DNA from: Minisyncoccota bacterium
GTDB taxonomy: Bacteria > Patescibacteriota > Minisyncoccia > Phycocordibacterales > JACOZG01
Direction: 5' to 3'
Assembly: GCA_036517595.1 (NCBI GenBank)
Contig: DATDVJ010000037.1
Coordinates: 1 to 41,826 of the forward strand
DNA: 41,826 nt
In this document: positions 1 to 41,826 of the stretch, piece by piece
How the letters are laid out: every line of letters starts with the position of its first letter
Numbering within the stretch: position 1 is the stretch's first letter
Program-made: the position numbers and the translations under genes
The notes under the pieces: model-generated
Database searches by the model: none
Told to the model about the DNA's origin: nothing
The model's input: only the letters and a program-made list of their open reading frames with translations

Positions 1-255
1 AATGGGGGAGCAGGTATCGAATGGGATTCCCAGACTCCTTATGGTTCCGGTGGTGGAGGGGGTGGAGCAGGTGATGATGGGTCTCCGGCTAGTATTGGGG
101 GTTTGTATGGTGGTGGCGGTGGTGGCGGTGGAGGAGGGGCAGGATGTTGTCCCCCTTACGGTGCCCAAGGCATCATCGTCATCACCTACTCCCCGGAGAA
201 GCCGCGGATTATTCGTCTACATGGGGTGCGTCTTCATGGTGTCCGGTTGCAGTAA
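1..255 (+). CDS. Glycine-rich repeat protein, C-terminal fragment (5' end lies outside the window); paralogue of the 4672..5585 gene
   Basis: Frame 1 is open from base 1 to TAA at 253-255. It is missing from the ORF track because it has no Met. It reads ..GIEWDSQTPYGSGGGGGG..GGLYGGGGGGGGG..GIIVITYSPEKPRIIRLHGVRLHGVRLQ*. The tail closely matches the tail of the 4672..5585 gene (GIIVVTYAPEKTRVIRLHGVRLDGVRLQ*). Confidence 0.6.
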   Translation, partial: NGGAGIEWDSQTPYGSGGGGGGAGDDGSPASIGGLYGGGGGGGGGGAGCCPPYGAQGIIVITYSPEKPRIIRLHGVRLHGVRLQ

Positions 256-361
256 ACGCTACTTGTCCAACTTAGCATGGAGACATTAATGGGAATACAA
301 GGGCCGGGTTTGGATTGCAAAATAATTGCATCCAAGTCAACTTGTCTGATATGATAGAGGC

Positions 362-565
362 ATGTCAAATGGTCAAATAACAATTGAGCCAGAGAATGGT
401 GGTTTCTATCGTCCAGTGGCCCGAAAGAAAACTGGAATCTTGATTTCGTTAGTGTTGAAACTTTCCGGTGGCCGGATTAATGAAGCGGGCGCCAACTATT
501 TTCTTCTCGGTTTTGCCGTCATAATCTTCATTATTGCCATTGTAGTTTTGGTTACCACTCTCTAG
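362..565 (+). CDS. Small hypothetical membrane protein (67 aa, one C-terminal TM helix)
   Basis: ORF with hydrophobic C-terminus YFLLGFAVIIFIIAIVVLVTTL. An extended -10 (TGaTATGAT, 347-355) lies 6 nt before the ATG. No recognisable family. Confidence 0.35.
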   Translation: MSNGQITIEPENGGFYRPVARKKTGILISLVLKLSGGRINEAGANYFLLGFAVIIFIIAIVVLVTTL

Positions 566-572
566 CCGAGCT

Positions 573-1166
573 ATGACTACGCCGCAAACCTTCGTCTTCA
601 TTGGTCGTTCTGGTTCCGGGAAAGGAACCCAAGCCAAGCTCTTAATCAATCGGTTTGTTGCTCGCGGTGACAAGGTTTTCTATGTGGAGACCGGGGAGCA
701 GTTCCGGAGTTTTTTAACCGAAGATACTTACTCTAGTCAGTTGGCCAAACAAGTGTCTTTGGCCGGCAATCGTCAGCCGGATTTTATGGCGATTTATATG
801 TGGGCCAATTTATTAGTCAATAGATTTGGACATGCCCTTGCCCATCTCTTTTTCGATGGCTCGCCACGATCTTTAGTTGAAGCTCAAGCCATGGATACGG
901 CCTTTAATTTTTACCAACGCGATTTGGTTCATGTTGTGGCTCTTCATGTCTCTCATACTTGTGCGACTGATCGGTTGACTAAACGAGGACGAAGTGACGA
1001 TGATGAGGTTGGAGTTAAGAAGCGCCTCGCTTGGTATGAGCAGGATGTTGTCCCCGCCCTCGACTATTATCGAACCAATCCCCGTTATCGTTTGGTTGAA
1101 ATTGATGGTGAACGATTGATTGAAGAAGTTCATGCTGACATTCTTACTAAGTGTGACCAAGCCTAA
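573..1166 (+). CDS. adk: Adenylate kinase family nucleoside monophosphate kinase
   Basis: P-loop FIGRSGSGKGTQAKLL and NMP-kinase layout. Sits immediately upstream of map, as in the conserved adk-map arrangement. Confidence 0.85.
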   Translation: MTTPQTFVFIGRSGSGKGTQAKLLINRFVARGDKVFYVETGEQFRSFLTEDTYSSQLAKQVSLAGNRQPDFMAIYMWANLLVNRFGHALAHLFFDGSPRSLVEAQAMDTAFNFYQRDLVHVVALHVSHTCATDRLTKRGRSDDDEVGVKKRLAWYEQDVVPALDYYRTNPRYRLVEIDGERLIEEVHADILTKCDQA

Positions 1167-1938
1167 GCCAAGTCTCAAATCTAAAGAAGACATCGAGATT
1201 CTTCGTTCGGGTGGTCGGAAGCTCGCTCGAATTCTCGTCGCTTTGGCGCAAGCGGTGAGTGAAGGCCTGACGACGCGCTCGCTCGATATTCTCGCTCGCA
1301 AGTTGATTAGCCGGGCAGGTGGTGAACCGGCCTTTCTCAACTATCGGCCGGCGGGGGCCGCTTCACCTTTCCCCGCGGCGCTGTGTGTTTCCGTCAACGA
1401 CGAGATTGTGCACGGTATTCCCAGTGATCGGATATTAGTGACCGGTGATCTCGTCGGTCTCGATCTCGGCTTGAAATATCATGGTCTCTACACCGATATG
1501 GCGATAACGGTCGGCGTGGGAGAGATTTCGACCGAAGCCCAAGCATTACTCCAGGTGACTCGTCAGGCTTTGGTTGCCGGAATTGCCGCCGCTCGCGCCA
1601 GAGCGACCAGTGGTGATATTGGCACGGCGATCTCGGCCGCCGTTTCGGGTCATCAGAAATATGGTCTGGTGACCGAGTTTGGTGGCCACGGTGTGGGTCA
1701 TCAAGTCCATGAGTGGCCAGAGATTCCCAATGTTGGCCGGCGCGGATCGGGGGTGTCGCTCCTTCCTGGATTAGTGATTGCGATTGAACCAATGGTGACG
1801 ATTGGCCGTGCGGCAATTGTGACCGCCGCCGACGGCTGGACGGTGAAGACGAAGAGTGGCGGCCTATCGGCCCATTTCGAACACACAGTTTTGATAACCG
1901 ATGACGAGCCAGAGATTCTAACCCAGCTTAAGATGTGA
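1120..1938 (+). CDS. map: Type I methionine aminopeptidase
   Basis: M24A motifs: VNDEIVHGIP, GDLVGLDLG, YTDMAITVGVG, HGVGHQVHEWPEIPN, IEPM, HFEHTVLIT. ATG 1120 overlaps adk by 47 nt; the in-frame GTG at 1153 is a likelier start. Confidence 0.9.
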   Translation: MKKFMLTFLLSVTKPKPSLKSKEDIEILRSGGRKLARILVALAQAVSEGLTTRSLDILARKLISRAGGEPAFLNYRPAGAASPFPAALCVSVNDEIVHGIPSDRILVTGDLVGLDLGLKYHGLYTDMAITVGVGEISTEAQALLQVTRQALVAGIAAARARATSGDIGTAISAAVSGHQKYGLVTEFGGHGVGHQVHEWPEIPNVGRRGSGVSLLPGLVIAIEPMVTIGRAAIVTAADGWTVKTKSGGLSAHFEHTVLITDDEPEILTQLKM

Positions 1939-1952
1939 TAAACTAGGTATTC

Positions 1953-2423
1953 ATGCCAGAAGAACGAAGCCTGATTATTATGAAGCCCGATGCTCTGCAA
2001 CGCGGGTTAGTGGGGAGTATCCTCCATCGTTTCGAACGGAAGGGACTCAAGATTATTGGACTTAAGATGGTTGAGCTCGAGGATTTAATTATCGACGAGC
2101 ATTATGCTCATCATAAAGATAAACCGTTTTTCAGCTCGCTCAAGCACTATATGAAATCAACCCCGGTGATCCTTCTCGCTCTATCAGGCGTGCATGCGAT
2201 CCAAGCTATTCGTCTCATCGTTGGTCCGACTCGTGGCTATGAAGCCGATGCCGGTAGTATTCGAGGTGACTTTGCCATGAGTGGGCAATCAAACATTGTG
2301 CATGCCTCTGATTCGGCGGAATCAGCGGAACAAGAGATCAAAAGATTTTTTAAGCCTCACGAACTTTTCGACTACCAAAAACCCGATTTCCCGTGGCTTT
2401 ATTCGGATAGTGTTTTGGAGTAG
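1953..2423 (+). CDS. ndk: Nucleoside diphosphate kinase
   Basis: 156 aa with ERSLIIMKPDALQRGLVG, the NIVHASDS active-site His context, and typical length. Confidence 0.95.
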   Translation: MPEERSLIIMKPDALQRGLVGSILHRFERKGLKIIGLKMVELEDLIIDEHYAHHKDKPFFSSLKHYMKSTPVILLALSGVHAIQAIRLIVGPTRGYEADAGSIRGDFAMSGQSNIVHASDSAESAEQEIKRFFKPHELFDYQKPDFPWLYSDSVLE

Positions 2424-2450
2424 ACACGCGAAGTGTATAAACGGTACAAT
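2421..2450 (+). promoter_or_regulatory. Candidate sigma70-type promoter (TAGACA - 18 nt - TACAAT)
   Basis: TAGACA at 2421-2426 and TACAAT at 2445-2450. The predicted start (~2456) coincides with the 5' strand of the long closing helix at 2454-2469. Confidence 0.3.
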
Positions 2451-2453
2451 GTG

Positions 2454-2586
2454 GGTGAGGTCGTCCGGGGTATTATCTAGATCAAATAATATGGTTTTTG
2501 GGATCCTCATATACTCGGCACCTTGGTGCAAAGTTGCGGGAACCCACCTAGATTCACTCTAGGTTAATCGCTCGGATGGCCTCACC
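2454..2586 (+). ncRNA. Candidate structured RNA or leader, class not recognised
   Basis: A 16-bp closing helix pairs 2454-2469 (GGTGAGGTCGTCCGGG) with 2571-2586 (CTCGGATGGCCTCACC), including 3 G-U pairs. Internal hairpins: GCAC-cttg-GTGC, CCTAGA-ttcac-TCTAGG, and TGGGATCC/GGAACCCA. A candidate promoter lies upstream and an intrinsic terminator lies directly downstream. Confidence 0.3.
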
Positions 2587-2591
2587 AAAGC

Positions 2592-2628
2592 CTTTTCCCT
2601 CTTGCGGGAAAGGTTTTTGTTTTTTTTA
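2592..2628 (+). terminator. Rho-independent terminator
   Basis: Stem CTTTTCCC (2592-2599) pairs with GGGAAAGG (2606-2613) around a 6-nt loop, followed by TTTTTGTTTTTTTT. Confidence 0.6.
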
Positions 2629-2649
2629 TTTGTTATACTTAGACTATTA

Positions 2650-4047
2650 ATGGTAGCCAAGAGTGAATCAACCTTAACTTTCCACGGTGGGGCCGGAGCG
2701 GTGACCGGCGCCAATTTTTTATTAGAAATTGCTCCATCATCAGCTACTGATCGCCCGATTCGCTTGCTCGTTGACTGCGGGCTCTATCAAGGAGGGAAGG
2801 TCTTTGAGAACCGAAATAATGAGTCTTTCCCTTATGATCCAGCGACCATTGATTACCTTTTTGTCACTCATGCTCATCTCGATCATGTTGGTCGGATTCC
2901 AAAACTTGTCCACCAAGGTTTCCGCGGCGTTATTTATTCCACTTTACCAACCAAGAAGATTGCGGCGTTAATTCTGGAAGACAGTCTTGGGCTAATGGGT
3001 AAAGAGGCGCGGGGGAGTGGGCAACCGCTACTCTACGACTTGGCTGATGTGGCGGCCGCCCTCGCGCGGTGGCAAACTCTTGAGTATCGCTCGCCTCTCA
3101 CCCTGGGCAATTCTGAAGTGACTGTAACCTCTCGTGATGCCGGCCACATCTTGGGTTCGGCTATGTATGAGGTGACTCGCGGTGATCGCCGCTTGCTCTT
3201 TACCGGTGATCTTGGTAACTCGCCGTCGCCGCTTCTTCACGATACGGAAGTGGTCAAAGGGGTGAATTATTTGGTGATGGAGAGTGTCTATGGTGATCGT
3301 GAGCACGGTGGCGCGGCGACGCGCCGCGACCAGTTGGAAGATGTGATCGAGAACACGATGCGGGCTGACGGGGTTCTCTTGATCCCCGCTTTCTCAATCG
3401 AGCGCACCCAAGAGCTTCTCTATGAGATTGAGCACATGACCGCCGAAGGTCGCATCCCGCCGGTGCCAGTTTATCTCGATTCGCCGCTTGCGATTCAAGT
3501 CACCGAGATTTATAAAAATTCCCAAACCTACTTCAATGCGCAGGTGGCTGATCCTGACCACCGGCGCGACGGGTTATTCAATTTTCCGAATTTGCACCAG
3601 ACTCTGACGACCGAAGAATCCAGGGCCATCGTCAACATCCCCGGGCGCAAGATTATTATCGCCGGTTCGGGCATGTCGAACGGTGGTCGAATTATTCACC
3701 ATGAGAAACACTATCTTTCTTCTCCCACTACCACTCTACTCCTGATTGGTTATCAGGCGGCGGGGAGCTTGGGTCGCCTGTTGGAAGAAGGGGCGAAAGA
3801 AGTGACGATTCTCGGCACGTGGGTGCTGGTTCGTGCGCGGATCCTTACCTTCTCCGGTTATTCGGCGCATCGCGATGGCCCGGGACTTCTTGATTTCGTC
3901 CACCAGCTTAGTGGATCACTCGAAATGGTCTTCGCCACCATGGGAGAACCGAAGGCGTCTCTTTTCTTAGTTCAACGGATTCGGGATTATCTCGGGATTC
4001 GGGCCATTGCCCCGCGCGCCGGTGAATCAGCAAAACTCGAATTATAG
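2650..4047 (+). CDS. MBL-fold metallo-hydrolase, beta-CASP RNA-processing nuclease family
   Basis: HAHLDHVGRIP (HxHxDH), later GDLG and GYSAH motifs, and the two-domain length typical of beta-CASP nucleases. The track start TTG 2602 lies inside the terminator hairpin, so ATG 2650 (MVAKSESTLTFHGG) is preferred. Confidence 0.85.
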   Translation: MVAKSESTLTFHGGAGAVTGANFLLEIAPSSATDRPIRLLVDCGLYQGGKVFENRNNESFPYDPATIDYLFVTHAHLDHVGRIPKLVHQGFRGVIYSTLPTKKIAALILEDSLGLMGKEARGSGQPLLYDLADVAAALARWQTLEYRSPLTLGNSEVTVTSRDAGHILGSAMYEVTRGDRRLLFTGDLGNSPSPLLHDTEVVKGVNYLVMESVYGDREHGGAATRRDQLEDVIENTMRADGVLLIPAFSIERTQELLYEIEHMTAEGRIPPVPVYLDSPLAIQVTEIYKNSQTYFNAQVADPDHRRDGLFNFPNLHQTLTTEESRAIVNIPGRKIIIAGSGMSNGGRIIHHEKHYLSSPTTTLLLIGYQAAGSLGRLLEEGAKEVTILGTWVLVRARILTFSGYSAHRDGPGLLDFVHQLSGSLEMVFATMGEPKASLFLVQRIRDYLGIRAIAPRAGESAKLEL

Positions 4048-4080
4048 TTTTGGTTACTTTTGGTATATACTATCCGGACG

Positions 4081-4665
4081 ATGTTCATAACTAATGGGAC
4101 AGAAGACAAACACGGTCACTCGCGGATTAAGCTCTGTGTCTCGGGGGCGGCTGAGACGGATCATTGTGGTGATGGTGTGCTCGAGATTGCGGCGACGCTT
4201 GGGCGGGAGGTGGTGACGCAGGGCGCGGTGCTGGTGACTGGGGCGACGACCGGTTTCCCACTCTGGGCGGCCAAGGGGGCGAAAGAGGCGGGCGGTATTT
4301 CGCTCGGTCTCTCGCCGGCCTCGACAGAACGAGAGCACCTCGAGTTCTATAAACTGCCGCTCGATTATCTTGATCTGGTTATCTATACGGGTTTCGGTTA
4401 CTCCGGTCGCAATCTCCTACTCACTCGCGCCTCCGATGCTGTTTTAATCGGTTGTGGTCGAGTGGGGACGATCAATGAATTCACTGTGGCTTTTGAAGAT
4501 CACAAACCAATTGGGGTGTTGGATGGTTGTGGGCCCACCGCGCAAGTGATTCGAGATATCATGGATAAAGGGCACCGTCACAATGACAATGTTATTTTCG
4601 ATTCCGATCCGAAGAAATTAGTCGCCCGCGTGATTGAGATGGTGAAGAAAGAGAAAACCCATTGA
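4081..4665 (+). CDS. TIGR00725/LOG-like (SLOG) Rossmann-fold protein
   Basis: VTGATTGFPLWAAKGAKEAGGISLGLSP...YTGFGYSGRNLLLTRASDAVLIGCGRVGTINEF matches the pattern of the LOG/TIGR00725 family. ATG 4081 is preferred over TTG 4060. Confidence 0.7.
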   Translation: MFITNGTEDKHGHSRIKLCVSGAAETDHCGDGVLEIAATLGREVVTQGAVLVTGATTGFPLWAAKGAKEAGGISLGLSPASTEREHLEFYKLPLDYLDLVIYTGFGYSGRNLLLTRASDAVLIGCGRVGTINEFTVAFEDHKPIGVLDGCGPTAQVIRDIMDKGHRHNDNVIFDSDPKKLVARVIEMVKKEKTH

Positions 4666-4671
4666 GGTATT

Positions 4672-5585
4672 ATGGCTTGTTTGTCCCCTAAAAATTGCAA
4701 ACTGAAAATCACCCTGATTATTTTTTGTCTTAGCCTTCTTTCCTTTCCACTTCTGGCCTCCGCCACCACCGTCTTCATCACCTCTGGCACCAGCTGGACC
4801 GTGCCGAGTGATTGGACGAATACCAACACGATCGAAGTCATCGGGGGTGCAGGGGGGGGTAGCAAATACGGTGATGGAGGTGGGGGGGCGTATGCCAAAA
4901 TTTCCAATCTCACGACACTCACCCGCGGTGGATCGGTGACGATTCAAATTGGCCAAGGCGGTCCTGGTGGTAACAGTAACGGTGGTAATGGCACCGATAC
5001 ATATTTTAACGGTTCAGGCACAACTTGTTCTGACCAATCAGTTTGTGCCGAAAATGGAGTTAGGGGGTCAAACTTTACTAGTGGGAATGGTGGCGCTGGT
5101 GGTGAATATAATGATCCTAATTACGGTGGTGCTGGTGGCGGTGGTGGTAATGGTGGTGGTACCGCGGGAGCTAATGGTGCCGTCGGTGCTCCCGGTAGTA
5201 GGCCAGGTGGGGCTGGAGGTAATAATAGTTTAGGGTTTGGCGGTGGAACTGGCGGTACCAGTGGTGCTGGTGGTGCCGGTAGCAAAGGTGGTGGTGGTGG
5301 TGGTGCCTCTTTTAATAATGGTGTTGTTGGCTATACCGGTAGTGTTGGTGGTGCTGGCATTGAATGGGATTCTACTCACGGTTCCGGCGGGGGGGGAGTG
5401 GTTCATCGAACTGTAGTGGTGGTGCCACTGGCGGTGGTGGGGCCTTATATGGCGGTGGCGGTGGTGGTGGTTGTAATTTGGGTGGGGCTGGAGCCGCCGG
5501 GATCATTGTCGTCACCTACGCGCCGGAGAAGACGCGCGTTATTCGCCTGCACGGGGTGCGTCTCGACGGGGTCCGATTGCAATAG
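4672..5585 (+). CDS. Secreted glycine-rich repeat protein, interrupted by a frameshift in a G8 tract (pseudogene or phase-variable)
   Basis: Signal peptide, then the FITSGTSWTVPSDWTNTNTIEVIGGAGGG motif and long GGxGG repeats. The frame from 4672 is homologous to the paralogue only up to GIEWDSTHGSGGGG. After the G run at 5389-5396, homology continues in the frame of ORF 5364..5585 (..ALYGGGGGGG..GIIVVTYAPEKTRVIRLHGVRLDGVRLQ*). Confidence 0.7.
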
Positions 5586-5696
5586 TTTTACTGTCAAGGA
5601 CAGTCCTTGACAGTGGTCCTAATGAAAGGATGCGGTCTTTCTTTTTCATCAAAAACCTCACTCTTAAAGTATTTACGACCGTACGAACTTTAAGAG

Positions 5697-6020
5697 TTAA
5701 ACCAACTTCTGTAGTTCCTTTTTGAGTATCGGAATATCGGTGACGATCGTATCCCAAACGACATCCAAATCAATTTCGAAATAATTGTGAATGGCTTGAT
5801 CTCTGAAGCCAGCGATGTCCTTCCATGGTAGATTTACTAATTCTTTTGTTTTAGAAGAAACTTTTTTGGCTACTTCGCCGATGAGTGTCAGTTGCATAAT
5901 TATCGCGCTTTGGGTCTTGGTATCGACAATAAATTTTTCTCTATCCAAACCATTGACAAAAGATTCAATCTTAGCGACGGACTCTAATATTTGCTGGATG
6001 TACACAACATCATCCTTCAT
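5697..6020 (-). CDS. hepT: HepT-like (DUF86, HEPN) toxin
   Basis: 107 aa with the RxxxxH HEPN motif in FRDQAIHNYFEIDLD. Overlaps the upstream nucleotidyltransferase gene by 11 nt. Confidence 0.85.
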   Translation of the reverse strand: MKDDVVYIQQILESVAKIESFVNGLDREKFIVDTKTQSAIIMQLTLIGEVAKKVSSKTKELVNLPWKDIAGFRDQAIHNYFEIDLDVVWDTIVTDIPILKKELQKLV

Positions 6021-6297
6021 AAATTGTTTTCAATTCCGATAAAACATACGGCTTAATAAATTTATTCAAACTGTTTTCAGTTACGAGGTCAACTTTTCGT
6101 CCCAGTATTTGCTCCATTTCGCGTATTAACCCCATATAAGCAAACAAACCCATCGGTCGTCCAAGTCGAACGAGAATATCAATGTCACTTTCCGGACGAT
6201 CTTCTCCGCGAGAGACAGAACCGAAAATAGATGCTCGCTTAACGCCGTGGGTGCGCAAAATGGGCGAGATTTTTTCTTGAATTTCGGACATCTTCAT
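6010..6297 (-). CDS. mntA: MntA-like minimal nucleotidyltransferase antitoxin
   Basis: IFGSVSRGEDRPESDIDILV (GSxxRGx..SDxDxxV) NTase motif. Paired with the HepT gene. Confidence 0.85.
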   Translation of the reverse strand: MKMSEIQEKISPILRTHGVKRASIFGSVSRGEDRPESDIDILVRLGRPMGLFAYMGLIREMEQILGRKVDLVTENSLNKFIKPYVLSELKTIYEG

Positions 6298-6320
6298 AAC
6301 ATAATCTTAGCATACTTTTA

Positions 6321-6674
6321 CTATTTGGTCAGAGTCACGCTCTCCACAATCCGTCGGAAAGTCGCAGGTTCATGTCCAGCGAGATCGGCGAGAATTTTGC
6401 GATCAAGTTCGACGCTATTTTTTTTCAGCAGGCCCATGAAGTGACTGTAGGAAAAACCGAGTGGCCGGACGGCAGCATTGATTTTCACTTGCCACAGTGC
6501 TCGCGCGCCGCGCTTCTTCTCGCGGCGATGGCGGAAGGCGTGCGCGCCAGCGTGAAGCAGGGCAGTTTTCGCCTCGCGTTCCTTCTTGCTTCGGCCGAAG
6601 CGGTAACCCTTAACTTGTTTAAGGACGCGCCGGCGATGTTTCGTGGCGATTGTCCCTCTTTTAACTCGTGGCAT
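6321..6674 (-). CDS. rplT: 50S ribosomal protein L20
   Basis: MPRVKRGTIATKHRRRVLKQVKGYRFGRSK; last gene of the infC-rpmI-rplT operon. Confidence 0.95.
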   Translation of the reverse strand: MPRVKRGTIATKHRRRVLKQVKGYRFGRSKKEREAKTALLHAGAHAFRHRREKKRGARALWQVKINAAVRPLGFSYSHFMGLLKKNSVELDRKILADLAGHEPATFRRIVESVTLTK

Positions 6675-6694
6675 ATTTAGATTTTATTTAAGTC

Positions 6695-6886
6695 CTAAAT
6701 TGTTGGCAAGTAAGATCCAAGCAATTTCCGGTTGATTTGGAAAGGGACCAAGCGCTTCGCGGCCATTTGCCCGCGTCGTCGCTCTTTGGCATTGAAGTGG
6801 TTCTGCCCGCCGCGGCGTGACAGCACTTTACCCCGGCGGGTCACCTTGAGACGCTTGGCATAAGATTTATTGGTTTTGATACTCAT
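6695..6886 (-). CDS. rpmI: 50S ribosomal protein L35
   Basis: 63-aa basic protein with KTNKSYAKRLKVTRRGKV, located between infC and rplT. Confidence 0.95.
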   Translation of the reverse strand: MSIKTNKSYAKRLKVTRRGKVLSRRGGQNHFNAKERRRGQMAAKRLVPFQINRKLLGSYLPTI

Positions 6887-6895
6887 ATTTAAATT

Positions 6896-7429
6896 TTACT
6901 TGGCGCGTTCAATGATTAGTGATAATCCTTTCGGTCCTCGTTCCGGCCCGCTCGCGGTCCGGTAACTCACGGTGATAAATTTCAACAATCGGTTGAGTCG
7001 ACCACGCAAGAACTCTTGATCGAAGTATTTGGCTCGCCCCCGCAGGTATAGTTCTAATTTGACGCGGTGGCCCTCTTCGAGGAAGCCAGAAGCTTTGGCG
7101 GCCTTAATCTCCAGATCGTGGTCGCCAGTGCCAATTTTGATCTGAAGTGACTTGGTCTCGGTCTGGTGGGCGTTGGCGCGGGCCTGTTTTTGCTTCTTAT
7201 TCTCGAGGTACTGGAACTTGCCGAAATCCATGATTTTAGCCACCGGAGGGTTAGCCGCCGCCGAAACCTCAATCAGATCCGAGCCGATCGCTTGAGCCTT
7301 GGTGAGAGCTTCGGAGAGAGACAGAACACCCAAATTGGCGCCCGTCTCGTCAATGACGCGTAAGGTGGGAGCGGTGATCTGATGATTGATACGGATTCGC
7401 ACTTTCAAAGGCTCGTAAGTTACTGGCAT
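6896..7429 (-). CDS. infC: Translation initiation factor IF-3
   Basis: RINHQITAPTLRVIDETGANLGVLSLSEALTKAQAIGSDLIEVS..PPVAKIMDFGKFQY plus the C-terminal domain. Confidence 0.95.
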   Translation of the reverse strand: MPVTYEPLKVRIRINHQITAPTLRVIDETGANLGVLSLSEALTKAQAIGSDLIEVSAAANPPVAKIMDFGKFQYLENKKQKQARANAHQTETKSLQIKIGTGDHDLEIKAAKASGFLEEGHRVKLELYLRGRAKYFDQEFLRGRLNRLLKFITVSYRTASGPERGPKGLSLIIERAK

Positions 7430-7604
7430 ATCCTAGTCGACCCACAGCCAAAAGTCAACCATCGAGGTGGTAAAGATGATGAAAAAAGACCCCGGGCGGT
7501 GACGCTTTCAAACTCTAGTTTCTATCCTATCTTTGTTTCTGCTTTTGTCAACCTGTGGTCCCGAATTTTTTCTCACTCTTGTGCTAGAATACTAATATAA
7601 AATT

Positions 7605-8912
7605 GTGGATACAGCGCATCGAATTAAAAATTTCGCGGCTTTAGCTCGAACACCAGTTCGAGAGGCCGCGCTCAAATTAGTGGAGGTCGCTCTGGCGTCA
7701 ATTGATACGAGGGCCGTGATTCGTCGGGCGGTCGCTTTTATCTCTGGTGGCCTCCGTATCGCCGAAACCACTTTTCCTCTCACTGACAACGGACGAATAT
7801 TTGTTGTTGGGGTTGGTAAATGTTCACTTGAGGCGGCACTCGAGCTCGAGACGATACTCGGCGAGCGGATCACCGCTGGGGTAGTGATTGATGTCCGTTG
7901 TGTTGAAGTGCCGCGGCGAGTACGCTTCTGCCTCGGTGACCATCCTTTCCCATCCGAGAAGAATATCACCGCGACGGGCTCGATCATCGAACTTTTATCG
8001 AAGGCGGATCAAGCTGATTTTATAATTTTCATTATCTCCGGTGGTGGCTCGGCGCTTCTCTGCCAACCCGGTGATCACACTTGTCTTGAGGAAGTGGCGG
8101 TGACTAATACTCTTTTTCACTCCGGCGCGACGATTCACGAAATCAATACCGTGCGGAAGCATTTGTCGCTCGCTCGGGGGGGCTATCTGGCCAAACATGC
8201 TTACCCGGCGCGGGCCGTAGCTCTAATTTTTTCCGATGTGCCCGGGAATGATCTGGGCGTTGTTGCTTCCGGTCCAACGGTCAAAGATATTTCTACCAGC
8301 GAAGAGGCGAAGAAGATAATTATTAAGTACAATGCGACCGGTGAGAGTGAATCAATCATCAAGCACCTGATCGAGACTCCTAAGGAAGACAAATATTTCG
8401 AGCGAGTGACGAATCTTCTTCTTCTGACCAACGAGACGCCGCTTCGAGCAATGGCCGAAGCGGCCGCCGGGCTCGGGTTCACGCCGATCATCAAAAATTC
8501 GGCGGTTACCGGTGAAGCGCGGCTGACCGGTGAAGCGATTGCTCGAGAGCTTCATCTCGCCCCACTCGGGAGTGCCCACTTGTATGGTGGTGAGACCACG
8601 GTGGTGATTCGTGGCGTGGGGCATGGTGGGCGCAATCAAGAATTGGCCCTTGGCGCCTTACCCCAGCTCTCGGCTGGGGAATGCCTGATCTCTTTCGCTT
8701 CGGACGGCGTGGATAACGGCACTTACGCCGGCGCGCTCTGTGATACAATAACTCTTGAACGCGCTCAAACGGTCGGCCTTGATCCTGTTGCTCTACTTGA
8801 TCGAAATGATTCACAGTCTTTTTTCTCAGCCGTCGGTGACTATCTCGATATTGGCTACACCGGGGCCAATGTTTCTGATTTAATAATTGCTTTAAAATCA
8901 AATCATGTCTGA
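7605..8912 (+). CDS. Glycerate 2-kinase / hydroxypyruvate-reductase-like protein (DUF4147 + MOFRL)
   Basis: VVGVGKCSLEAA, IISGGGSALL, TVRKHLSLARGG and the C-terminal ASDGVDNG..GANVSDL fit the MOFRL family. GTG start. Confidence 0.8.
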   Translation: MDTAHRIKNFAALARTPVREAALKLVEVALASIDTRAVIRRAVAFISGGLRIAETTFPLTDNGRIFVVGVGKCSLEAALELETILGERITAGVVIDVRCVEVPRRVRFCLGDHPFPSEKNITATGSIIELLSKADQADFIIFIISGGGSALLCQPGDHTCLEEVAVTNTLFHSGATIHEINTVRKHLSLARGGYLAKHAYPARAVALIFSDVPGNDLGVVASGPTVKDISTSEEAKKIIIKYNATGESESIIKHLIETPKEDKYFERVTNLLLLTNETPLRAMAEAAAGLGFTPIIKNSAVTGEARLTGEAIARELHLAPLGSAHLYGGETTVVIRGVGHGGRNQELALGALPQLSAGECLISFASDGVDNGTYAGALCDTITLERAQTVGLDPVALLDRNDSQSFFSAVGDYLDIGYTGANVSDLIIALKSNHV

Positions 8913-11337
8913 TCGGGCATCAGCTCTAATCCTTCAATTCCGAGAACTAACGATTGACGATATCCCGTTGGTTGGCGGCAAGAACGCGGCTTTAGGCGAG
9001 ATGGTCTCCAACTTTGCGCCGCTTGGAATTGCTGTTCCGGATGGTTTCGCCATCACGGCAACTGCTTATAATCATTTTCTTGACTCGACGGCCTTGCGGC
9101 CGGCGATCGAACGATTACTTAATGGACTTAATACGCGGAAGGTTCGTGATCTGGCGCGTCGTGGGGCGGCGATTCGTCACTTGATTTCGAGTGCCAACTT
9201 GCCCGACGATCTTCGCTCAGCGATTACCGCTGCTTATCATGAGTTAGGTGGCGGTGCGCCAGAAGGAAGCGATGTCGCTGTCCGGTCGTCGGCGACGGCC
9301 GAAGATTTGCCCGATGCTTCCTTTGCTGGCCAACAAGAAACCTATCTTAATATTCGTGGTCTTCCAGCGCTTGAACAAGCGGTTAAAGATTGCTTCGCTT
9401 CACTCTTCACTAATCGAGCGATTTCTTATCGGGTCGACAAGGGCTTCCCGCCCTTCACTATCTCACTTTCGGTTGGCGTTCAGCGGATGGTTCGGAGCGA
9501 TAAGGGGGTAAGTGGGGTGGCTTTCTCCCTCGATACCGAGACCGGTTTTCCCGAAGTGGTGGTGATCAATAGTTCCTATGGTCTTGGCGAGATGGTGGTG
9601 CAAGGCAAGGTGACACCGGATGAGTTCACTGTTTTCAAGCCGACTCTGGCCCTCGGTTTCCAAGCCATCATCGCCCGGAATTTAGGGACGAAGGAGACGA
9701 AAATGATTTATGGTCACGGTCAGAAATCGACTGAAGTGGTGGCGGTGTCGGCGCGCGATCGTGTGGCGTCGAGTCTCACCGACGACGAGATTATCCGTCT
9801 CGCTAGTTGGGTGGTTAAGATTGAGAAATATTTTTCGGAGCGGCGGGGGCGTTATCAACCAATGGATACCGAATGGGCGAAGGATGGATTAAGCGGCGAA
9901 TTATTTATCGTTCAAGCTCGACCAGAAACAATCCATGCACTCGCCGAGAAACACAGTTATCAAGAATATCGTTTGAAAGCGCCACCGCCGGTCGCTCTGG
10001 TGACCGGCGCGGCCGTGGGGTCAAAGATCGGCGCCGGTCGCGTGCGGGTGATCAAGAGTGCCGCGAAGATTGCCGAGTTTAAGGAAGGGGAAGTTCTGGT
10101 GACCAAAATCACTGATCCCGATTGGGAACCGATCATGAAGATTGCTTCGGCGATTATCACCGATCAGGGCGGTCGGACGAGCCATGCGGCAATTGTCTCG
10201 CGCGAGCTGGGAATCACTTGTATTGTCGGTACTGGCGACGCGACCAAAGTTCTTAAGACCGGAATGGCGGTAACTGTTGATTGTTCGGCGGGTCGGACTG
10301 GGCGAATCTATCCGGGCATTCTCGATTTTGAAAAAATTGAACACCGTCTCGATCAAGTGCCAGAGACGCGAACGAAAGTGATGGTCAATATTGGTTCACC
10401 GGACGAGGCCTTTAGCCAATACCGCTTGCCGGTCGCTGGCATTGGGCTTGGTCGGATCGAGTTTATTATCACCGAGCACATCAGAATTCACCCACAAGCA
10501 TTGATTGATTTCGATACCCGGCCGGCCGTCACACGCAAGGATGTCGCTCGACGGAAGCTCTATGCCCAGATTAAAGCGTTAACGCCCGGGTATAAAGATA
10601 AGCGGACCTTCTATGTTGACGAGCTGGCCGAAGGGGTGGCCAAGATCGCGGCGATAGTCTATCCCCAGCCGGCAATCATTCGTTTCTCTGATTTCAAAAC
10701 CAATGAATATCGCACCTTGATTGGTGGTGAGCAATATGAACCAGTGGAAGAGAATCCGATGATCGGCTGGCGCGGGGCATCACGCTATTATCATGATAAC
10801 TTCCGCGCCGCTTTCGCGCTCGAGTGTGCGGCGATTAAGAAGGCGCGCACGGCGATGGGGCTCACTAATATCATTCCAATGATTCCCTTTTGTCGGACCC
10901 CGGAAGAGGGGAGAAAAGTGCTTGATCTGATGGTCACTTTTGGCCTTGATCGGGTTGCTGATTCTAGCTTAAAAATTTATATGATGTGCGAGATTCCTGC
11001 CAATATTATTCTCGCTGACGATTTCCTCAATCTTTTCGATGGTTTCTCGATCGGTTCAAATGATTTGGCCCAATTAACTCTTGGTCTTGATCGTGACTCG
11101 GGGATTGTCAATAAGATTGCCGATGAGAATAATACCGCCGTTAAGCGTCTCATTGAGATGGCTATCGAGAAAGCGAAGGCTCACAATAAATACATTGGTA
11201 TCTGTGGCCAGGCGCCGTCGGACTTCCCAGACTTCGCTGCTTTCTTGGTGGCGAAGGGGATTGATAGCATTTCTCTCAATCCCGATACGGTGATCGCGAC
11301 AACCCTGGCGATTGCCGAACAGGAGAAAAAAATATGA
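8905..11337 (+). CDS. ppsA: Phosphoenolpyruvate synthase (pyruvate, water dikinase)
   Basis: 810 aa with the N-terminal LVGGKNAALGEM ATP-grasp region, the phosphohistidine motif GGRTSHAAIVSRELGI, and a C-terminal PEP-utilising TIM barrel. Confidence 0.92.
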   Translation: MSDRASALILQFRELTIDDIPLVGGKNAALGEMVSNFAPLGIAVPDGFAITATAYNHFLDSTALRPAIERLLNGLNTRKVRDLARRGAAIRHLISSANLPDDLRSAITAAYHELGGGAPEGSDVAVRSSATAEDLPDASFAGQQETYLNIRGLPALEQAVKDCFASLFTNRAISYRVDKGFPPFTISLSVGVQRMVRSDKGVSGVAFSLDTETGFPEVVVINSSYGLGEMVVQGKVTPDEFTVFKPTLALGFQAIIARNLGTKETKMIYGHGQKSTEVVAVSARDRVASSLTDDEIIRLASWVVKIEKYFSERRGRYQPMDTEWAKDGLSGELFIVQARPETIHALAEKHSYQEYRLKAPPPVALVTGAAVGSKIGAGRVRVIKSAAKIAEFKEGEVLVTKITDPDWEPIMKIASAIITDQGGRTSHAAIVSRELGITCIVGTGDATKVLKTGMAVTVDCSAGRTGRIYPGILDFEKIEHRLDQVPETRTKVMVNIGSPDEAFSQYRLPVAGIGLGRIEFIITEHIRIHPQALIDFDTRPAVTRKDVARRKLYAQIKALTPGYKDKRTFYVDELAEGVAKIAAIVYPQPAIIRFSDFKTNEYRTLIGGEQYEPVEENPMIGWRGASRYYHDNFRAAFALECAAIKKARTAMGLTNIIPMIPFCRTPEEGRKVLDLMVTFGLDRVADSSLKIYMMCEIPANIILADDFLNLFDGFSIGSNDLAQLTLGLDRDSGIVNKIADENNTAVKRLIEMAIEKAKAHNKYIGICGQAPSDFPDFAAFLVAKGIDSISLNPDTVIATTLAIAEQEKKI

Positions 11338-12344
11338 CCAAGGTCGCTGTTTTCGGTTACGAATCATGGGAGCGCGAGTATCTGGCCGAGCACACGCCGG
11401 CGGGGGCCGAGTTAATCTTTTTCGACCAATCACTCACTCCTGACAAATTGGTTCTCGACGCTGATTTTGAAATTTTGGTCGTGTTTGTCGGCTCACAGAT
11501 CGACGAAGTGGTGTTGGCGAACTTTCCTAAAGTGCGGGCGATTATCACTCGCTCGACGGGTTATGATCATATTGATTTGGCCAGTTGTCGCACACGGGGG
11601 ATCACTGTTTCGAATGTACCCGGCTACGGTGAGGCGACGGTGGCTGAATACACTTTTGCTCTTCTCCTCTCGCTCTCGCGGAAGATTTATCTGGGCTATC
11701 ATCAAGTGAGAGAGTCGGGTAGTTTCAGTGTGACCAACTTGCGCGGTTTTGACCTTGAGGGAAAGACGATCGGAGTGGTGGGAACAGGACGGATCGGTCG
11801 GCATGTCGCGCGCCTCGCGCGCGGTTTCGGGTTGAAAATAATTGCTCATGATACTCACCCCGACGAAGAGTTTGCGAAATCATTTGGTCTCACTTATCGT
11901 TCGCTCCCCGAGCTTCTGGGAGAAAGTGATATCATCACTCTTCATGTGCCGGCTTTGCCCGAGACGGAACACTTGTTAAACGCGGTTACTTTTTCCCAAA
12001 TGAAGCGCGGAGCAGTACTCATCAATACCAGCCGGGGGAGCATTATTGATACCCAGGCTTTAGTGTTGGCGTTACGGTCGGGGCAAGTGGCCGGCGCGGC
12101 TCTCGATGTGCTTGAAGAAGAGGGGGTGGTTCGCGATGAGTTGGATTTCTTAGTCAGTGGTCATCCTGGAGAACATAATTTAAAAACCGTGTTGGCTAAT
12201 CATGTTCTGATTGATTTGCCGAATGTGATTGTGACACCACATAACGCTTTCAATACTGTCGAAGCGCTCCGACGGATTCTCGACACGACCCTTGAGAATC
12301 TCCGTGGTGTTATTGATGGTAAGCCCATTAATGTAATTCCATGA
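11334..12344 (+). CDS. D-isomer-specific 2-hydroxyacid dehydrogenase (glycerate/lactate dehydrogenase type)
   Basis: NAD-binding GVVGTGRIGRHVA, the catalytic region INTSRG...LDV..EE, and the C-terminal VTPHNAF. Confidence 0.85.
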   Translation: MTKVAVFGYESWEREYLAEHTPAGAELIFFDQSLTPDKLVLDADFEILVVFVGSQIDEVVLANFPKVRAIITRSTGYDHIDLASCRTRGITVSNVPGYGEATVAEYTFALLLSLSRKIYLGYHQVRESGSFSVTNLRGFDLEGKTIGVVGTGRIGRHVARLARGFGLKIIAHDTHPDEEFAKSFGLTYRSLPELLGESDIITLHVPALPETEHLLNAVTFSQMKRGAVLINTSRGSIIDTQALVLALRSGQVAGAALDVLEEEGVVRDELDFLVSGHPGEHNLKTVLANHVLIDLPNVIVTPHNAFNTVEALRRILDTTLENLRGVIDGKPINVIP

Positions 12345-13516
12345 TCGAACAACTAACCGCTCGTTCGATTCTCGATTCGCGGGGCGAGTGGACAATTGAA
12401 GTCGCGCTGACGGCGCTTGGTCACCGGGCCGTGGCTTCCGTGCCTCAAGGCGAGAGCCGGGGTGAGCATGAAGCAGTGGCGGTGCTAGCGGAGACGGCGG
12501 TTGAGAATGTAATTGAAATTATTGCTCCGGTCGTGCGTGGACTGGAACTCGGCAAACAAATTGAATTCGACGAGAAGATAAGAAGTTTGGACGGCACGAC
12601 TAATAAATCTCACCTTGGCGGGAATGCTCTGCTTGCCACTTCAATCGTGTATGCTCGTCTCTCAGCGTTGGTGATGGGAGTGCCCCTCTGGCGATATTTG
12701 CGTCAACTTTCTCAGCTTGAGGGTAAGCCCACTCGACCCCCGCGGCTTCTGTCACTGATGATCGAGGGCGGTCTTCATGCCGACGGTGGATCGCCGTTCC
12801 AAGAATATCTGGTTTTACCTAAAGTGGAGACAATTGCTGAAGCGGTGGCGACGGTGACGAAACTCTACGGCACTGTACGAGAGATTGTGAGGGAGCGTTT
12901 TGGTCCAACTGCTACTCATTTAGGTGATGAGGGCGCCTTTGCTTTACCGCTCACTAATCCTCTTACTCCCTTTGCTCTAATAATGGAAGCGATCGAGGAT
13001 GCCGGATTAGTTGGCAAGTTCGATGTCGGTCTCGATGTTGCGGCTGATAATGTGAGTTTAAGCCCCGAAGAATTAATTGTTCTTTACGATCAGATGCGAG
13101 CTGATTATTCGGTTTGTTATCTCGAAGATCCATTTAATGAGAATGATTTGGATCACTTCGCGGCGCTCTTAATCAAGTGGGAAGGGGGGGTGGCGATTGT
13201 TGGCGACGATTTGACCGTCACCAATGTTGGACGAATGGAATTAGCCAAAGTGAAAAAAAGTATCAACGCGATGATCGTGAAGCCGAATCAAATTGGAACA
13301 GTGAGTGAGACGCTGGAAGCTGTTGCCCGAGCGCGCGAGTATGGGTGGAAGATTTTCGTTTCTCATCGTGGACGGGAGACCAACGATGATTTCATCGCCG
13401 ACCTCGCTTGGGGAGTGGGCGCGGATGGGATCAAGCTCGGCGCTCCCGCGCGTGGTGAGCGCGTAGCGAAGTATAATCGTTTGCTGGAGATTGAGACAAG
13501 GGAGAATACAGATTAG
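12341..13516 (+). CDS. eno: Enolase (compact, 391 aa)
   Basis: ILDSRGEWTIEV, DVGLDVAADN, YLEDPFNEND, IVGDDLTVTN, IVKPNQIGTVSET, SHRGRETNDDFIADLAWG, IKLGAPARGERVAKYNRLLEIE. The metal and catalytic residue contexts are present, but SHRSGETED is replaced by SHRGRETNDD. Confidence 0.9.
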   Translation: MIEQLTARSILDSRGEWTIEVALTALGHRAVASVPQGESRGEHEAVAVLAETAVENVIEIIAPVVRGLELGKQIEFDEKIRSLDGTTNKSHLGGNALLATSIVYARLSALVMGVPLWRYLRQLSQLEGKPTRPPRLLSLMIEGGLHADGGSPFQEYLVLPKVETIAEAVATVTKLYGTVREIVRERFGPTATHLGDEGAFALPLTNPLTPFALIMEAIEDAGLVGKFDVGLDVAADNVSLSPEELIVLYDQMRADYSVCYLEDPFNENDLDHFAALLIKWEGGVAIVGDDLTVTNVGRMELAKVKKSINAMIVKPNQIGTVSETLEAVARAREYGWKIFVSHRGRETNDDFIADLAWGVGADGIKLGAPARGERVAKYNRLLEIETRENTD

Positions 13517-13545
13517 CGTTGACGGTTTTGGAGGTGGATAAAAAA

Positions 13546-13564
13546 GCCAGCGCGAAGCGCTGGC
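13546..13564. terminator. Bidirectional intrinsic terminator between convergent genes
   Basis: GCCAGCGC-gaa-GCGCTGGC, with an A run on the left (a T run on the minus strand) and GATTT on the right. Confidence 0.6.
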
Positions 13565-13579
13565 GATTTGGGGTCGTGA

Positions 13580-13888
13580 TCATCTTTGTTTAGCAAGACG
13601 CCCTTGTTCTCGGAGCTGTTCAGTGATCCACTTTTCTACTTCACCGACAGTTTGGAGTTTTGGGGCGACCTCGTCGGAGATAGAAACATCGAAGCAGTCA
13701 TCGAGCTCCATGATCAATTCAACAGAATCTAGAGAATCAAGGTTGAGTCCTTCAGGCCCGAGTTGGGTCTCGGGTTTGATATCCGCGCTGATGATGTTAC
13801 ATGCTTGTTCGGCTACGATGTTTGTGATCCAGCTCCAAACTTCATCAGGTTTCCAGAATTCCGGTTTCGGGTACGCTTTTTTGCCCAT
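13580..13888 (-). CDS. Acyl carrier protein-like (phosphopantetheine-attachment) protein
   Basis: [27 protein letters not shown] carries the DSLD serine attachment motif in a four-helix ACP-like layout, with a ~25-aa N-terminal extension. Confidence 0.7.
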
Positions 13889-13976
13889 TTATTGTCTCCT
13901 TTGTTAAACCAAAAAGATCAGGTTCTACAGACACTAGTTTGAAACTAGCATGATTGTGTCTGTCCGGTCAATTTTT

Positions 13977-14386
13977 TGGAGATGGCGGGAATCGAACCCG
14001 CGTGCAAGGAGGATTAGGTTGTGCGTCTACGCGCGTAGCCGGCTTCGAGCACCGGTTGCCCCGATGCGTCTTGGTGAATAATGTCGAGAGCCGACGAAAT
14101 TATTATTCACCACAGTCTCATTATTTCAACCAATCGCCGAGACACGCGACGGCCTATTCCGAAAGATTATTACACCCGTTACTCCCTAACAGAATTCAAG
14201 AGCACGGACGCCAGCTTGGGGTCGCCGTTAGGCGAGAGCGAAAGCTGGAGCGAAAGCGCCCGCGAAGGACGCTTTCGCCTTAGAGAATAAGTTGGCACTT
14301 ATTCAGGTGCTAAAAGTTTAGCGAGGTTTTAGCAAACTCGGCGCGCACAGTGACCGCATCACTCCATGTCTATGCCGATCATCCCC
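13977..14386 (-). ncRNA. ssrA: tmRNA (SsrA)
   Basis: On the minus strand, the 5' GGGGATGATCGGCATAGAC pairs with the 3' ..GCGGGTTCGATTCCCGCCATCTCCA. Acceptor stem GGGGATG/CATCTCC contains the G3:U pair. T-arm GGGTTCGATTCCC. Tag ORF at 14228..14278: GCG AAA GCG TCC TTC GCG GGC GCT TTC GCT CCA GCT TTC GCT CTC GCC TAA = AKASFAGAFAPAFALA*. CCA is not encoded. smpB is adjacent. Confidence 0.9.
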
Positions 14387-14426
14387 GTAAGTAGCTATTA
14401 GCTTTTAGGTATTAGCTTCTAGCTTT

Positions 14427-14882
14427 TTAGAATTCAGTTTTCAAAGTTCTCCTAATCTCTCGATCAATCTCGCGGCGCTTGAGGTGTTCGCGTTTATCAT
14501 GACCTTTCCGTCCGCGCGCGACCCCGATCGCGAGCTTGATGGAGCGACCTTTACTGTACACCCTAAGAGGGATAATTGTCAATCCTTTCTTTGCTTCGAT
14601 GCCGGCGAGAGTGGTAATTTCAGATTTCGTGAGCAAGAGTTTACGCCAGCGCATGGGGTCATAACCCGCGGCGAGATTGGCCGGTTGATAAGGCGAGATG
14701 GTGGCACCCGAGAGGAAGGTTTCACCGCCGCGGACGATCACGAAGCTACCGGCGATATTCATTCGACCAGATTTAATCGCTTTCACTTCATGACCCGCAA
14801 GCTCGAGGCCGGCCTCGAGCGTTTCCATAATCTCGTAACGGAAGCGTGCCTGACGGTTTTCGGCAAAGGTTGGCATAATCAA
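14427..14882 (-). CDS. smpB: SsrA-binding protein
   Basis: FAENRQARFRYEI..LELAGHEVKAIK..RKLLL..E; 151 aa, next to ssrA. Confidence 0.95.
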   Translation of the reverse strand: MIMPTFAENRQARFRYEIMETLEAGLELAGHEVKAIKSGRMNIAGSFVIVRGGETFLSGATISPYQPANLAAGYDPMRWRKLLLTKSEITTLAGIEAKKGLTIIPLRVYSKGRSIKLAIGVARGRKGHDKREHLKRREIDREIRRTLKTEF

Positions 14883-14918
14883 TTCTATCTTGTATAATCA
14901 GGCGATTCAAGTTTATTT

Positions 14919-16865
14919 ATGTCCAAGAAACGTCAACCGGTAGGTGGCAATCCAGTCGGCGGGCCAGTAAATCGCCAAGATATTTGGAAGCAATTTAGTC
15001 GGCAGATTGTCGGTGCTTTGTTGATCCTCCTCGCGCTGATCGGAGTCTATACCGTCTCCACCGAGAGTGATCGAGCGATCCCCGAGGTCTCACTCTCTCA
15101 ATTGGCGGAAGATATTATTCTGGAGAAGGTCGAGACGATCAAGGTTCAAGGCGACCAACTGGAGATTATTTATCAAGGCGGCGAAGTGAAGCGTTCACAG
15201 AAGGAAGTCGAAGCTTCACTCATTCAGACTCTCACTGTCTATGGCGTGTCGCCTGCAGTTTTAAGTCGAGTAGATGTGGCGATTGAATCACCAAGTGGTT
15301 TCGGCTTCTGGCTCGCTAATTTGTTACCGATTCTCCTGCCGGTTTTTTTCGTCATCTTCATTTTTTGGATGATCTCGCGGCAGGTGCGCGGGGCTTCGAT
15401 GCAGGCTTTCACCTTCGGTCAATCTCGGGCGCGGATTATTGATCCGGCCGACACTAAACAACGCATCACCTTCAAGGATGTGGCTGGCGTTCGCGAAGCC
15501 AAGGAAGAGCTGTTGGAGATTGTTGATTTCTTGAAGAGCCCGAAGAAATTTCTCGACATTGGGGCGAAAATCCCCAAGGGAGTGCTCCTCATGGGGCCAC
15601 CCGGAACGGGGAAGACTTTGCTCGCCCGCGCAGTGGCTGGTGAAGCGGCGGTGCCCTTCTTCCATCTTTCGGGGTCGGAGTTCGTGGAGATGTTTGTCGG
15701 TGTTGGCGCGTCGCGCGTGCGCGATCTTTTCAAATTAGCCAAAAAGGCGGCGCCGGCCATTGTCTTTATTGATGAGATTGACGCTATTGGCCGCCATCGT
15801 GGTTCGGGTCTTGGTGGCGGTAATGATGAACGTGAGCAAACCCTCAACCAAATTCTTGTCGAGATGGATGGCTTCGAACCGACTGAGAAATTGATCGTGA
15901 TGGCGGCGACGAATCGGCCGGATGTGCTCGATCCAGCCTTGCTCCGACCCGGGCGCTTCGATCGGCGAATAGTGCTCGATAAGCCCGATCTTCGTGATCG
16001 CGAGGAGATTCTTCAGATCTATGCCCGAGAGAAACCCTTTGCTGAAGATGTTAATTTGCGCACAATTGCCGAGCGCACCCCCGGTTTCTCCGGCGCCGAT
16101 CTCGCCAACATTATGAATGAGGGGGCGATTCTCGCCGCGCGGGAGAATCGGAAGCGCGTGAGCCAATACGATCTCATTCGTTCGGTCGAGAAAGTGATGC
16201 TTGGCCCCGAGCGCCGCAGCCACATTCTCTCCGATAAAGAGAAACGAATCACGGCTTATCACGAGATTGGTCACGCGCTGATTGCCTCAGTTTTACCCCA
16301 TGCCGATCCAGTGCACAAGGTCTCGATTATCTCGCGTGGTCACGCCGCTGGTTATACGCTCAAACTCCCCCTCGAAGATCGGAAATTGGAGTCGCGCAAG
16401 GAATTCCTCGATGACATTGCTGTCTCGCTTGGCGGTTACGCCGCCGAGATGCTGATCTTTGGTGATATCACCACTGGCGCCTCCAACGATATTGGTGTCG
16501 CGACGGCCGTTGCCCGCAACATGGTGACGAAGTACGGGATGAGTGATAAGTTAGGTCCGATCGCGTTCGACGGCGCCACCCAGCGGCTCTGGAGCGGTTA
16601 CGGCACGGTCTCGGAGAAGTATTCATCGGAAGAAGTCTCGGCGGCGATTGATCGGGAAGTGTCGGAGATTATGCGCGCCGCGCTCGAGCGAGCGCGGGTA
16701 GCGCTCACCGAACATCGCGCCGCCCTCGATGGTCTCTCGGCCGAGCTGATTAAAGTGGAGACGCTCGAGCGCGCGGATTTCGAGAAGCTTCTCATTCTCC
16801 ACGGTATCAAGCCGAAGGCGAGAGAGGATAAAGTTGTCCCACCGCCAGTCATCTCGGGCGCGTAG
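14919..16865 (+). CDS. ftsH: ATP-dependent zinc metalloprotease FtsH
   Basis: Two N-terminal TM helices, AAA+ Walker [19 protein letters not shown], Walker [13 protein letters not shown], and the zinc motif HEIGHAL. Confidence 0.97.
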
Positions 16866-16929
16866 CTCAATCGGTTAGAGCACCGAGCTTATACCTCGGC
16901 GGTTCTTGGTTCGAGTCCAAGCGCGCCCA
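16856..16929 (+). tRNA. tRNA-Ile, anticodon UAU
   Basis: Manual cloverleaf: acceptor GGGCGCG/CGCGCCC, D stem GCTC/GAGC, anticodon stem CCGAG/CTCGG with loop C-T-TAT-A-C, variable loop CGGTT, T arm CTTGG-TTCGAGT-CCAAG, discriminator A, no encoded CCA. The first 10 nt overlap the end of ftsH; stop TAG at 16863-16865. Confidence 0.85.
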
Positions 16930-16953
16930 GCTGAATTACGGTATGATTGAGCC

Positions 16954-17565
16954 ATGTATTTTCTAAAAGCTAAAACCTTTTCCCTAAAAGCTATTTCCGG
17001 TTTCACCCTCATCGAGCTCCTCGTCGTCATCGCGATTATCTCACTCCTCTCGAGCATTGTGTTGGCGAGCTTTACTCAAGCGCGGGCGAGGGCTCGCGAT
17101 GCTGTGCGCCTTTCGGATTTGCACCAGATTCGATTGGCCTTGGAGTTATTCTTTGATGATAAAGGGCATTATCCTGGTTGTGATGAGGGGATTAATTCTG
17201 GTTGGCGTAAAATTCGTTATGACAGTGCTGGAAATGGTACCGATATCGTTTTGCTACTACAACCTTATATGGGAGGCGGGCGAGTGCCGGAAGATCCGCG
17301 AGATGACATTGATGACACAAATTATTATTATGCCTACGATGCGGAACATTTTGTGGGGCAGTATCCTTCCTGCCCGGTGATTTGTTCGTCTACCGATTGT
17401 GCCACGACATTATCGATAAACAAAAGCGAATCTGGCCAAGTTTATCATCGAGACACAACTTGTGGGATAGAGGGGAATATTGGCATGGATGATCCTGGCG
17501 ATAATTCATCGGTTTATAACATCACGTTGTATCCAAAAGCCAAACCAATGTCATCTTGCCCTTGA
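16954..17565 (+). CDS. Prepilin-type N-terminal cleavage/methylation domain protein (type IV pilin / pseudopilin)
   Basis: Class III signal KAISG|FTLIELLVVIAIISLLSSIVLAS, followed by a Cys-containing globular domain. Confidence 0.8.
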   Translation: MYFLKAKTFSLKAISGFTLIELLVVIAIISLLSSIVLASFTQARARARDAVRLSDLHQIRLALELFFDDKGHYPGCDEGINSGWRKIRYDSAGNGTDIVLLLQPYMGGGRVPEDPRDDIDDTNYYYAYDAEHFVGQYPSCPVICSSTDCATTLSINKSESGQVYHRDTTCGIEGNIGMDDPGDNSSVYNITLYPKAKPMSSCP

Positions 17566-17662
17566 TTTAATTTTGTTCTCATGCTACACTACGCAGGTAG
17601 TCAGGATTAATGGCTAAGAACATGGCTACTTTAGCAGATTAAATTAAATATCAATTATCACT

Positions 17663-18124
17663 ATGATTACTCAAATCACTATTCGTTTAATCGCGTTGGG
17701 AACGATCTTATCTTTGAGTCTGGTGCCCTTCTTGGCTAAGGCCGAGAGCGCCAATCTCAATATTAACTTCCCAAACGGCGGGGAGTCGCTCGAGCAGAGG
17801 AATATTTATCCATTTCAGTGGTCGGGGGTGGCCAGTGGTGTGACCTTATCATTGGTGAGCGGTGAGAATGATAAGAATATTTTTCTCATTGCCACGGTGC
17901 CGAGTCAAGCGGCCGAGCACGGCGTCTACCTCTGGACGGTGCCGACCGATCTTCCAGTGGGGCAAAATTATCGTTTGATTATCGAAGATGGCACCGGAAC
18001 GGTTCTTGGCGCAAGTGATCGGCCATTCAATATAATTAAGCCGATTGAAACCAAGCAAGCGAAGGTTAATCAATTGGCCAACATCTTCCAAATCCTCGAT
18101 AACATTCTTAATCGGTGGAAGTAA
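17663..18124 (+). CDS. Secreted hypothetical protein with an Ig-like (Kre9/KNH-type) domain
   Basis: Signal peptide ..PFLAKAES. FPNGGESLEQRNIYPFQWSG...YLWTVPTDLPVGQNYRLIIEDG resembles the SPNGGENWQKGTTQRIGWSW domain of the next gene. Confidence 0.5.
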   Translation: MITQITIRLIALGTILSLSLVPFLAKAESANLNINFPNGGESLEQRNIYPFQWSGVASGVTLSLVSGENDKNIFLIATVPSQAAEHGVYLWTVPTDLPVGQNYRLIIEDGTGTVLGASDRPFNIIKPIETKQAKVNQLANIFQILDNILNRWK

Positions 18125-18181
18125 TGGAGGAAGCAAGGTGGATAACCTTGTTTATTTCGTTTGCTTGTGGTAGGATCTAGG

Positions 18182-18214
18182 TAGCTTCTAGCTTCTAGCT
18201 TCTAGCTTCTAGCC
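18182..18214. repeat. Heptamer tandem repeat (TAGCTTC) x4 plus a partial unit
   Basis: tagcttc tagcttc tagcttc tagcttc tagcc places TAG stops in all three frames. Related TAGCT-rich stretches occur at 14388-14430 and 39123-39160. Confidence 0.8.
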
Positions 18215-18244
18215 ATTATTTACCTTAATTTATTATCGTTAACT

Positions 18245-20323
18245 ATGAAAATAGTCAAATTTCTCGCGGTTGGTTTGATGGTGCTCGCTTTCGTCATTGC
18301 GCCGCTCACGACCAGGGCGCAGACAGTTGAAGAATTACAGAGACAAATTGCTTACCTAACGGAGCAGATCAAAATGCTTCAAAATCAGTCGGGCACTGGT
18401 ACGACCTGGTGCCACACCTTCAATCAGAATTTGGGGGTGGGGGCGAAGGGGGAGGAGGTGAAAAATCTCCAACAAGCCCTGTCGTTTCAAGGTTTCAAAA
18501 CTGAGATGTTTGACGGCGTTTACAGTGAAGTTACGGCCGCCGCGGTTTCGCAATTTCAGTTGAAGTATAAAGAAGAAATCTTAACCTCAAGTGGTCTCGA
18601 TGCCCCGACGGGTTATTTCGGCCCCGCCTCGCGCCGGAAGATGAATAGTTTGTATGGGTGCAACACGACGCAACCGGTGCCGTCTCCAACGCCGATCCCA
18701 ATGCCGCCAAAGACATATATCGGGGCCGATCTCTCTGTCGCTAATTTTGAGTTAAACGCCGATGGTCCCAAGGCCCTTTTCTGTAATAGTGGCTCGGTGC
18801 AATTAAATAATTTTCCGTTGGAAATTTGGATTAACGATGTAACGCGTAACTTTGATTTAGCAGGCGTTTTGACCCCCGGTGCTTGCCAGACCCATCAATG
18901 GTATTACGCTACTTGGGGTCTATCCTTTGGTGGTAGTTACCATGGTGTCGTCTCGGTGGATCCATATGGAGTTTATGCAGAAATTAATGAGACGAATAAC
19001 AAAGTAAGTGCAAATTATGGAACTCCGATTCCGTATCCGACACCAACGCCCACGAGTGGACTAACGGTAGTTTCTCCCAATGGCGGTGAAAACTGGCAAA
19101 AGGGGACGACGCAACGAATCGGTTGGAGTTGGAAGACAGATATGTTTGTTGGTCAGCAATTCGCTATTTATCTCACTCCAGTGAATTGGAGTTCTACCAA
19201 CCCACAACTCGTTATCACTACCGGTATCGCCGGGACAAGTTATTATGATTGGGAAGTGGGTAAGGCAAAGAATCTCGTTACCGGGGGGAGTGTCGTGCCG
19301 AGTCAGAGTTATTACATCGATATTTGTGCTCCTAGTAATTTTGGCGGACGAGTGTGTGACCGCAGTGACTCCTTCTTCTGGATTCGTGATCCCGATACGC
19401 AGCCGGTCCCAGCTAATTTTCCACCTTCAATTTCCGGTGTCTCCGGTCCGACCTCGCTCAAAATCGGCGAAACCGGCACTTGGGTGGTGAAGGCGAGTGA
19501 TCCGGAAAACGGCCTGCTGTCTTATTATGTAAATTGGGGTGAGTTTTTTGGAGACAGCGCTGTTGGTGCTGTGTCGCCAGTTTTATTATCGAGTCAAACC
19601 GCCACTTTTACTCACTCTTACGCGGTCACCGGCACCTATTATCCGAAATTCAGAGTGACGGATAACGCCGGTCAATCAAACAGCGCGAGTTTGTCCGTGG
19701 TGGTGGGGGGTGGAGGTAATGGGTGTGAAAACGGCGCGATGTATAATTATCTCACTGGCGAGCCGTGTGCTGTCCCTGCCACGATTACACCTTCCATCAT
19801 CTCCAGCAATCCGCTGACTGGAGCAATTGATGCGAGACGACCAGTCAATTCAGACGGATCATCCTACACTTACAATCTTGGCGCTATTTTGACGATGTCT
19901 GGGAATGTATCGATGGGAAATCTGAAGCCAACCGATTTTTCGATCAAGATTAGTGATGGCAGTAGTAGAGAAGTAGTCAATTTAGGTTTTAGTGATAATC
20001 CTAATCTTGGTCTGCGAGTTAATCAAGTCAACGTTGTTTCTCAATCAGTCTCTAGTAGTGAGAGAATTTTGCTTACTCACAAACCATCCGGTTCCTCGAT
20101 CTGTATTGGAGGAATTCTTCCTGGCGATATTGACCAGAGCGGAGTGGTGACCCCAGCTGATATTCTTGAGATGATTGATATTATCAATGGTGTTAGGACT
20201 GCTCCGTCGTATGTTGCCGATTTTGATCGCAATGGAGTGGTTAATAACGCCGATCGCCTAGCCCTTATTGATTACGTGAACGCTAATAATGGGAAAACAC
20301 TTCCCGCTTGTCCGGCCCTCTAG
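18245..20323 (+). CDS. Large secreted surface protein: coiled-coil, PG-binding domain, Ig-like/PKD domains, C-terminal dockerin-like repeats
   Basis: Signal peptide ..TTRAQT; LGVGAKGEEVKNLQQALSFQGF..AAVSQFQ (PG_binding_1-like); PKD-like LKIGETGTWVVKASDPENG..YYPKFRVTDNAGQS; CENGAMYNYLTGEPC motif; GDIDQSGVVTPADILEMID and DFDRNGVVNNADRLALIDYVN (dockerin/EF-hand-like pair). Confidence 0.8.
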   Translation: MKIVKFLAVGLMVLAFVIAPLTTRAQTVEELQRQIAYLTEQIKMLQNQSGTGTTWCHTFNQNLGVGAKGEEVKNLQQALSFQGFKTEMFDGVYSEVTAAAVSQFQLKYKEEILTSSGLDAPTGYFGPASRRKMNSLYGCNTTQPVPSPTPIPMPPKTYIGADLSVANFELNADGPKALFCNSGSVQLNNFPLEIWINDVTRNFDLAGVLTPGACQTHQWYYATWGLSFGGSYHGVVSVDPYGVYAEINETNNKVSANYGTPIPYPTPTPTSGLTVVSPNGGENWQKGTTQRIGWSWKTDMFVGQQFAIYLTPVNWSSTNPQLVITTGIAGTSYYDWEVGKAKNLVTGGSVVPSQSYYIDICAPSNFGGRVCDRSDSFFWIRDPDTQPVPANFPPSISGVSGPTSLKIGETGTWVVKASDPENGLLSYYVNWGEFFGDSAVGAVSPVLLSSQTATFTHSYAVTGTYYPKFRVTDNAGQSNSASLSVVVGGGGNGCENGAMYNYLTGEPCAVPATITPSIISSNPLTGAIDARRPVNSDGSSYTYNLGAILTMSGNVSMGNLKPTDFSIKISDGSSREVVNLGFSDNPNLGLRVNQVNVVSQSVSSSERILLTHKPSGSSICIGGILPGDIDQSGVVTPADILEMIDIINGVRTAPSYVADFDRNGVVNNADRLALIDYVNANNGKTLPACPAL

Positions 20324-20470
20324 TTTCTCTCGGTTAATTCAATGTCAAGGGTAACCCTTCCGTTTTAGGCTACATTCAATAAGAACCAGTACGTTCGAAT
20401 AATATCTCAAGCGGAGTTTTTCCGCCATGTCGCCCCTTAGCTAGTTGAAACTGTTACCAAGCGTTCCACG

Positions 20471-21234
20471 GTTAGACAATAAATAGGTTACCGTAGTCAG
20501 CTATGACTACGATGACAAAACACGAGGTAATCAAGGAGACTCTGAGTGAATATCTTAGAGCTGGAAAAATTGAGAAAGGTAAGATTTTGGATCGGTTAGA
20601 AGCCACCGTGCGAATGCATCGTAAGGCGATTGTTCGTTGGTTACGAGTACTCCAGTTGAGGCGGGTCGGCTGGAATTGGAATGACGAACGCGGTCGAAAA
20701 GTTTACTACACCGCCGATGTGACCGAAGCGCTACGCAACGTTTGGAACATTGCTCACGAATTGTGCGCCGAGAGATTACACGCCATCATCGGCGAATAGG
20801 TGAACGTCTTGCAGAGAGATAATGACTGGTCGTTCAATGATGAAATCACCGGCAAACTTCCTGAAGTTTGCCGGGTACATCCACATCGAGACCGACGAGA
20901 GATTGGAGAAACTCCGAGCCGTGTGTCGACCACTCGAGGTGTACATCAATCACTTCTTGCCGTCGATGAAGTGCGTGAAAAAGATTCGCTACAACATCAA
21001 CCATTCATCGAGAAAGTACGATGTGCCGAAGACACCGTATCAGCGATTGATGGAGCACGCCAAGATACCCGCTGGAGTCAAGGCGAAGCTGAAAAACTTC
21101 CACGAGACGCTTAATCCAAAAACTTTGCACGATGAAATTTTGCCGGCGAGAAGAGAACTCTTTCGGGGGGCAAAATTTACTAAAAGTGATATAATCTAAA
21201 GACTGATTTCGGTAACACTTAATTATTGTCTAAC
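20471..21234 (+). mobile_element. Internally deleted insertion sequence with retained terminal inverted repeats
   Basis: IRL GTTAGACAATAAATAGGTTACCG (20471-20493) matches the reverse complement of IRR (21210-21234), GTTAGACAATAATTAAGTGTTACCG. The 12 outer nt are identical and both share the inner TTACCG. Only transposase N- and C-terminal remnants lie between them. Confidence 0.6.
20503..21199 (+). pseudogene. DDE (rve-type) transposase remnant lacking the catalytic core
   Basis: The N-terminal HTH part (..ILDRLEATVRMHRKAIVRWL..LCAERLHAIIGE) ends at an in-frame TAG (20797-20799). After a frame change near 20866, the C-terminal part follows (FAGYIHIETDERLEKL..YINHFLPSMK..YDVPKTPYQRLMEH..LNPKTL). 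There are only ~230 codons in total, and no D-D-E region is visible. Confidence 0.55.
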
Positions 21235-21342
21235 AAGGTTCGTAATTCAAAGTTACTTATAATGTACCGGCGGTGCACTTCTATGTTGAACTCAGGAGCT
21301 TCCCCCTTCGGTCATTAAACCAAGTAAAAACTTAAATAACTT

Positions 21343-21945
21343 ATGCGGTCGTCCATAATGTCTAAAAATAAAATAGAGAAATTGCTGGCAGACGAAGAAT
21401 CAAGGACCAGTATCAAAAGAGTTATTCTCGGTACGATTGGCGTTGCTGGTTTGCTAACGATGATGGCTGTTGTGCCCAATGCCTTGCAAGCCCTAACTCT
21501 TTTTGGCGTCGGCAAACGAAAATATAACCCGAGATACCATATTCAGAAAACATTACAGAAACTACTTGATCGAGGTCTAGTTAAATTGGAAAGAAATAAC
21601 CAGGGAATCAATTGTGTCCGACTGACGGAAAGGGGTCAGATCGAGTTGCAAAAGTATGAATTAAGTAAGTTGGTGATAAAAAAACCAAAACATTGGGACG
21701 GCAAATATCACTTGATTATTTTCGATATCAAGGAATGGAAGCGTGGAACGAGAAACCAACTAAGAACTTGGCTTGAACACCTTGGTTTCATCAGGCTTCA
21801 AAACAGTGTTTGGGCTTATCCTTATGAATGTCGAGAGGTTATAACCCTATTGAAATCATTTTTTCACCTAGGAAAAGAAGTTCTTTACATTATCGCTGAT
21901 CAAATTGAAAATGACCAATGGCTTCGTCGAGAGTTCGGTCTCTAG
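21343..21945 (+). CDS. PaaX-like / Cas2-fold domain protein with an N-terminal TM segment
   Basis: The C-terminal WDGKYHLIIFDIKEWKRGTRNQLRTWLEHLGFIRLQNSVWAYPYEC matches the PaaX C-terminal/Cas2-like pattern. Hydrophobic ILGTIGVAGLLTMMAVVPNAL lies near the N-terminus. Confidence 0.65.
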   Translation: MRSSIMSKNKIEKLLADEESRTSIKRVILGTIGVAGLLTMMAVVPNALQALTLFGVGKRKYNPRYHIQKTLQKLLDRGLVKLERNNQGINCVRLTERGQIELQKYELSKLVIKKPKHWDGKYHLIIFDIKEWKRGTRNQLRTWLEHLGFIRLQNSVWAYPYECREVITLLKSFFHLGKEVLYIIADQIENDQWLRREFGL

Positions 21946-22033
21946 CTAGCTTTTATTAGACAACTTATGCGGTCGTCTAAGTCATCTAATCTTTTGGTAG
22001 TCGAAGCAGCGGCGATGTAGTAAGCTCTAAGAG

Positions 22034-22834
22034 ATGAATCTAATCGACATCCACGCTCATTTGCAATTCCCGCAATTTGATGAAGATCGGGAGGTGGTGA
22101 TCGGGCGGGCGAGGGTGATGGGGATTGGGGTGATTAATGTGGGAACGGATCTTGAGATTTCACGCCGGGCAATTGAGTTGGCCGAGAAGTATTCTGATAT
22201 GATGCGGGCAATAGTTGGCATTCATCCGACGGATCCGCCCGAGACGGATAAATTTGATAAGACATTTATTGAATTAGGGGAATTAGCTAAACATTCTCTG
22301 GTAGTGGGTATCGGTGAATGTGGCCTTGATTATTTTCATGTTAAGGATAGCGAAGAAAGAAAAAAGCAAAAAGAAATTTTTGAACGGCAAATCGTTTTAG
22401 CGCAGAAAGTAAATAAACCGTTAATGATTCATTGCCGGAATGCTTACGAAGATCTTTTGGAAATTCTGGCTAAAAAGCTACAAGCTAATGAAGCCAAAAG
22501 CTTACTTGGTAACATCCATTTCTTCGCCAGTGACTGGTCGATGGCTCAAAAATTTCTTGATCTTGGTTGCTATCTTTCTTTCACGGGAGTTATTACATTT
22601 ATTCGCGATTATGACGAAGTGATAAAAAATATACCGCTTGATCGGATTATGATCGAGACGGATTGCCCTTTCGTCGCTCCAGTGCCTTATCGGGGGAGGC
22701 GTAATGAGCCATCATATTTGCCGCTGGTTGCCGAACGCGTCGCAGCGATTCGGGGGCTCTCGATTGATGAAATTATTCAAGCCACCAGCTCCAATGCCCA
22801 ACACTTGTTTGCTTTTTCGCCCGACTTTTGTTAG
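22034..22834 (+). CDS. tatD: TatD family metal-dependent hydrolase (DNase)
   Basis: IDIHAHLQF, GECGLDYFH, MIHCRNA, IHFFASDW, ETDCPF motifs. Confidence 0.9.
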   Translation: MNLIDIHAHLQFPQFDEDREVVIGRARVMGIGVINVGTDLEISRRAIELAEKYSDMMRAIVGIHPTDPPETDKFDKTFIELGELAKHSLVVGIGECGLDYFHVKDSEERKKQKEIFERQIVLAQKVNKPLMIHCRNAYEDLLEILAKKLQANEAKSLLGNIHFFASDWSMAQKFLDLGCYLSFTGVITFIRDYDEVIKNIPLDRIMIETDCPFVAPVPYRGRRNEPSYLPLVAERVAAIRGLSIDEIIQATSSNAQHLFAFSPDFC

Positions 22835-22835
22835 C

Positions 22836-23390
22836 ATGCCAAGAATGACAGGCGAGATGAAAAACGAGGTAATCGAAGAATCACCAATCGTCGAGACCAT
22901 TGAGAATAGCGATGATCGCGAATCGCGGCTCTATGAGCTCGGCTGTCTTCTGGTGCCAATTATTGCCGTGGAATCTCTTGCCAGTACCATCGAGACCTTA
23001 ATTCGTGGCACCATTGTCTCGGCTGGTGGGCAGATTACCCACAGTGAGGAACCCCGATCTACTACCCTCGCGTATCCGATCAGGAAAACGATTGATAATA
23101 AAAATGTTCGTTTCAAAGAAGCCCACTTTGTTTTTTGCCGCTTCAGGATCTCGCCGGAGAAGGTCATCGAGCTCGATCAGGTCTTCCGATTTTCTCCAAT
23201 CCTGCTTCGTCATCTGCTCACCGAACTCCCAGTGATCCAAACAGAGGAATCACATCATCGATTGCCGGAGCCAGTTCCCTCGTCGATCGAATCGTCGAAA
23301 AAGGTTGAGGAACCGTTACCGCTCATGAGAACAATGAGTGATGCCGACATGGACGAGGAGATCGAAGGGTTACTCAAATATGTATCTTAA
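22836..23390 (+). CDS. rpsF: 30S ribosomal protein S6 with N- and C-terminal extensions
   Basis: S6 core: YELGCLLVP..IETLIRGTIVSAGGQITHSEEPRSTTLAYPIRK. First gene of rpsF-ssb-rpsR. The track ORF from 22704 overlaps tatD; ATG 22836 follows the tatD stop. Confidence 0.8.
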   Translation: MPRMTGEMKNEVIEESPIVETIENSDDRESRLYELGCLLVPIIAVESLASTIETLIRGTIVSAGGQITHSEEPRSTTLAYPIRKTIDNKNVRFKEAHFVFCRFRISPEKVIELDQVFRFSPILLRHLLTELPVIQTEESHHRLPEPVPSSIESSKKVEEPLPLMRTMSDADMDEEIEGLLKYVS

Positions 23391-23850
23391 TAAAGCAATT
23401 ATTATTGGCAATCTTACTCGCGATCCGGAATTGCGGTCTCTGCCATCGGGAGTGAAGGTGACCTCTTTTTCTCTCGCTACCAATCGGTTCTGGAAGGATA
23501 AGAATGGGGCTAAACAAGAGGATACGCAGTACCACAATATTGTCGTTTTCGCTCAGCAGGCCGAGCTCGTAGCACAATATTTGAAGAAGGGTCAATCGGC
23601 GCTCGTCGAGGGTCGGATTCAGAACCGGAGTTGGGATGCGCCCGATGGGACCAAGAAGTATCGTTCGGAAATTGTAGCTGATCGTGTTCAGTTTGGGCCG
23701 AAAGCGGGTAGCGGAGGTTATCCGCCAGCTGCCTCTGGCGGTGCTCCCGAGGGAGTGGATACCGGCGGCGCGGGGTCTCATCCGGCAGAGCCAATTAAAA
23801 CTATCCAGTATCCGGATGAAAATATTAATCCCGCTGACATTCCTTTTTAA
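23380..23850 (+). CDS. ssb: Single-stranded DNA-binding protein
   Basis: MYLNKAIIIGNLTRDPELRSLPSG..VTSFSLATNR OB fold, Gly/Pro-rich tail, C-terminal ..ADIPF. The ATG overlaps the rpsF stop. Confidence 0.92.
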   Translation: MYLNKAIIIGNLTRDPELRSLPSGVKVTSFSLATNRFWKDKNGAKQEDTQYHNIVVFAQQAELVAQYLKKGQSALVEGRIQNRSWDAPDGTKKYRSEIVADRVQFGPKAGSGGYPPAASGGAPEGVDTGGAGSHPAEPIKTIQYPDENINPADIPF

Positions 23851-23867
23851 CTTCTAATTTCCAAACT

Positions 23868-24068
23868 ATGAAATACTGTCACTTTTGCAATAACAATGTC
23901 AGACATATTGACTATAAAGATGTGGAAACGCTCAAGCGTTTTTTGGATCCCCATGCGCGAATTAGCAGTCGCCGGCGCACGGGCGTTTGCGCCACCCATC
24001 AGCGCAAACTCTCACTCGCCGTCAAGCACGCCCGCTTCTTGGCGCTCCTGCCTTTCATCGCGCGGTAG
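23868..24068 (+). CDS. rpsR: 30S ribosomal protein S18
   Basis: IDYKDVETLKRFLDPHARISSRRRTGVCATHQRKLSLAVKHARFLALLPF. Confidence 0.92.
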   Translation: MKYCHFCNNNVRHIDYKDVETLKRFLDPHARISSRRRTGVCATHQRKLSLAVKHARFLALLPFIAR

Positions 24069-24080
24069 ATTTCGTTTAGC

Positions 24081-24419
24081 ATGCATGGTAAAATGGTTAT
24101 TATGAAATACCCAAACACTTTACAAAAAGGAAAAGTTCGCTTCATCATCTTCAAAGAAGACGATGTTTGGTTTGGTGCCGGACTCGAGTTTAATATTGTT
24201 GTCGAGGGTGAATCTCGAGAGGAGGCTGTAAATAATCTGTTTGGTGCTATTACTGGCTACATCAACTCGGCCAGAAAAATAAAAGCTCGACCACATATTT
24301 TAAATCAAATTACGGATTCGGAATACGAAGATCTTTGGTTTAAACTAAATAATAACAAACCCATCCCCTCACCTTATCAAGAAGTTAGTTTTGGAACACA
24401 GTTGCTAGCCAATGCCTAG
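24081..24419 (+). CDS. HicB-like antitoxin
   Basis: VRFIIFKEDDVWFGAGLEFNIVVEGESREEAVNNLFGAITGYINS is paralogous to the 40380..40757 product (IECLVYKESNAFVGVCLTFDIVEEGDNPTELMKSVREAAELHLET). Confidence 0.6.
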   Translation: MHGKMVIMKYPNTLQKGKVRFIIFKEDDVWFGAGLEFNIVVEGESREEAVNNLFGAITGYINSARKIKARPHILNQITDSEYEDLWFKLNNNKPIPSPYQEVSFGTQLLANA

Positions 24420-24442
24420 AGGCGTTTTTAACTGGACTTTTG

Positions 24443-24847
24443 ATGATGTTGCTGAAAGATTTTGATAAGTGGAATGAGAAGAAGAAAGAAACTCACCGTG
24501 AGGAGAAGGCAGTGATTTTCTATGAACGAGAGGTTTGGTGGTGCTCGCTGGGTGTCAATGTTGGTGTTGAAATTGATGGCAAGCACGAACTTTTTCTAAG
24601 ACCAGTGGCTATTATTCAGAAATTTAATAAAGACATGGCTCTAGTAATGCCGATGACAGATCGAGCAAAAAATAACAAGTATTATTTTTCAATCTCTGGC
24701 GAGGATGGTAAAAGCTACAATGTTTGCTTGTCGCATATTCGCTCGATTAGTTCCAAAAGACTTTTGAGAAAGATTGGTGTTATCAGTTTAAAAGATTTTG
24801 AGATGGTATTAGAGAAGGTTACGAAGATGATTAAGCGGGAACTTTAA
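24443..24847 (+). CDS. PemK/MazF-family toxin-like protein
   Basis: FDKWNEKKKETH..FYEREVWWCSLGVNVGVEIDGKHELFLRPVAII..ALVMPMTDR..VCLSHIRSISSKRL fits the MazF/PemK SH3-like pattern. ATG 24443 is preferred over TTG 24440. Confidence 0.6.
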   Translation: MMLLKDFDKWNEKKKETHREEKAVIFYEREVWWCSLGVNVGVEIDGKHELFLRPVAIIQKFNKDMALVMPMTDRAKNNKYYFSISGEDGKSYNVCLSHIRSISSKRLLRKIGVISLKDFEMVLEKVTKMIKREL

Positions 24848-24856
24848 ACAACGAAA

Positions 24857-24874
24857 CCCCGCTGTAAAGCGGGG
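24857..24874. terminator. Hairpin between convergent genes (probable terminator)
   Basis: CCCCGCT-gtaa-AGCGGGG. A T-rich tract follows on the minus strand (efp side); the tail on the plus strand is weak. Confidence 0.4.
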
Positions 24875-24958
24875 AATCTCGGAGGCCGAAGCCCATAATG
24901 TTTCCATTATAGGTTAAATTGAGATGGAGTCAAATAGATTGGGGGATAACTCTGATTA

Positions 24959-25519
24959 TTATTTTCGCTCCACATATTCACCAGTTTCGGTGTTGATTCG
25001 GATAACATCACCTTCGTTGATAAACATTGGGACATTGACAGTGAGACCAGTCTCGAGAACAACTTGCTTCACGCCACCTGAGACAGTGTTGCCACGAACC
25101 GCTGGTGCCGCTTCTTTAACCCGGAGATCAATTTTGATCGGGATTTCGATTCCCAGTAGGCGCTCATTGAAGGTTAGAAGTTTAATATTTGAATTCGGTT
25201 TAACATAAATTATTTTAGCCGCCACTTTCTCCGGTTCCAATTTGAACCGCTTGGATTTATCATTCACTTCGCAAAACCAATACTCATTTTTATTATTATA
25301 AAGATAAATTACTTCTCGCTTTTCGATCTCAGCTTCATCAACTTTATCGCTCACCGCGAACGAGTGTTCGCGGACGCCACCGGTGATTAAGTTCTTCAGT
25401 TTCGTGGCGTTAACTGGCTTTCGTTGCTGTTTCCGGAAGACATGGGACTCCATCACCTCGAATGGTTCGCCATCGAGGACGATAAATTTTTTCGGTTTGA
25501 TGTCGTTGTAATCAAGCAT
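24959..25519 (-). CDS. efp: Elongation factor P
   Basis: MLDYNDIKPKKFIVLDGEPFEVMESHVFRKQQRKPVNATKLKNLITG; 186 aa, three-domain length. Confidence 0.95.
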   Translation of the reverse strand: MLDYNDIKPKKFIVLDGEPFEVMESHVFRKQQRKPVNATKLKNLITGGVREHSFAVSDKVDEAEIEKREVIYLYNNKNEYWFCEVNDKSKRFKLEPEKVAAKIIYVKPNSNIKLLTFNERLLGIEIPIKIDLRVKEAAPAVRGNTVSGGVKQVVLETGLTVNVPMFINEGDVIRINTETGEYVERK

Positions 25520-25543
25520 TGGTTTTTAGATAATTAAAACAAA

Positions 25544-26590
25544 TTAGACTGGTTCGGCAATTTTGGCTCGCACTAGTTTCAAGATTTCTCGATGAGTGGC
25601 GGGATTGTCTCGCAGGTATGTGCGTGCGGCGTCGTAGCCGCGTCCGAGTTTCACTTCTTCCCCCGCCTTCTTTCCGTCTGAACCGATTGCTTGATAGCTG
25701 TAACTCGAACCATTTTTTTCGACCACGCCATGTTTCTCGGCGAGAGCGAGCAGTTCGCCTTCGGGCGAGATACCTTCATTATAAAGAATATCGAACTCGG
25801 CTGTTTTGAATGGCGCCGCCACTTTATTCTTCACGACTTTGACGCGCACTCGACCGCCAACGACTTCTTCACCTTTCTTGATTTGAGCAATGCGCCGGAT
25901 GTCGAGTCGCACCGAAGAATAGAATTTAAGCGCTTTCCCCCCGGGGGTTGTCTCGGGATTGCCAAACATCACGCCGATTTGCATCCGAATTTGGTTGATG
26001 AAAATGACGACGGTTTTTGATCGCGCCACGATCGCGGTCATCTTCCGTAGCGCTTGCGACATTAGACGCGCTTGCTTGCCAACATGGTAGGCGCCAACAT
26101 CACCCTCGATCTCATCTTTCGGTGTCAAGGCGGCCACTGAATCAATGACGATCACATCAATTTTGCCGGAACGAATTAAGCTTTCGGCAATTTCGAGCGC
26201 TTGTTCACCGTAGTCGGGTTGGGAAATAAAGAGATCATCAATCTTGACGCCAATTTTCCGCGAGTAGTCGGGGTCGAGAGCGTGTTCGGCATCAATGAAA
26301 GCACAAATCCCGCCAGCTCGCTGGGCCTCGGCAACGACATGAAGAGCCAGGGTTGTTTTTCCCGACGATTCTGGTCCGTAAATTTCAATCACCCGACCGC
26401 GGGGGACACCACCGATACCTAGAGCGACATCGAGACCGATGGAGCCGGTCGAGATCGCGCCGACACCGACCTTCGGCTGATCGCCGAGCTTCATAATGGC
26501 CCCGTCGCCAAATTTTCCCTGGATATTTTTAATCGTGTTTTCCAAACTATCATTTACTTCTTTTAGCTCGCCCTTGGTTTTTTTGATCAT
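25544..26590 (-). CDS. recA: Recombinase RecA
   Basis: [20 protein letters not shown] (Walker A), [19 protein letters not shown], and the L1/L2 loop regions. Confidence 0.97.
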
Positions 26591-26955
26591 AAATTTAATT
26601 TAAGGACTAATTCAAGTTTCTCTTCAATTTGCCGTCCGAAACGATCGGCACCGGCGAGCCGGATTATATTATAACCCTGTGCCAGTAGCAATTGACTTTC
26701 GAAGCGGCCTGTGTGATCGGGGGTAAGTCTCTCGCCGTTTAAGAAAAGTTTGTCAACTTGGGTCACCCGTCCGCGCACCGTGACGAGAGCTGAATCAATA
26801 CTCGCGCCATTCCTCGGTGAATCAATGATGATTTGCGGGCCGTTGATTAGACCGCGCATTTGATAAGTACCATAAGTAAGGACGGCGAGAAGAAGGGTCG
26901 TCGCGAAAAGGTATTTAATTTTAGTTCGCGCTGGAGTTAAATTCATCATGACCAT
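26587..26955 (-). CDS. Hypothetical membrane-anchored protein with a beta-rich ectodomain
   Basis: TM helix [15 protein letters not shown], then [31 protein letters not shown]. The start is ambiguous (Met codons at 26955, 26949 and 26946). Overlaps the ftsK end and the recA start. Confidence 0.5.
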
Positions 26956-29095
26956 TATTTGCTGTAATAATACTTCTGCGTTCATAAACTTCGCGCGCCT
27001 TCGCGCCGTCACCCGGGCCGATCATCTTCCTCTCCTCAAGCATATCGAGCAACCGCGCGGCGCGAGCGTAACCAACCTTGAGCCGCCGTTGAAGGAAGGA
27101 GGCCGAAGCCTTACCGCTCTCCATCACCAATTCTCGCGCTTCCTCGTAGAGTGGATCATCGGTATTATCACCTTCGTCATTATCATCAATTGTTATTCCG
27201 CCCTCGCCCATGATGATCTCATCGGTTAGTTCATCGCCGTAATGAGTGATGAGCCATTTCACCACCTCTTTGACCTCGCGTTCCGAAATGAAGGCCGATT
27301 GGAGGCGAAGCGGTTTCGACATGTCGCCAGCCAAATAGAGCATGTCGCCAGCCCCTAGGAGTTTTTCCGCGCCGGCCATATCAAGAATAGTGCGCGAGTC
27401 AATGTGAGAAGCCACTTGGAGAGCAATGCGCGAGGGGATATTAGCTTTAATGAGACCGGTGATAACTTCAACTGATGGTCGTTGAGTGGAGAGAATGAGG
27501 TGGATGCCGACGGCGCGTGACATTTGCGCCAGGCGAACGATAGCCGCTTCGAGTTCGCGGGGGTAAGTGGCCATGATGTCGGCGAGTTCATCAATGATGA
27601 TTACAATGTAGGGTAGACTCTCCAGCGCCTCATTGGCTTGCGTTTTGCGTTTTTCACTCTGCATTTCTAGGTGATACGTTTGGATGTCGCGCACGGCGTG
27701 TTTTTCGAGCACGGTGTACCGACGTTCCATTTCTTTGATTGCCCACCTAAGAGTGAGAATTGCTTTCTTTGGATCGGTGATCACTGGCGTGAGGAGATGG
27801 GGAGTTTTGTTGTAGATTGTCAGTTCGACTCGTTTCGGATCAATCATAATGAAACGGAGAGTCTCCGGAGAATTGCGATAGAGAAGGGAGACAATGAAGG
27901 TATGGATGACGACTGATTTCCCGGAGCCGGTGGCGCCGGCGATCAGGAAGTGCGGCGCTTTGGCAAGATTGCCGAAGTGTGCTGGTCCCGAGATCCCCCG
28001 ACCTAAAGAGACGAGAAGTGAATGAGGTGATTCGGTAAATTGGGTAGCTGTAAGTAGGGAAGCCAAGCCGACCATTGACTTAGTGCTGTTGGGGATCTCG
28101 ATCCCGACGAGTGATCGGCCGGGGATTGGCGCTTCGATCCGCAAGGGGTGGGCGGCCAGCGCCAGAGCCAAATCATTTTGGAGAGCGACGATGCGCGAGA
28201 GCTTGACGCCTTCGGCCGGTTTGAGCGCGTAGCGGGTGATGGAGGGGCCGATCGAAACTTCATCCATCTCGACAATGATACTAAAGTTTTGAAGCGTGCG
28301 TTTGATGATGGTCGTGTTGGCCTTAATATCGCCAGCCCCGGGTTTGCCCGCATCTCGTTCCAAGAGAGAGACCGGCGGGGCCTCAAAGACATTAGTCTGT
28401 CGTCTGGCGATTTTGCCGATCAGCGCACCGAAGCCCGCTCCGACCGCTTCTTCGTCGTCGTTGGACGCCACGCTTCCAATTGGAAGCGTGGCGTCCAATT
28501 CTTCTTGGGCACTCTTAATTCTAAGTGTTTTAATTGGCAATGATGCCTCGCCGATAATTGTGGGGAGGTTTTCTTTTTTCCGCCACCGCCACCACTTGTT
28601 GATTGGTCGACCGAAGAGTGTCCACTTCAAAGTGAAGGTGGTATCGAAAATGATAAGAGCCGCAATTACCATCACTGCCGCCAAGAAAATCACGCTAGCG
28701 TAGACGTCAAAAAATTTAATGAGCGGGAGAGAGATAAGCCAACCAATACTCCCACCGGCTTGGTTACCCAAATCATCGAAGAGGATGCTGATTAGGCCAA
28801 GCGAGCTGATGAAAAGAATTAGACCACCGAAGAGGCGACCACCGATGATATTCGGCCGAACTGGTCTAAGGAAGGAGATTCCCAGAAGAATTAAACAGAG
28901 GGGGAAGAGGAAGTAGCCATAGCCGAATACTGACACCCCGACGCGATAAACAATTCTTCCGGCCGCACCGGCGACTCCAGCACTCGATAGCAGGAGAAAC
29001 AACGCTAGAACTAATAGGACAATTCCTAAAACACCCTGTTTAGTTTCGTCCTTGAGATCAAGTCGTTTTTTTTTCGGCTCGGCTGTTTTTTTCAT
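26921..29095 (-). CDS. ftsK: DNA translocase FtsK/SpoIIIE
   Basis: N-terminal multi-TM domain, linker, motor domain with PHFLIAGATGSGKS (Walker A) and IIIDELAD, and a C-terminal gamma winged helix (SASFLQRRLKVGYARAARLLDMLE). Confidence 0.93.
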   Translation of the reverse strand: MKKTAEPKKKRLDLKDETKQGVLGIVLLVLALFLLLSSAGVAGAAGRIVYRVGVSVFGYGYFLFPLCLILLGISFLRPVRPNIIGGRLFGGLILFISSLGLISILFDDLGNQAGGSIGWLISLPLIKFFDVYASVIFLAAVMVIAALIIFDTTFTLKWTLFGRPINKWWRWRKKENLPTIIGEASLPIKTLRIKSAQEELDATLPIGSVASNDDEEAVGAGFGALIGKIARRQTNVFEAPPVSLLERDAGKPGAGDIKANTTIIKRTLQNFSIIVEMDEVSIGPSITRYALKPAEGVKLSRIVALQNDLALALAAHPLRIEAPIPGRSLVGIEIPNSTKSMVGLASLLTATQFTESPHSLLVSLGRGISGPAHFGNLAKAPHFLIAGATGSGKSVVIHTFIVSLLYRNSPETLRFIMIDPKRVELTIYNKTPHLLTPVITDPKKAILTLRWAIKEMERRYTVLEKHAVRDIQTYHLEMQSEKRKTQANEALESLPYIVIIIDELADIMATYPRELEAAIVRLAQMSRAVGIHLILSTQRPSVEVITGLIKANIPSRIALQVASHIDSRTILDMAGAEKLLGAGDMLYLAGDMSKPLRLQSAFISEREVKEVVKWLITHYGDELTDEIIMGEGGITIDDNDEGDNTDDPLYEEARELVMESGKASASFLQRRLKVGYARAARLLDMLEERKMIGPGDGAKAREVYERRSIITANNGHDEFNSSAN
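28461..28498. repeat. 38-bp perfect palindrome (class A, core GCTTCCAATTGGAAGC) inside the ftsK linker
   Basis: TTGGACGCCACGCTTCCAA|TTGGAAGCGTGGCGTCCAA, checked base by base. Read in the ftsK frame it gives DATLPIGSVAS. Confidence 0.95.
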
Positions 29096-29117
29096 TTATG
29101 AATTGTAGCATAAATAA

Positions 29118-29154
29118 AACACCCGATGTTGGGGCTCCCTTAACATCGGGTGTT
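29118..29154. repeat. Hairpin AACACCCGATGTT-(11 nt)-AACATCGGGTGTT in the ftsK / HTH-gene divergent region
   Basis: Perfect 13-bp arms. A related hairpin lies at 29921-29955. On the minus strand it is followed by TTTTATTTAT. Confidence 0.8.
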
Positions 29155-29162
29155 GTGATGCC

Positions 29163-29197
29163 TAGACATTCACTCTGTCCTATATATAATATAGGAC
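29163..29197 (+). promoter_or_regulatory. Candidate promoter (TAGACA-16-TATAAT) overlapped by the inverted repeat GTCCTATAT-ata-ATATAGGAC
   Basis: TAGACA at 29163-29168, TATAAT at 29185-29190. The 9-bp-arm inverted repeat spans 29177-29197 and abuts ATG 29198, so there is no room for a Shine-Dalgarno sequence. Confidence 0.45.
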
Positions 29198-29920
29198 ATG
29201 TTTGAGACAAAACAGCAAAAGGACACAAATTCTGTATTGGACATAAAGGACAGCATAAAAGACAGAGCCAATAAACTCGTAGCGGCGATGTATCTAGTCA
29301 CTAATTTTCTTGATGATCTAGACCAAATTAAATGGAAGTTAAGACATAAATCTCTCGATCTGAAGGTTAACTTAACACTCGGTGTTAAAGATGCTCCAAC
29401 ACCGAGTGTTTGGCCGATTGAAACAATTTTGTCCGATATAGCCGAGATTATTTCTCTGATTGATATCGCTGTCCTTGATCGGCGAGCGTCAGCGATGAAT
29501 TTCTCCATTCTTCGTCAGGGATATGTTGATTTGCAAACGGAATCTGAGAATTATATCAATGGTGATTGGTATAAAGAAGCTTGGCTTCCAATTGGAAGCC
29601 AAGCTTCTCTCGCCGGCGCCAGGAAAGAAGTTAAGCTTCCAATTGGAAGCTTAACTTCGCCAAATAAAACCGCCAAACTAGGTCAAAATCAGCGTAAAGA
29701 CGCCACGCTTCCAATTGGAAGCGTGGCGTCCAGCAGCCCCCGCCGGGAGAAAATCGTTGATTTCATCAAGCAACACGATTGGTCATCAATCAAAGAAATT
29801 GCTAAATCCATCACCGAAGTTAGCAGTAAAACTGTCCAACGAGAATTATCTGAATTGGTCCGAATGGGGAAATTGAAGAAAACTGGCGAACGTCGTTGGA
29901 GTCGATATAGCTCGAATTAG
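29198..29920 (+). CDS. Hypothetical protein with a C-terminal winged-helix (DeoR/MarR-like) HTH and a palindrome-rich linker
   Basis: The C-terminal REKIVDFIKQHDWSSIKEIAKSITEVSSKTVQRELSELVRMGKLKKTGERRWSRY looks like a wHTH. The central linker contains three LPIGS palindromes. Confidence 0.6.
   Translation: MFETKQQKDTNSVLDIKDSIKDRANKLVAAMYLVTNFLDDLDQIKWKLRHKSLDLKVNLTLGVKDAPTPSVWPIETILSDIAEIISLIDIAVLDRRASAMNFSILRQGYVDLQTESENYINGDWYKEAWLPIGSQASLAGARKEVKLPIGSLTSPNKTAKLGQNQRKDATLPIGSVASSSPRREKIVDFIKQHDWSSIKEIAKSITEVSSKTVQRELSELVRMGKLKKTGERRWSRYSSN
29575..29608. repeat. 34-bp perfect palindrome (class A)
   Basis: AGAAGCTTGGCTTCCAATTGGAAGCCAAGCTTCT; translated as EAWLPIGSQAS. Confidence 0.95.
29627..29658. 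repeat. 32-bp perfect palindrome (class A)
   Basis: GAAGTTAAGCTTCCAATTGGAAGCTTAACTTC; translated as EVKLPIGSLTS. Confidence 0.95.
29699..29730. repeat. 32-bp perfect palindrome (class A), same sequence as the ftsK copy
   Basis: GACGCCACGCTTCCAATTGGAAGCGTGGCGTC; translated as DATLPIGSVAS. About 34 nt are identical to 28464-28497. Confidence 0.95.
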
Positions 29921-29955
29921 ACACGCGATGTTGAAGGAACCTCAACATCGAGTGT
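29921..29955. repeat. Hairpin ACACGCGATGTTGA-(7 nt)-TCAACATCGAGTGT just after the HTH gene stop
   Basis: 14-bp arms with one mismatch. Same sequence family as 29118-29154. Confidence 0.7.
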
Positions 29956-30287
29956 CGGCGGTGTTGACACCTAACCCCGCCTGCGCTACCCTTAGGTCTA
30001 CGCTCTGGTTATTACGGTTATCCACACTGTGTTTGGCAGACTGGTTCCGGTGTATTATACTTAAGTGTGCACTTTGACAAAGTAATATTCGGTTAGTTTT
30101 CAATCACTTCCCGAACATACAGAACGCCAAGTTATTTTTTTTCAGTTCGTCTGCTTGTCCTTCCATTCCATTTTGCTAAAGCCCTTGCTCTTCCGTCTGC
30201 CAGTCGGCGGATCGGATCGGCGGGGGATTTAGAAATTAGTAAAGTAATTATTAGTTAATAGTTAATTATTATTAAAATCGATCCATT

Positions 30288-32450
30288 ATGAGTACTAAGA
30301 AATTTTTTCTCGGGGTCGCGATGGTGGCGCTTCTGGTTGGGGTGTCTTTCACTCCAGTTAAAGCTGACACACTTTCTGATCTCAACGCGCAGATCCAGGT
30401 CCTGATGGCCCAGATCTCCGCGCTCTCGGGTGGCATGACGCCACCGGCAACCTCTGGTTATGTCTTCACTACAGACTTGACCATAGGTAGCACGGGCGCT
30501 GATGTTACGGCGCTCCAGAATGCCCTTATTAGCAATGGTCAAAGTATTCCTGCTGGCGCCACTGGTTACTTCGGTGCCCAGACTAAGGCCGCGGTGATTG
30601 CTTGGCAAAAGGAGGCCGGTCTTCCCGCCACAGGTTTCTTCGGTCCAATGAGCCGCGCGGCGATGAACGCGATGCCGAGCAGTGGTCCCGGTAGCACGGG
30701 CTATCCTCCTTATGTTCCCCCGGTGTCGAGTGGTCCTTGCAGTGGCGGCGAGATGTATAACTCTATGACTGGTGCTCTCTGCAGTACCGGCTTGGCGCTC
30801 TTACCCGCTGGTTGCACGAGTACGGCAGGGTTCAGCCCTTTGACCGGAGCTTCCTGTTCTAGTTCGGTTGCTCCGCTTCCAGCTGGTTGCACGACCGCGA
30901 CTGGGTTTAGTGTGACGACTGGCCAATCTTGTTCAACAGGCACAGGTGGTGCAACAGCTGGCACCGAAGGTTCAATTACGACTCGACTAGGAACTACTCC
31001 AACACCCGACACCAACATTCGTAGGACAACCGATGTCCCAGTCTATGGTGTTGAAGTTGAGGCGGTGAGTTCTGATATGACGGTTGATCGTGCCGACTTG
31101 CAATTCGCAGTTACGACCTGGGATTCGACAACTTCGTTCGGAACTGGTTCAGTTCAGAATCCTGGTGCCTTCATCAAGAATATTAAGGCGTGGGATGGCA
31201 GTACCCAGCTCGGCTCATGGGATGTTTCTGCTTCTAGTTTCTCTAAGGATTCTTCTGACCGGTACCACATTATTTTGAGTGGTCTCGGTTCTAGAGTGAC
31301 TAAAGGGATGAAGAAGAATATCACTTTTAGCGTTAGTGTTAGTTCTATTGGTACAACCGATGTTCCTCGCCGCGTGGCAGTCCAGGGTTATGCTGGTAAC
31401 ACCCAGAATATTCGCGCGACCGACAGCGTTGGTCTTCAGTCTTATGCTGATATGTCTGGATCAGCCAATACCCGCACCCATGACTTCAAGGCCGCTGGTA
31501 ATGCTACTTTGACAGTTACCACCAATAGTGCGGCGACACCTAAAGCTGGCAATACTCGCATTAATAGTACCACTGGTATCACGAAGAAGATTATGCAGGC
31601 CTTCGACGCCAGAGCGGAGACTGGTGATGCTAAAATCACTAAGCTCTATGTTGGGACAAATGCCACTTCTTCCACTGGTGTGCCTTCTACTTACTATCTC
31701 TGTGACGGCAGTGACACAACTTGTGCTAGTCCGTTATATAGTGTTACGGCTGGTGCCACAGATAACCTAGAAGCCGCCTTTACCAGTATGAGTATTTTGG
31801 TGCCACAGGATACAACTAAGACTTTCTTGATTGCGGCTGATTTCCCAACTACGGTTGGCGGTCAGCAAGCTAGTTCCTCAATCCACACCAATGCGGTGCA
31901 GTGGGAAAAGCCGGACGGCTCTACCGCTAGCACCACGCCGTCAAGCGAAATCGTTGGTACTGATCAATACTTCGCGGCCGCGGTTCCACAGTGGACAATG
32001 GTTAGTGCGTCAGTTGATCCATTGGAAATTCTTGGCACTTCTGCGCCAGCCACTACTACGGCGACGTATCACATGGTACTTAAGGTCACGGGTAGCGGCG
32101 GAGCTCTCACTAAACCAGTTCTATCTGATTTCGTGATTAGATTTGCTTCGTCAACGGCGACGACTTACTCGGCCGCCAATGCCACCTCAACGTCTCAAGG
32201 AGATAACGTCACTGGTTATCTAACTGATGTTACTCCAACCGAGGCAACGGTGGGTGATGGTGGTTCCTACACAGTTACTTTGACGGGTATCTTGAGAAAT
32301 AAAGCCTTGTACGGTACAACTAATATCACTGGACCGTACTTCATGGTTATTACTTCGGCTCAAGCGGCTGTCGGTGGCAACACGGTTGCCCAGACTTGGA
32401 ACTTGGATAGCTTCAAGACGCCGTCTCTCAACACACCTTCTGGTTACTAA
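30288..32450 (+). CDS. Large secreted surface protein: coiled-coil, PG-binding domain, three Cys-x-TG-x-Cys motifs, long beta-rich region
   Basis: Signal peptide ..PVKADT; GSTGADVTALQNALISNGQSIPAGATGYFGAQTKAAVIAWQKEAGL (PG_binding_1-like); CSGGEMYNSMTGALCS, GCTSTAGFSPLTGASCS, GCTTATGFSVTTGQSCS. Confidence 0.75.
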   Translation: MSTKKFFLGVAMVALLVGVSFTPVKADTLSDLNAQIQVLMAQISALSGGMTPPATSGYVFTTDLTIGSTGADVTALQNALISNGQSIPAGATGYFGAQTKAAVIAWQKEAGLPATGFFGPMSRAAMNAMPSSGPGSTGYPPYVPPVSSGPCSGGEMYNSMTGALCSTGLALLPAGCTSTAGFSPLTGASCSSSVAPLPAGCTTATGFSVTTGQSCSTGTGGATAGTEGSITTRLGTTPTPDTNIRRTTDVPVYGVEVEAVSSDMTVDRADLQFAVTTWDSTTSFGTGSVQNPGAFIKNIKAWDGSTQLGSWDVSASSFSKDSSDRYHIILSGLGSRVTKGMKKNITFSVSVSSIGTTDVPRRVAVQGYAGNTQNIRATDSVGLQSYADMSGSANTRTHDFKAAGNATLTVTTNSAATPKAGNTRINSTTGITKKIMQAFDARAETGDAKITKLYVGTNATSSTGVPSTYYLCDGSDTTCASPLYSVTAGATDNLEAAFTSMSILVPQDTTKTFLIAADFPTTVGGQQASSSIHTNAVQWEKPDGSTASTTPSSEIVGTDQYFAAAVPQWTMVSASVDPLEILGTSAPATTTATYHMVLKVTGSGGALTKPVLSDFVIRFASSTATTYSAANATSTSQGDNVTGYLTDVTPTEATVGDGGSYTVTLTGILRNKALYGTTNITGPYFMVITSAQAAVGGNTVAQTWNLDSFKTPSLNTPSGY

Positions 32451-32497
32451 TAGCTAACTTGTGCCGATGTCAGGGTTGACCTGATCGGATAGCTAGC

Positions 32498-32533
32498 AAA
32501 AACCCCCTAATCCCTAACGGGACGGGGGTTTTT
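32498..32533 (+). terminator. Rho-independent terminator
   Basis: AAAAACCCCC..TCCC-taac-GGGA..GGGGGTTTTT. Confidence 0.7.
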
Positions 32534-32567
32534 GTGTGCTCTCTATCTCCACTCATTCTCACCACCC

Positions 32568-32592
32568 CACTTGGAAGCGAAGCTTCCAAGTG
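32568..32592. repeat. REP-like hairpin (class B): CACTTGGAAGC-gaa-GCTTCCAAGTG
   Basis: 11-bp arms and a 3-nt loop. Ends 13 nt upstream of the transposase ATG. Confidence 0.9.
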
Positions 32593-32605
32593 TTAAAATA
32601 AACTG

Positions 32606-33292
32606 ATGCGGAAAATCGCCTTCGTTAATCAGGAGTTCTATCATATTTATAATCGAGGGGTTGACAAACGCGCCATCTTCTCGGATAGCTATGACTTGCA
32701 ACGACTCTACCAAAGTTTCCAAGATTTTAATTCTCTCGAGCCGATTGGTAGTATCTACGAGCTGTCCTTTTCTCCTCCCGAAAGGCACTTGGAAGCTTCG
32801 CTTCCAAGTGCCAAAAAATTAGTGCGGATTATTTGTTATGCCTTAAATCCAAACCATTATCATCTACTTCTTCAGCAAGAAACAGATAAAGGGATTGAGA
32901 AATTCATGCATCGTGTGGGGACTGGTTTCACTAAGTATTTCAATCATCGTTACAAACGAACAGGCGCTTTATTCCAGGGTGTATTTAAGGCGAGGCATAT
33001 TCAGGATAATAACGACTTACTTCACTTGAGCGCTTATATCAATCTTAACAACAAAGCTCATACGTTGAGAGCAGGAAATAATAATTATCAATCCGCTCTA
33101 GCGCGAACGAGTTGGAATGAGTACGAGCGAAGTGCCACTGGAATTTGCGAAAAAAGTATTATTCTTGAACAATTCTCTGGGGCAGAAGAATATTCTCGGT
33201 TTTGTAGCGAAGCTTTTCAGTTGATTGCTGAAAGAAAACGATCTTCACCCCTCGATTCTTTCGACTTGGAAGCGAAGCTTCCAAGTGATTGA
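32606..33292 (+). CDS. IS200/IS605-type Y1 (HUH) transposase, REP-associated tyrosine transposase (RAYT)-like
   Basis: EFYHIYNRGVDKRAIF, HUH motif in ALNPNHYHLLLQQ, FNHRYKRTGALFQGVFKARHI, and the probable catalytic Tyr in LLHLSAYINLN. Flanked by class B hairpins. Confidence 0.8.
   Translation: MRKIAFVNQEFYHIYNRGVDKRAIFSDSYDLQRLYQSFQDFNSLEPIGSIYELSFSPPERHLEASLPSAKKLVRIICYALNPNHYHLLLQQETDKGIEKFMHRVGTGFTKYFNHRYKRTGALFQGVFKARHIQDNNDLLHLSAYINLNNKAHTLRAGNNNYQSALARTSWNEYERSATGICEKSIILEQFSGAEEYSRFCSEAFQLIAERKRSSPLDSFDLEAKLPSD
32784..32812. repeat. REP-like hairpin (class B, inverted orientation) inside the transposase ORF
   Basis: GGCACTTGGAAGC-ttc-GCTTCCAAGTGCC with 13-bp arms. The loop is the complement of the loop in the flanking copies. 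Translated as RHLEASLPSA. Confidence 0.9.
33264..33286. repeat. REP-like hairpin (class B) at the 3' end of the transposase ORF
   Basis: ACTTGGAAGC-gaa-GCTTCCAAGT. Translated as DLEAKLPSD, followed by the stop codon. Confidence 0.9.
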
Positions 33293-33327
33293 TTGTAGTT
33301 GAATAGTAAATTTGATAGAATTACTCT

Positions 33328-34323
33328 ATGTCACGACGGCTAATGAGCGCAGGTAGTGCGGGAAGTGACTTATTGTGGTTTGTGGCAATTATGACCACCC
33401 TCGGAATTATTTGGTACGCGACGGGTGGTCCGTCGCGTCCAGAAGCTTGGCAGGGGTTGTTTATTGAACCACCATCCCCGATCGGTACCGGCGAGATTTA
33501 TGGCGCCAGTCGCCCACCTCTGCCAGCACCGACGGTACCTATCACTCCGTTTTCATATCAATATCGAGCCACTAGTTTAACGGAACCACCGCTTGTCGCC
33601 CGTTCACCGTGGTATGACCAAGTAAGGATCGATAGCGGTAGTGGGCAATATGAGATTCAACCCAATCAGGAGTACATCACCCTTGAAGCCAATTACAATA
33701 ACTCTGCGCCAATCACGGTGACAGGTTGGTCACTTACCAACGGCAAGAGTCAACCGGACGGTGTGATTATCCCCTATGGCACCCGCCTCTTCATCGGTGA
33801 TTCAGCTAATCTACCAAACATGCCGATCATTTTGGCTCCCGAGGCGCGTCTCGTTTTGACAACTGGCCGGATGCCTAATTCTGATCCCTATGTGATCAAC
33901 GCTAACTTTTTGGTCAACAAATGCAGTGGTTATCTTGATGCTTTGCCTCAATATCGTTTTACCCCCGCGCTCTATAGCTCTTGCCCGGCGCCAATCAAGG
34001 AACCCGGCGTTGATGGTTTAGAAAACGACTGTTATAAATTTGTCTCTCGTTTATCTTCCTGTCACACGCCTAAAGTTGAGCGCAACGCCGACGGCTACGA
34101 GTTTATTGATCGGGTTTCGGGCTTGTCAAGTTACTGTCGCTCTTTCCTGGAAGAGCACTTTAATTACAATTCTTGTGTCAAGTGGCATGAGCAGGACACT
34201 GATTTTTACGGTGATGAGTGGCGCGCGTATCTTGGTCGGACTTGGGAGCTATGGTCCGAGAATCGCGAGACAATTACCCTTTACGACCAACAGGGTAAGA
34301 TTGTAGCCCAAGAAAATTATTGA
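33328..34323 (+). CDS. Membrane-anchored hypothetical protein with a lamin-tail-domain-like segment and a Cys-rich C-terminus
   Basis: TM helix LLWFVAIMTTLGIIWYA; EYITLEANYNNSAPITVTGWSLTNG (LTD-like); several conserved-looking Cys residues near the C-terminus. Confidence 0.5.
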   Translation: MSRRLMSAGSAGSDLLWFVAIMTTLGIIWYATGGPSRPEAWQGLFIEPPSPIGTGEIYGASRPPLPAPTVPITPFSYQYRATSLTEPPLVARSPWYDQVRIDSGSGQYEIQPNQEYITLEANYNNSAPITVTGWSLTNGKSQPDGVIIPYGTRLFIGDSANLPNMPIILAPEARLVLTTGRMPNSDPYVINANFLVNKCSGYLDALPQYRFTPALYSSCPAPIKEPGVDGLENDCYKFVSRLSSCHTPKVERNADGYEFIDRVSGLSSYCRSFLEEHFNYNSCVKWHEQDTDFYGDEWRAYLGRTWELWSENRETITLYDQQGKIVAQENY

Positions 34324-34350
34324 TTAAAAGTTTAAGGATTGAAACGAAAA

Positions 34351-35679
34351 ATGAAAAACAACAACTCAAAACTTAAAATTTTATATCTAGTATTACTGTT
34401 TTTGATTTTGAGTTTTGCATTTTACACTCCGGTCGCGGCGGCGGTCGGTCAACTTGTGTTTACCACTGAGCCGCGAGTGGTCGCCCCCGGGGCTATCTCC
34501 GACGTGCTTACGGTTCAGACTCAAGACAGTTCTGGGGCTGTGGCTAAGATGGAAGAGACTGGTGACGTTAGTTTTGTTTCCTCATCGCCGACGGGGGAGT
34601 TCGTGAATGTAAGCGGAGAGCCAGTCTCAACGACCATGAGTCGCAATTCGGCTAACCGTAATTTCTATTATCGTGATAGTACCGCGGGGATGCCAACCTT
34701 GACGGTGACAGTTACGGCTCGAACGGCTGGCACTGTTTGGTTGGCGACACAGACAATCACTGTTGGCGATGCTGGGCCACCACCCGGTGATGATGGGGGT
34801 GATATCCCGACTCCACCACTGGCCGCCACTGGCCCGAGCGGTTCGAGCGGCGGCGGTGCACTCTCGTCCCACTCGAGTCCTGCGCCCGTAAGCCAAGTGG
34901 TGCCAAGCGAACCATTTAAAGTCGGGGCCGGACGGCCGCGCCTCGGGAGTATTCATAGCCCAATCATTTTCCGAGCCGAGTCGTCCGGTATGATTGTGCC
35001 AAATATGCGGTATCAATGGTCATTCGGTGATGGCGGGAGCGCGGTGGGGGAAGAAGTTGGCCATGTTTATGATTTCTCCGGCGAGTACGTGGTGGTTCTC
35101 AACGCGAGGGGCGAGAACGGAGAAGTGGCCGTTAGCCGGACAACGGTTGTTATCGTCGAACCGCGAGTAATGATTAGTGCCCCGTCGGCTGATCGAGTGG
35201 AAGTCGTAAACCAATCGGATCGAGAACTTAATCTCGGCGGCTGGTATATTAGCCAAGGTCAAACAATTTTTTCTTTCCCGACCGATACAATTGTCGCGGC
35301 GAGTAAGAAGACAATCGTACCGGTCAATTACCTCGGTTTCTTGCCGACGACCAACCCATTGCTTACTCTAACTTTTCCCGATAATACTGTCGCGGTGACT
35401 AGTACTCCAGCGCCCAGTCGAGAGGAACTCAATGCCCTGTTATTCTCACTACGGGAACTCTCGATTGAAGTGGCGAGATTGCAGGCCGCTCGTCGTTCAA
35501 CTTTGGTTGAACCATCGATCGTGCGGATGGAAGTAGTCGAACCGGTAATGGCTGTGACCACAATCGTCAAACAATCACCGCCCACTACCTCGCCGCCTAT
35601 TTTCGCTTCGATGGCCACAATCCCAGTGCCGAAGTCCCCCGGTTTTTTCACCCGGATTAAGCAATGGTTCAGTAAGTGA
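34351..35679 (+). CDS. Secreted protein with PKD-like and lamin-tail-like domains
   Basis: Signal peptide ..TPVAAAV; YQWSFGDGGSAVGEEVGHVYDFSGEYVVVLNA (PKD-like); VEVVNQSDRELNLGGWYISQG (LTD-like). ATG 34351 is preferred over TTG 34339. Confidence 0.6.
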   Translation: MKNNNSKLKILYLVLLFLILSFAFYTPVAAAVGQLVFTTEPRVVAPGAISDVLTVQTQDSSGAVAKMEETGDVSFVSSSPTGEFVNVSGEPVSTTMSRNSANRNFYYRDSTAGMPTLTVTVTARTAGTVWLATQTITVGDAGPPPGDDGGDIPTPPLAATGPSGSSGGGALSSHSSPAPVSQVVPSEPFKVGAGRPRLGSIHSPIIFRAESSGMIVPNMRYQWSFGDGGSAVGEEVGHVYDFSGEYVVVLNARGENGEVAVSRTTVVIVEPRVMISAPSADRVEVVNQSDRELNLGGWYISQGQTIFSFPTDTIVAASKKTIVPVNYLGFLPTTNPLLTLTFPDNTVAVTSTPAPSREELNALLFSLRELSIEVARLQAARRSTLVEPSIVRMEVVEPVMAVTTIVKQSPPTTSPPIFASMATIPVPKSPGFFTRIKQWFSK

Positions 35680-35686
35680 TATCAGT

Positions 35687-35797
35687 ATGTGGCGACGTTA
35701 CTTCGATAAAACATTTTGGAAGATGGCCGCCGGCTTCGCGGTCATTATCGCCAGTGGGTTGGTCGGAGTGTATCTCATAAATTTTTTTGACAAATAA
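35687..35797 (+). CDS. Possible 36-aa membrane peptide
   Basis: MWRRYFDKTFWKMAAGFAVIIASGLVGVYLINFFDK*. Below the length cutoff of the ORF track, one TM helix. Its 3' end overlaps a TTGACA-17-TAGCAT promoter-like site upstream of rplJ. Confidence 0.3.
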   Translation: MWRRYFDKTFWKMAAGFAVIIASGLVGVYLINFFDK

Positions 35798-35888
35798 TGG
35801 CTGTTCCGGTAGCATGAACTCGAAGCCGAAAAAAACAGGCGACCATAAGTCCTGTTCAGGTCGATTTTTTTGTCATTAAATTAAAATT

Positions 35889-36395
35889 ATGCCAATTAGC
35901 AAACACAAGAAAGGTGAGATTATCAAAGAGATGGGAGGAAAGGTTGCTTCATCCGAAACAATCGTCTTTGTTAACTTTCATGGTTTAGCGGTGGCTCAAG
36001 CCACTGAATTGCGCCGGCAGTTGCGGGCTCGCGGAGTGGGGATTACTGTCATGAAAAAGAAATTAATTCCGCTAGCCTTTGAAGTTTCTGGTCGAGTGAT
36101 CACTGGAACTTGGCCAGCCTTAGATGGTGAGGTGGCCTTGACCTATCTTACTGCCCCTCAAGGTGATCCGATTGCTCCAGCCAAAGGAATTTACGAATTC
36201 CAGAAAACAATAAAAGATGGTTTGCGGATTTTGGGTGGTGTCTTCCAAAGCGCTTTCACGGAAGCTGAAGCGATGATGAGTATTGCCGCGATCCCGTCAC
36301 GAGAAGTACTTTACGCCCAACTCGCGAATTTATTTAATTCACCCCGCCAGCGTTTAGTTGTCGCGTTGGATCAGATTAGTAAAATTACAAGATAA
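35889..36395 (+). CDS. rplJ: 50S ribosomal protein L10
   Basis: [34 protein letters not shown]; sits upstream of rplL. Confidence 0.93.
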
Positions 36396-36402
36396 AAAAG
36401 TT

Positions 36403-36804
36403 ATGGAAAACGAAGCACAAAAAACAATTATTGAAGTGCCAGCCAAGTTCAAAACGATTATCGACGCGATAGAAAAAATGAGCGTGCTCGATCTTAATGA
36501 ATTGGTGAAAGTATTTGAGACCAAGTTCGGCGTCTCGGCGCAAGCGGTCGCCGCTGCTCCCACCGCCGGTGCTGCTCCCGCCGCTGAAGAGAAAGACTCT
36601 TACATTGCCGAGCTTAAGGATGCCGGCACCCAGAAGATTGCGGTGATCAAAGTAGTCAAAGAAGTTCTTGGTCTCGGACTCAAAGAAGCAAAGGACTTAG
36701 TTGATGCCGCTCCGTCGGTGCTCAAAGAGGGTTTGAAGAAAGAAGAGGCCGATACGCTCAAGAAAAGAATCGAGGAAGCCGGGGGAAAAGTGGAGTTGAA
36801 GTAA
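36403..36804 (+). CDS. rplL: 50S ribosomal protein L7/L12
   Basis: [26 protein letters not shown], Ala/Pro hinge, and the C-terminal [37 protein letters not shown] 36403. Confidence 0.95.
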
Positions 36805-36806
36805 TA

Positions 36807-37337
36807 ATGGATCAACAAATCCCGCGCCGTTTGGTCGTTCCTCTCGATCATATTGATCAGGCAATCTTTTTGCTTCGGGGCCAAAAGATTATGCTTGATG
36901 CCGATTTAGCGAATCTTTACGGAGTCACTACCAAGCGTTTAAACGAGCAGGTTAAGCGTAATCGGGCTCGTTTCCCTGTTGATTTTATGTTTCAGTTGAC
37001 CAAAGGGGAAGCCGACATCTTGAGGTCGCAATTTGCGACTTCAAGCGAAAGACATGGTGGTCGGCGTACCTTACCATTTGCTTTCACTGAACACGGCGCT
37101 GTTATGCTCGCTAGCGTTCTAAACACGACCATCGCCGTACATGCCAGTATTCAAGTCGTTCGCGCTTTTGTCCGGTTACGTCGTCTGCTCGCTACAAATG
37201 TTAATTTGGCTCGCAAATTGGCTGAATTAGAAAATAAATACGATGCTAAATTTAAGGTTGTTTTCGAAGCGATTAGAAGATTAATGATCCCGCCGGAACC
37301 AAAACGCCAGCCAATTGGTTTTCGTACTAGACATTAG
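36807..37337 (+). CDS. ORF6N domain-containing protein (KilA-N/antirepressor-like)
   Basis: IFLLRGQKIMLDADLANLYGVTTKRLNEQVKRNRARFPVDFMFQLT..FAFTEHGAVMLASVLNT is the ORF6N pattern. Confidence 0.8.
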   Translation: MDQQIPRRLVVPLDHIDQAIFLLRGQKIMLDADLANLYGVTTKRLNEQVKRNRARFPVDFMFQLTKGEADILRSQFATSSERHGGRRTLPFAFTEHGAVMLASVLNTTIAVHASIQVVRAFVRLRRLLATNVNLARKLAELENKYDAKFKVVFEAIRRLMIPPEPKRQPIGFRTRH

Positions 37338-37370
37338 CTAGTGGGGTGATTTATTGGTAAGATTAATTTT

Positions 37371-37697
37371 ATGAGAAAAAGTAGATTAGCAATTGTGAGT
37401 TTCATTTTGTCACTCTTGCTGACATTTATACCTAGTTATTCAATACTTGGTATGGTAATTGTTTACGGCACCTTCAATTTGCCTTTTGGTTATGGATTTA
37501 TCAATATTGAACTGCTTACATTTGGGTTTGCAATCCTCGCCATTGTTTTAGGAATTATTGCTCTGATTAAAATAAAAAGGAACAATCTTGAGGGCAAATG
37601 GTTAGCTGTTACTGGTATTGTTGTTAGCGTTATCCTTATTGTGGTAGCTATGATTGTGTTTGTTTCTGGGATGTCTTACGGGATAGCAACTCCTTAA
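37371..37697 (+). CDS. Small multi-TM membrane protein (DUF4190-like)
   Basis: Three or four hydrophobic helices; GIIALIKIKRNNLEGKWLAVTGIVVSVIL. Confidence 0.55.
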   Translation: MRKSRLAIVSFILSLLLTFIPSYSILGMVIVYGTFNLPFGYGFINIELLTFGFAILAIVLGIIALIKIKRNNLEGKWLAVTGIVVSVILIVVAMIVFVSGMSYGIATP

Positions 37698-37723
37698 AAT
37701 GATCAGGAACTTTAATTTTTAAT

Positions 37724-38308
37724 ATGGAAATCTTGGCCAAATTATTTGGGAGTGGGGATAAGGTGAAAGTGATGAAATTGTTTGTTTTAAACCCTGATCT
37801 GGTGATCGAGGGAAAGGAGGTTGCTCACCGTTGTAAGCTAGTTCCCAGCTCGGCACGGCATGAATTACTGACTCTCAAGGCCATTGGCTTTATTAAACCG
37901 CAGAAGAGAGTGGAGAAGGGAAAGAAGACGATCGATGGCTGGCAATTGAATCCCGCTTTTCCCTATCTTGGGAACTTGAGAGGATTGCTAAAAACTGAAT
38001 TAGTGTTGCGGAAGTTGGAATTAACTGATCGTTTCAATTCAGCCGGCAAAGTTAAACTCCTTCTAATCGCTGGTATTTTTATCCAAGATAATGATAGTCG
38101 CGCTGACCTTGTACTGGTCGGTGATCGTCTCAAACGCAATGCCATCGAGCGAGCGGTCAAGGCGATGGAGGCCGAGATTGGCCGCGAACTCAATTATGCT
38201 GTTTTCGAGACCAGTGACTTCCTCTACCGCATGAGCGCTTATGATAAGTTTATCCGTGATCTGCTTGATTACCCGCATGAGAAAATAATTAATAAACTCG
38301 GTATCTGA
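37724..38308 (+). CDS. Hypothetical protein, probable winged-helix N-terminal domain plus a second domain
   Basis: The ORF is intact with a coding-like composition. KVMKLFVLNPDLVIEGKEVAHRCKLVPSSARHELLTLKAIGFI looks like a wHTH. No firm family call. Confidence 0.45.
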   Translation: MEILAKLFGSGDKVKVMKLFVLNPDLVIEGKEVAHRCKLVPSSARHELLTLKAIGFIKPQKRVEKGKKTIDGWQLNPAFPYLGNLRGLLKTELVLRKLELTDRFNSAGKVKLLLIAGIFIQDNDSRADLVLVGDRLKRNAIERAVKAMEAEIGRELNYAVFETSDFLYRMSAYDKFIRDLLDYPHEKIINKLGI

Positions 38309-38417
38309 TCTTTCTTGGTTATCCACATGGGTTACAAATTGATGAGAAATCGTGCTAAGATTACAGTGATTAGGTATTAAAAATTAAGGTCGTGTTTATT
38401 ATTTATTATCACTAATT

Positions 38418-39122
38418 ATGTTACTTAACACCTGGAATAATGTTCTCACTGACTCTTTCCAAAATCTTTGGGGGGGAGTGATCGCTTTCATTCCAAATCT
38501 TTTGGTTGCGATAATTATTTTTGTCCTCGGTTGGGTCGTTGGAATTGTTCTTGGACAATGGGTTTCCCGTCTGATCAAATCAATTCAGGTTGATAAAGCG
38601 CTGAAGAATGTCGGGGCGGAAGAAGTGCTTGGTAAAGCTGGGTTCCGACTCGATTCCGGCGCTTTTATTGGTGGTCTGGTCAAGTGGTTTGTGATTGTGG
38701 CTTTCCTTGTCGCGTCTTTCAATGTTCTTGGTTTGAGCCAAGTTAATGATTTTTTGGCCCAAGTCTTGAATTATCTTCCGCGGGTGATTATCGCTAGTTT
38801 GATCTTAATTCTCGCGGCGGCGATTGCTGATGTTCTGACGCGAGTGGTGACCGGTTCCGTGCGAGCGGCAGGGATTACTTCCTCGAATATTTTTGGCTCA
38901 ATTACCAAATGGGCAGTTTGGGTCTTCGCGATTTTTGCGGCGATTGATCAGTTGGGGGTCTTGAGTGCGGCCACGAATTCGTTAGTTGTCTCGCTTTTGG
39001 GTGGTGTCGTTAATATGCTCACTTTGGCTCTTGGCCTCGCCTTCGGCTTGGGTGGCAAAGAAGCGGCATCTCGCTATCTCGAACGCCTGCGCGAAGACAT
39101 GAAGAACCATCATCACCAGTAA
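38418..39122 (+). CDS. Membrane protein with conserved TM-helix repeats (small mechanosensitive-channel-related family)
   Basis: Four TM segments with repeating ..WGGVIAFIPNLLVAIIIFVLGW.. / ..WFVIVAFLVA.. / ..KWAVWVFAIFAAIDQLGV.. units. His-rich C-terminus. Confidence 0.55.
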   Translation: MLLNTWNNVLTDSFQNLWGGVIAFIPNLLVAIIIFVLGWVVGIVLGQWVSRLIKSIQVDKALKNVGAEEVLGKAGFRLDSGAFIGGLVKWFVIVAFLVASFNVLGLSQVNDFLAQVLNYLPRVIIASLILILAAAIADVLTRVVTGSVRAAGITSSNIFGSITKWAVWVFAIFAAIDQLGVLSAATNSLVVSLLGGVVNMLTLALGLAFGLGGKEAASRYLERLREDMKNHHHQ

Positions 39123-39227
39123 TTCTGGATTAGTTTTTAGGTTCTAGCTGTTAGCTTTCAGGAAGTGTCTCCCGTTTTAGGCGGGGGACACTTTGCGTAA
39201 GAAGATTAAGGGGGGTAAAATAGGGAT

Positions 39228-39515
39228 ATGGTTAAGAAATCAAATAGACGTGATCAATACCCGTCGTGCTTGAGGATATTAGATCCCAAAATAAGGTTTT
39301 TGGAGAGCAATTATCGGCGATTAGAGACCAAGTTGATAAAATAGATCAAAAATTAGATTTGCATACTGAAATGCTTAGAGGTCTCATAAATGAGAAGGGA
39401 CATCGTAATATTGAAGGATGATATGGTCGTAGTAAAATCTGATCTCCAAATCATCAAAACCGATGTCGAACCCCGCGTCGCCCATCTTGATGCCCGCAGT
39501 GCGAGTCGGGATTGA
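39228..39515 (+). pseudogene. Frameshifted small coiled-coil gene remnant
   Basis: The reading is split across three frames: MVKKSNRRDQYPSCLRILDPKIRFLE.. / ..EQLSAIRDQVDKIDQKLDLHTEMLRGLINEKG / RRDIVILKDDMVVVKSDLQIIKTDVEPRVAHLDARSASRD*. Its two ends recur without the middle at 41053-41118. Confidence 0.35.
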
Positions 39516-39599
39516 AAAATGTTTTATCCCCTTGACGGCAGTTTGGGAGGGTATTGAATTTTCTTTGCGCAAAATAAGTGGATAGTGTAATATAAATTC

Positions 39600-39860
39600 A
39601 TGATCCAAGATTATTTTGAGTCTTATTTGGGAAAAGCGCGGTATGAAATGATTGATGAGGAGAGTCGTTTTTACGCCGAAATCAAAGAACTTCGTGGCGT
39701 TTGGGCGGTCGGTCAAACACTCGAAGCGTGCCGCAACAATCTTATTTCTTCGCTCGAAGGCTGGTTTGTTTTTCGTCTACGAAAAAATTTACCAGTGCCA
39801 AATTTTAATCTTCCCAAAGTGAAATTTCTGACGAGGACTAGAGCAAAGGCGTATGCCTAA
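39600..39860 (+). CDS. hicB: HicB family antitoxin
   Basis: YEMIDEESRFYAEIKELRGVWAVGQTLEACRNNLISSLEGW fits the UPF0150/HicB N-terminal fold. Overlaps hicA by 8 nt. Confidence 0.75.
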   Translation: MIQDYFESYLGKARYEMIDEESRFYAEIKELRGVWAVGQTLEACRNNLISSLEGWFVFRLRKNLPVPNFNLPKVKFLTRTRAKAYA

Positions 39861-40074
39861 ACTGACCCCGATCTCGCAGAAAAAGTTTGTTGCTAAACTA
39901 ACCCGACTCGGATTCGCTAGCCCTTTCCAAGAAGGTCGGCATCCTTATATGATTCGCGGTTCCGTTGTGCTAACTGTTCCTAATCCTCACGATGGCGACA
40001 TCAGCGTAGATTTACTAATTCGCTTGCTTCGCCAAGCCGGTATCTCAAGGCAAGAGTGGTTGGGTAGAAAATAA
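39853..40074 (+). CDS. hicA: HicA family mRNA interferase toxin
   Basis: ISQKKFVAKLTRLGFASPFQEGRHPYM..VVLTVPNPHDGDISVDLLIRLLRQAGISRQEW. Confidence 0.8.
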   Translation: MPKLTPISQKKFVAKLTRLGFASPFQEGRHPYMIRGSVVLTVPNPHDGDISVDLLIRLLRQAGISRQEWLGRK

Positions 40075-40080
40075 AAAAAC

Positions 40081-40118
40081 GGTCTTAATTAACAAACGGT
40101 CGTACATTAATTAAGACC
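40081..40118 (+). terminator. Hairpin after hicA (possible terminator)
   Basis: GGTCTTAATTAA-(14 nt)-TTAATTAAGACC, preceded by an A run. There is no clear T tail on the plus strand. Confidence 0.35.
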
Positions 40119-40379
40119 AACTAATCATTGTGTCCCTAGCCCCACGGGTGAGGCTCGCACGGCGCGAGTCGGAATTAAAAATAAAAAATGTCTCTCCCTT
40201 ATATTTTTCTAGTTTTTCTATTCTTATTCATTAATAGCGATTTGGAGTGGTCGTCATCGTGGTGGTGGTTGGGGTGGTCATTGGCCGGGTGGTCTATCCG
40301 GCGGGCAGTAATCTTTTATCCCCTTGACGGCAGTTGGGGAGCAAGATATTTCATAACTGTACGGGCACATGTATTTGCC

Positions 40380-40757
40380 ATGGCCAGCCACATGGTGTAC
40401 CCTATTTCTATGATGAATATTCAAAGACCCAAAAATACTAAGGAGCGAGGAACAATAGAATGTTTAGTCTACAAAGAAAGCAACGCTTTCGTTGGTGTTT
40501 GTCTAACTTTTGATATTGTTGAGGAAGGCGATAATCCAACCGAGCTTATGAAAAGTGTCAGGGAAGCGGCGGAGCTTCATTTAGAAACTGTCATTAGGAA
40601 TAATCTGACTGATGAATTATTAAACCGATACGCCCCTGAAGAATATTGGCTAAAGTATTTTGCCACCGCTAAAAAAATTGAAAGACCATCACTAATAAAT
40701 ACCGATAGTCTCACTGTCTCTCCTTATTATCGTTCCTTAACGGCCCAGATGGCTTGA
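40380..40757 (+). CDS. HicB-like antitoxin (paralogue of 24081..24419)
   Basis: MASHMVYPISMMNIQRPKNTKERGTIECLVYKESNAFVGVCLTFDIVEEGDNPTELMKSVREAAELHLETV aligns from its Met with MHGKMVIMKYPNTLQKGKVRFIIFKE... The track start at 40188 adds a W-rich stretch that covers a repeated intergenic module. Confidence 0.6.
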   Translation: MASHMVYPISMMNIQRPKNTKERGTIECLVYKESNAFVGVCLTFDIVEEGDNPTELMKSVREAAELHLETVIRNNLTDELLNRYAPEEYWLKYFATAKKIERPSLINTDSLTVSPYYRSLTAQMA

Positions 40758-40758
40758 G

Positions 40759-40998
40759 ATGGCTAAGGGGTTATCTAATTGGGGTTACCAAGATGTTGCC
40801 GATTTCCTCAAGGAACACGGATTTGAATTTCTGGAATATCGCAAGGGTTCGCACGAGGCATGGCTTAATCGAGAGACTAACGCCGTGGTGGAAATAAATG
40901 TTCACACTTCGAAAAGTTTCGCGATCCGAACACTGGAAACGATGATTCGCCAGTCAAAAATTGATAAGAAAACATGGCGCGAATGGACCACGCGTTAG
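40759..40998 (+). CDS. HicA/YcfA-like toxin
   Basis: MAKGLSNWGYQDVADFLKEHGFEFLEYRKGSHEAW..INVHTSKSFAIRTLETMIRQSKI. GSH motif and size fit HicA. Confidence 0.6.
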   Translation: MAKGLSNWGYQDVADFLKEHGFEFLEYRKGSHEAWLNRETNAVVEINVHTSKSFAIRTLETMIRQSKIDKKTWREWTTR

Positions 40999-41000
40999 TA

Positions 41001-41023
41001 ACTTGGAAGTCCGACTTCCAAGT
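41001..41023. repeat. REP-like hairpin (class B variant): ACTTGGAAGT-ccg-ACTTCCAAGT
   Basis: 10-bp arms with a compensatory C:G to T:A change relative to the copies at 32568, 32784 and 33264. Starts 3 nt after the toxin stop codon. Confidence 0.85.
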
Positions 41024-41140
41024 GAGGGCTTTGCATAAATAGGCGAGGAGGAGTAAAATAGGGTTGTCGAACCGCGCGTCGTTTATCTTGAAGCCGGCAG
41101 TGCGAGTCGGGATTAAAAATTAATTTTCAAAATAAATAAT

Positions 41141-41693
41141 ATGAAAATAAATAATTTTTTTCTCCTAAGTTTGTTGGTGTTTACCTTTATATTCCACACC
41201 AATTACTATCCATGCTCAAACCCCTACTGCTGAACGGCTCATGGTGTTAATTGGTCAACTGCAAGCCCAATTGGCGATATTGCAGAAACAAGCACAACCA
41301 GTAATTACTCCGGCGACAGTTGTTAAATCCACTGTCTTAATTTTTGCCGATGAAACAACCTATCAACAACTCACGAGTGAAATTAACAGATTAGCAAAAG
41401 ATATTGAAAAAGATCTTGGCGCAAAAGTAGATATTAAACATGCAAATTACACCAGCCCCAGTGAGATCAGAAGTATCATTTTAGATTCTTACCAAAACAA
41501 AAAGGGTTTGCTGGGCTCAATCTTAATCGGCAATATCCCAACATTTTACAGAGAAGATCGTATGTTTTATACCGACTGGTATTACTCGGAGTTAAGTAAT
41601 CAATGTCCGTTGAGTGTTGATGGCGTATTTCCTAAAGATTTTAACTGTAGTACCGATGATGCGATAGCACGAAGAGATGTTTTTGTACTTTGA
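41141..41693 (+). pseudogene. Secreted peptidase-C25-like protein, apparently frameshifted near the signal peptide and truncated
   Basis: ATG 41141 gives MKINNFFLLSLLVFTFIF.. and then a stop. The adjacent frame continues ..TPITIHAQTPTAERLMVLIGQLQAQLAILQKQ.., which has the same architecture as the 18245 and 30288 N-termini. LLGSILIGNIPTF..DWYYSEL..RRDVFV resembles the start of a gingipain-type domain, but the ORF stops at 41693. Confidence 0.4.
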
Positions 41694-41739
41694 ATTACGA
41701 AACTCCCACTTCCCATCGTTTCTATGTTAAAATACAAAA

Positions 41740-41757
41740 GGTTGCCAAGAGGCAACC
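41740..41757. terminator. Hairpin GGTTGCC-aaga-GGCAACC
   Basis: 7-bp stem. The T-rich tail is on the minus strand (CTTTTGTATTTT), so it more likely terminates a minus-strand gene that enters from the right edge of the window. Confidence 0.4.
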
Positions 41758-41826
41758 GTTCGTATGAATCTTTCCATTAAACCCTACCACTCCATACTAA
41801 CAAAAGTTCAGTTTCTCATCAAACAA

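Follow-up and report, generated by a model that had tools for sequence, protein, structure and literature searches.

Palindromes Within ftsK and a Divergent HTH Gene

The window (the whole 41,826-nt stretch of DNA analyzed here) contains two divergently oriented genes, encoding an FtsK/SpoIIIE DNA translocase and a DeoR-type winged-HTH protein, with four long perfect palindromes inside their reading frames, here referred to as doublets 1 to 4.

26921-29095, minus strand: gene for the FtsK/SpoIIIE DNA translocase (Pfam FtsK_4TM, alpha, SpoIIIE and gamma), with a hypervariable linker
28461-28498: doublet 1, 38-bp perfect palindrome, TTGGACGC-CAC-GCTTCCAA abutting TTGGAAGC-GTG-GCGTCCAA, in frame in ftsK
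29198-29920, plus strand: gene for the DeoR-type winged-HTH protein, 240 aa, with a hypervariable linker before the HTH domain
29575-29608: doublet 2, 34-bp perfect palindrome reading KEAWLPIGSQAS, in the HTH-gene linker
29627-29658: doublet 3, 32-bp perfect palindrome reading KEVKLPIGSLTS, in the HTH-gene linker
29699-29730: doublet 4, 32-bp perfect palindrome reading KDATLPIGSVAS, directly before the HTH domain

The coordinates and lengths of these palindromes (38, 34, 32 and 32 bp), as given in a preliminary description of this DNA, were reproduced exactly, and so was their placement within open reading frames in inter-domain linkers, between the transmembrane and alpha domains of FtsK and before the HTH domain of the second protein. 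All four share the core GCTTCCAATTGGAAGC. This 16-mer occurs four times in the window against 0.01 occurrences expected, a count reached in 0 of 100 shuffles, and no perfect palindrome longer than 18 bp arose in 50 shuffles, compared with 32-38 bp in the window. The symmetry of the doublets is broken by the central 2 nt alone (AT, CT, AG or GT), at the position of the hairpin loop. Doublet 1 reads LDATLPIGSVASN on the minus strand and is predicted to fold as a single-stranded DNA hairpin with a dG of -23.1 kcal/mol (z = -8.3). Doublet 4 has the same sequence as the inner 32 nt of doublet 1, and the earlier statement of about 34 identical nucleotides between the copy in ftsK and the third one in the HTH gene was confirmed at 34 nt, both encoding DATLPIGSVAS. 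An assembly artefact at the palindromes, raised as a concern at the outset, is excluded because at least 13 independently assembled contigs from at least 8 samples carry the identical sequence (99.97-100% identity) with every palindrome intact.

Each palindrome consists of two abutted inverted copies of a small hairpin, (C)ACTTGGAAGC-nnn-GCTTCCAAGT(G), the general unit being (C)ACTTGG-NNNN-loop-NNNN-CCAAGT(G), where NNNN is AAGC in this genome. The units meet within doublets at CCAA/TTGG with no spacer (GCTTCCAA running straight into TTGGAAGC), which results in a long perfect hairpin. The 8-mers TTGGAAGC and GCTTCCAA occur 8 and 7 times in the window, compared with 0.7 and 0.5 expected, and all occurrences but one fall inside the four doublets and three hairpins of a nearby Y1 transposase gene. 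Predicted single-stranded DNA folding of units and doublets gave dG values of -10 to -23 kcal/mol, with z from -4.8 to -8.3. A search of Rfam with positions 28000-33600 at a permissive E-value returned only sub-threshold chance matches (miRNA, viral elements) and no known RNA family.

A Y1/HUH Transposase Gene Bracketed by the Same Hairpin

The gene carrying these three hairpins lies 3 kb from the palindromes. The preliminary description had overlooked it, along with the inverted-doublet (REPIN-like) build of the palindromes and the intragenic REPs already described.

32568-32592, plus strand: single unit 5' of the Y1 gene, CACTTGGAAGC-GAA-GCTTCCAAGTG
32606-33292, plus strand: gene for a RAYT-like Y1/HUH tyrosine transposase, 228 aa
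32784-32812, plus strand: inverted single unit in the Y1 ORF, GGCACTTGGAAGC-TTC-GCTTCCAAGTGCC, in frame
33264-33286, plus strand: single unit at the Y1 C-terminus, ACTTGGAAGC-GAA-GCTTCCAAGT, encoding DLEAKLPSD and then stop
40999-41025: variant single unit, TAACTTGGAAGTC-C-GACTTCCAAGTGA, intergenic

The upstream unit stops 13 nt short of the Y1 ATG and leads into a -10-like TAAAAT box (32594-32599), while the inverted unit encodes RHLEASLPSA (about residues 60-69 of the protein) and occupies the conserved internal site of the family at approximately +175 nt. Beyond the Y1-gene set, five hairpin copies were found in the 42-kb window. The GAAGTC type of the variant unit is also used in doublets of relatives. 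Of the Y1-associated units, two of three lie within ORFs, as do all four doublets.

The Y1 protein matched Pfam PF01797 (Y1_Tnp) with 29.9 bits (cutoff 23), and its sole NCBIfam match was REP_Tyr_transpos (NF047646) with 35.6 bits, below the equivalog cutoff of 80. HMMER searches against solved structures yielded nothing for the single protein and only spurious weak RNase A matches for a profile of 32 sequences, so that, with no solved HUH structure reached by sequence search, a comparison of folds was needed. The AF2 model (pLDDT 80) had as its top Foldseek match 4ER8, the E. coli RAYT bound to a REP hairpin (E = 3e-5, prob 1.00), followed by the TnpA proteins of IS608 and ISDra2 (2A6M, 2VJV, 2XM3). 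The putative active site comprises an HUH motif, H84-Y-H86, with Y144, N148 and H152 on one helix, and these residues (H84/H86, Y144, N148, H152) are invariant in an alignment of 32 homologues. E. coli TnpA-REP has the active-site residues Y115, N119, H123, H59 and H61 (PMC3479197), and the spacing in the Y1 protein agrees with Y115/N119/H123 and H59/H61 as a match of sequence pattern. Model and residue pattern both indicate a RAYT-like fold and active site.

Hairpins and Y1 Genes Across Patescibacteria

The Y1 family is very large in Patescibacteria, with more than 2,700 homologues detected, and its association with the hairpin was observed over 84 related loci. A hairpin was found 5-30 nt before the Y1 ATG in 70 of 82 loci and at the Y1 stop in 63 of 79, and in-frame internal hairpins were present in the Y1 ORF at 73 of 84, most loci having them near +175 and +450. 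Comparison between genomes shows a conserved outer stem and an inner stem that varies with compensatory changes, and 30 different inner stems were recovered on one conserved foot. The census selects hairpins, and a high percentage of paired positions is thus guaranteed, but covariation is not. Among 67 genomes, 127 cells had changed on both sides, compared with 35 ± 8 in shuffles (0 of 500 reached 127) and 12-22 in slid controls. Inner stems were identical in 89% of hairpin pairs within a locus and in 5.7% between loci. No GTAG/CGTC tag appeared at the hairpin foot in flank logos built from 68 upstream, 63 downstream and 96 internal hairpins; they showed only CAC.../...GTG(G), plus the -10 box after the upstream copy.

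Away from the Y1 gene, the hairpin word of a genome occurs again, chiefly within long ORFs and in some cases between genes, at a density in relatives of about one dispersed hairpin per 30 kb (627 kb searched). The Y1 gene is syntenic in the window and the related locus L129, with one copy per locus, and a second Y1 copy was absent from every locus examined. Locus L121 is as near to the window as L129, yet a different Y1 lineage occupies the Y1 spot there, with a protein only 37% identical and an unrelated flanking palindrome of 38 bp; in L128 the same spot holds toxin-antitoxin genes. Synteny was followed through the HTH orthologues, and the L126 and L127 sequences stop short of the Y1 position. 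The hairpin type tracks the Y1 lineage, not the host. L121 nevertheless retains GAAGTC-type doublets despite the different palindrome at its local Y1 gene.

Doublets as Insertions

Doublets with the same core and co-varying arms were found in frame in other Patescibacteria, in genes for ComFC-like, XerC/D, NiFe-hydrogenase and HemK-like proteins and in an unknown gene, and also at three non-coding sites. About half of the 16-mer matches in the genome collection were terminators of the form A-run/stem/T-run (Bacteroidota, Vibrio and others), which we set aside as unrelated and convergent; unlike these, core copies in the window and in Patescibacteria have no T-run. No Y1 gene was seen near the doublets in the 8-kb stretches of the genome collection, which are too short to be informative on this point.

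Comparison with orthologues revealed an insertion polymorphism. The loop of XerC/D lacks the element in 116 of 120 orthologues, including ones 87-88% identical, and 117 of 120 HTH homologues lack the LPIGS element. Doublet 2 is confined to the HTH protein of this genome, doublet 3 is common only to this protein and that of its nearest relative (P0002), and the site of doublet 4 carries variants in the orthologues of L121, L123 and L124 as well as P0005 and P0010. Doublet sites in FtsK are filled in some orthologues and empty in others. L127 has a diverged doublet at the window's site with five compensated arm changes, and doublet-free orthologues encode D(S/A)TLP at this position; linkers of relatives are rich in other small palindromic units. 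Since close orthologues without them exist, the doublets are insertions and not a protein motif. For an insertion in the MetRS gene of L126, no empty-site orthologue exists in the window, where the candidate ORF encodes a different protein.

These comparisons support the earlier proposal of a mobile or copy-pasted palindromic element surviving within coding sequence, given its presence in unrelated genes, its non-coding copies and the empty orthologous sites. The search of relatives for the core and its register yielded further genic and non-coding copies, and alignment of close HTH and XerC/D orthologues bore out the suspicion that the segment is inserted. The claim that the element always encodes LPIGS held for each of the four window copies and, over all independent coding sites, for 9 of 10, but the L126 MetRS copy reads FQLE, making the register a strong bias and not a rule.

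Origin and Possible Function of the Palindromes

We consider it likely that the palindromes are REPIN-type inverted doublets of a REP-like hairpin, whose cognate enzyme is the RAYT-like Y1/HUH transposase encoded at 32606-33292 and whose copies this enzyme would mobilise or maintain. By analogy with E. coli TnpA-REP and IS200/IS605, the enzyme would act on single-stranded DNA, recognising the hairpin in its folded form, cutting it and carrying out strand transfer, and such transfer may seed hairpin copies or homogenise them. Patescibacteria genomes have very little intergenic space, and therefore copies would persist mainly where they are harmless, that is, in frame within surface loops and disordered linkers, of which FtsK and the HTH protein provide examples. 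The bias in register could then reflect tolerance of the encoded peptides, the tolerated register giving small flexible ones (LPxGS, LGSxxSK). Several observations count against this explanation. The doublets that occupy orthologous sites (in FtsK of the window and of L127, and as HTH copy 3 of at least 4 genomes) seem to be old, and their compensatory upkeep fits selection for function as well as it fits mobility. The NCBIfam score (36 vs 80 bits), the failure of HMMER to reach a solved HUH structure, the missing GTAG/CGTC tag, which characterised RAYTs need, the low copy density and the mismatch between doublets and Y1 gene in L121 also weigh against it.

Whatever their origin, the hairpins could be domesticated structural signals that selection keeps for a host function at the DNA or RNA level, for example in autoregulation by Y1 at the promoter and ORF of its gene, in the pausing of translation between domains, in the stability of mRNA or as replication-fork landmarks. 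The fully compensated changes in orthologous-site doublets (FtsK in the window vs L127; HTH copy 3 in the window, L121, L123 and L124) would fit such a role, as would the four hairpin positions at the Y1 gene, fixed in more than 80% of the family with the upstream one at an extended -10 box, and the location of all hairpins between folded domains or in low-pLDDT loops. However, close relatives differ in whether they carry the hairpins, the host genes have no relation to one another, intergenic copies exist, no known RNA family matches, and homogenisation within genomes fits a copying process equally well. We regard domestication as rather unlikely to be the explanation in itself, though it is compatible with the REPIN/RAYT explanation and does not exclude it. 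It is very unlikely that the palindromes arose in situ, with hairpin-templated repair or template switching perfecting quasi-palindromes in repeat-prone linkers and no transposase taking part. The perfection of all four palindromes, the D(S/A)TLP already encoded by doublet-free FtsK orthologues and the abundance of other small palindromic units in relatives' linkers are in line with such a process, yet it does not account for the recurrence of the 16-nt core in unrelated genes of distant Patescibacteria, for the identity of this core with the hairpin bracketing the Y1 gene of the same genome, or for words that track Y1 lineages.

Three of the four copies lie within the HTH gene and a palindrome would suit a dimeric HTH protein, so operators of the adjacent DeoR-type regulator, in its own gene and in ftsK, were also considered. 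This appears highly improbable given that 117 of 120 HTH orthologues lack LPIGS elements, that the elements occur in genomes and genes unconnected to the regulator, and that another palindrome, GTCCTATATATAAT..GGAC, at the HTH start codon in 8 of 8 orthologous loci, is a better candidate; the idea was dropped in favor of this conserved promoter palindrome. That LPIGS is a short linear motif selected at the protein level is scarcely credible, even with the same peptide in two proteins and the register bias at 9 of 10 sites. The codons are identical and palindromic in every copy, flanking residues co-vary as reverse-complement codons demand (T/V, R/R, G/P, K/L, W/Q), some copies are non-coding, an alternative register is used as well, and the segment is missing from the close orthologues examined (117 of 120 HTH and 116 of 120 XerC/D homologues), among which no non-palindromic version encoding LPIGS was found.

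Building on the REPIN/RAYT explanation, we tentatively suggest, as a possibility we do not favor, that the Y1 gene and its four cognate hairpins (promoter, two within the ORF, stop) form a conserved self-referential module, in which the substrate would dictate two segments of its own enzyme and the copies would evolve in concert. In such compact genomes the system would have shifted into coding sequence, where dispersed hairpins would build and remodel the hypervariable linkers of housekeeping proteins (FtsK, XerC/D, ComFC, the HTH regulator), and doublets at orthologous sites would be selected and domesticated, not merely tolerated.

The REPIN/RAYT explanation would extend REP/RAYT systems to Patescibacteria (CPR), in a version whose hairpins are largely intragenic and lie even within the transposase gene. 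It would supply a specific origin for the low-complexity, hypervariable linkers of CPR proteins, while the 30 inner stems on one foot provide a natural covariation data set for hairpin recognition of the RAYT type. For annotation, LPxGS, LGSxxSK and LEAxLPS segments in CPR proteins would best be read as repeat-derived insertions and not as functional motifs.

Comparison With Known Palindromic Repeat Systems

A likeness to the Rickettsia palindromic elements (RPE) had been proposed for these palindromes, and the analogy holds in that both are in-frame palindromic repeats in functional genes, tolerated in surface regions. RPE-1 measures roughly 100-150 bp. RPE-4 and RPE-6 belong to the CGTC-type REPs (PMC3733652), for which no dedicated transposase is known. 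The elements described here differ in their size (23-38 bp), core and phylum, in having no CGTC tag and in the adjacent cognate Y1 gene.

In IS200/IS605 elements (IS608, ISDra2), subterminal hairpins are recognised as single-stranded DNA. Common features are the Y1 HUH enzyme bracketed by hairpins and the predicted fold, which matches 2A6M, 2VJV and 2XM3. In contrast to these elements, no locus gave any indication of several identical copies of the gene; the window and L129 have it in synteny; the 5' and 3' hairpins have the same sequence and are not distinct left and right ends; tnpB is absent; and hairpins are dispersed without the gene. TIRYT genes ('TIRtrons') are RAYT-like and have long inverted repeats on either side (PMC3733652), and it is the Y1 gene of L121, with 38-bp palindromes unrelated to the ACTTGG hairpin, that resembles them, not the Y1 gene of the window.

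REP/RAYT systems are known from textbooks as extragenic repeats, with most studies done in Proteobacteria. The 'REPtrons' of REP/REPIN and RAYT include E. coli TnpA-REP/YafM and the Pseudomonas REPINs (PMC3116915, PMC3333891, PMC3479197, PMC3733652), and REPs within genes have been reported from other phyla, located in linkers and loops and frequently in genes of DNA metabolism (PMC3733652). The preliminary description knew of no described family with this core, which stands for the family itself but not for its kind, as intragenic REPs and REP dimers have been described (PMC3733652). Our literature search combining RAYT, REPIN or REP with Patescibacteria, CPR or Parcubacteria found no such paper. 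The system in the window differs from characterised RAYTs in having the conserved foot CACTTGG/CCAAGTG in place of a GTAG/CGTC tag, spacer-free doublets, a low copy density, mostly intragenic copies, two in-frame hairpins at conserved positions in the transposase ORF and one at its promoter, a longer (about 220 aa) and only distantly related protein (36 vs 80 bits), and a host lineage within Patescibacteria. Novel are the lineage, the hairpin word without the tag and the embedding of hairpins in the transposase's own ORF; intragenic REPs as such were already known. Shared with REP/RAYT systems are a Y1/HUH gene flanked by its own short hairpins (32568-32592 and 33264-33286), further copies of these hairpins elsewhere, as singlets and as inverted (head-to-head) doublets forming long hairpins, a hairpin sequence that is genome-specific and homogenised within the genome, and a Y1 protein with a predicted RAYT-like fold and a candidate Y-x3-N-x3-H helix.

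Hairpin Units and the Palindromes in ftsK and the HTH Gene

The four perfect palindromes in ftsK and the neighboring HTH gene were recovered with exactly the coordinates and symmetry given in the preliminary description. They are best explained as inverted doublets of a small hairpin cognate to a neighboring Y1 enzyme, that is, as a REP/REPIN-RAYT system (REPtron; RAYT, REP-associated tyrosine transposase).

Palindromes, single hairpins and their genes in the window
26921-29095, minus strand: FtsK gene
28461-28498: 38-bp perfect palindrome in the FtsK gene, between the 4TM and alpha domains
29198-29920, plus strand: DeoR-type HTH gene, 240 aa; its three palindromes precede the HTH domain
29575-29608: 34-bp perfect palindrome in the HTH gene (copy 1)
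29627-29658: 32-bp perfect palindrome in the HTH gene (copy 2)
29699-29730: 32-bp perfect palindrome in the HTH gene (copy 3)
32568-32592: single hairpin, ending 13 nt 5' of an ATG
32784-32812: single hairpin, inverted, in frame within the Y1 ORF
33264-33286: single hairpin, coding for the final Y1 ORF residues, DLEAKLPSD*
40999-41025: GAAGTC-variant hairpin, intergenic

The core common to all four palindromes, GCTTCCAATTGGAAGC, occurs four times in the window, where 0.01 occurrences would be expected; 50 shuffles produced perfect palindromes no longer than 18 bp. Arms beyond this 16-nt core vary among copies yet remain complementary. The layout, ..GAAGC-nnn-GCTTCCAA abutting TTGGAAGC-n'n'n'-GCTTC.., is that of two inverted small hairpin units. 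Over the doublets as a whole, relatives included, symmetry is broken solely at the central two nucleotides (AT, CT, AG or GT), where a hairpin loop would be. A window scan found the 8-mers TTGGAAGC and GCTTCCAA 8 and 7 times (0.7 and 0.5 expected), and their additional occurrences make three single hairpins of the form (C)ACTTGGAAGC-GAA/TTC-GCTTCCAAGT(G). Folded as single-stranded DNA, units and doublets gave dG values of -10 to -23 kcal/mol (z -4.8 to -8.3).

Chimeric assembly at the palindromes had been raised as a concern. At least 8 samples yielded the same locus, in at least 13 independently assembled contigs that are 99.97-100% identical and keep all palindromes intact, which excludes an assembly artifact. 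The statement that the palindromes always encode LPIGS holds for the four window copies but not overall: LPxGS is read at 9/10 independent coding sites, and the copy in the MetRS gene of L126, a comparison locus from another genome, reads FQLE. The reading register is biased, not fixed.

The Y1 Transposase Gene of the Window

The ORF at 32606-33292 matched Pfam PF01797 with 29.9 bits (cutoff 23), identifying a Y1 transposase, and the sole NCBIfam match of its protein was the REP-associated tyrosine transposase, at 35.6 bits and under the cutoff of 80. HMMER searches of solved structures found no relative. The top structural match of its AlphaFold model (pLDDT 80), and the only one with E ≤ 0.001, was 4ER8, the E. 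coli REP-associated tyrosine transposase in complex with a REP hairpin, followed by IS608 and ISDra2 TnpA. Residues H84/H86, Y144, N148 and H152 showed no variation across 32 homologs, and their spacing matches that of H59/H61, Y115, N119 and H123 in TnpA-REP (PMC3479197). The poorly modeled stretches (residues ~50-70, 155-159 and 216-228) are the segments encoded by hairpins.

Y1 Genes and Hairpins Across Patescibacteria

The Y1 protein has more than 2,700 homologs, essentially all from Patescibacteria and typically 50-56% identical. At the locus with the closest relative (L129, 76% identical Y1), and at L130 and L131, the Y1 gene is bracketed by ACTTGGAAG(C/T)-loop-(G/A)CTTCCAAGT hairpins and holds in-frame copies as well. 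A metagenome scan added 80 Y1 loci, bringing the set to 84 genes. With a finder that accepts Watson-Crick pairs only, and with ORF length standing in for coding status, a hairpin was located 5-30 nt before the Y1 ATG at 70/82 related loci and at the Y1 stop at 63/79, and internal copies were present in 73 of the 84 genes, clustering near +175 and +450 nt. The upstream hairpin continues into an extended -10-like box (…CCAAGTGgTAtAAT); the ATG follows 6-10 nt later. No GTAG or CGTC tag was present at the hairpins.

The outer stem ACTTGG/CCAAGT is almost unchanging; the inner four bp differ among genomes and are fully compensated. Among 67 aligned upstream hairpins, 127 cells were changed on both sides, compared with 35 ± 8 in shuffles (0/500 reached 127) and 12-22 in slid controls. 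Hairpin selection inflates the percentage of paired positions, but not the variety of compensated stems or the fixed position. The inner stem was identical in 89% of hairpin pairs within a locus versus 5.7% between loci, with 30 distinct inner-stem words among 68 loci. Hairpin type tracks the enzyme lineage rather than the host. Locus L121 is no more distant from the window than L129 is (PKD protein 57% versus 45% identical; FtsK about 75%), yet its Y1 gene at the same place belongs to a different lineage, 37% identical to the window's, and is flanked by unrelated 38-bp palindromes.

These flanking palindromes of L121 are perfect, with halves CAAGCCCCGCCCTTGTAC and TAGTACAAGGGCGGGGCTTG (9216-9253 and 9950-9987; third copy at 999-1036), and may, with their Y1 gene, represent a REP or TIR family of their own. 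In L128 the place of the window's Y1 gene is taken by HicAB and ParE toxin-antitoxin genes (6323-7444), so gene content varies at this site between the PG-binding gene and the LTD/PKD genes.

Dispersed Copies, Filled and Empty Sites

A scan for the 16-mer, with one genome per species, revealed a separate Patescibacteria class with co-varying arms. Three copies of this class are in non-coding DNA and five lie inside long ORFs, each read LPIGS, in genes for a ComFC-like phosphoribosyltransferase, a XerC/D recombinase, a NiFe-hydrogenase large subunit, a HemK-like methyltransferase and one protein of no known kind. In 627 kb around Y1 genes, each genome's own word recurs as a true hairpin outside the Y1 gene at roughly one copy per 30 kb, mostly in long ORFs as LG(S/G)xxSK and in some cases between genes. 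Many terminator-like hairpins of other phyla also carried the 16-mer in the scan and were put aside. In Bacteroidota, Vibrio, Pseudomonas and others (for example L059, L069, L035 and L010) it forms a terminator-like stem-loop (A-run, stem, T-run), a convergent use of GCTTCC-AATT-GGAAGC unrelated to the Patescibacteria element.

Ortholog alignment supported the earlier suggestion that the LPIGS segment is an insertion. The XerC/D loop lacks the element in 116/120 best matches, 87-88% identical ones included (…FRRGAKDELDEKARLT…), and carries it in 4/120, namely the protein of L067 itself and three others. HTH copies 1 and 2 occur nowhere but in the protein of the window and that of the nearest relative. 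For copy 3, seven orthologs have variants at the same site (LPIGS, LPLGS, FPLGS, PPIGS), in which neighboring residues co-vary as reverse-complement codons demand. The FtsK linker is hypervariable between nearly identical flanks, and the FtsK of L127 has a doublet at the window's site with five arm differences, 5/5 compensated.

The FtsK linkers of L121 (5281-5322), L123, L125 and L128 are made up of different small palindromic units, of the CAAGGTTnAACCTTG type and encoding QGLTLP or GKVKP; in L125 the frame shifts at one such hairpin, and FtsK is called there as two genes.

Other Hairpins in the Region

A second hairpin family, AACACyCGrTGTT-N7-11-AACAyCGrGTGTT, occurs in the window (29116-29156, 29374-29410, 29920-29956), in L126 (8343-8381 and 9671-9701, one copy within the FtsK linker) and in the FtsK/HTH intergenic region of L127. 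It brackets the HTH gene, with one copy in the promoter region and one beginning at the stop, mirroring the bracketing of the Y1 gene by the first family; the in-frame copy inside the HTH gene (TLGVKDAPTPSV) is kept in most orthologs. A palindrome at 29178-29198, GTCCTATATATAAT..GGAC, adjoins the HTH start codon, as in L121 and L123-L128, and is probably a -10 box and putative operator of the HTH regulator itself; its position implies a leaderless mRNA.

A third family, ACTGTCAAGGAC-N-GTCCTTGACAGT, is found at 5590-5614, at the stop of ORF 4672-5610, and as a 41-nt perfect version (1256-1296) that L126 carries in frame within its MetRS-type gene. The 20-bp perfect palindrome GCTCGAGGCCGGCCTCGAGC (14801-14820), barely longer than the shuffle maximum of 18 bp, is read in frame as LEAGLEL close to the N-terminus of a putatively SmpB-like minus-strand ORF, judging by the N-terminal sequence. 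Two hairpins with 12-13-bp stems (5658-5699 and 40081-40118) both contain TACGACCGT in their loops, in inverted orientation. Hairpins with a stem of at least 11 bp and a loop of at most 16 nt numbered 19 in the window versus ~1 in block shuffles; strong hairpins are unusually abundant in this genome, and several of them are intragenic.

Origin of the Palindromes

The persistence of doublets at orthologous sites with compensation, and the fixed four-hairpin architecture, would also suit domesticated structural signals, a reading compatible with a REPtron rather than exclusive of it. Formation of the palindromes in situ leaves both their shared core and their tie to the Y1 gene unexplained. Against a role as operator of the HTH regulator stands the different palindrome GTCCTATATATAAT..GGAC that 8/8 orthologous loci share at the HTH start, and the idea of LPIGS as a protein motif is contradicted by codons that are identical and palindromic, by copies in non-coding DNA and by orthologs without the segment. 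An Rfam search gave no match.

Under the REPtron interpretation, the scarcity of non-coding space in these genomes would explain why copies are kept in frame within tolerant linkers. From the parallel with TnpA-REP and IS200/IS605 (PMC3333891, PMC3479197), we infer that the Y1 enzyme may mobilize or homogenize the hairpin copies; copy evidence for this organism spans 42 kb of genome. If the enzyme cleaves these hairpins, a tentative prediction places the cut at or close to CCAA|GT and AC|TTGG.

Comparison with Known REP/RAYT Systems

REPtrons and head-to-head REP dimers have been described in Proteobacteria and other phyla, as have intragenic REPs in linkers and loops, chiefly noted in replication and repair genes (PMC3116915, PMC5581495, PMC3733652), and Rickettsia RPE-4 and RPE-6 are classed as CGTC REPs (PMC3733652). 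Our literature search found no paper joining REP/RAYT systems to Patescibacteria. Compared with the described systems, the Patescibacteria hairpin has an ACTTGG foot without a GTAG or CGTC tag, its doublets have no spacer, and its copies are at low density and chiefly intragenic. The chief difference is that the Y1 ORF itself contains two cognate hairpins, both in frame and at conserved positions; another cognate hairpin lies over the Y1 promoter, and these in-ORF and promoter hairpins evolve in concert with the flanking copies.

Follow-up and report, generated by a model that had tools for sequence, protein, structure and literature searches.

A RAYT-like Y1 HUH enzyme gene of Patescibacteria and the REP-like hairpins around and within it

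The enzyme gene and its hairpins

The window, by which we mean the whole stretch of 41,826 nucleotides analysed here (contig DATDVJ010000037.1 of a Minisyncoccota bacterium, a member of the candidate phyla radiation, assembly GCA_036517595.1), contains an open reading frame at positions 32606..33292 of the forward strand, which ends with the stop codon at 33290-33292 and encodes a RAYT-like Y1 HUH enzyme of 228 amino acids, an assignment based on the ORF, Pfam, NCBIfam and Foldseek. The Y1 hallmarks which a sequence-only reading of this DNA had listed for the ORF (YHIYNRG, NHYHLLL and the Tyr in SAYINLN) are all present where it had placed them. In the translation, YHIYNRG corresponds to residues 12-18, the HUH motif H84-Y85-H86 lies in NPNHYHLLL at 32855-32863 (H84 at 32855-32857, H86 at 32861-32863) and the catalytic Tyr144 of SAYINLN is encoded at 33035-33037, all on the + strand. 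N148, encoded on the same strand at 33047-33049, is invariant in an alignment of 118 sequences, as are N83, H84, H86 and Y144. The Tyr motif reads YINLN(N/D)K, with N148 retained and the Pro of Y---NP missing; in a sister subfamily from the same genomes it is YIHLNP.

The search with the Y1_Tnp model (PF01797) that the same reading had proposed gave 29.9 bits, above the cutoff of 23. Y1_Tnp is the sole Pfam domain reported for the protein and is matched by 25/25 aligned homologues. The NCBIfam RAYT model (REP_Tyr_transpos) is also matched by 25/25 of these homologues, all with scores under the RAYT cutoff, and in the NCBIfam search of this set no other model was matched, IS200-type transposases included; the 228-aa protein itself scores 35.6 bits against the RAYT equivalog, far under the cutoff of 80. 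In the AlphaFold model (pLDDT 84.7) Y144 is located on the C-terminal helix 135-146. The best fold match in the PDB, as identified by Foldseek, is 4ER8, the E. coli RAYT-REP complex (E = 3.8e-5), followed by the TnpA proteins of IS608 and ISDra2, and the top matches have a probability of 1.00. PDB sequence searches, with the single protein as well as with a 25-sequence profile, did not find a true relative; the weak RNase A matches that they returned are spurious. Considering that RAYT is the only NCBIfam model matched and that 4ER8 is the best fold, the earlier suggestion of a RAYT-like protein is borne out, and the assignment to the Y1 HUH enzymes of the RAYT kind, rather than to IS200 TnpA, is supported.

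Three copies of one hairpin, all of them perfect, accompany the gene: two flank the ORF and a third, inverted, lies inside it, as the first reading had described. The upstream copy (CACTTGGAAGC-GAA-GCTTCCAAGTG, 32568..32592) is located within the core promoter and ends 13 nt before the ATG. The internal copy at site 1 (GGCACTTGGAAGC-TTC-GCTTCCAAGTGCC, 32784..32812) has 13-bp arms and the inverted loop, and is translated in frame as (R)HLEASLPS(A). HLEASLPS, residues 61-68, follows helix alpha-1 and precedes the HUH strand, in a part of the model that has low confidence (pLDDT ~70). The terminal copy (ACTTGGAAGC-GAA-GCTTCCAAGT, 33264..33286) extends over the last codons and encodes DLEAKLPS; for both copies the in-frame translation had been read exactly. 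At internal site 2, which follows the Tyr helix (33062..33103, + strand, NLNNKAH-TLRAGNNNYQSALAR-TSW, pLDDT ~60 in this region), the window gene has lost the hairpin; its orthologue L080 carries ACCTGGAAGC-GAA-GCTTCCAAGT there, translated as TTWKRSFQVS.

This hairpin pattern is far beyond chance. Allowing up to three mismatches, CTTGGAAGC-N3-GCTTCCAAG has 6 matches where 0.01 are expected, and the 8-mer TTGGAAGC occurs 15 times (1.9 expected). The folding energies of the hairpins as single-stranded DNA are -9.8 to -15.9 kcal/mol (z-scores -5.1 to -7.4). In the whole window Rfam detected a tmRNA and a tRNA and nothing else, with no match at the hairpins.

Fixed hairpin sites in the family and copies elsewhere

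The family to which the gene belongs comprises about 1,000 50%-identity clusters, almost all from Patescibacteria, and has in common a 23-nt palindromic unit, ACTTRG-N11-CYAAGT. Four sites of this unit are fixed, namely the core promoter, the stop codon and two loops, of which the first precedes the HUH strand and the second follows the Tyr helix. Across 79 genome loci the hairpins are found at about -40, +180, +460 and the stop codon. The family cassette consists of one or two in-frame internal copies plus the promoter copy and the stop-codon copy. The loops that hold the internal copies are surface or peripheral loops. Perfect hairpins number at least two in 51, at least three in 41 and at least four in 20 of 66 genes, and site 2 has a perfect hairpin in 31/67 homologous genes. 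At site 1 the unit is usually translated as (Q)LGxxxSK(L), and the alignment of homologues, which share the unit at this site, indicates that the HLEASLPS segment is not an insertion specific to the window gene. The internal hairpin, which had been taken for an interruption of the transposase gene, is therefore present, but as one instance of a feature that is conserved family-wide at two fixed internal sites.

Upstream of the gene, a hairpin is found in the homologues at the corresponding place, most often 14 nt from the ATG, and the family consensus on its 3' side is GGTATAAT. In the window, a promoter-like site was recognised by consensus match at 32571..32599 (+ strand); it has a -35-like TTGGAA within the hairpin, a 17-nt spacer and a TG-extended -10 TAAAAT. 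Since this -10 element ends 6 nt before the ATG, a leaderless mRNA is implied, and the transcript of the window gene is apparently of this kind. TAnnnT ending 5-9 nt before the ATG is present in 42/49 family genes, as against 11% at random positions. The start of the 3' copy falls, in most homologues, between -1 and +6 nt relative to the stop codon, and the 3' flank of the terminal hairpin has no consistent T-run in the family. On the 5' side of the unit, CC or CA adjoins ACTTRG and the guide tetranucleotide GTAG/GTGG is absent; GTG(G) is found only 3' of the hairpin, being the complement of the 5' CAC. The sister subfamily has the same hairpin positions and quite different hairpin sequences. 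Several genomes possess two or more family genes, and these paralogues of one genome are divergent (about 50-69% identical) and have different hairpins.

The sequence-only reading had called for a test of the association between hairpin and gene, and in the flanks of the family loci this association is strong. RAYT-like gene regions contain 182 units in 0.108 Mb, whereas the remaining 1.05 Mb contain 21, which corresponds to a density about 84-fold higher in and around family genes than elsewhere and to a solo frequency of approximately one per 50 kb in these 1.05 Mb of flanks. Moreover, 8/21 solo units have exactly the core of the local gene, compared with a mean of 0.26 and a maximum of 3 in permutations. 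It is thus supported that the hairpins are specifically tied to the family genes. Solo copies with the local core are often located in frame in housekeeping genes; the ORFs concerned were read by eye as YchF-, MnmA-, Mur-ligase- and HolB-like. One solo unit of the window, at 41001..41023, has another core (ACTTGGAAGTC-C-GACTTCCAAGT) and stands immediately behind the stop codon of a small HicA-like ORF; the homologue in L005 has four copies of this unit. A second or degraded RAYT gene that would explain the solo hairpins at 41001 and 5590 was not found in the window.

Longer palindromes are located upstream of the gene. A perfect palindrome of 38 nt at 28461..28498, TTGGACGC-CAC-GCTTCCAA/TTGGAAGC-GTG-GCGTCCAA, is an inverted dimer of a hairpin unit, in which two inverted, imperfect hairpins of 19 nt form one palindrome (-23 kcal/mol); it is located in FtsK, where it is translated in frame (LDATLPIGSVASN) as part of the linker that joins the 4TM to the alpha domain. 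Two further perfect palindromes with the core GCTTCCAATTGGAAGC are found in the linker of a DeoR-HTH protein, one of 34 nt (29575..29608, in frame as KEAWLPIGSQAS) and one of 32 nt (29627..29658, in frame as EVKLPIGSLTS). The outer arm of the latter, GAAGTTAAGCTTC, recurs in an extended hairpin upstream of the L079 homologue. The perfect 32-nt palindrome at 29699..29730, in frame as DATLPIGSVAS, equals the inner 32 nt of the FtsK copy, and the presence of the same 32-mer in two unrelated genes indicates dispersed repeated DNA. By their sequences, the GCTTCCAATTGGAAGC palindromes of the window are rearranged dimers of the 23-nt hairpin unit. In the homologue L129 a dimer-type palindrome occupies internal site 1; this and the shared core TTGGAAGC favour, at the level of sequence, the link between enzyme and palindromes that had been suggested earlier. 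When metagenomes were scanned for GCTTCCAATTGGAAGC, the matches listed were mostly A/T-flanked terminators and chance 16-mers, and true dimer palindromes among them were limited to a handful (L204/L181, L129, L166, L124).

Could the DNA from hairpin to hairpin (32568-33286) be an autonomous insertion sequence of the IS200/IS605 type, in which the outer hairpins form the subterminal structures of the left and right ends and the solo hairpins are what excision or decay has left behind? On the one hand, the hairpins stand exactly at the gene borders and the outer ones are in effect terminal inverted repeats, the DNA of the window and that of L080 are similar precisely from one hairpin to the other, and two or more copies are present in several genomes. 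The context also differs at most loci, and a conserved partner gene, for instance a TnpB-like one, was not found, the commonest flanking cluster being present in 8 of ~66 gene-bearing loci. On the other hand, the window gene has one and the same context in 13/13 contigs that carry it, which come from independent samples, and the six of these contigs that were compared have no differences at all, neither SNPs nor loop flips; identity across independent samples also means that the sequence is no assembly artefact. Synteny is conserved with a 76%-identical orthologue that has the same hairpin. The copies within a genome are the old divergent paralogues described above, each with different hairpins, and not the near-identical copies of an insertion sequence; no IS200-type model of NCBIfam was matched, and no relatives were found on the viral contigs searched. 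The protein, with NHYH and YINLN in 228 aa, departs from class 1, which has DH[VI]H and Y[IV]ENQ in about 150 aa. Finally, excision from a sequence with four equivalent hairpins inside would destroy the transposase gene. An autonomous insertion sequence is therefore unlikely.

Concerted change of the unit and its possible functions

The copies of the unit within one gene have one core in common, and the core differs between genes and between paralogues: hairpin pairs are identical in 67% of cases within a gene and in 1.2% between genes. The 68 distinct arms are all perfectly paired. Between L002 and L014, whose proteins are 85% identical, every hairpin differs. In L052, L042 and L021 the same mismatched unit is found in both orientations within one gene, and since such derived mismatches are common to both orientations, the copies are kept alike by copying and not by independent selection. 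The unit is translated in all three frames (LGSxASK, LEAxLPS, TWKxSFQ), non-coding copies are identical to coding ones, loops flip freely between copies, and G·T mismatches (16) are about equal in number to A·C mismatches (19). The use of all three frames, together with the lack of a G·U bias, leads to the same conclusion of DNA elements kept alike by copying. The unit is thus shown to be a DNA element, the signal of which lies in the DNA and neither in RNA nor in protein. An RNA-level structure was considered and is ruled out by the balance of G·T and A·C mismatches and the loop flips; a protein-level motif is ruled out by the three-frame reading.

The protein-level alternative would hold that the repeat is a motif, QLGSxASKL or LEAxLPS, selected for its function, the palindromy of the DNA being incidental. 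Most homologues do use the same frame at both internal sites, (Q)LGxxxSK(L), and all dimer palindromes of the window are translated as LPIGS. However, three frames are used for one and the same DNA unit, the untranslated copies on either side of the gene do not differ from the translated ones, changes in the cores are strictly compensatory and leave every arm perfectly paired, and the encoded residues are located in peripheral segments of the model with low confidence, all of which makes this alternative very improbable.

According to another explanation, the hairpins are ordinary expression signals unrelated to the catalytic substrate (for instance operators or promoter elements, stem-loops that terminate transcription or stabilise mRNA, or sites of translational pausing), and their likeness results from local gene conversion. 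The upstream copy overlaps the -35 and the spacer of a conserved promoter, the 3' copy adjoins the stop codon and was flagged as terminator-like, a stop codon also immediately precedes the solo copy at 41001, and classical REPs act as terminators and mRNA stabilisers (PMC3733652). Nevertheless, G·U is tolerated no more than A·C and the loops flip freely, two of the copies are in the middle of the coding sequence, a consistent T-run is missing from the 3' flank, and identical units are found in unrelated housekeeping genes, in frame and in any frame. In addition, hairpins of exactly this kind are recognised by Y1 HUH enzymes (4ER8 and the IS608 structures). We consider it quite unlikely that expression signals are the whole explanation. 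A role of the hairpins in regulation and a role as substrate are mutually compatible.

The reading that we prefer, with a probability of roughly 0.7, is that of a domesticated RAYT-like Y1 HUH nuclease/transposase, encoded in a single copy and belonging to a large clade specific to Patescibacteria, with the hairpins as its cognate REP-like elements. By likeness to E. coli RAYT and IS608 TnpA, the enzyme would bind the hairpin when it is extruded on single-stranded DNA and would cut and rejoin the DNA at the foot of the hairpin. The CCAA/TTGG junction of the dimer palindromes suggests that cleavage could take place at AC^TTGG and CCAA^GT. If the reaction, mostly in cis, copies the unit or exchanges it among sites, the enzyme's own gene would collect copies wherever they are tolerated, that is, in the non-coding flanks and in permissive loops. 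The promoter copy probably allows the protein, or extrusion of the hairpin, to control transcription of the gene itself, which suggests a simple autoregulatory circuit.

Several observations count against the domesticated RAYT-like enzyme. There is no GTAG/GTGG guide, and the solo copies are so sparse that the high-copy behaviour of REPs is not seen in the flanks of the family loci. The NCBIfam RAYT score is 35.6 against a cutoff of 80, and YINLNN takes the place of Y---NP. Paralogues of one genome have separate sets of hairpins, and yet near-identical proteins can have different sets; the homogenisation could therefore also be a local process independent of the enzyme, for instance gene conversion or template switching between palindromes that lie close together. 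It is also possible, and proposed here tentatively, that the 23-nt palindrome acts as a minimal replicator housed within the very gene whose enzyme copies or exchanges it, in cis on single-stranded DNA and in either orientation, with feedback through the promoter copy. Cis copying among fixed sites would then entail that the core turns over faster than the protein. If true, the minimal replicator would be direct evidence from genomes that RAYTs catalyse the copy-and-paste of single hairpins, which to our knowledge is still unproven for any RAYT.

As far as we know, the cellular role of RAYTs and the way in which REPs get copied are still unsettled. The clade described here offers about 1,000 50%-identity clusters as natural replicates, each with enzyme and hairpins within less than 0.8 kb, and the core changes faster than the protein, in all copies of a gene together. 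The rapid joint change and the compact cassette make specificity and copying accessible to comparative genomics and oligonucleotide assays, and an arrangement that is common to a large gene family provides a natural handle on the co-evolution of enzyme and hairpin. In very compact genomes such palindromes survive mainly as part of coding sequence, being read in frame in the loops and linkers of housekeeping proteins, which has consequences for annotating genes and modelling proteins in Patescibacteria.

Comparison with known systems

The literature searched contained no paper on the RAYTs of Patescibacteria or on their hairpins. One close parallel is offered by REP/RAYT systems such as E. coli TnpA-REP (4ER8) and Pseudomonas RAYT/REPIN. 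Like them, the family has a single-Tyr Y1 HUH enzyme, for which 4ER8 is the best fold match, encoded by a single-copy, vertically inherited gene that is flanked by a short palindrome also present at other places in the genome; every paralogue comes with a hairpin family of its own; and inverted dimers occur as in REPINs and BIMEs. The dimer at 28461-28498 has the REPIN form of two inverted units in one long hairpin, with no spacer and with feet trimmed to CCAA/TTGG. The unit differs from known REPs in being a fully symmetrical palindrome with an ACTTRG foot and no 5' GTAG/GTGG guide tetranucleotide, in its very low copy number in the flanks of the family loci, and in its fixed sites inside the gene and in the promoter. 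The host phylum, Patescibacteria, is different as well, the NCBIfam RAYT score is far under the cutoff, and YINLN(N/D) replaces Y---NP.

With the TnpA proteins of IS200/IS605 elements (IS608, ISDra2, IS200), which bind subterminal hairpins at both ends (PMC6006769), the enzyme shares its fold and catalytic motifs. The traits of class 1, namely a length of about 150 aa, DH[VI]H with Y[IV]ENQ, near-identical multiple copies and asymmetric ends, were not seen here.

In a comparison limited to motifs, the closest signature is that of TnpA-Y1 subclass 2.1 (Bertels group 1; TIRYT), with NH[YF]H, FQ and Y[IV]xLN. The fuller signature of about 238 aa, NH[YF]H/FQ/Y[IV]HLNP/SS, fits the window protein except for the final NP, and in both groups an SS(W) motif follows downstream and the proteins are about 210-240 aa long. 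Subclass 2.1 is reported to have no REP-like structures, long terminal inverted repeats and often a C-terminal HTH domain, whereas the genes described here have short hairpins and Pfam gives Y1_Tnp alone. REP/RAYT biology is hereby extended to Patescibacteria and, within the enzyme classification, to a subclass-2.1-like group reported without REPs.

The copies in housekeeping genes recall the Rickettsia palindromic elements and intragenic REPs, which are short palindromic repeats inserted in frame in the linkers of housekeeping genes, the proteins of which they leave intact (Di Nocera et al. 2013, PMC3733652). The frame is likewise kept in the FtsK and DeoR-HTH linkers and in the YchF-, MnmA-, Mur-ligase- and HolB-like ORFs. 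At 23-38 nt the units are far smaller than the Rickettsia elements, and they have an identifiable Y1 enzyme gene associated with them.

A hairpin inside the transposase gene itself had been called unusual by the sequence-only reading. Its presence stands, but it is not without precedent, since REPs in frame inside the tnpA-REP gene have been published for TnpA-Y1 subclass 2.4 (Bertels group 4; Quentin et al. 2018, PMC6006769). There, as here, cognate REPs flank the gene and sit inside it with the frame intact, and they are read as tolerated insertions in peripheral loops. The insertions of subclass 2.4 are located between the HUH and Tyr motifs and are variable in length and sequence (PMC6006769), whereas those of the Patescibacteria family occupy two fixed sites outside the HUH-Tyr interval, one before HUH and one after the Tyr helix. 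The motifs are also different, NH[IFV]H, WQ and YIxNNP in subclass 2.4 and NHYH, FQ and YINLN in the Patescibacteria family, and subclass 2.4 has REPs that are GT[AG]G-tagged or have a double foot and is found in Cyanobacteria and Bacteroidetes. RAYT genes that carry REPs in frame are thus already known from subclass 2.4, and the cassette of Patescibacteria is a further variant of this arrangement.

The gene, its enzyme and its family

The open reading frame at 32606-33292 (+) encodes 228 amino acids, among which YHIYNRG, NPNHYHLLL and SAYINLN are all present, and it is accompanied by three perfect copies of one hairpin, just as the sequence-only reading had described. The upstream hairpin (32568-32592; 11-bp arms, loop GAA) ends 13 nt 5′ of the ATG, the internal hairpin (32784-32812; 13-bp arms, loop TTC) lies in frame and encodes HLEASLPS, and the terminal hairpin (33264-33286; 10-bp arms, loop GAA) encodes DLEAKLPS immediately 5′ of the stop codon. 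Across the window, the hairpin pattern with at most three mismatches is matched six times (0.01 expected), the 8-mer TTGGAAGC occurs 15 times (1.9 expected), and the hairpins folded as single-stranded DNA give z-scores of -5 to -7. The gene was found in 13 contigs from several samples; six of these were compared and do not differ in the gene region.

The assignment to Y1 enzymes holds, as the protein scores 29.9 bits against Pfam Y1_Tnp (cutoff 23). In NCBIfam the sole match is the RAYT model, at 35.6 bits, far under its cutoff of 80. The same pattern is seen in all 25 aligned homologues, which match Y1_Tnp and, below cutoff, the RAYT model; no other NCBIfam model matched them, IS200-type transposases included. 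PDB sequence searches found no real relative. The best structural match of its AlphaFold model (pLDDT 84.7, pTM 0.83) is 4ER8, the E. coli RAYT in complex with a REP hairpin (E = 3.8e-5), ahead of the TnpA structures of IS608 and ISDra2. The invariance of N83, H84, H86, Y144 and N148 across 118 sequences suggests that the enzyme is probably active.

The family comprises 2,785 matches in 90% clusters, nearly all named Patescibacteria, and 1,031 50% representatives at E <= 1e-30, with at least 594 loci in species-representative genomes; no relatives were found among the viral contigs searched. Bins L012, L041, L045, L058, L063, L068 and L069 carry this otherwise Patescibacteria-specific gene under the titles Gammaproteobacteria, Bdellovibrionales or Woesearchaeota, and are probably mislabelled or contaminated.

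A DNA unit at four fixed places

In the protein alignment, the peptide (Q)LGxxxSK(L) is present twice in most homologues and some proteins end in LEAKLPS, because a 23-nt DNA unit, ACTTRG-N11-CYAAGT (stem 9-11 bp, loop of 5, 3 or 1 nt), recurs in the genes. Its architecture is established by the DNA of 79 genome loci: the unit stands about 40 nt 5′ of the ATG; at about +180, between helix α1 and the HUH strand (site 1); at about +460, directly after the Tyr helix ...NLNxKVH (site 2); and at the stop codon, its start usually -1 to +6 nt from it. At least two perfect hairpins are present in 51 of 66 genes, at least three in 41 and at least four in 20. The window's gene has lost the hairpin at site 2, which its 76%-identical orthologue L080 retains.

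In a sister subfamily, marked by the motif YIHLNP, the layout is the same and the hairpins are wholly different (TGTCAAACA, ATGTCGGACAT, CGGAGATC). A second hairpin family (TGTCAA...) is found upstream of, within and after sister RAYT-like genes at two loci (L026 6390-7052, L034 7314-7973). One member, the perfect hairpin ACTGTCAAGGAC-a-GTCCTTGACAGT, lies in the window at 5590-5614, at the end of the open reading frame 4672-5610; a matching sister gene is absent from the window. Rearranged units were also observed: in L067 a zero-loop 36-nt palindrome, ACTTAGAAACGGGGTTTC|GAAACCCCGTTTCTAAGT, flanks a gene on both sides (5823-5858 and 6524-6559), and in L079 (1263-1304) an extended hairpin with a 19-bp stem has an apex, GAAGTTAAGCTTC, that matches the outer arm of one of the window's palindromes (29627-29658).

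Comparison of the units at the four places shows that copying keeps these DNA elements alike and that they evolve in concert. The inner 9 nt are identical in 67% of within-gene hairpin pairs and in 1.2% of between-gene pairs, and all 68 different hairpin arms are perfectly complementary. The proteins of L002 and L014 are 85% identical and all four or five of their hairpins differ; the window's gene and L080 share theirs. The core therefore changes faster than the protein does, and jointly in all copies of a gene. In L052, L042 and L021 one mismatch-containing unit is found at different sites within the gene and in both orientations, which is what copying leaves behind, and not independent selection for pairing.

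The signal lies at the DNA level. Loop orientation varies freely from site to site, and mismatches of the G·T type (16) are as common as those of the A·C type (19), which gives no hint that wobble pairs are tolerated at the RNA level. All three reading frames are used, giving LGSxASK in most homologues, LEASLPS at site 1 in the window and L080, and TWKRSFQ at site 2 of L080. The residues encoded by the unit lie at the periphery of the model, where its confidence is lowest (61-70, pLDDT about 70; 151-160, about 60; C-terminus, below 50).

Copies away from the gene

The unit census covered 1.15 Mb, that is, the loci and the window. The 0.108 Mb of RAYT-like genes and surroundings hold 182 units and the other 1.05 Mb hold 21, an approximately 84-fold enrichment. 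Eight of these 21 solo units have the exact 11-nt core of the RAYT-like gene at the same locus (permutation mean 0.26, maximum 3 in 2,000 trials), a match that is demonstrably genome-specific. Solo units stand in frame in open reading frames that, when their translations are inspected by eye, appear to encode a YchF-like GTPase, an MnmA-like enzyme, a Mur ligase and a HolB-like protein. The solo units are REP-like elements that occur in low copy number in compact genomes and survive where tolerated. One HolB-like (DNA polymerase III delta-prime-like) frame, L052 3319-4005, holds two different hairpin families in frame, LEAELPS from ACTTGGAAGC-cga-GCTTCCAAGT and PMSRTVLDM from CATGTCAAGGAC-t-GTCCTTGACATG. 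In the window, within 40760-41023, a small HicA-like frame (...GSHEAWLNRE...), which ends at about 40998, is directly followed by a solo unit whose core, AAGTC-C-GACTT, is that of the homologue in L005 and not that of the window's gene.

The core GCTTCCAATTGGAAGC is shared by four other palindromes of the window, each perfect and 32-38 nt long and all reading ..LPIGS.., one in an FtsK linker (28461-28498) and three in a DeoR-HTH protein's linker (29575-29608, 29627-29658 and 29699-29730). In the FtsK copy the 19-nt unit TTGGACGC-CAC-GCTTCCAA forms an inverted dimer with its feet trimmed to CCAA|TTGG, one 32-mer is common to both genes, and in the metagenome homologue L129 a dimer palindrome of this kind occupies site 1 of the RAYT-like gene (translated KEAKLPIGSLAS); therefore, these palindromes are rearranged members of the same family. 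This membership supports the earlier suggestion that the window's enzyme is a candidate for acting on them.

Other palindromic features were noted in the window. The palindrome TGTCCTATAT-ATA-ATATAGGACA (29176-29198, 10-bp arms) adjoins the ATG of the DeoR-HTH frame (29198-29920) and looks like an operator for this regulator. A perfect hairpin with 12-bp arms, CCGGCAAACTTC-ct-GAAGTTTGCCGG (20849-20874), lies within the frame 20822-21199, is translated PANFLKFAG and is unlike the other hairpin families in sequence. The hairpin GCCAGCGC-GAA-GCGCTGGC (13546-13564) stands shortly after the frame 12341-13516. Rfam places a tmRNA gene at 13974-14386 (-) and a tRNA gene at 16856-16929 (+).

Expression, mobility and relation to known systems

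Throughout the family the upstream hairpin is followed by the consensus GGTATAAT, with a modal distance of 14 nt from hairpin to ATG, and in 42 of 49 genes a TAnnnT hexamer ends 5-9 nt 5′ of the ATG; random positions give 11%. The promoter scan of the window gives TTGGAA and, after a 17-nt spacer, a TG-extended TAAAAT that ends 6 nt 5′ of the ATG, a position which suggests that the mRNA is probably leaderless and that the hairpin covers the spacer and the -35 element of its promoter. Since the upstream gene has its predicted terminator at 32509-32538, the cassette forms a transcription unit of its own.

The evidence points to domestication of the gene in the window's lineage: it has a single location, with the same neighbourhood, in 13 of 13 contigs; synteny with the 76% orthologue is kept (a PKD-domain protein, L10 and L7/L12 downstream); and where a genome has several copies, these are old paralogues whose hairpins differ. 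Against this, across the family contexts vary and no conserved neighbour gene was found, so the cassette has moved or been transferred over long times.

By analogy with 4ER8 and the IS608-type enzymes, the protein would bind the hairpin on single-stranded DNA and cut and rejoin at its foot, possibly at AC^TTGG and CCAA^GT, as the CCAA|TTGG junction suggests. This reaction, acting mainly in cis, would copy or exchange units between sites; insertions would survive only in flanks and permissive loops, and the promoter copy would provide feedback on transcription. The weak point of this account is that the units might instead be homogenised locally and independently of the enzyme, for example by template switching between nearby palindromes; paralogues hold separate hairpin sets, yet those of close orthologues can be wholly different.

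Literature searches turned up nothing published on RAYTs of Patescibacteria. By its motifs (NH[YF]H, FQ, Y[IV]NLN and a downstream SSW; 210-240 amino acids) the clade's nearest counterpart appears to be subclass 2.1 (Quentin et al. 2018), in which no REPs were found; the class 2 signature is Y---NP, whereas the Patescibacteria clade is without that Pro. REPs within genes are already known, as are Rickettsia palindromic elements in housekeeping genes (PMC3733652), and subclass 2.4 has in-frame REPs between HUH and Tyr, variable in length and sequence and GT[AG]G-tagged (PMC6006769). What is new here is the phylum and clade, the untagged and fully symmetrical unit, its four fixed positions, promoter included, and the clear evidence of concerted evolution driven by copying.
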